Counted from the stretch's first letter, positions 1 through 20,000 are shown. The stretch: 20,000 nucleotides of DNA from an uncultured virus (IMG/VR IMGVR_UViG_3300030330_005363) (IMGVR_UViG_3300030330_005363:46954-66953); one strand, 5' to 3'. Notes: generated by a model from the letters alone, not told the origin. Numbers and translations: made by a program.

Positions 1-2
1 GT

Positions 3-581
3 TCATGGGCTTCAAGTTATCCTGAGTTTCAATATACAACTAAATTAAATTCTGTAGTATATAATTATGACGATGGAACTTTTCCAGGACCTATAGGATA
101 TAGAAATTCTATTAGACCAAACACTTTGTTTGGATGGCAAAGTGGAGGAACAGCTTTACCTATAGATCTTATATCATTTACAGGAGAAATAATAGGTGGT
201 GATGTTAATCCAATTGTTTTAATTAGATGGACAACTTTATCACAGGTTAATAATGATTACTTTGAGGTACAAAGAAGCATTGATGCTGAAACTTGGAAGA
301 CGATTAGAACTGTGACAGGAGCTGGGAATAGTAATAGCCAAATGTCATATAGTATTATTGATAATGATCCATTTTTCGGAGTTTCTTATTATCGTCTGAA
401 ACAAACTGATTATGACGGACAATACGAATCATTTCATCCTATATCAATCTCAATCAGTTCAGAAGAAAAAATAATAGATAAAATTGTAAACTTCGCAGGA
501 CAAGAAGTAAATAAGTATTACAAAGGAATGGTATTAGAAATATATCAAGATGGAACTTATGTAAAAAAATATTATGAATAA
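3..581 (+). CDS. 5'-truncated protein with Bacteroidota Ig-like 'LPVEL' domain and short T9SS-CTD-like tail
   Basis: Frame of ORF 126..581 is open back to position 3. Motif ALPIDLISF...W.T.S..NNDYFEVQRS.D...W....V.GAGNS....Y...D..P..G.SYYRLKQTDYDG is typical of Bacteroidota secreted proteins; C-terminal NFAGQEV...IYQDGT..K resembles a sorting tail. Confidence 0.75.
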   Translation, partial: SWASSYPEFQYTTKLNSVVYNYDDGTFPGPIGYRNSIRPNTLFGWQSGGTALPIDLISFTGEIIGGDVNPIVLIRWTTLSQVNNDYFEVQRSIDAETWKTIRTVTGAGNSNSQMSYSIIDNDPFFGVSYYRLKQTDYDGQYESFHPISISISSEEKIIDKIVNFAGQEVNKYYKGMVLEIYQDGTYVKKYYE

Positions 582-624
582 GGAACACTAAAAAATGGGC
601 ACCATACCCAAAGTTCCTGTAACC

Positions 625-658
625 AAAAAAGGGGATCTCAATACGAGTTCCCCTTTTT
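625..658. terminator. Bidirectional intrinsic terminator
   Basis: AAAAAA GGGGA(T)CTC AATAC GAGTTCCCC TTTTT hairpin with A-tract and T-tract flanks between convergent genes. Confidence 0.85.
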
Positions 659-676
659 AATTTGACTAAATTTATA

Positions 677-2539
677 TTATTTAATCTCACAAGCTCCACC
701 AGCACAAGCTAGTTCACCTGATAAGTCTGTGTTATCTTCTGTTTCTGTTATGTTTGATAAGTCAACTTGCTTTAATGATTGCATTAACTCTTGATATTTA
801 TTTGGATCTATATCCTCAAATGGAGCTTGAGTATACGTTCCACCATCATAAGGTAATACAGATAAACCGTTATAGTATTCTCTGTTGTCCCACATCCATT
901 CTCCAGCATCAACCCATTCTTCAGGTTGTAAACTTATAGTAGCTGAAACATTGTGAGTATTAGATCCTTTCCTATGACCTGGTTTAACCCATTCAGTTGC
1001 TATTTTTTTAACTCTATTTAAAAGATCAAATGGAGATTCAGTTCTAAGTATTGAACCTTCAGGAGCTTTTTGAGGTATGGATATTACAGCAGTATCGTGA
1101 GGTCGGAAATATTCATCTTCAATTAATTCAGGATGATGTTTAGCTAAATATTTATACATTGATTCGTTTTTACCAACCCTGATCCTACGGATGTAATAAT
1201 CATTGTGCCATGCGTGAATACCCGATGATGTTCCTAATGCCAGAGATGTCGTCCCAGCAGGCTTCACAGTTGTACATCGTGCGGCTTTATTAATTCCAAT
1301 TAGCTTCGCGACTCTTGTGTTTTCTCTTTTTACAAGTTGAGCGGCTTTCTCCATGTCGTATCCTAACACCGTGCCACTCCCAATCCCCGTCATGCTCACT
1401 CCAATCAAAGCGTCTTTTTCGGTTGTTTCTTGCCATATTTCTCTTAAATAATGAAAGTCAGTGTAACCAGCTTGTAACGTTCCAATAAACGCCGCAGCTT
1501 TTACTCTTTCGTTTAGATCTTCTTGTGATTTAAGATCTGAAACATTAACTTCACATAAGTTACAAAATTGATAAGGTCTTAATGCTATTTCGCAACAGGG
1601 ATTTGTACCCCAATCCTTATCATTGTTAAAATAAATTCCGGGTTCTCCGGCTCCACTTTTTTCAACACGTTCCCATAAATTCATAAAGTAATCTTTAGTA
1701 ATTTTATGTCGCATTAAAACAGCAGAGTTATTTGATCTACCTCTTTGTGGGTTTGTTTCCCACCAATTTCCAGATTTACAAGCAATCATTTCATGATCAT
1801 CTGCAGAAAATAAAGATATTAAAGCAGCCCGTCTAATACCACCTGCTAATACAGCGTCAGCTATATGACATACAATATCATGAACTTCTACTGTTGTTAA
1901 TTGGTCTCCATCTTCTTTAGCTTGTAATATACCTTTAAGTTTAACTAAACACTCTTTTAAAGGTTGTGGGCCAGGAGCTTTACCTCCTGACGTCACTAAC
2001 TGAGCACCTTTAGGTCTTATATCCGAATAATCGAAACTAATTCTAGACGATCTTCGATCACCCATATAAGACTTCATTAACACTTTAATTGCATCAGCCC
2101 ACCCTTCAATTGAATCACCAATTAAAAATCTTCTCCTACGTTTTTCATAAGGTTTGTTTATAGGAGGTAATTTACTAACATGGTGTTTTTGAACAGAATA
2201 ACCTACTCCAGTTCCTCCAAGAAGTAAAAACATTACTTCGTGGAATGAATCTACATGGTCAATAGGGAGATAAGCGCAGTTGTATACTCTGTTAGGAGAT
2301 ATCTCAATCGGTTTGCCACCGAATTGAAGACTACGCATACTTGGTAAAACCTTCTTTTCATATACTAACTTATAAACTTTTTCTATATCGTCTTTTAAGT
2401 CTGGATACTTTTTAATATGCATTTGTTTATTCCTTGTTACTAATTCATTCCAAGTTTCCCTGCGATTTAGTTCTGGAATATACTTCGCATATTTCATATA
2501 CACTGTAATATTAGATAAGATTTCACTTGCTAGTTCCAT
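677..2539 (-). CDS. nrdJ: Class II (adenosylcobalamin-dependent) monomeric ribonucleotide reductase
   Basis: 620 aa with PSMR, NCAY, GxGVG, GGIRRAA, NPCCEI (NxCxE), VKPAGT and C-terminal CAGGACE; no beta subunit adjacent. Confidence 0.9.
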   Translation of the reverse strand: MELASEILSNITVYMKYAKYIPELNRRETWNELVTRNKQMHIKKYPDLKDDIEKVYKLVYEKKVLPSMRSLQFGGKPIEISPNRVYNCAYLPIDHVDSFHEVMFLLLGGTGVGYSVQKHHVSKLPPINKPYEKRRRRFLIGDSIEGWADAIKVLMKSYMGDRRSSRISFDYSDIRPKGAQLVTSGGKAPGPQPLKECLVKLKGILQAKEDGDQLTTVEVHDIVCHIADAVLAGGIRRAALISLFSADDHEMIACKSGNWWETNPQRGRSNNSAVLMRHKITKDYFMNLWERVEKSGAGEPGIYFNNDKDWGTNPCCEIALRPYQFCNLCEVNVSDLKSQEDLNERVKAAAFIGTLQAGYTDFHYLREIWQETTEKDALIGVSMTGIGSGTVLGYDMEKAAQLVKRENTRVAKLIGINKAARCTTVKPAGTTSLALGTSSGIHAWHNDYYIRRIRVGKNESMYKYLAKHHPELIEDEYFRPHDTAVISIPQKAPEGSILRTESPFDLLNRVKKIATEWVKPGHRKGSNTHNVSATISLQPEEWVDAGEWMWDNREYYNGLSVLPYDGGTYTQAPFEDIDPNKYQELMQSLKQVDLSNITETEDNTDLSGELACAGGACEIK

Positions 2540-2750
2540 TCTCTTTTGCTTTCATTTTCTCTTCTACATTTTCCTCCATCTTCTTTTTTAATTCATCGAT
2601 GGCGTCTTGATAACCCGGCATAAGCTTTAAGGTTTCAAGTGTTCCTACACCTAATTCTCTTAGGTGTGATATTTCATTTATTAAATGCTGAATAACTCTA
2701 GTAGATGCTTCTACTTTATTCTTCATTTCTATTAAAGTTTGTTCTTTCAT
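2523..2750 (-). CDS. Hypothetical coiled-coil protein
   Basis: 75 aa ORF overlapping the nrdJ start. Confidence 0.7.
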   Translation of the reverse strand: MKEQTLIEMKNKVEASTRVIQHLINEISHLRELGVGTLETLKLMPGYQDAIDELKKKMEENVEEKMKAKENGTSK

Positions 2751-2895
2751 CGTAAATATCTATACATAAATCAATTAAGGGTAAATAAAACACATGGGAA
2801 GTTCTGTATTCGCCTTCTTCATTAAGGCCGTGATAAGTTCTCATTCCGATTAATATGCCCGGATAAAAACCTACACTCAAGTCCCAATCTTTCAT
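2716..2895 (-). CDS. Hypothetical protein (59 aa, MKDWDLSVGFYPGILIG...)
   Basis: Manually translated; ATG overlaps the upstream stop (ATGA); fills the gap in the operon. Confidence 0.65.
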   Translation of the reverse strand: MKDWDLSVGFYPGILIGMRTYHGLNEEGEYRTSHVFYLPLIDLCIDIYDERTNFNRNEE

Positions 2896-2999
2896 TTATA
2901 TTGTTTTTCAAATTCAATTAATTCTTTATATTTCAAATATCCTTTTTGTTCAATACTCCATTTAACAAATTTATCAACTTGTCTATTCTTGTATTGCAT
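2892..2999 (-). CDS. Small hypothetical protein (MQYKNRQVDKFVKWS...; may start at GTG 3050)
   Basis: Manual translation; TGA coupled to the next ATG. Confidence 0.55.
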   Translation of the reverse strand: MQYKNRQVDKFVKWSIEQKGYLKYKELIEFEKQYK

Positions 3000-3004
3000 A
3001 CGAG

Positions 3005-3454
3005 CTATTGCTGCACTTTGCTTAGGATGAGGTTTATAGTTTCGTCGCACTCTTTTTGATTTTGTGGTTTGTAAATTGTTATTTTAGATCCCCAGGTTTC
3101 AGCTGCGAATTTCTTAAATAATTTCCAACGGATTGGAAACGACTCGTTAGGTCTTCCCTTACATTCAATAATGAATCCGTCTCCGATGAAGTCTGGTGTA
3201 TAAGAGATTTTACGTATAGTCTTATGTCCTCTATTTTTATAATCCCCTTTTCCATTAGCACATCTCTCATAAACATCTATATTAAATTCAAATTCACGCA
3301 CAAGATCATATGTGTAACCTTCGTATTTAGCTTTTATATTAGCAGCTTTTAAAGCTTTGTACATATAAGCTTCTAAACCTGAAGAGAAAGAAATACCATC
3401 AACGATGGTTTTCTTTGCTCTTACTGGTCCTTTTTTCTTTTTACGACGCAACAT
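3005..3454 (-). CDS. PD-(D/E)XK endonuclease, T7 endonuclease I / Holliday junction resolvase-like
   Basis: FSSGLE...YE...YTPDF...IIECKG motif pattern. Confidence 0.75.
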   Translation of the reverse strand: MLRRKKKKGPVRAKKTIVDGISFSSGLEAYMYKALKAANIKAKYEGYTYDLVREFEFNIDVYERCANGKGDYKNRGHKTIRKISYTPDFIGDGFIIECKGRPNESFPIRWKLFKKFAAETWGSKITIYKPQNQKECDETINLILSKVQQ

Positions 3455-3728
3455 CTGTTACATAATAAGGAATACCATTTAATGTATTCTCATATTTTTT
3501 ATCTTCATTTTCAGCTAACTCTTCACGTGCAGCTTGAATATAAAGTATGGCATCCATTAATTCTTCTTGTACATCGTTTAAATATGCAGCAAGATCTTTA
3601 ACACCAGTCTTACGTTCGTTATCTAATGTTTGTCCATATTTTTCGTAACCAACATCTGATCTTGACACGAATTTATCTACTACTCTTTCCACTACTGGAT
3701 CTCTAAATTTAATTTTCTTTTCTGTCAT
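3441..3728 (-). CDS. Small all-alpha NTP pyrophosphohydrolase-like protein (MazG superfamily-like)
   Basis: R...G..KYG.TL...EELMDAILY pattern with acidic helix; sits among nucleotide-metabolism genes. Confidence 0.5.
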   Translation of the reverse strand: MTEKKIKFRDPVVERVVDKFVSRSDVGYEKYGQTLDNERKTGVKDLAAYLNDVQEELMDAILYIQAAREELAENEDKKYENTLNGIPYYVTDVAS

Positions 3729-3810
3729 CTTTTATCCATAAATATAATAGGAACCATCCTATAAATTGTACAATGCAAATTGCTAAAGCAGTCTGCCCGA
3801 AACTATCCAT
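3709..3810 (-). CDS. Small membrane protein (33 aa, MDSFGQTALAICIVQFIGWFLLYLWIK...)
   Basis: Manual translation; one hydrophobic stretch; overlaps both neighbours. Confidence 0.5.
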   Translation of the reverse strand: MDSFGQTALAICIVQFIGWFLLYLWIKDDRKEN

Positions 3811-4690
3811 TTTTTACAAATGTTCCGTTAACCATTTTACCTTTACGGTTTTTAATCTCATCATAAGCAGCGTCAATACAAGTTTCAATTGATGTTCCAC
3901 CTAACATAGCCATATTCGTTAATACAACTACCATATCACCTATAGCATCTACAAACTCAGCTTGGTTGTCTTTAAGTACAGCTCTACCTAATTCGCCTGC
4001 TTCTTCCATCAGTTTACAGAACTGAGTTTTAGTATCACCTTTGTCATATAATCCTCGTGATTCTGCCCAATCTCTAATCTTTTGAAATCTATCTTCTTCT
4101 TTAACTTCTAGATCTTGGTATGTTTCACGTGGGTTAATAGCTTCTGAATGTGATATTAACTCTGCTTTCATTGCCTCTATATGTTCTAACGCTTTATCAG
4201 CAGCTTCCTTAGCATTGACCTTGGCTTGTTTAAGGTTTTTGTTAACGAACTTTTCAAAGAAAGCTTTGTTATAAATATAGCTACGCTTAGCATCATACAT
4301 TGATGTTTGAGCATTATTAACGATCCAGTCGACCGTCTCTCTGTCTAACTTGAACTTACCATAAACAGTTTCCCATGTTTTACCCATGCTATCCATTAAA
4401 TTGCCTTTGAGTTTGTTTAAAGGATAAGGAAACGTTGATGTCATTTCTGTCGCATTTATTTTCATCTTTTTACCTAAGTTTTTGTATTCTACTCTGTCAA
4501 TCTTATAGCCATAAGACTGTTGAAGTTCTATCTCACGCTTTGATATATAATCTATATCTGTACTATGATCAAGAACTTCATATTCGTCTGGAAAATATCC
4601 CTGTTGTTTTGTTACCCTATTATTAAGATCACGTGTCACACCAATCTTTTTACCCGGGATGTGGTATAAATAATATATTATTTCACGCAT
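3803..4690 (-). CDS. mazG: MazG-like NTP pyrophosphohydrolase (C-terminal) fused to N-terminal GIY-YIG-like region
   Basis: C-terminal W...RGL...Q..KLMEEAGEL...DAIGD..VVL...C...AY.EIKNRKG is a phage MazG signature; N-terminal YYLYHI..KKIGVTRDLNNRV resembles GIY-YIG. Confidence 0.75.
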   Translation of the reverse strand: MREIIYYLYHIPGKKIGVTRDLNNRVTKQQGYFPDEYEVLDHSTDIDYISKREIELQQSYGYKIDRVEYKNLGKKMKINATEMTSTFPYPLNKLKGNLMDSMGKTWETVYGKFKLDRETVDWIVNNAQTSMYDAKRSYIYNKAFFEKFVNKNLKQAKVNAKEAADKALEHIEAMKAELISHSEAINPRETYQDLEVKEEDRFQKIRDWAESRGLYDKGDTKTQFCKLMEEAGELGRAVLKDNQAEFVDAIGDMVVVLTNMAMLGGTSIETCIDAAYDEIKNRKGKMVNGTFVKNG

Positions 4691-5363
4691 AATAATCTGC
4701 CTTTCTTTGTATTAAGTTGTTCTTATCAAAATCTCTCTCATACAAATGTAAATTGTGTGCAAAATGGAAATACGAACCGAGCTCATATCCTGTCCTCTTA
4801 GACACAGCTTTCATCAGTTCTGAAAAACAATACTGATCGTTACAGAAACCGAACCAGAGATCATTAGATCGCATCGTCACGCACATATTCAGTTTATTAT
4901 TTACAATTGTAAATTGAACTGCGTATGTACATGGAGTATCATATCTATATTTGTTTATCTCTTTGCCATCGTAAATTGATATTGCAGCTTTTCTAGTGTT
5001 AGGGTTGTCTTTGAGTTGTTGTACAACTTTGTCTAGTTGATAACCTCTTTCCCATTGATAACCGTAATTAGAATGCACATTGTTATCTCCGTCTGCCATA
5101 CGTTTCCATATAGCAGGTATCTTACCATATAATATGCCTAATGTTTCTATGTTTCTATCACCTGTCATATACCATTCCCATTCAGCTTCCGCATAATCTA
5201 AATTCCAATTTCTATATGAAGTATGAATATGATTATCAGCTGGATCATTAATATAAAATCCTATATTAAATAAAGCTTTAGTTCCATCAAAATCAACACC
5301 ATTGTTTTCAATAGCATTGTAATAAAACTCAAAAGCTTTTTGTGCGTTTTTAAAGTCTATCAT
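4683..5363 (-). CDS. Thymidylate-synthase-fold enzyme, dCMP hydroxymethylase/methylase-like
   Basis: SNYG, TRKA, catalytic PC, MRSNDLWFGFCND and HNLHLYE motifs; Asp in place of the ThyA specificity Asn. Confidence 0.75.
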   Translation of the reverse strand: MIDFKNAQKAFEFYYNAIENNGVDFDGTKALFNIGFYINDPADNHIHTSYRNWNLDYAEAEWEWYMTGDRNIETLGILYGKIPAIWKRMADGDNNVHSNYGYQWERGYQLDKVVQQLKDNPNTRKAAISIYDGKEINKYRYDTPCTYAVQFTIVNNKLNMCVTMRSNDLWFGFCNDQYCFSELMKAVSKRTGYELGSYFHFAHNLHLYERDFDKNNLIQRKADYYA

Positions 5364-5624
5364 TTAATTATATTTATCGTAGTAAAACCTATATAGTTCA
5401 AAGATCTTATCATATAGATCATTTGGACCATATTCTTTTGGACTGGTTATTTTCTTTCCGTTAGCTGTAACTTCAATTACCCATGTTTTACATTGAAAAC
5501 CAGCTACAGTAGCTAAAGCTGATATAGTAACACCATGGTTAATACACCAACTATAAGCTTCTAAATTTCTAGGATTACCCCAATCTGGAGGTTTACATTC
5601 TGTTCCTTTATGTGCTATTCCCAT
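5364..5624 (-). CDS. Hypothetical protein
   Basis: 86 aa ORF tightly packed in the operon. Confidence 0.7.
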   Translation of the reverse strand: MGIAHKGTECKPPDWGNPRNLEAYSWCINHGVTISALATVAGFQCKTWVIEVTANGKKITSPKEYGPNDLYDKIFELYRFYYDKYN

Positions 5625-7333
5625 GGCATTTTTTCATCTAACTCAGGTTGAACTTCAGGTATAAAACTACCTGATCTATGTTCCCATGTAAAGAAAGCTT
5701 CTCCTTGGTTCTCACCTAGGTTTTGAAACTTAACCTTTAACACTTTTACCTTTGTTGTTTTCTTTTCATAATCTCTGTGTACCAATAAACCGTGATAACT
5801 AGCATCGTACCATTCACCACCGCCTTTAATATTGTACATAGTTGGTTCTTCAATTTTACCATCTTTATCCTTATACATTTTAGTTGGGTGTGCTACAATA
5901 AATACTAACACGTCATATTTCTTAGCAAATGTTTCAATCTTAGTTAGATATTCCATTGTATATCTATTAACATCTTCTGTTTGACAGTCTACGTCTCTAA
6001 CTTTATTAAATGGATCTATAACTAAACATTTAATACCTTTACGTTTAACTAGCTCAGCACCTTTACGTAGTACGGATTCTAATGTATATCTCTCCATATC
6101 AATGAAAAAGAAATTATCATTAACATGATCTGCCACGTTGTTCCATTTAGTTTTACCTATATCGTGTTTACTAGGCATATCACCCCATACTTTACGCATT
6201 AGCTTATGAGCATGCAGATATGTAGGAGCATTTTCAGGAGATGCAAAAGCAGTTTTCCAACCATAGTTCTGGTTATAGCCTACAACCATTTGATCCACCC
6301 AATCAGACTTACCTGACGATGGAATACCGGTTACAGTTATAAACTGACCTGTATATGTACTAAATATTTCATCAAAGTTTTCTAATCCCACTTGAAAACC
6401 TGGTTTAAAACCATTTTCAACAAAATCAGTTACTTCATCTTCAATATCTCTAAACGTTGTTACATTTTCTAGAGGTACAGGTCTTGCTTTAGATATTCTA
6501 GCCTTTAATGCTTCTTTACCTTCTTTTAATAGGTATTCATTTGCATCTTTGCAATCTTCAAAATCTACTAAGAAACAAACCTCAGCACCTAGTCTTCTTA
6601 TTAATTCAGCTTGTAAAGCTTGACCAGGAGCATCAGAATCAACCGCTAGTATTATTTTATCTTTATCTTCGAAATAATCTATACAGTTATCTAAGTAGTC
6701 TAAATTATTAGTATTTAAGGTTGCGCCATTAGGAACTGAGATAGCGTTAGATATGCCAGCCTCGTGTAAAGCTAGAACATCCATTTCACCTTCGGTTATT
6801 ACACACCAATCGTGACCAACAATATTATCTATATTATAAAATACTTTTTCAGCTCCTTTATATAACTTAAAGTTTTTACGAGCATCTCTGTATTTTACAT
6901 TAGTTATTTTTCCACCTACATAATAATTAAACTGAATAACATTCTCAATATTACCGGTTTGAGGCATATATTCTTTACCTATACTAACCATTAGTTTAGC
7001 TAAGGTTTCGCTAGATATACCTCTTGTTTTAAACCATTCTAGTGTTTTATCACGTACAGGTTTAATAGCACCTTCGGTAAAATCGGGTACAACATAAACT
7101 TTTTCAGCTTTACCTTTACGTTTATAAGTGTGTAGTTGAAATGTTGAATCGCAATTATGACAAGTACCCAGTCCACGTTCCCAATCATAGCTAGCACATT
7201 TAGCTTTTCTATTTTCAGGTTTCCTAGAAGATGAACACAGGGGACAAGTCCCCTGCGATTTACCTACTTCTAAGTCGTGCTGATTAAAGTTGTCAATTGT
7301 AAAACCATTGATTTCTTTATCTTCGACTTGCAT
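5615..7333 (-). CDS. Primase-helicase (T7 gp4/Twinkle-like)
   Basis: Zn ribbon CPLC...CHNC, TOPRIM EGEMD/DSD/KDANE, SF4 helicase Walker A GIPSSGKS, LVIDP, VAHP. Confidence 0.92.
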   Translation of the reverse strand: MQVEDKEINGFTIDNFNQHDLEVGKSQGTCPLCSSSRKPENRKAKCASYDWERGLGTCHNCDSTFQLHTYKRKGKAEKVYVVPDFTEGAIKPVRDKTLEWFKTRGISSETLAKLMVSIGKEYMPQTGNIENVIQFNYYVGGKITNVKYRDARKNFKLYKGAEKVFYNIDNIVGHDWCVITEGEMDVLALHEAGISNAISVPNGATLNTNNLDYLDNCIDYFEDKDKIILAVDSDAPGQALQAELIRRLGAEVCFLVDFEDCKDANEYLLKEGKEALKARISKARPVPLENVTTFRDIEDEVTDFVENGFKPGFQVGLENFDEIFSTYTGQFITVTGIPSSGKSDWVDQMVVGYNQNYGWKTAFASPENAPTYLHAHKLMRKVWGDMPSKHDIGKTKWNNVADHVNDNFFFIDMERYTLESVLRKGAELVKRKGIKCLVIDPFNKVRDVDCQTEDVNRYTMEYLTKIETFAKKYDVLVFIVAHPTKMYKDKDGKIEEPTMYNIKGGGEWYDASYHGLLVHRDYEKKTTKVKVLKVKFQNLGENQGEAFFTWEHRSGSFIPEVQPELDEKMPWE

Positions 7334-7344
7334 ATTTGATTAAA

Positions 7345-7650
7345 TTAAAATGGTAGATCCTCTTCTGCTTCTACCTTAGCAGCTGGTTGTTTAGGTTGGT
7401 CTCCAAAATTTGGCTCAGGAAAATCTCCATTAGTCCAAACTACTTTAACATTTCCTAAGTAAGTCTTTTCAGCTTTAGCTTCTCTTTCCTCCTTAGATTG
7501 ATCAACACAAACTGGTCCTTGATTACCGAACTGATCTGGTTCATCATTAATAGTTATAGAAATTGGAAGATACCTACCCTTTTTTCCTTTATATATTTTG
7601 TCTTTTGGTATCGCGTCTAAATTAATATTCGCTTTTACTATTCCTGCCAT
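7345..7650 (-). CDS. ssb: Single-stranded DNA-binding protein
   Basis: 101 aa with acidic C-terminal tail EEDLPF; lies between exonuclease and primase-helicase. Confidence 0.7.
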   Translation of the reverse strand: MAGIVKANINLDAIPKDKIYKGKKGRYLPISITINDEPDQFGNQGPVCVDQSKEEREAKAEKTYLGNVKVVWTNGDFPEPNFGDQPKQPAAKVEAEEDLPF

Positions 7651-7652
7651 AT

Positions 7653-8393
7653 TTATAAGGTTTCATTAATAAAATACTGTTGAGGTTCAAAATCCTCAGA
7701 CTCGTGAAACAATTCATACATTTCACAAGCTTTTTCTACTTTGTCACTACCTGACTGATAAAAGTCTGGTGAACAATCGAACAAGCCAATCTTGCCCGTA
7801 TTTTTATCTATAGCTATAAAAACCATTTCATAACCAAATAATTTTCTATAGATGTATGCTTGAGAATCATAATTGTATTTCTTAGCATTCCATCTGAATT
7901 TATCTAAATCACTTGTAGTTTTTAAATCTATGATAAGTTGTTCCTCATGATTAAGAATATCAGCTTTACCTTTCCACATTTGACCATGAATCTCTGCAAT
8001 TGCAGGTTCTTCATATTGGACTTCTACATCTTGGTGTGGTAAAATTAAATCTCTACAAACATTATTGTTCATGATCTTATCTACTAAAGCTTCAATCATA
8101 TCAACTTCATGTTGTAACAAACATAATTCACCGCCTGACATTTCTTTATACACTTTTGTATTTCTACTACTTGATTCTATTATCTTGAATTTCTTTATTT
8201 TATCAGGTTCTAGAATCGCTGTGTGGAAATAACCACCTACTAAGAAGTTTGGATTGCTTTTGGTAGGTTTGTGTAAATCAAGAGGATTTTTAAGTAACGT
8301 TTTGATATCAGAATTGCTTAGATACTGTTGTCCAAACTCACCATAATAATGTTCGTCTATACGTAACTTATCTATGATCTCTGATTTTTTCAT
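7653..8393 (-). CDS. PD-(D/E)XK exonuclease (RecE/DUF3799-like)
   Basis: LSNS...G..FH..ILEP...KGKAD...IIDLKTT...Y.YDSQA..Y; adjacent to ERF. Confidence 0.8.
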   Translation of the reverse strand: MKKSEIIDKLRIDEHYYGEFGQQYLSNSDIKTLLKNPLDLHKPTKSNPNFLVGGYFHTAILEPDKIKKFKIIESSSRNTKVYKEMSGGELCLLQHEVDMIEALVDKIMNNNVCRDLILPHQDVEVQYEEPAIAEIHGQMWKGKADILNHEEQLIIDLKTTSDLDKFRWNAKKYNYDSQAYIYRKLFGYEMVFIAIDKNTGKIGLFDCSPDFYQSGSDKVEKACEMYELFHESEDFEPQQYFINETL

Positions 8394-8923
8394 AACGTTT
8401 CTTGTAATAATTTTTCTTGCTTGGCTGATACAATATACTTATTTTTTATTGTATCAATACTACCACCTTTAGCCACATATTCTTTAGCTTTTGCTAATGA
8501 TTCATCTGTTAGCTTTTTCTTAGTAGTACCATTTTTACCATGAGTGTTTGTCGCATCACTATCTTGCGTGTCATCTATAAGGAATAAATTCCCTAAAGCA
8601 TATTTCTTTCCATAAGAAGATGCAGCACCGTATCTTTGTGGCATTTGCATTCCTTTTTGCTCAAGGTCAACACCAACTACAGCTTTAGAAGTAATTGAAG
8701 CTTCACCATCCATAATTGTAGCAGTAACCTGCATAACTGGTGGATCAAATGATACTAATTCTTCATCTACAGTAACTGTAACCTCTAACTCCTTTAAAAA
8801 GGGTTTTGTAGCTTCTAGAATGTCTTCGGCAGATCGGAAATAATACTTACCGAATGAATTAAATCTACTTTTTTTCGACTTAAATTCAGTTTGGATTTTG
8901 GTCAGTTTTTCGTTGATCGTCAT
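8390..8923 (-). CDS. erf: ERF-family single-strand annealing protein
   Basis: N.FGKY.FRSAEDILEA.KP...GAASSYGKKYAL..LF.IDD..DSD signature. Confidence 0.85.
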   Translation of the reverse strand: MTINEKLTKIQTEFKSKKSRFNSFGKYYFRSAEDILEATKPFLKELEVTVTVDEELVSFDPPVMQVTATIMDGEASITSKAVVGVDLEQKGMQMPQRYGAASSYGKKYALGNLFLIDDTQDSDATNTHGKNGTTKKKLTDESLAKAKEYVAKGGSIDTIKNKYIVSAKQEKLLQETL

Positions 8924-8966
8924 ATCTATATAATTACATATTTAATTTAACATTTACAATTCTAAC

Positions 8967-9749
8967 TCACAGATAATCAAGCACTTGCGAGTGATCTACG
9001 TTGTCAATTAATTTAGTTACAGCTTGCTTTTTAAGCTCTGAAACTCTAACATAAGCTGACACTCCTGATATAGATAAATAGTCTGCAATTTGTTTAGCAG
9101 AATGTTTATCGCAATCAAGTCCATAGCTCAAACGCAGTACATGATATTCATTGTGGTTAAGATGTTTTTTCAGTATACTATCTAAGTATATGTTTAACAT
9201 ACCTAAGTTATATGGTTCAGATGTATCAGGTAAATTATTCACCCATGATTCATTTGACTCATTGTTTTTGGTAGGTATAGCATCAATACTTAAAAATATA
9301 CTATTGAAAAACATTTCGACCATTTTTTTGTCTTTACCGTTATCCTTTCGGATCTCGTTAAGTTTATGTTCAGGTATACGAATATCACCTCTATTAATAT
9401 CAATAGCTCTTCTGATATGACCTCTAATTCTTTTAGCTAAAAAAGATTTTAAGGTTTTCTCTTGATCTTCGCTTTCTCTTAGTGTCATAAAATCTATTTT
9501 ATTAACAGCTAATGTTAAAGCTTGACTACCAGCTTGTATAATATCCATAATACTCATTACTCCTGAAGCTTGCTGTGAAGTAGAGAATTTTCTTGCAATA
9601 TTTTCTACAAGAGGTAGAAATAATACATTAAGTTCTTTTGGAGTATAATCAGCAAAACAACTAACGGAGCTATTTTGTTTTATATACTTTATAGAATCTG
9701 TAACATCTTCTTTCCATCTAATGTAGTTCTTTACATTATACTTTTTCAT
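8967..9749 (-). CDS. Phage-encoded sigma70-family RNA polymerase sigma factor
   Basis: Region 2 LPLVENIARKF..MDIIQAG..AL..AV.K...RIRGHI.RAI, IRIPEH, and region 4 VLRLSYGL...AKQIADYL...RVSELKKQAVTKL. Confidence 0.8.
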   Translation of the reverse strand: MKKYNVKNYIRWKEDVTDSIKYIKQNSSVSCFADYTPKELNVLFLPLVENIARKFSTSQQASGVMSIMDIIQAGSQALTLAVNKIDFMTLRESEDQEKTLKSFLAKRIRGHIRRAIDINRGDIRIPEHKLNEIRKDNGKDKKMVEMFFNSIFLSIDAIPTKNNESNESWVNNLPDTSEPYNLGMLNIYLDSILKKHLNHNEYHVLRLSYGLDCDKHSAKQIADYLSISGVSAYVRVSELKKQAVTKLIDNVDHSQVLDYL

Positions 9750-10378
9750 AAGTCGTTATTTAAAAGTTCTTTCTCTTTCTTCAGCTCATTACCCATAGTA
9801 CGATAAATAGTTCGATCAGAACATTTAAGGTGCTTAGCTAATTTGCTAATGGTAATTTTATCTCCTTCATCATTGATGTGGAGCATTGCGTCATATATAT
9901 CGTCTTCATGTACCATTTTAGATCTTCCAACTAACGAACCAGTAATTTTAAGTTTTTCTTCTGCTGTTAAATAACAATTAACATCAAATATTACTTTTCT
10001 TCTACGGTTATTAGGTGGTCTTTCTAAGTCAGACATGCTAACTTCATATATAATCTGTCTAAGCAATTGTTTTGGTATATGAAACGTAGCAAAACCATTA
10101 GTTGGTTCAGCTATTACATTTGCTAATTGCTCAAAGTCGTTTTGATCCATGCTTGGATTCAAATACCATAAAACTAATAAATGCCACTTCAGTGATTTAT
10201 AAGTATTGATTTTAGCTTTACTTCTAAATAATTCGTAGCATTCATATGTACCATTTTCATAGTATCTTCCCCATTCATACTCGACTGTGGGAGTTTCTTT
10301 GGGTACTGTTCGGTATATGATTCTTCTATGGTTTAAATAATCTAAATTTCTATCGTATGACAATAGGTCCTTATTCAT
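9746..10378 (-). CDS. Protein with C-terminal helix-turn-helix (DNA-binding; possibly replication initiator or regulator)
   Basis: ITISKLAKHLKCSDRTIYR is HTH-like; ATGA coupling at both ends. Confidence 0.65.
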   Translation of the reverse strand: MNKDLLSYDRNLDYLNHRRIIYRTVPKETPTVEYEWGRYYENGTYECYELFRSKAKINTYKSLKWHLLVLWYLNPSMDQNDFEQLANVIAEPTNGFATFHIPKQLLRQIIYEVSMSDLERPPNNRRRKVIFDVNCYLTAEEKLKITGSLVGRSKMVHEDDIYDAMLHINDEGDKITISKLAKHLKCSDRTIYRTMGNELKKEKELLNNDL

Positions 10379-10402
10379 TTATCTTTAGGCCTTGTGTCAC
10401 AC
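10357..10402. promoter_or_regulatory. Inverted repeat ATGACAATAG...TGTCACAC, copy 1
   Basis: TGACA (10358) and TGTCA (10395-10399) arms straddle the HTH gene start; related copy at 19883-19929. Confidence 0.5.
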
Positions 10403-10521
10403 AGTCTTTCGTAAATCATTTCTTCTTCTTGTTCCTCTAGATTTAAGTTATATTTATATATAACTTCTTCTAAGGTTGCATATGAATAATAATCCATATA
10501 ATCTCTTTTTGTTGCTCCCAT
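10375..10521 (-). CDS. Hypothetical protein (48 aa, MGATKRDYMDYY...)
   Basis: Manual translation; stop overlaps the ATG of the HTH gene. Confidence 0.6.
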   Translation of the reverse strand: MGATKRDYMDYYSYATLEEVIYKYNLNLEEQEEEMIYERLCDTRPKDK

Positions 10522-10523
10522 AA

Positions 10524-10748
10524 TTATAGGTTTAATAGGTTTAGTCGTCTACGGTATTTCTTTTGTAGCTTCAATTTGGTTTGTATTCTTGATCTTCTTT
10601 CTTTTATATTCTCTTCCCAACCGTCTTTTAATGGTCTTGTAGCTATAAATAAAGATTCGTCAAATATTTCGTGATGTAATTCTACAATTCTTTTTTCAAG
10701 ATATGCTATATGTCTTGATTTTCTTGGGTTAAATTCTATCTTATTCAT
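10524..10748 (-). CDS. Hypothetical basic protein (MNKIEFNPRKSRH...)
   Basis: ORF-track 10524..10772; ATG at 10748 preferred because the extension lies in the structured element. Confidence 0.65.
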   Translation of the reverse strand: MNKIEFNPRKSRHIAYLEKRIVELHHEIFDESLFIATRPLKDGWEENIKERRSRIQTKLKLQKKYRRRLNLLNL

Positions 10749-10750
10749 AC

Positions 10751-10874
10751 CTACGAAAGCCCGCACCGTCACCTATGGGAAACGCCTCTTTCCACATCTT
10801 CATGTGGCATGGGTCGGTCCGAAGGGAAAGTACGAGCTACTCAAAGGATGCCTGGTCGCCTTATTTATTCGTAG
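10751..10874 (-). ncRNA. Putative structured cis-regulatory RNA, copy A
   Basis: GC-rich island with stems CUACGAA/UUCGUAG, AGCUCGUAC/GUGCGGGCU, ACCCAUG/CAUAGGU and CCACAU/AUGUGG; ends 2 nt before ATG. Confidence 0.6.
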
Positions 10875-10951
10875 TATTTATCTAAAAGTTTATTAGCAAC
10901 TTCCATGCTAATCTCGTTATTTAGATATAATTCAAATATCAATTTTCTCAT
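10865..10951 (-). CDS. Small hypothetical protein (28 aa, MRKLIFELYLNNEISMEVANKLLDKYYE)
   Basis: Manual translation; overlaps the end of the DenV-like gene. Confidence 0.5.
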   Translation of the reverse strand: MRKLIFELYLNNEISMEVANKLLDKYYE

Positions 10952-11405
10952 ATATTTTTTCGTTTTTACCTGCTACAATATGCTTTTCGCCTATATAGTA
11001 ATTCCAATAAGCTTTGATACTGCATGGATCTTTATATTCATCAGGCATAGCCTGAGGTGGTTGTGTAAACCCTGTATATGGTAAACCGCCTGGTAAATAT
11101 CTTAAATAAGGATCACACTTTGTATATGACAAATGTACTTTACCGTAACGTTTAGTATATTCGGCAGATAAAGCACAGAAATGATCATATAACCAAGTGT
11201 AATTTTCAGCTGAACTTCTACACCATATAGTTGATGGGTGGTTTACATGTGCACGTTTGTATGGTACATTTGCATCTTCTCCCATTATTTCATGATGTGC
11301 TGTACACAGCATTTGAGCTGATTCTAAGATCATCTTAACAACATGTTTGTTATATTGGTATTGCGCGGCTTTTACTGGGTCTCTATGTAAATAAAATATA
11401 TTCAT
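10932..11405 (-). CDS. denV: Pyrimidine dimer DNA glycosylase-like protein (DenV family)
   Basis: MNIFYL...KHVVKMILESAQML...YK..H.NHP...W...Y..RYGK.H...QAMP pattern. Confidence 0.75.
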   Translation of the reverse strand: MNIFYLHRDPVKAAQYQYNKHVVKMILESAQMLCTAHHEIMGEDANVPYKRAHVNHPSTIWCRSSAENYTWLYDHFCALSAEYTKRYGKVHLSYTKCDPYLRYLPGGLPYTGFTQPPQAMPDEYKDPCSIKAYWNYYIGEKHIVAGKNEKIYEKIDI

Positions 11406-11527
11406 TCGTAGTCTGATATTATATTTCTTAGTTTAATTATAAACTCATATTGAGATATATTAGCTTGTTCCCACTCCCATATAAGATCTTCTATATCGGA
11501 GGATAATAAGTATTCTTTACTATTCAT
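11402..11527 (-). CDS. Small hypothetical protein (41 aa, MNSKEYLLSSDIEDLIWEWE...)
   Basis: Manual translation; ATGA-coupled to the denV-like gene. Confidence 0.55.
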   Translation of the reverse strand: MNSKEYLLSSDIEDLIWEWEQANISQYEFIIKLRNIISDYE

Positions 11528-12389
11528 AATTTCTTATACATTTATACAATGGATGTCTGTAAGAACCTGCTTTAGTTCGTTGAAAATAAGTAAAGGTAGC
11601 ACGCTCACCTATATAGTGACTAATGTTATCGATCATAGCGGCTAGATCCTTGTAGGTGTAACCTTTGCCCGGTGGGCAGCCGAACTGTACACCCGCGTCA
11701 TCTTGCATGATGAACTTCCCAAGCGTGCCTTGCCTCTTACCTTTACCTAATTCATAACCAATAATTGTTGCCTCTGCATCATCAAAATCTTTGAACTTCA
11801 TTAAATCCCATGACCTAGTTCTTTTATATAATCCATCAGGATTTCTATAAATAGATCCTTCATAGCCTTCGTTTAAGAAATTTTTATGCCATTCTTTAGC
11901 TTCATCGATATTTTCTATATAAACCGTTTTAGTTAATCTTACATGATCGTTGTCTATAAAATGACCATCATAAGTTTTCTCTGCAATTACATCAATTAAA
12001 CGGTCTAATCTTTCTTCATATGTAGCACCCAATACAACATGCTTTAACGGTATTATATCGTATATATGATATTGTACTAATTTTTCAGCTTCTTTTCTGT
12101 GCTCAAATGTAGGTTTAGTTTTCCTAACTAATGAAATAATCTTTTCAAAATCATCTTTTAATTTATGGTTGTATAATTCACCATCTAATTTTAGATAAGG
12201 ATATTGTTTGAACAGTGGTTCTAAGGTTTCTACAATGTGATCTACATTTTTAAATTCTTTCCCTGTTCTAGAAAAAGCACCATCTTTTGTAAATACACAT
12301 CTAACTCCATCAAGTTTAGGTTGTAGTAAAGCAGGAAATACTGCTTTATCAGGGTCAAACTTATGGGCTAACATTGGTTTTATTGTCAT
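11520..12389 (-). CDS. ATP-dependent DNA ligase
   Basis: KPMLA, motif I PKLDGVR, LDGELY, EGYEG, K.K.F.D.E, C-terminal OB fold with RHP...R. Confidence 0.92.
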   Translation of the reverse strand: MTIKPMLAHKFDPDKAVFPALLQPKLDGVRCVFTKDGAFSRTGKEFKNVDHIVETLEPLFKQYPYLKLDGELYNHKLKDDFEKIISLVRKTKPTFEHRKEAEKLVQYHIYDIIPLKHVVLGATYEERLDRLIDVIAEKTYDGHFIDNDHVRLTKTVYIENIDEAKEWHKNFLNEGYEGSIYRNPDGLYKRTRSWDLMKFKDFDDAEATIIGYELGKGKRQGTLGKFIMQDDAGVQFGCPPGKGYTYKDLAAMIDNISHYIGERATFTYFQRTKAGSYRHPLYKCIRNYE

Positions 12390-12694
12390 AATTTTCCTAA
12401 TTTTTTCTGTATTTGTCTTAATTTTTTTAATACTCTAGCAGCTTTTTCATAACCTGCGGTGGTATCTTGACTTTCATATATCATTAATATAGTTTGAAGT
12501 CTAGCTAATTCACCAATTAACATTTCTTCATCAGTCATATCTGCAAATATACCAGCTAAATGATCATTTGGAGTAAAATCTCTTTCAAATTGAGCTTGAG
12601 CTTGAGCTCTTGCTTCTTCATCTCCAAATAATTCTAAAACTATTTTAGAAGCTACTAGATCTGCTAATTCATTCATTTGTTTTTTTGTCATCAT
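12386..12694 (-). CDS. Hypothetical protein
   Basis: 102 aa ORF; ATG 5 nt after the repeated motif. Confidence 0.7.
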   Translation of the reverse strand: MMTKKQMNELADLVASKIVLELFGDEEARAQAQAQFERDFTPNDHLAGIFADMTDEEMLIGELARLQTILMIYESQDTTAGYEKAARVLKKLRQIQKKLGKL

Positions 12695-12699
12695 ATTGA

Positions 12700-12731
12700 T
12701 ATTATCCGTTAGTATTCGTATTTAGTTTGTA
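12700..12731 (-). promoter_or_regulatory. Repeated promoter-like motif, copy 1
   Basis: TACAAACTAAATACGA-N8-GGATAATA-N5-ATG(12694). Confidence 0.75.
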
Positions 12732-12736
12732 AATTG

Positions 12737-12925
12737 TTATTTTTTGTATTCATTAAAATCAATTAAGAACCCTATAAATACAATTATATTGAGTCCTAAG
12801 GACGTAGCGATCTCAATTAGATCGTGATATACATTTAATGATAAATGAATGTGTCCTACAACCCAGAACGGAGTTGCTAAATTTTCACTTATCCATATTA
12901 ATGTAAATTTAATTAACTTTTTCAT
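12737..12925 (-). CDS. Small membrane protein
   Basis: 62 aa with hydrophobic segments. Confidence 0.65.
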   Translation of the reverse strand: MKKLIKFTLIWISENLATPFWVVGHIHLSLNVYHDLIEIATSLGLNIIVFIGFLIDFNEYKK

Positions 12926-13019
12926 AAGAATATTGTGGACACTGTCTGCAAGGAGCTGTACGTTTTGTAGTGCTACAACTTACGCATAATGCTATTACTA
13001 TTATTACTATTATTCTCAT
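12909..13019 (-). CDS. Small putative lipoprotein (36 aa, MRIIVIIVIALCVSCSTTKRTAPCRQCPQYSYEKVN)
   Basis: Manual translation; basic N-terminus, hydrophobic core, VSC lipobox-like site. Confidence 0.55.
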   Translation of the reverse strand: MRIIVIIVIALCVSCSTTKRTAPCRQCPQYSYEKVN

Positions 13020-13022
13020 TTT

Positions 13023-13238
13023 TTATAGTTCTTTTAACTTATCAAGTCTATTTAATTTTTGCTTGTTAGTTAAACTGTTCCAGTCACTTGGTGGTTGCCA
13101 ATCTGGTATACTAGCTCTCATTGTGGCAAAAGCTATTTTTTCTTTATACTTAACTGTTTCGTCAGCTAGTTCATCACCTTGTTTAGTCGCTAGATCCCCT
13201 AACAACATAAACGCTTTCATCATATTTATATTATCCAT
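13023..13238 (-). CDS. Hypothetical protein (start 13238 or 13223)
   Basis: 71 aa ORF on the operon strand. Confidence 0.65.
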   Translation of the reverse strand: MDNINMMKAFMLLGDLATKQGDELADETVKYKEKIAFATMRASIPDWQPPSDWNSLTNKQKLNRLDKLKEL

Positions 13239-13239
13239 A

Positions 13240-13332
13240 CCACGAAAAGCCCGTACCTTTTGAGTACGAGCTTGTAAACGTTGTTTTCCGACAGCTTCTG
13301 ACTGTATCCTGTTATCAGTGTTTACTTCGTGG
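13240..13332 (-). ncRNA. Putative structured cis-regulatory RNA, copy B
   Basis: Three-way junction CCACGAA/UUCGUGG, GUAAAC/GUUUAC, AAGCUCGUAC/GUACGGGCUU; ends 1 nt before ATG. Confidence 0.62.
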
Positions 13333-13346
13333 AAACTAAACTACTA

Positions 13347-13625
13347 CTAATCTAACAACACGTAGTATGCTTCTGGGTTATTCACCCTAAACCAAGTTAA
13401 TGCTTTTTGAAACTCATTAATTCGTTTAGTTGTCATTGTATTAGGCACAGTGTCAAATACCATTTGACAACCTATTATAAAATCATATAATGATAATTCT
13501 ACACCTGTTAATTCATATGATTCACCTGAAAATGGATTAGTTACAGTTTCACCTTCAGTGTAAATCATACCTTTAAACCATTTAGGTAGTTTTTGTTCAG
13601 TCTTCAACTTCTTCTGTGATGCCAT
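13347..13625 (-). CDS. Hypothetical phage protein
   Basis: 92 aa, NPFSGE...NPEAYYVLLD. Confidence 0.7.
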   Translation of the reverse strand: MASQKKLKTEQKLPKWFKGMIYTEGETVTNPFSGESYELTGVELSLYDFIIGCQMVFDTVPNTMTTKRINEFQKALTWFRVNNPEAYYVLLD

Positions 13626-14013
13626 ATTCTTCTTTTAAATAATTAATTTCTTCTAGTGTTATATCTAACTCATCATTTTTAATAATATCTTCAGCATGAT
13701 CTGTAAACATTTCTAACAACATATCATTCATATAACTATCTTCATAAACATCTTCACAAATGTAAAAAGTTTTATCATTCCATCTTACTTGTTGTTCAAA
13801 TGCCTCTGATAATTCGTGGTTATAATAGTATACATCTTCACATATAGAAGGGTATCTATTATCATTAGTACATAAGTAAACACTATAACCATCTGCAGTA
13901 GATTCTTCATATATCATACAATCTACATTATCAAAGTCATTTATATCATGAGATATAGAAATATCTAAATGGTTTTTAACAAGTTCTATAAGTCTTTCAT
14001 CTCTAATTTCCAT
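13597..14013 (-). CDS. Hypothetical acidic protein
   Basis: 138 aa, very rich in D/E. Confidence 0.7.
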   Translation of the reverse strand: MEIRDERLIELVKNHLDISISHDINDFDNVDCMIYEESTADGYSVYLCTNDNRYPSICEDVYYYNHELSEAFEQQVRWNDKTFYICEDVYEDSYMNDMLLEMFTDHAEDIIKNDELDITLEEINYLKEEYGITEEVED

Positions 14014-14350
14014 TGTTTAATGCTTTAATTGTGTATAAAAATAGTTTTTTAAGTCTAGCTTTTCTGCTATGTATCAATGTTCTTTTACTGTGTGTCCACT
14101 CACATAGTTTACCAAATTGATTTACAACTTTGTAAGGTGTTTTATATTGTGGATTTAGTTGATAACAACTTGCAACTCTACCTGTACCACTTAATACAAT
14201 TCTTCTGATATAACCTGTTTTATGCTCGGTTATCATATTTACACCGTCAGGCATTCTAAATGCTGTAGTACCATTTTTATTCTGTGTTTTACTTGTAACG
14301 TTTTTGCAACCTAGTGCAACTAACGCGTTTTCATATTGTTCTTCTGTCAT
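14003..14350 (-). CDS. Hypothetical protein
   Basis: 115 aa ORF, tight packing. Confidence 0.7.
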   Translation of the reverse strand: MTEEQYENALVALGCKNVTSKTQNKNGTTAFRMPDGVNMITEHKTGYIRRIVLSGTGRVASCYQLNPQYKTPYKVVNQFGKLCEWTHSKRTLIHSRKARLKKLFLYTIKALNNGN

Positions 14351-14581
14351 TTATTTAGTATTAAAGATATGTTCACCGAATAAAACATCTGAAGATGTTA
14401 GTTTATAGCTATACAAGTTTGCAAAAGTATGCAAAGTGCGTATAGAATCTATAGTCAGTTCACTATATCTGGTTTTGGTTTTGAGCTCTTCAAAGATACA
14501 TTCTATGCAAGCACTGTAGTTTTCAGCTTCTTTACATAATGTAGCTTTGATCTCTGGTTTTAATTGTTCGTATAAATTCAT
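14351..14581 (-). CDS. Hypothetical protein
   Basis: 76 aa ORF abutting neighbours. Confidence 0.68.
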   Translation of the reverse strand: MNLYEQLKPEIKATLCKEAENYSACIECIFEELKTKTRYSELTIDSIRTLHTFANLYSYKLTSSDVLFGEHIFNTK

Positions 14582-14800
14582 TTATCTAAGCATTGTGCCG
14601 TAACCTTTACGACGAGTTAGTTTAGCGATGCGCTTTGCATCAGCTCTCGATAATATTTGTATACTATTACCGGTTTTGTGGTTTATAATTGGTGCACAAC
14701 CGTAACGTTCTACAGTTGAGCATGCTACACAATTGTTGTAGCCATATTTAATTCTTACTGGGTGGATCTCATTGCCACATTTACATATTTTATCATTCAT
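14582..14800 (-). CDS. Small zinc-finger protein (C.CG..I...R...GY..CV.CS)
   Basis: ORF-track 14582..14821; ATG 14800 preferred (5 nt after motif). Four Cys in a pattern reminiscent of DksA/TraR C4 fingers. Confidence 0.6.
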   Translation of the reverse strand: MNDKICKCGNEIHPVRIKYGYNNCVACSTVERYGCAPIINHKTGNSIQILSRADAKRIAKLTRRKGYGTMLR

Positions 14801-14805
14801 ATATA

Positions 14806-14837
14806 TATTATCCTGCTTCAATCGTATTTAGTTTGTA
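14806..14837 (-). promoter_or_regulatory. Repeated promoter-like motif, copy 2
   Basis: TACAAACTAAATACGA-N8-GGATAATA-N5-ATG(14800). Confidence 0.75.
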
Positions 14838-14838
14838 A

Positions 14839-15237
14839 TTATTTTAATTTCTTTAATACTAATTGATATATTTCATAATGAATTCCTTGTTTGTGGTCCA
14901 TACATGCATCAAGTAACTCTATTGGCGCGTCATCTTGTACAAAATTACTCCAATTTAACTCATCGTAGTAATCCATTATTTCAAAAATTTCATTAAAAAG
15001 TACGTCATGTACTCTATCTTTTACTCTTTCTGCAATATCTTCTATTTGCTGTTTAAGATTAATTTCTTTTATTTCTTCAGGTATCTTGTGAGCTTCTTCT
15101 AACTTTTTAAGTTTTTCAGAATCTTCAAGATCGTCAAATACTACTTTTTTAAACCCACCACCGTACTTATTTGTATCCCATGGTGTACCTTGATACTCTT
15201 TAGTTTGCCTGTATTCATTCAAAGTTCTTTTTTTCAT
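14839..15237 (-). CDS. Hypothetical protein
   Basis: 132 aa ORF. Confidence 0.7.
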   Translation of the reverse strand: MKKRTLNEYRQTKEYQGTPWDTNKYGGGFKKVVFDDLEDSEKLKKLEEAHKIPEEIKEINLKQQIEDIAERVKDRVHDVLFNEIFEIMDYYDELNWSNFVQDDAPIELLDACMDHKQGIHYEIYQLVLKKLK

Positions 15238-15337
15238 TTTTATGTTTGGTTTTACGGGTATATTTCTTTTTATTTCTCTGTACTGAAGGCTTCATAGCAT
15301 CGTATATCTCCTTCATGGTTACTTTAATTTGTTGCAT
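15215..15337 (-). CDS. Small basic protein, ArfA-like motif (40 aa)
   Basis: Manual translation MQQIKVTMKEIYDAMKPSVQRNKKKYTRKTKHKNEKKNFE. Confidence 0.55.
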   Translation of the reverse strand: MQQIKVTMKEIYDAMKPSVQRNKKKYTRKTKHKNEKKNFE

Positions 15338-15426
15338 AAGTATCTTATTAATTCGTATGTTAATATAAATGGTGTACATAGAATTCCTATGATTACTATT
15401 AAAGTATCTCTTAAAAATTCTACCAC
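15319..15426 (-). CDS. Small membrane protein (GTG start, 35 aa)
   Basis: Manual translation VVEFLRDTLIVIIGILCTPFILTYELIRYLCNKLK. Confidence 0.45.
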   Translation of the reverse strand: MVEFLRDTLIVIIGILCTPFILTYELIRYLCNKLK

Positions 15427-15641
15427 CCTAGTTCGTCTTTAGCCTCTTTAGGCAAATATCCTACTTGTCTACCTTCTTCTAAGTAAACTATATCTTCTTT
15501 TTCATCATTTCTATCTCTTACTATAGTCTGTATTACTCCATTTATAGAGTATTCAAAAGGCCAACTTGGTTGAGATGCAAATCTTACTGTAGCATCTTCA
15601 TCCATGTATTTTAATTCTTGTATTAATTCTCCTACTGTCAT
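15420..15641 (-). CDS. Hypothetical phage protein (MTVGELIQEL...QPSWPFEY)
   Basis: 73 aa ORF. Confidence 0.7.
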   Translation of the reverse strand: MTVGELIQELKYMDEDATVRFASQPSWPFEYSINGVIQTIVRDRNDEKEDIVYLEEGRQVGYLPKEAKDELGW

Positions 15642-15647
15642 AATTTC

Positions 15648-15809
15648 TTATTTATAGTTATTATCCATGGCGCAATGTATTACATTCTCTTCTAAAAATT
15701 CTACTAATTGATCTATTAATATATATGGTGATACATACACATCATCTTCTATGTTTACATATTTATTTACCATAAATACTATTTGTTGTAATGCTTCTTT
15801 ATCGTTCAT
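15648..15809 (-). CDS. Hypothetical protein (53 aa, MNDKEALQQIV...)
   Basis: Manual translation; fills the gap. Confidence 0.55.
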   Translation of the reverse strand: MNDKEALQQIVFMVNKYVNIEDDVYVSPYILIDQLVEFLEENVIHCAMDNNYK

Positions 15810-15810
15810 A

Positions 15811-16017
15811 TTATTTAGTTAATTCCATTATTAAATCTTGGCAGTGATCATATCTCTCTTTAAAAAACTCTTGATCTGGTCTTTTACTAAAAAGTTCTTG
15901 ATGATACACATGGTGATCACACTCTTCGTGTAACAACCTGACTATCAGCTCGATATCTTTATCGTTTAATAAGAATATTTTATCTGTACATGCTGTTCCA
16001 TTATCCATTTTCATCAT
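15811..16017 (-). CDS. Hypothetical protein
   Basis: 68 aa ORF, ATGA-coupled. Confidence 0.65.
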   Translation of the reverse strand: MMKMDNGTACTDKIFLLNDKDIELIVRLLHEECDHHVYHQELFSKRPDQEFFKERYDHCQDLIMELTK

Positions 16018-16301
16018 ATTAAATCTAGTTTTTTGATTAATTCTTGTGACTTATACTTTAACATTCTATCACCATGATTAGTTAGTAACATTCTATGTAA
16101 TACGTTAGTTATACCATGAGTTCCTTGTACGTGAAATGATGGAGAATCTGGAGCTGTATCTTTTTGCATGTCATAAAACATAGATCCACCATATTTATCT
16201 GATAGTTTTTCTACATCAGCAGCAAACTTGTCTACTATTTCTCTTAACTCTGCATTTATTTTAACTTGAAGTGCTTTTTCTATTGCATTAGTATCTTTCA
16301 T
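16014..16301 (-). CDS. Hypothetical protein
   Basis: 95 aa ORF with GGAGG upstream and ATGA coupling. Confidence 0.7.
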   Translation of the reverse strand: MKDTNAIEKALQVKINAELREIVDKFAADVEKLSDKYGGSMFYDMQKDTAPDSPSFHVQGTHGITNVLHRMLLTNHGDRMLKYKSQELIKKLDLI

Positions 16302-16468
16302 TTCTTACCTCCTCTCTTAGCTTTCTGAGTCATTTTAAACTCGTTAATCTCTTGTTTTTTGCCTTTGATTTGAAGTTGGCATGTCTTCATTTCCTTCCTC
16401 ATAGTTCTTGCTTGATAGAACTGATTCCATGAGTATAGGTTTTGCAATTCTTTGATTAGTTTTTGCAT
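16298..16468 (-). CDS. Hypothetical basic protein (56 aa, MQKLIKELQNLYSWNQFYQ...)
   Basis: Manual translation; stop overlaps the next ATG. Confidence 0.6.
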   Translation of the reverse strand: MQKLIKELQNLYSWNQFYQARTMRKEMKTCQLQIKGKKQEINEFKMTQKAKRGGKK

Positions 16469-16516
16469 ATTACTATATTTTTATAGTTTATAGATCTACC
16501 TCGTGTAAATCTTTTT

Positions 16517-16678
16517 GAACGAGAGAGAGGATTCGAACCTCTCATGTCTAGAACAGTCTACGCACCTTTGCTTTCGCCGCGGTTGCTACCTGACCTCGCT
16601 TTCCAAGCTGAGCCGTCACTCAACCCCACAGTTTTTCTTCTTCTCCGACAACGCCTGTCGCAAGTATTGAAGTCGTGG
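16517..16678 (-). ncRNA. Multi-hairpin non-coding RNA ending in a tRNA-like domain
   Basis: GC-rich intergenic island; T-arm GAGAGG-UUCGAAU-CCUCUC, acceptor-like AGCGAGG/UCUCGUU, hairpins GUUGAGU/GCUCAGC and CGACA/UGUCG; no canonical anticodon arm. Confidence 0.6.
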
Positions 16679-16682
16679 TTTA

Positions 16683-16883
16683 TTAGTTATAATACGTTGT
16701 CCATATCTCATCTTTAGCTAAATCTTTAGTTTTTTCACTAATTTTTTTAACTTCTTCTTCTCCGACTAGTCTTGGAGTACAGAAATGACCGTCATTCCAC
16801 GACACTATAAATGGCGTCGCACCTTGTGGTCCTTCATACATAGCTCTGCACTCTGGACAAATGTATTTTAACTTTTTTTTCAT
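16683..16883 (-). CDS. Hypothetical protein with CxxC...HxC
   Basis: 66 aa ORF. Confidence 0.62.
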   Translation of the reverse strand: MKKKLKYICPECRAMYEGPQGATPFIVSWNDGHFCTPRLVGEEEVKKISEKTKDLAKDEIWTTYYN

Positions 16884-17047
16884 GAGATTACAAATGTTAG
16901 ACCTTTATAGTTAAACCAGTGGTTGTACTCGTCAGGTATATTATTAATTGTTACTCCTTTATAAGTTCTTTTTTCTACTTGACCGTTAATGGTTTTAGTT
17001 ATTGTTACTTTTTTACGATCTGCGGTATGTGTTTTTATTTTATTCAT
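16880..17047 (-). CDS. Hypothetical protein (MNKIKTHTADR...)
   Basis: ORF-track 16880..17065; ATG 17047 is 5 nt after the motif (ATG 17062 is an alternative). Confidence 0.62.
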   Translation of the reverse strand: MNKIKTHTADRKKVTITKTINGQVEKRTYKGVTINNIPDEYNHWFNYKGLTFVIS

Positions 17048-17052
17048 ATTAT

Positions 17053-17084
17053 TATTATCCATCACTTTTCGTATTTAGTCTGTA
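17053..17084 (-). promoter_or_regulatory. Repeated promoter-like motif, copy 3
   Basis: TACAGACTAAATACGA-N8-GGATAATA-N5-ATG(17047). Confidence 0.75.
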
Positions 17085-17211
17085 ATTTGTTAAACTCTCT
17101 TTTATAAGCTTCTTGTAAGTAACCAGGTAAATTCTTGTACCAGTTGTAAAACTCTCCACCTTTTACTTTCATCATTTCTTTTTTTATGTAAGCGTCATTA
17201 CTTTTACTCAT
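17062..17211 (-). CDS. Hypothetical protein (49 aa, MSKSNDAYIKKEMM...)
   Basis: Manual translation. Confidence 0.55.
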   Translation of the reverse strand: MSKSNDAYIKKEMMKVKGGEFYNWYKNLPGYLQEAYKREFNKLQTKYEK

Positions 17212-17332
17212 CTTTCATTATTAGTTTAGCTACTTCATGACCAAAATCTGCGTCATTTGGGTATTTTTTTCTTAATTCTTGCACTTGCAACCATCTTAGT
17301 GCTGCGCGGATTGTAGGTTCTATATCAGTCAT
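17204..17332 (-). CDS. Hypothetical protein (42 aa, ...KKYPNDADFGHEVAKL...)
   Basis: Manual translation; overlaps neighbours. Confidence 0.55.
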   Translation of the reverse strand: MTDIEPTIRAALRWLQVQELRKKYPNDADFGHEVAKLIMKDE

Positions 17333-17507
17333 TTAAATCTTTATTTAATTCTCTTATTATTTTTCTTGCTAAAAAGTCAGCATCTTCAACATACTTATCA
17401 TTAGTTTCGCTGTAACCTAGTTCTTCAAACATATAGTAATCTAATTCATTATAAAGTACTGTAACCAATCTGTCACATACTTTGTCTATTACTTCTTGTT
17501 GAGTCAT
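17325..17507 (-). CDS. Hypothetical protein
   Basis: 60 aa ORF, ATGA-coupled. Confidence 0.65.
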   Translation of the reverse strand: MTQQEVIDKVCDRLVTVLYNELDYYMFEELGYSETNDKYVEDADFLARKIIRELNKDLND

Positions 17508-17707
17508 GATTGTAGTATTTGTTGAACATAATTATACCCATCTAAATGAGTGGTTTTATCTACTATATACTCACCAGTATAAATTTTGTTAGCTTGTAAT
17601 ACTGCATGAGTCCATTTCTGCCACTCAGTACCACAATCTTGCGTGTAACCATAGTATCCTGCTATAATTCCTTGCGCTATTTTTTCTATTTTTTGTACAT
17701 CAGTCAT
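17504..17707 (-). CDS. Hypothetical protein
   Basis: 67 aa ORF. Confidence 0.65.
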   Translation of the reverse strand: MTDVQKIEKIAQGIIAGYYGYTQDCGTEWQKWTHAVLQANKIYTGEYIVDKTTHLDGYNYVQQILQS

Positions 17708-17717
17708 TCTATAGGTA

Positions 17718-17873
17718 TTACTTGGTTATTAACTTTATTACTTCACCGATTGTATAAACAAATATTGGTGTCCATATTGATAAAAATATTATAGCCATAC
17801 TGATTTTTAATATTTTACCTATTTTCTTTTGTCTTGGTGTAATTATATCCCACTTATTTACTGTTTTTTTCAT
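17718..17873 (-). CDS. Small membrane protein (51 aa, MKKTVNKWDII...)
   Basis: Manual translation; one hydrophobic helix. Confidence 0.55.
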   Translation of the reverse strand: MKKTVNKWDIITPRQKKIGKILKISMAIIFLSIWTPIFVYTIGEVIKLITK

Positions 17874-18126
17874 AGTATTTATTTACTTTAGTTATTAACT
17901 CTTTAATTTCTTCGTCAGGAAAGACAGAATATACATGATCTACTACTGATTTTACATAGTCGAAGTTGAATTCTTCAATATCTATTCCATAAGGTGTATA
18001 CATTAGCTCACGTTTAGTCCAACCATATGGTGACTTTTTCTTGTTAAATACTGCTATTTTAATGTAATCATCACCTATCATAGCATCTAAACTATCTGTA
18101 GTTATATATTTAATTTTGTCTTTCAT
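17854..18126 (-). CDS. Hypothetical protein
   Basis: 90 aa ORF; ATG 5 nt after the motif. Confidence 0.7.
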   Translation of the reverse strand: MKDKIKYITTDSLDAMIGDDYIKIAVFNKKKSPYGWTKRELMYTPYGIDIEEFNFDYVKSVVDHVYSVFPDEEIKELITKVNKYYEKNSK

Positions 18127-18131
18127 ATTAT

Positions 18132-18163
18132 TATTATCCTACTCGGATCGTATTTAGTTTGTA
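18132..18163 (-). promoter_or_regulatory. Repeated promoter-like motif, copy 4
   Basis: TACAAACTAAATACGA-N8-GGATAATA-N5-ATG(18126). Confidence 0.75.
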
Positions 18164-18304
18164 TTTTAATGATTCAAAAGCTTTATATTTACTTTCTAAG
18201 TCAAAGATTTCACTCATAGGTTCTAAACTTAAATCGTCTAAATATTCTTGCATGTGATCTAGTGCTACCATTAGCACGTTTAACTCTTCTTTAGTTAATT
18301 TCAT
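18134..18304 (-). CDS. Hypothetical protein (56 aa, MKLTKEELNVLMVALDHMQE...)
   Basis: Manual translation; ATGA-coupled; stop lies inside the GGATAA box. Confidence 0.6.
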   Translation of the reverse strand: MKLTKEELNVLMVALDHMQEYLDDLSLEPMSEIFDLESKYKAFESLKYKLNTIRVG

Positions 18305-18498
18305 AGTATTTGGTATAAAATGTGATACAATTCATCTTGTTTTTCTTTAGGTAGATCTACATATTTAGTTTCACCTGTATAACCACCAAGATGGTTTATT
18401 ACTTGTTGAGTTAATTCAGTTTGATTTACGTATTTTCTATGTTCTTCAAACGCCTTTGCCCAAGACCAGTTTGAAGGAGAGTTTGGATTATATGCCAT
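18301..18498 (-). CDS. Hypothetical protein
   Basis: 65 aa ORF. Confidence 0.65.
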   Translation of the reverse strand: MAYNPNSPSNWSWAKAFEEHRKYVNQTELTQQVINHLGGYTGETKYVDLPKEKQDELYHILYQIL

Positions 18499-18533
18499 TT
18501 TATTTAATTTTTAAGTGTTAATATTTAGTTTAG

Positions 18534-18605
18534 TATTCCGTGAGAGAATCGAACTCTCATTTCTAGGATGAAAACCTAGTGTCCTAACCGTTAGACGAAC
18601 GGAAC
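18534..18605 (-). tRNA. trnE: tRNA-Glu (UUC)
   Basis: Acceptor GUUCCGU/ACGGAAU, D-arm, anticodon stem CUAGG/CCUAG with loop UU-UUC-AU, T-arm GAGAG-UUCGAUU-CUCUC; followed by CUA rather than CCA. Confidence 0.92.
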
Positions 18606-18611
18606 ATGTTA

Positions 18612-18707
18612 AGGTATAGTTTACTATCATAGTTGATAATTCTACCTTGCAAGTTTATCACTCTTACTGACGCTGCTGATCTGCTAGTCGCCACGTAATT
18701 TATACCT
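18612..18707 (-). ncRNA. Putative multi-stem RNA between tRNA-like element and tRNA-Glu
   Basis: Outer AGGUAUA/UAUACCU plus UUAC/GUAA; inner UGGCG/CGUCA and UGAUAA/UUAUCA stems. Confidence 0.5.
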
Positions 18708-18710
18708 CTT

Positions 18711-18815
18711 TGGAACCAGTGATGAGATTCGAACTCATACTCGTGGACTTCTGTACGTAACCACGCTCCTTGTTGCTGAGTACCATTGCCTAGGTAACAC
18801 TCAGTTGCCACTGGT
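18711..18815 (-). ncRNA. tRNA-like RNA (105 nt) with encoded CCA and aberrant D and anticodon arms
   Basis: Acceptor ACCAGUG/CACUGGU + U + CCA; T-arm AUGAG-UUCGAAU-CUCAU; CUGAGUG/UACUCAG arm; CGUGG/CCACG with 14-nt loop. Confidence 0.72.
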
Positions 18816-18927
18816 TGCACTACACGTCTGACTCGCACAGACTGTATCTCGTATATCCTTCTAGATGTAGTATTTAGCGACTGTTTCCAACCTACCCCAA
18901 TCCGTCGCTATTTATATAGTGGATTAC

Positions 18928-19119
18928 TTACTCAGTAATCTCTGGTTTTTCAACCTCACTTAAATCTCTACAGAATTTAGGTACTGTATTTGAGTTAGTG
19001 TAAGAACCATACTCTTGAAAACATGGCATAGNNNNNNNNNNGTTGGTGAATGTAATTGTTACATCTTCACCGATTAGTGATTTTCTTATCACGAATCTTT
19101 TAGTTGTTAAAGTATTCAT
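18928..19119 (-). CDS. Hypothetical protein interrupted by an assembly gap
   Basis: ORF spans 10 Ns; true length unknown. Confidence 0.55.
   Translation of the reverse strand: MNTLTTKRFVIRKSLIGEDVTITFTNXXXXMPCFQEYGSYTNSNTVPKFCRDLSEVEKPEITE
19032..19041. other. Assembly gap (10 N)
   Basis: Run of N in the sequence. Confidence 0.99.
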
Positions 19120-19157
19120 AGTTTATATTTTATTTTATTATTAATTAGTTACGTTTA

Positions 19158-19189
19158 TATTATCCTCACTTTGTCGTATTTACATTGTA
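19158..19189 (-). promoter_or_regulatory. Repeated promoter-like motif, copy 5
   Basis: TACAATGTAAATACGA-N8-GGATAATA; no ATG after N5, next ATG at 19119; lies upstream of the RNA cluster. Confidence 0.68.
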
Positions 19190-19405
19190 AAAATCGATTA
19201 GTAGATCTTCAGTTTCGTTTAGCCACTCGATATAAGTTTCACCATATTTCTCGTCAATTATACCACAGTGAATATCTTCTTTCATCCATTCTTTCATATC
19301 TTGAACGTTATTTATCGCTTCTGAAAGTTGATAAGTATGTAGTATTTGATTTGTAGTGAACGACATTACACCGAGTGCACCTACTGCAATTAGTATTTTT
19401 TTCAT
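19166..19405 (-). CDS. Hypothetical protein with signal-peptide-like N-terminus
   Basis: MKKILIAVGALGVMSFTT...; 79 aa. Confidence 0.65.
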   Translation of the reverse strand: MKKILIAVGALGVMSFTTNQILHTYQLSEAINNVQDMKEWMKEDIHCGIIDEKYGETYIEWLNETEDLLIDFYNVNTTK

Positions 19406-19614
19406 AGTTGTATTATATTTACTGGTACGTTATAGCATTCTTCTTCATAGACGATTACTTTTTCAAAATCGCCAATATTATCTTCAAATTCGTTTTCAAT
19501 AAAGTCAAGTAATTCTTGATCTAATTCTTTTGATTCATGTAGAATCCAAGTGGAATCTATTAATTCTCCAAAGTTATCGACTTTTTTTATAGGTATAAAT
19601 TCTAGTTCGTACAT
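19402..19614 (-). CDS. Hypothetical acidic protein
   Basis: 70 aa, D/E-rich, ATGA-coupled. Confidence 0.65.
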   Translation of the reverse strand: MYELEFIPIKKVDNFGELIDSTWILHESKELDQELLDFIENEFEDNIGDFEKVIVYEEECYNVPVNIIQL

Positions 19615-19641
19615 AGTTAATTATTTATTAGTTGTTTATTA

Positions 19642-19673
19642 TATTATCCATACTAGTTTGTATTTAGTTTGCG
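19642..19673 (-). promoter_or_regulatory. Repeated promoter-like motif, copy 6
   Basis: CGCAAACTAAATACAA-N8-GGATAATA; next ATG at 19614. Confidence 0.68.
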
Positions 19674-19783
19674 AAACAATTTATGTAGTCGAGTACTATA
19701 ATTGTACATAGTAAAAATGCTACAATTCCATAAATAGTTAATTCTTGTTGAGGTGTTAATTCAGTGTAATTATTTTGTTTCAT
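19664..19783 (-). CDS. Small membrane protein (39 aa, MKQNNYTELTPQQELTIYGIVAFLL...)
   Basis: Manual translation. Confidence 0.5.
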   Translation of the reverse strand: MKQNNYTELTPQQELTIYGIVAFLLCTIIVLDYINCFAN

Positions 19784-19882
19784 AAGAGTGTATATTTGTT
19801 AAATAGTTAAAAATTAGTTTCTAGTCTAACACTTGATTTCTCAATATCTTACATAGATATTTTAAAATATAAGTATTTAAAA

Positions 19883-19929
19883 GTGTGACATTAGCATTAT
19901 ATAGTAACCTAATAATAGGCTATTGTCAT
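19883..19929. promoter_or_regulatory. Inverted repeat ATGACAATAG...TGTCACAC (read on minus strand), copy 2
   Basis: TGACATTAGC...GCTATTGTCA in an AT-rich non-coding stretch. Confidence 0.55.
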
Positions 19930-20000
19930 AGTTTTATAAGTTGAGGTGCTCACTCATTCATATTTGATTTACCAGGAAACGAGTGTAACTAACTGGACTA

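What the first reader, a model, noticed from the sequence alone, without database searches (positions are those of the whole stretch)
10751..13332. Twice-occurring structured RNA with a compensatory base change, closing right at the start codon
Seen (minus strand): copy A (10874-10751) CUACGAA...AGCUCGUAC...GGUGCGGGCU-UUCGUAG-GU-AUG; copy B (13332-13240) CCACGAA...AGCUCGUAC-UCAAAA-GGUACGGGCU-UUUCGUGG-U-AUG. The outer stem swaps U-A for C-G, the inner stem keeps pairing (U-A versus U-G) while its loop varies from 7 nt to ~63 nt of further hairpins. Both are GC-rich islands in AT-rich DNA. Inference: a phage cis-regulatory RNA family (translational switch, attenuator, processing site or protein-binding element) that I do not recognise. 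In copy A the 5' strand is the last codons of a 28-aa upstream ORF, allowing ribosome-coupled unfolding; caveat: YE-stop codons also give CTACGAA at 11405, so that strand could match by chance.
Basis: partly seen in the sequence, partly recalled or inferred. Interest (0 to 1): 0.75.

Follow-up and report, generated by a model that had tools for sequence, protein, structure and literature searches.

The report
Modular RNA cassette at phage gene starts
Two copies of a conserved folded RNA sit between early genes of an uncultured ocean phage and end one or two bases before the next gene's start codon; the same element recurs in many related phages, matches no catalogued RNA family, and probably marks and controls the boundary between neighbouring genes on one message.

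Summary
Both copies (10746-10874 and 13236-13346, minus strand) fold into the same frame. An outer stem P1 and an inner stem P3 share one continuous 3' strand, and a start codon follows 1-2 nt later.

The element is a real family. I collected 137 non-redundant copies from related marine phage contigs and metagenomes, all on the gene-sense strand.
- P3 is well supported: 98% of cells paired, GC<->AU and UA<->CG swaps, and 149 G.U against 1 A.C.
- P1 is only moderately supported.
- Structured inserts at three sites are swapped between copies.
- 120 of 137 copies have an ATG 1-3 nt after P1, opening at least 10 unrelated small genes.
- Rfam 15 has no match.

In more distant relatives, real tRNA genes occupy the orthologous intergenic slots.

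Best reading: a portable intercistronic cassette that closes one cistron and gates the next start codon. It is probably recognised by host RNA-processing nucleases (inferred, not shown). It also acts as a recombination module like the PeSL cassettes of T4-like phages.

The probable hosts are Flavobacteriia, which lack Shine-Dalgarno sequences. This scan reached the same reading earlier on another genome (e1-5947416). The function remains untested.

The parts
10746..10874 (-). Copy A, whole element (subtype A, P1 3' strand ends GUAG), through the AUG of the downstream gene
   Evidence: Sequence. The minimum-energy fold gives P1 plus P3. Model R2 scores 35.4 bits, E = 3.6e-5.
10868..10874 (-). 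Copy A, P1 5' strand CUACGAA. These are the last codons (Y-E) of the 28-codon ORF, and its stop UAA follows at 10867-10865
   Evidence: The same arrangement occurs in relatives.
10839..10867 (-). Copy A, junction insert of 29 nt (module AAGGCGACCAGGCAUCCUUUGAG)
   Evidence: The same module sits at the junction of subtype-B copies in L241 and L274 and of the subtype-A copy in L238.
10830..10838 (-). Copy A, P3 5' strand AGCUCGUAC
10767..10829 (-). Copy A, P3 apical insert of 63 nt. It is framed by UUUCCCUUCGG ... CCCAUAGGUGACG and holds an inner hairpin
   Evidence: The frame recurs in L241, L249, L252, L253, L260 and L328. The inner hairpin recurs in a subtype-B copy of L238.
10758..10766 (-). 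Copy A, P3 3' strand GUGCGGGCU
10751..10757 (-). Copy A, P1 3' strand UUCGUAG, followed by GU and the AUG at 10748-10746
10865..10951 (-). Conserved 28-codon ORF (MRKLIFELYLNNEISMEVANKLLDKYYE) that runs into copy A
   Evidence: Translated. Homologous peptides lie upstream of subtype-A copies in L238, L240, L244, L246 and L274 and in many metagenome contigs. No Pfam match.
10524..10748 (-). Gene of 74 codons that starts at the AUG after copy A. It heads the cluster 48 aa, 210-aa HTH protein, 260-aa sigma-factor-like protein
   Evidence: An orthologue starts at the element's AUG in L238.
13333..13346 (-). Copy B, conserved 5' flank UAGUAGUUUAGUUU (extra stop codons). It follows the stop of the 92-codon gene at 13349-13347
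   Evidence: The same flank lies behind two different upstream genes in relatives.
13326..13332 (-). Copy B, P1 5' strand CCACGAA
13273..13325 (-). Copy B, junction insert of 53 nt: a stem GUAAAC/GUUUAC enclosing two small hairpins. Other modules replace it in relatives
13248..13272 (-). Copy B, P3 hairpin AGCUCGUAC-UCAAAAG-GUACGGGCU
   Evidence: 64.2 bits.
13240..13246 (-). Copy B, P1 3' strand UUCGUGG, followed by U and the AUG at 13238-13236
13023..13238 (-). Gene of 71 codons (MDNINMMKAF...) that starts at the AUG after copy B
   Evidence: Orthologues start at the element's AUG in 14 loci.
13347..13625 (-). Gene of 92 codons upstream of copy B. In distant relatives its orthologue is followed by a tRNA gene instead of the element

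Best explanation
The two copies belong to a new family of modular intercistronic RNA cassettes. The family is found in a clade of uncultured marine phages whose hosts are probably Flavobacteriia, which do not use Shine-Dalgarno sequences.

Shown:
- On the sense transcript, a conserved 3' strand (GGURYGGGCU-UUYGURG-GUA) pairs back to form an inner helix P3 and an outer helix P1.
- Variable structured modules are plugged in at the P1/P3 junction, at the P3 apex and upstream.
- The element fills the whole gap between one gene's stop codon and the next gene's AUG, which lies 1-3 nt after P1.

Inferred: the folded element separates the two cistrons and gates the downstream start. A stable G+C-rich helix inside the -20 to -1 region, with no upstream adenines, should block ordinary initiation in this kind of host. 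The downstream gene would then be expressed only after one of two events.
- The RNA is cut at the helix base by a host structure-specific nuclease, either RNase III as at the T7 intercistronic sites or the tRNA-processing enzymes. The cut would leave a hairpin-protected upstream message and a downstream message with almost no leader.
- In subtype A, ribosomes finishing the small upstream ORF unwind P1.

Because the frame is nearly identical between copies, it also serves as a crossover point that shuffles the small genes behind it.
For: Family and strand:
- About 45 true copies lie in loci around the ligase gene of related phages, 1-3 per locus.
- All 43 covariance-model hits are on the gene strand.
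- The exact 19-mer occurs in 46 stretches of viral contigs.
- The pooled set holds 137 non-redundant copies.

P3:
- 98% of cells are paired.
- One pair is GC 25 / AU 15 and another is UA 37 / CG 4.
- A conserved U.G occurs in 40 of 41 distinct rows. 0 of 500 shuffles reach the covariation score.
- Pooled pairs are 1048 Watson-Crick, 149 G.U, 1 A.C and 35 other. This fits RNA of the sense strand, not DNA or antisense RNA.

P1:
- Every variant 3' strand comes with a fitting 5' strand: UUCGUGG with CCACGAA; UUCGUAG with CUACGAA, CUACGAG or UUAUGAA; UUUGUAG with UUACAAA or UUAUGAG; UUCGUGU with ACACGAA.
- CCACG lies upstream of 24 of 51 subtype-B copies and 0 of 83 subtype-A copies.
- Minimal copies fold as one hairpin with an internal loop, z = -5.25 and -5.44.

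Start-codon link:
- An ATG lies 1-3 nt after P1 in 120 of 137 copies. The search patterns did not include the ATG.
- 43 complete ORFs from such ATGs have a median of 71 codons and fall into at least 10 unrelated families.

Host context:
- No Shine-Dalgarno motifs lie upstream of the window's genes.
- The nearest cultured relatives of the primase infect Cellulophaga, Tenacibaculum and Flavobacterium.
- In Flavobacterium johnsoniae, initiation favours upstream adenines and low structure from -20 to +20 (PMC6847099, passages read).

Equivalence to tRNA genes:
- 0 of 22 element-bearing loci hold a tRNA gene, against 13 of 38 element-less loci.
- tRNA-Gln or tRNA-Met lies 5-49 nt after the orthologue of the window's 92-codon gene in 5 loci. 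Orthology is 56% and 52% identity.
- In three loci a tRNA-Met is followed by an ATG 2 nt after its called end.

Shuffling: behind the same frame and the same two upstream genes lie at least 5 different downstream partners.
Against: - No cleavage has been seen. The only RNA-library evidence is assembled contigs. One contig runs unbroken across copy A (10442-10891). That is what an uncut RNA, or contaminating DNA, would give.
- P1 plus P3 is 15-18 bp, short for RNase III.
- P3 is twice as long as a tRNA T arm, and neither ARAGORN nor the Rfam tRNA model sees a tRNA here.
- P1 support is modest. A 7-mer partner with G.U allowed appears by chance with P of about 0.3. 8 copies have a G.G mismatch. 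In the GUGCGGGCA subtype (32 or more copies) the partner lies 61 nt away in coding sequence and may be fortuitous.
- Because the 3' strand is rich in G and U, any transition in the 5' strand keeps pairing, so much of the apparent compensation is cheap.
- Most copies come from one clade, so the counts are not independent events.
- Four to five copies are followed by a promoter-like motif and not by a start codon, and some stand in tandem with no ORF between them. The start codon is therefore not obligatory.
Confidence: 0.5

Rival explanations
1. It is a translational operator or coupling device that works without any cleavage. The helix hides the start region. The gene is translated only when upstream ribosomes unwind P1 (subtype A) or reinitiate across the helix base, or when a phage or host protein binds the conserved helices.
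For: - The AUG lies 1-3 nt after P1 in 120 of 137 copies.
- In subtype A the stop codon of the conserved small ORF directly follows the P1 5' strand.
- An upstream stop always lies within about 20 nt of P1.
- Conservation sits in the helices and not in the loops, as expected for a protein-recognised RNA.
Against: - In subtype B the stop lies 14 nt or more before P1, too far for a terminating ribosome to open it.
- Copies followed by promoter-like motifs, and tandem units, have no gene to regulate.
- No RNA-binding protein was recognised among 28 window proteins scanned.
Confidence: 0.2
2. It is mainly a transcription terminator or attenuator hairpin (P3 followed by UUU(U)). Recombination keeps it uniform, so it is a terminator-type regulatory cassette like PeSL, and the adjoining start codon only reflects tight packing of genes.
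For: - P3 is a strong G+C-rich hairpin followed by 3-4 U.
- Four to five copies stand directly upstream of the phage's promoter-like motif ACAAACUAAAUACGA, the order seen in PeSLs (PMC4122927, passages read).
- Other hairpins precede the same motif in distant relatives.
- Gene content differs behind the element.
Against: - The terminator scan does not call either copy, because it requires at least 5 T in 8.
- The genome's evident terminators have long U runs: 610-596 in the window, and a hairpin with UUUU near genome base 22650.
- A terminator explains neither P1, nor the invariant CGUGGUA tail, nor the fixed 1-3 nt distance to the AUG.
- A contig from an RNA library reads through copy A (weak).
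Confidence: 0.15
3. It is a selfish, MITE-like or recombination-spread structured repeat with no function for the phage.
For: - Tandem arrays: three units in L356 and two in L328.
- Modules are swapped between copies.
- The frame is nearly identical between phages whose ligases are only about 60% identical.
Against: - Its orientation is always the sense strand.
- Its position is always intergenic and in register with a start codon.
- Pairing is kept through compensatory changes.
- No transposase or target duplication was seen.
- It is absent from cellular genomes. Of 105 pattern hits, 102 look like chance and the other 3 are contigs of 627-2018 bp in MAGs.
Confidence: 0.07
4. After excision it is a stable trans-acting small RNA, for example a decoy for a host nuclease or defence system, and not a cis element.
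For: - It occupies the same slots as tRNA genes in relatives.
- It has a compact, stable fold.
- Highly abundant non-coding intergenic RNAs of unknown function were reported for Cellulophaga phage phi14:2 (bioRxiv 10.1101/2020.03.07.982082, passages read).
Against: - There is no conserved single-stranded seed or loop. The loops and junctions are the most variable parts.
- The fixed link to start codons argues for action in cis.
Confidence: 0.08

Closest known systems
PeSL (promoter-early stem-loop) cassettes of T4-like phages (PMC2839356, search listing only; PMC4122927, passages read)
   Same: - Both are repeated, well-conserved intergenic cassettes among small early genes.
- Both contain a stem-loop and end at the start codon of the downstream gene.
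- Both lie next to gene replacements, insertions and deletions between close relatives, so both are likely crossover points.
   Different: - A PeSL carries a sigma-70-like -35/-10 promoter and a Shine-Dalgarno sequence between the stem-loop and the ATG. Here only 1-3 nt separate the helix from the ATG, and neither is present.
- Here a second, outer helix encloses swappable structured modules.
- The hosts are probably Flavobacteriia.
RNase III processing sites between early genes of phage T7 (from my own knowledge; no paper read here)
   Same: - Both are intercistronic, just after a stop codon and just before the next gene's initiation region.
- Both have two stacked stems separated by an internal loop, as in the minimal copies.
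- In both, the sequence is conserved among the copies within one genome.
   Different: - Cleavage is not shown here.
- The helices total only 15-18 bp.
- The internal loop can hold inserts of up to about 110 nt.
- No sequence similarity was tested, because no T7 sequence was obtained.
tRNA genes embedded in polycistronic transcripts (tRNA punctuation; tRNA-like processing signals)
   Same: - Real tRNA genes fill the orthologous slots in related phages, and in three loci they abut the next start codon.
- The topology is loosely alike: a 7-bp outer stem, a variable middle, and a 3' hairpin whose 3' strand runs straight into the outer stem.
   Different: - There is no cloverleaf, and ARAGORN and the Rfam tRNA model are negative.
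- P3 has 9-11 bp where a T stem has 5.
- There is no conserved T-loop sequence and no CCA.
Repetitive extragenic palindromes and Correia-type elements of bacteria (from my own knowledge)
   Same: Both are short structured intergenic repeats that are co-transcribed with genes, sometimes stand in tandem, and can affect mRNA stability or be cut by RNase III.
   Different: - Those elements occur in both orientations and at varied distances from genes.
- This element has a single orientation, is in register with start codons, and is confined to phages.

Membership tests
Any Rfam 15 family | Match to a curated covariance model | tested here: not met
   - The only gathering-threshold hit in the window is tRNA-Glu at 18534-18605.
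- In E-value mode over 10650-13450, 5 weak hits (E = 1.8-9.2) fall elsewhere or well below their cut-offs. The one that overlaps copy B (cow-rumen-3) scores 13.3 bits against a gathering score of 86.7.
- 8 related loci with tandem copies and extra modules give 0 hits at E <= 1.
tRNA / tRNA-like | Cloverleaf recognised by ARAGORN or Rfam RF00005 | tested here: not met
   ARAGORN finds only tRNA-Glu in the window. No tRNA hit at E <= 10 over either copy.
tRNA / tRNA-like | Processing by RNase P or RNase Z | not testable with these tools
   Only assembled contigs of RNA libraries were available.
PeSL cassette | Repeated conserved intergenic cassette among early genes that contains a stem-loop and ends at the downstream start codon | tested here: met
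   The definition is from PMC4122927.
PeSL cassette | Sigma-70-like early promoter (-35, N17, -10) between the stem-loop and the gene | tested here: not met
   Only 1-3 nt lie between P1 and the ATG. No promoter-like site is called at either copy on the minus strand.
PeSL cassette | Shine-Dalgarno sequence before the start codon | tested here: not met
   The sequence before the AUG is the P1 3' strand. The window's genes in general lack such motifs.
PeSL cassette | Lies next to gene-content differences between close relatives | tested here: met
   Behind the same frame lie the 71-codon MNNIN gene, the MRKFN/MRTFE gene, the MKRFIKF gene, the MEDKKYNGW gene, or a promoter-like motif.
RNase III processing site (T7 type) | Two coaxial stems separated by an internal loop, in an intercistronic position | tested here: met
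   The minimal copies fold as 5 bp, a UU/UUU loop, 10 bp and a 5-nt loop.
RNase III processing site (T7 type) | Cleavage by RNase III | not testable with these tools
   No raw RNA reads and no biochemistry.
Intrinsic terminator | G+C-rich hairpin directly followed by a U-rich tract (at least 5 of 8) | tested here: not met
   Neither copy is among the 14 terminator-like sites called in the window. Only 3-4 U follow P3.
Riboswitch | Conserved unpaired nucleotides that form a ligand pocket at junctions or loops | tested here: not met
   The junction and apex are the most variable parts and are replaced wholesale. The conserved nucleotides lie in the helices.

The most novel reading that the evidence does not exclude
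The element is a tRNA-independent punctuation signal. Host tRNA-processing or double-strand-specific nucleases would cut at the base of P1, one or two bases before the AUG, and release downstream messages with almost no leader. Phages of Shine-Dalgarno-less Bacteroidota would then start translation of many small early genes on processed, essentially leaderless mRNAs. Real tRNA genes would do the same job at the same slots in sister phages.
Probability: 0.2. Interest if true: 0.85.

Novelty: new variant of a known kind. Interest (0 to 1): 0.62.

Why it matters
Little is known about how phages of Bacteroidota organise expression of polycistronic early messages in hosts that lack Shine-Dalgarno-guided initiation.

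This family is abundant in ocean metagenomes. It is sharply defined and sits in register with the start codons of at least ten unrelated small genes. It is interchangeable with tRNA genes at orthologous slots. That makes a concrete question testable: does RNA processing at a structured boundary create the translatable form of these messages?

It also adds a well-supported motif with covariation, plus several companion modules, to the catalogue of phage RNAs. Finally, it is a second example, outside the T4-like phages, of conserved intergenic cassettes that appear to drive shuffling of small accessory genes.

Tried and rejected
- **First broad viral scans.** Only 1 of 235 scored matches (L033) was a true relative.
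- **Cellular genomes.** Of 105 hits to a 17-mer, about the number I estimate from database size, only 3 carried the upstream strand. All 3 are contigs of 627-2018 bp binned into MAGs. The element is therefore not a host sequence at this stringency.
- **Metatranscriptomes.** Four RNA-library runs were laid on the window. Only assembled contigs were available. No joints and no pile-ups of ends were reported, and one contig spans copy A. Nothing can be said about processing. Parts without cover mean nothing.
- **Covariance models.** R1 and R2 cannot bridge the junction inserts. They align whatever lies next to P3 as the P1 5' strand, so P1 could not be tested with the count of structure pairs. 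The hand parse of P1 showed that a 7-mer partner with G.U allowed is common by chance.
- **Distant relatives.** No copy was found in 45 more distant ligase loci.
- **Mimic of 16S rRNA helix 45.** In three Bacteroidota genomes that hairpin (AGCCGUACC-GGAA-GGUGUGGCU) loosely resembles P3. The wobble position, stem length and loop differ, and a match of this size somewhere in 1.5 kb is expected by chance. Rejected.
- **Promoter inside the element.** No host-like or sigma-70-like boxes were found. Rejected as the main function.
- **Ribozyme or riboswitch.** No Rfam hit and no conserved unpaired core.
- **Giant ORF.** The 3197-codon ORF outside the window has no PHROG match and no DFDxD motif, so there is no evidence for a virion RNA polymerase.
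- **Literature.** Searches found no description of this motif. That covers only the held library and these terms.


Full report
**Setting**

The window is the last 20 kb of a 66,953-bp IMG/VR virus record rated complete. It has about 33% G+C. All credible genes in the window lie on the minus strand. Many small ORFs come first, followed by replication and nucleotide-metabolism genes: ATP-dependent DNA ligase, primase/helicase, Erf, exonuclease, thymidylate synthase, MazG, ribonucleotide reductase and a sigma-factor-like protein.

The primase/helicase is closest to those of Cellulophaga, Tenacibaculum and Flavobacterium phages, at 32-42% identity. No Shine-Dalgarno-like motif precedes the start codons. 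The host is therefore probably a member of the Flavobacteriia. This is inferred.

**The observation**

Cut to their own limits, each folds at minimum free energy into the same frame:
- an outer stem P1 (CUACGAA/UUCGUAG in copy A, CCACGAA/UUCGUGG in copy B);
- an inner stem P3 (AGCUCGUAC with GUGCGGGCU or GUACGGGCU), whose 3' strand runs with 0-1 nt into the 3' strand of P1;
- an AUG 2 nt (A) or 1 nt (B) further on.

Copy B has z = -4.87 and copy A has z = -2.10.

The short shared words are not by themselves beyond chance. A covariance model built only from relatives does find the two copies, at 64.2 and 35.4 bits. It finds nothing else credible in bases 1-45453 plus the window. Rfam 15 has no match at gathering threshold or up to E = 10.

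**A large family**

Seventy-one loci of related 40-70-kb phage contigs were fetched through the DNA ligase.
- A fuzzy scan and a hand parse found about 45 true copies, 1-3 per locus.
- Model R1 found 43, all on the gene strand.
- The exact 19-mer of the 3' strand occurs in 46 stretches of viral contigs. These include arrays of three (L356) and two (L328) units.
- After removing duplicates I have 137 copies: 83 with a GUAG-type 3' strand (subtype A), 51 with GUGG (subtype B) and 3 doubtful.

Cellular genomes do not carry the element. Of 105 hits to a 17-mer, 102 lack the upstream strand, and the other 3 are contigs of 627-2018 bp in MAGs. Forty-five more distant ligase loci have no copy.

**Is it RNA structure?**

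P3 is strongly supported.
- In the alignment of 43 hits (41 distinct rows), 98% of cells pair.
- One pair is GC in 25 rows and AU in 15. Another is UA in 37 and CG in 4.
- A U.G wobble is kept in 40 of 41 rows.
- 0 of 500 shuffles reach the covariation score, and sliding the partner by 1-3 columns drops pairing to 37-47%.
- Over all 137 copies, the nine core pairs give 1048 Watson-Crick, 149 G.U, 1 A.C and 35 other. That asymmetry fits an RNA of the sense strand. It does not fit a DNA hairpin or an antisense transcript.

P1 is less secure.
- For: each variant of the 3' strand is matched by its 5' partner. CCACGAA goes with UUCGUGG. CUACGAA, CUACGAG and UUAUGAA go with UUCGUAG. UUACAAA and UUAUGAG go with UUUGUAG. 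ACACGAA goes with UUCGUGU.
- For: CCACG occurs upstream of 24 of 51 subtype-B copies and of 0 of 83 subtype-A copies.
- For: minimal copies in which the partner directly abuts P3 fold as a single hairpin with an internal loop, z about -5.3.
- Against: with G.U allowed, a 7-nt partner is found by chance in 130 nt with P of about 0.3.
- Against: eight copies carry a G.G mismatch.
- Against: in the GUGCGGGCA subtype the partner lies 61 nt upstream in coding sequence.
- Against: the G/U-rich 3' strand tolerates any transition opposite it, and most copies belong to one clade.

The models could not bridge the inserts, so P1 was not tested formally.

**Modularity**

Three sites accept structured inserts.
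- The P1/P3 junction holds 0 to about 110 nt.
- The P3 apex holds 5-8 nt in 124 of 137 copies and 30-63 nt in 13.
- The third site is the stretch 5' of P1.

The same modules recur in different copies and in both subtypes.
- The junction module of copy A is also in subtype-B copies of L241 and L274.
- The inner hairpin of copy A's apex is also in a subtype-B copy of L238.
- A hairpin GCCUUACAAUUUAAAAUAAGG sits at the junction of at least ten copies.

The junction of copy B is replaced by an unrelated hairpin in its closest orthologue, L033/L257. The conserved nucleotides therefore lie in the helices and in the tail CGURG-GUA. They do not lie in loops or junctions. This argues against a riboswitch or ribozyme and for recognition of the helical frame.

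**Link to gene starts**

- An ATG lies 1-3 nt after P1 in 120 of 137 copies. The search patterns stopped short of it.
- In the first set of 50 such ATGs, 43 ORFs were complete. They have a median of 71 codons (range 18-161) and belong to at least ten unrelated families.
- Four copies are instead followed directly by the promoter-like motif (see the notes in passing). One more has the motif about 20 nt on.
- The other 12 of the 13 'other' copies are tandem units, have the ATG 17-40 nt away, or are doubtful.
- The upstream stop codon always lies within about 20 nt of P1. In subtype A it directly follows the P1 5' strand, which is the end of a conserved 28-codon ORF.
- Subtype B carries the extra conserved flank UAGUAGUUUAGUUU behind two different upstream genes.

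**Equivalence with tRNA genes**

ARAGORN on 60 of the 71 ligase loci found 14 tRNA genes in 13 loci. None of these loci has the element: 0 of 22 element-bearing loci against 13 of 38 element-less loci.
- In five loci a tRNA-Gln or tRNA-Met lies 5-49 nt after the orthologue of the window's 92-codon gene (56% and 52% identity). That is the slot of copy B.
- A tRNA-Arg follows the gene ending ...RRKGYGTCLR in L291. That slot holds the element in L254, L295, L314, L324, L336 and L351, and holds nothing in the window.
- In L263, L270 and L293 the next ATG starts 2 nt after the called end of a tRNA-Met.

The clades differ, so this is a correlation and not a proof of equal function.

**How it most likely works**

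What is shown is a conserved sense-strand RNA fold that fills the gap between cistrons and ends at the next start codon.

What follows is inferred. In Flavobacterium johnsoniae, initiation is favoured by adenines at -3, -6, -12 and -13 and by low structure from -20 to +20 (PMC6847099, passages read). The element offers the opposite, so the downstream start should be closed while the fold stands. I think the most likely opening is endonucleolytic processing at the helix base. Three things point that way:
- the minimal copies have the two-stem, internal-loop layout I know from the T7 RNase III sites;
- tRNA genes, which are necessarily excised, fill the same slots;
- start codons abut both kinds of structure.

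Processing would leave the upstream message ending in a hairpin and the downstream message with almost no leader. For subtype A, unwinding by ribosomes that finish the small ORF is an obvious alternative or addition.

Nothing here shows cleavage. One contig from an RNA library runs through copy A.

The near-identical frame also offers 40-50 nt of homology for crossovers. Five or more different genes sit behind the same frame and the same upstream genes. This is the role proposed for PeSL cassettes (PMC4122927).

**Comparison and novelty**

- **PeSL.** The element shares position, repetition and the shuffling role with PeSLs, but lacks their defining promoter and Shine-Dalgarno parts.
- **T7 RNase III sites.** It resembles them in layout and position, but cleavage is untested.
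- **tRNA.** It is not a tRNA.
- **Terminator.** It is not a canonical terminator.
- **Rfam.** It is in no Rfam family.

I file it as a new variant of a known kind, the structured intercistronic regulatory cassettes of phages.

The same scan reported the family earlier from another genome with the same reading (e1-5947416). I saw that note after reaching my reading. Its remark about tRNA-like elements led me to the ARAGORN test.

Noticed in passing
window 12683-12739, 14786-14845, 17033-17092, 18112-18171, 19141-19192, 19639-19676 (minus strand): A repeated promoter-like motif, TTACAAACTAAATACGA-N8-GGATAATAT, lies upstream of early genes. Eight or more copies fall between genome bases 59.6 and 66.6 kb. 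It is conserved across the wider phage group and directly follows the RNA element in some relatives.
   Followed up: partly
window 4883-4912 and 8936-8965 (minus strand): A second repeated motif, TT(A/G)NAATTGTAAAT...AAATATGT, lies upstream of the Erf gene and inside or near the thymidylate synthase region. It may be a host-type promoter.
   Followed up: no
window 11600-11750: A G+C-rich patch (0.52-0.53 against about 0.30) lies inside the DNA ligase coding sequence. It could be a mosaic segment or an embedded structure.
   Followed up: no
L244:1940-2000, L251:770-830, L254:745-800, L260:1125-1185, L306:2125-2185, L277:1345-1400, L314, L328, L356: A separate module of about 50 nt (consensus near CGGGCAUGAGUGUGAUGCUGUAACUCGACCCAAAAACAUACGAGCG) lies upstream of or between elements. 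It shows compensatory changes in three stems and a possible GGG/CCC pseudoknot. Rfam has no match for L314, L328 and L356. It is absent from the window.
   Followed up: partly
window 18533-18605 (minus strand): tRNA-Glu (UUC) lies among the early genes. It is followed by a weaker copy of the promoter-like motif.
   Followed up: no
G000:C1:35860-45453 (outside the window): A giant 3197-codon ORF in the structural module has no PHROG match and no DFDxD motif.
   Followed up: partly
G000:C1:5398-6960 (outside the window): The phage encodes a GroEL-like chaperonin (phrog_5725, E = 6e-134).
   Followed up: no
L263:700-725 and L268:1257-1485: tRNA-like 3' ends (GGTTCGA(A/T)TCCTGCCACGTCCACT) sit in long G+C-rich intergenic stretches. 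ARAGORN did not call them as tRNAs. They may be degenerate or unusual tRNA-like RNAs.
   Followed up: no
L534 (metagenome contig), just upstream of its element: By eye, a subtype-A element directly follows what looks like the T arm and acceptor 3' strand of a tRNA. This was not checked with ARAGORN.
   Followed up: no
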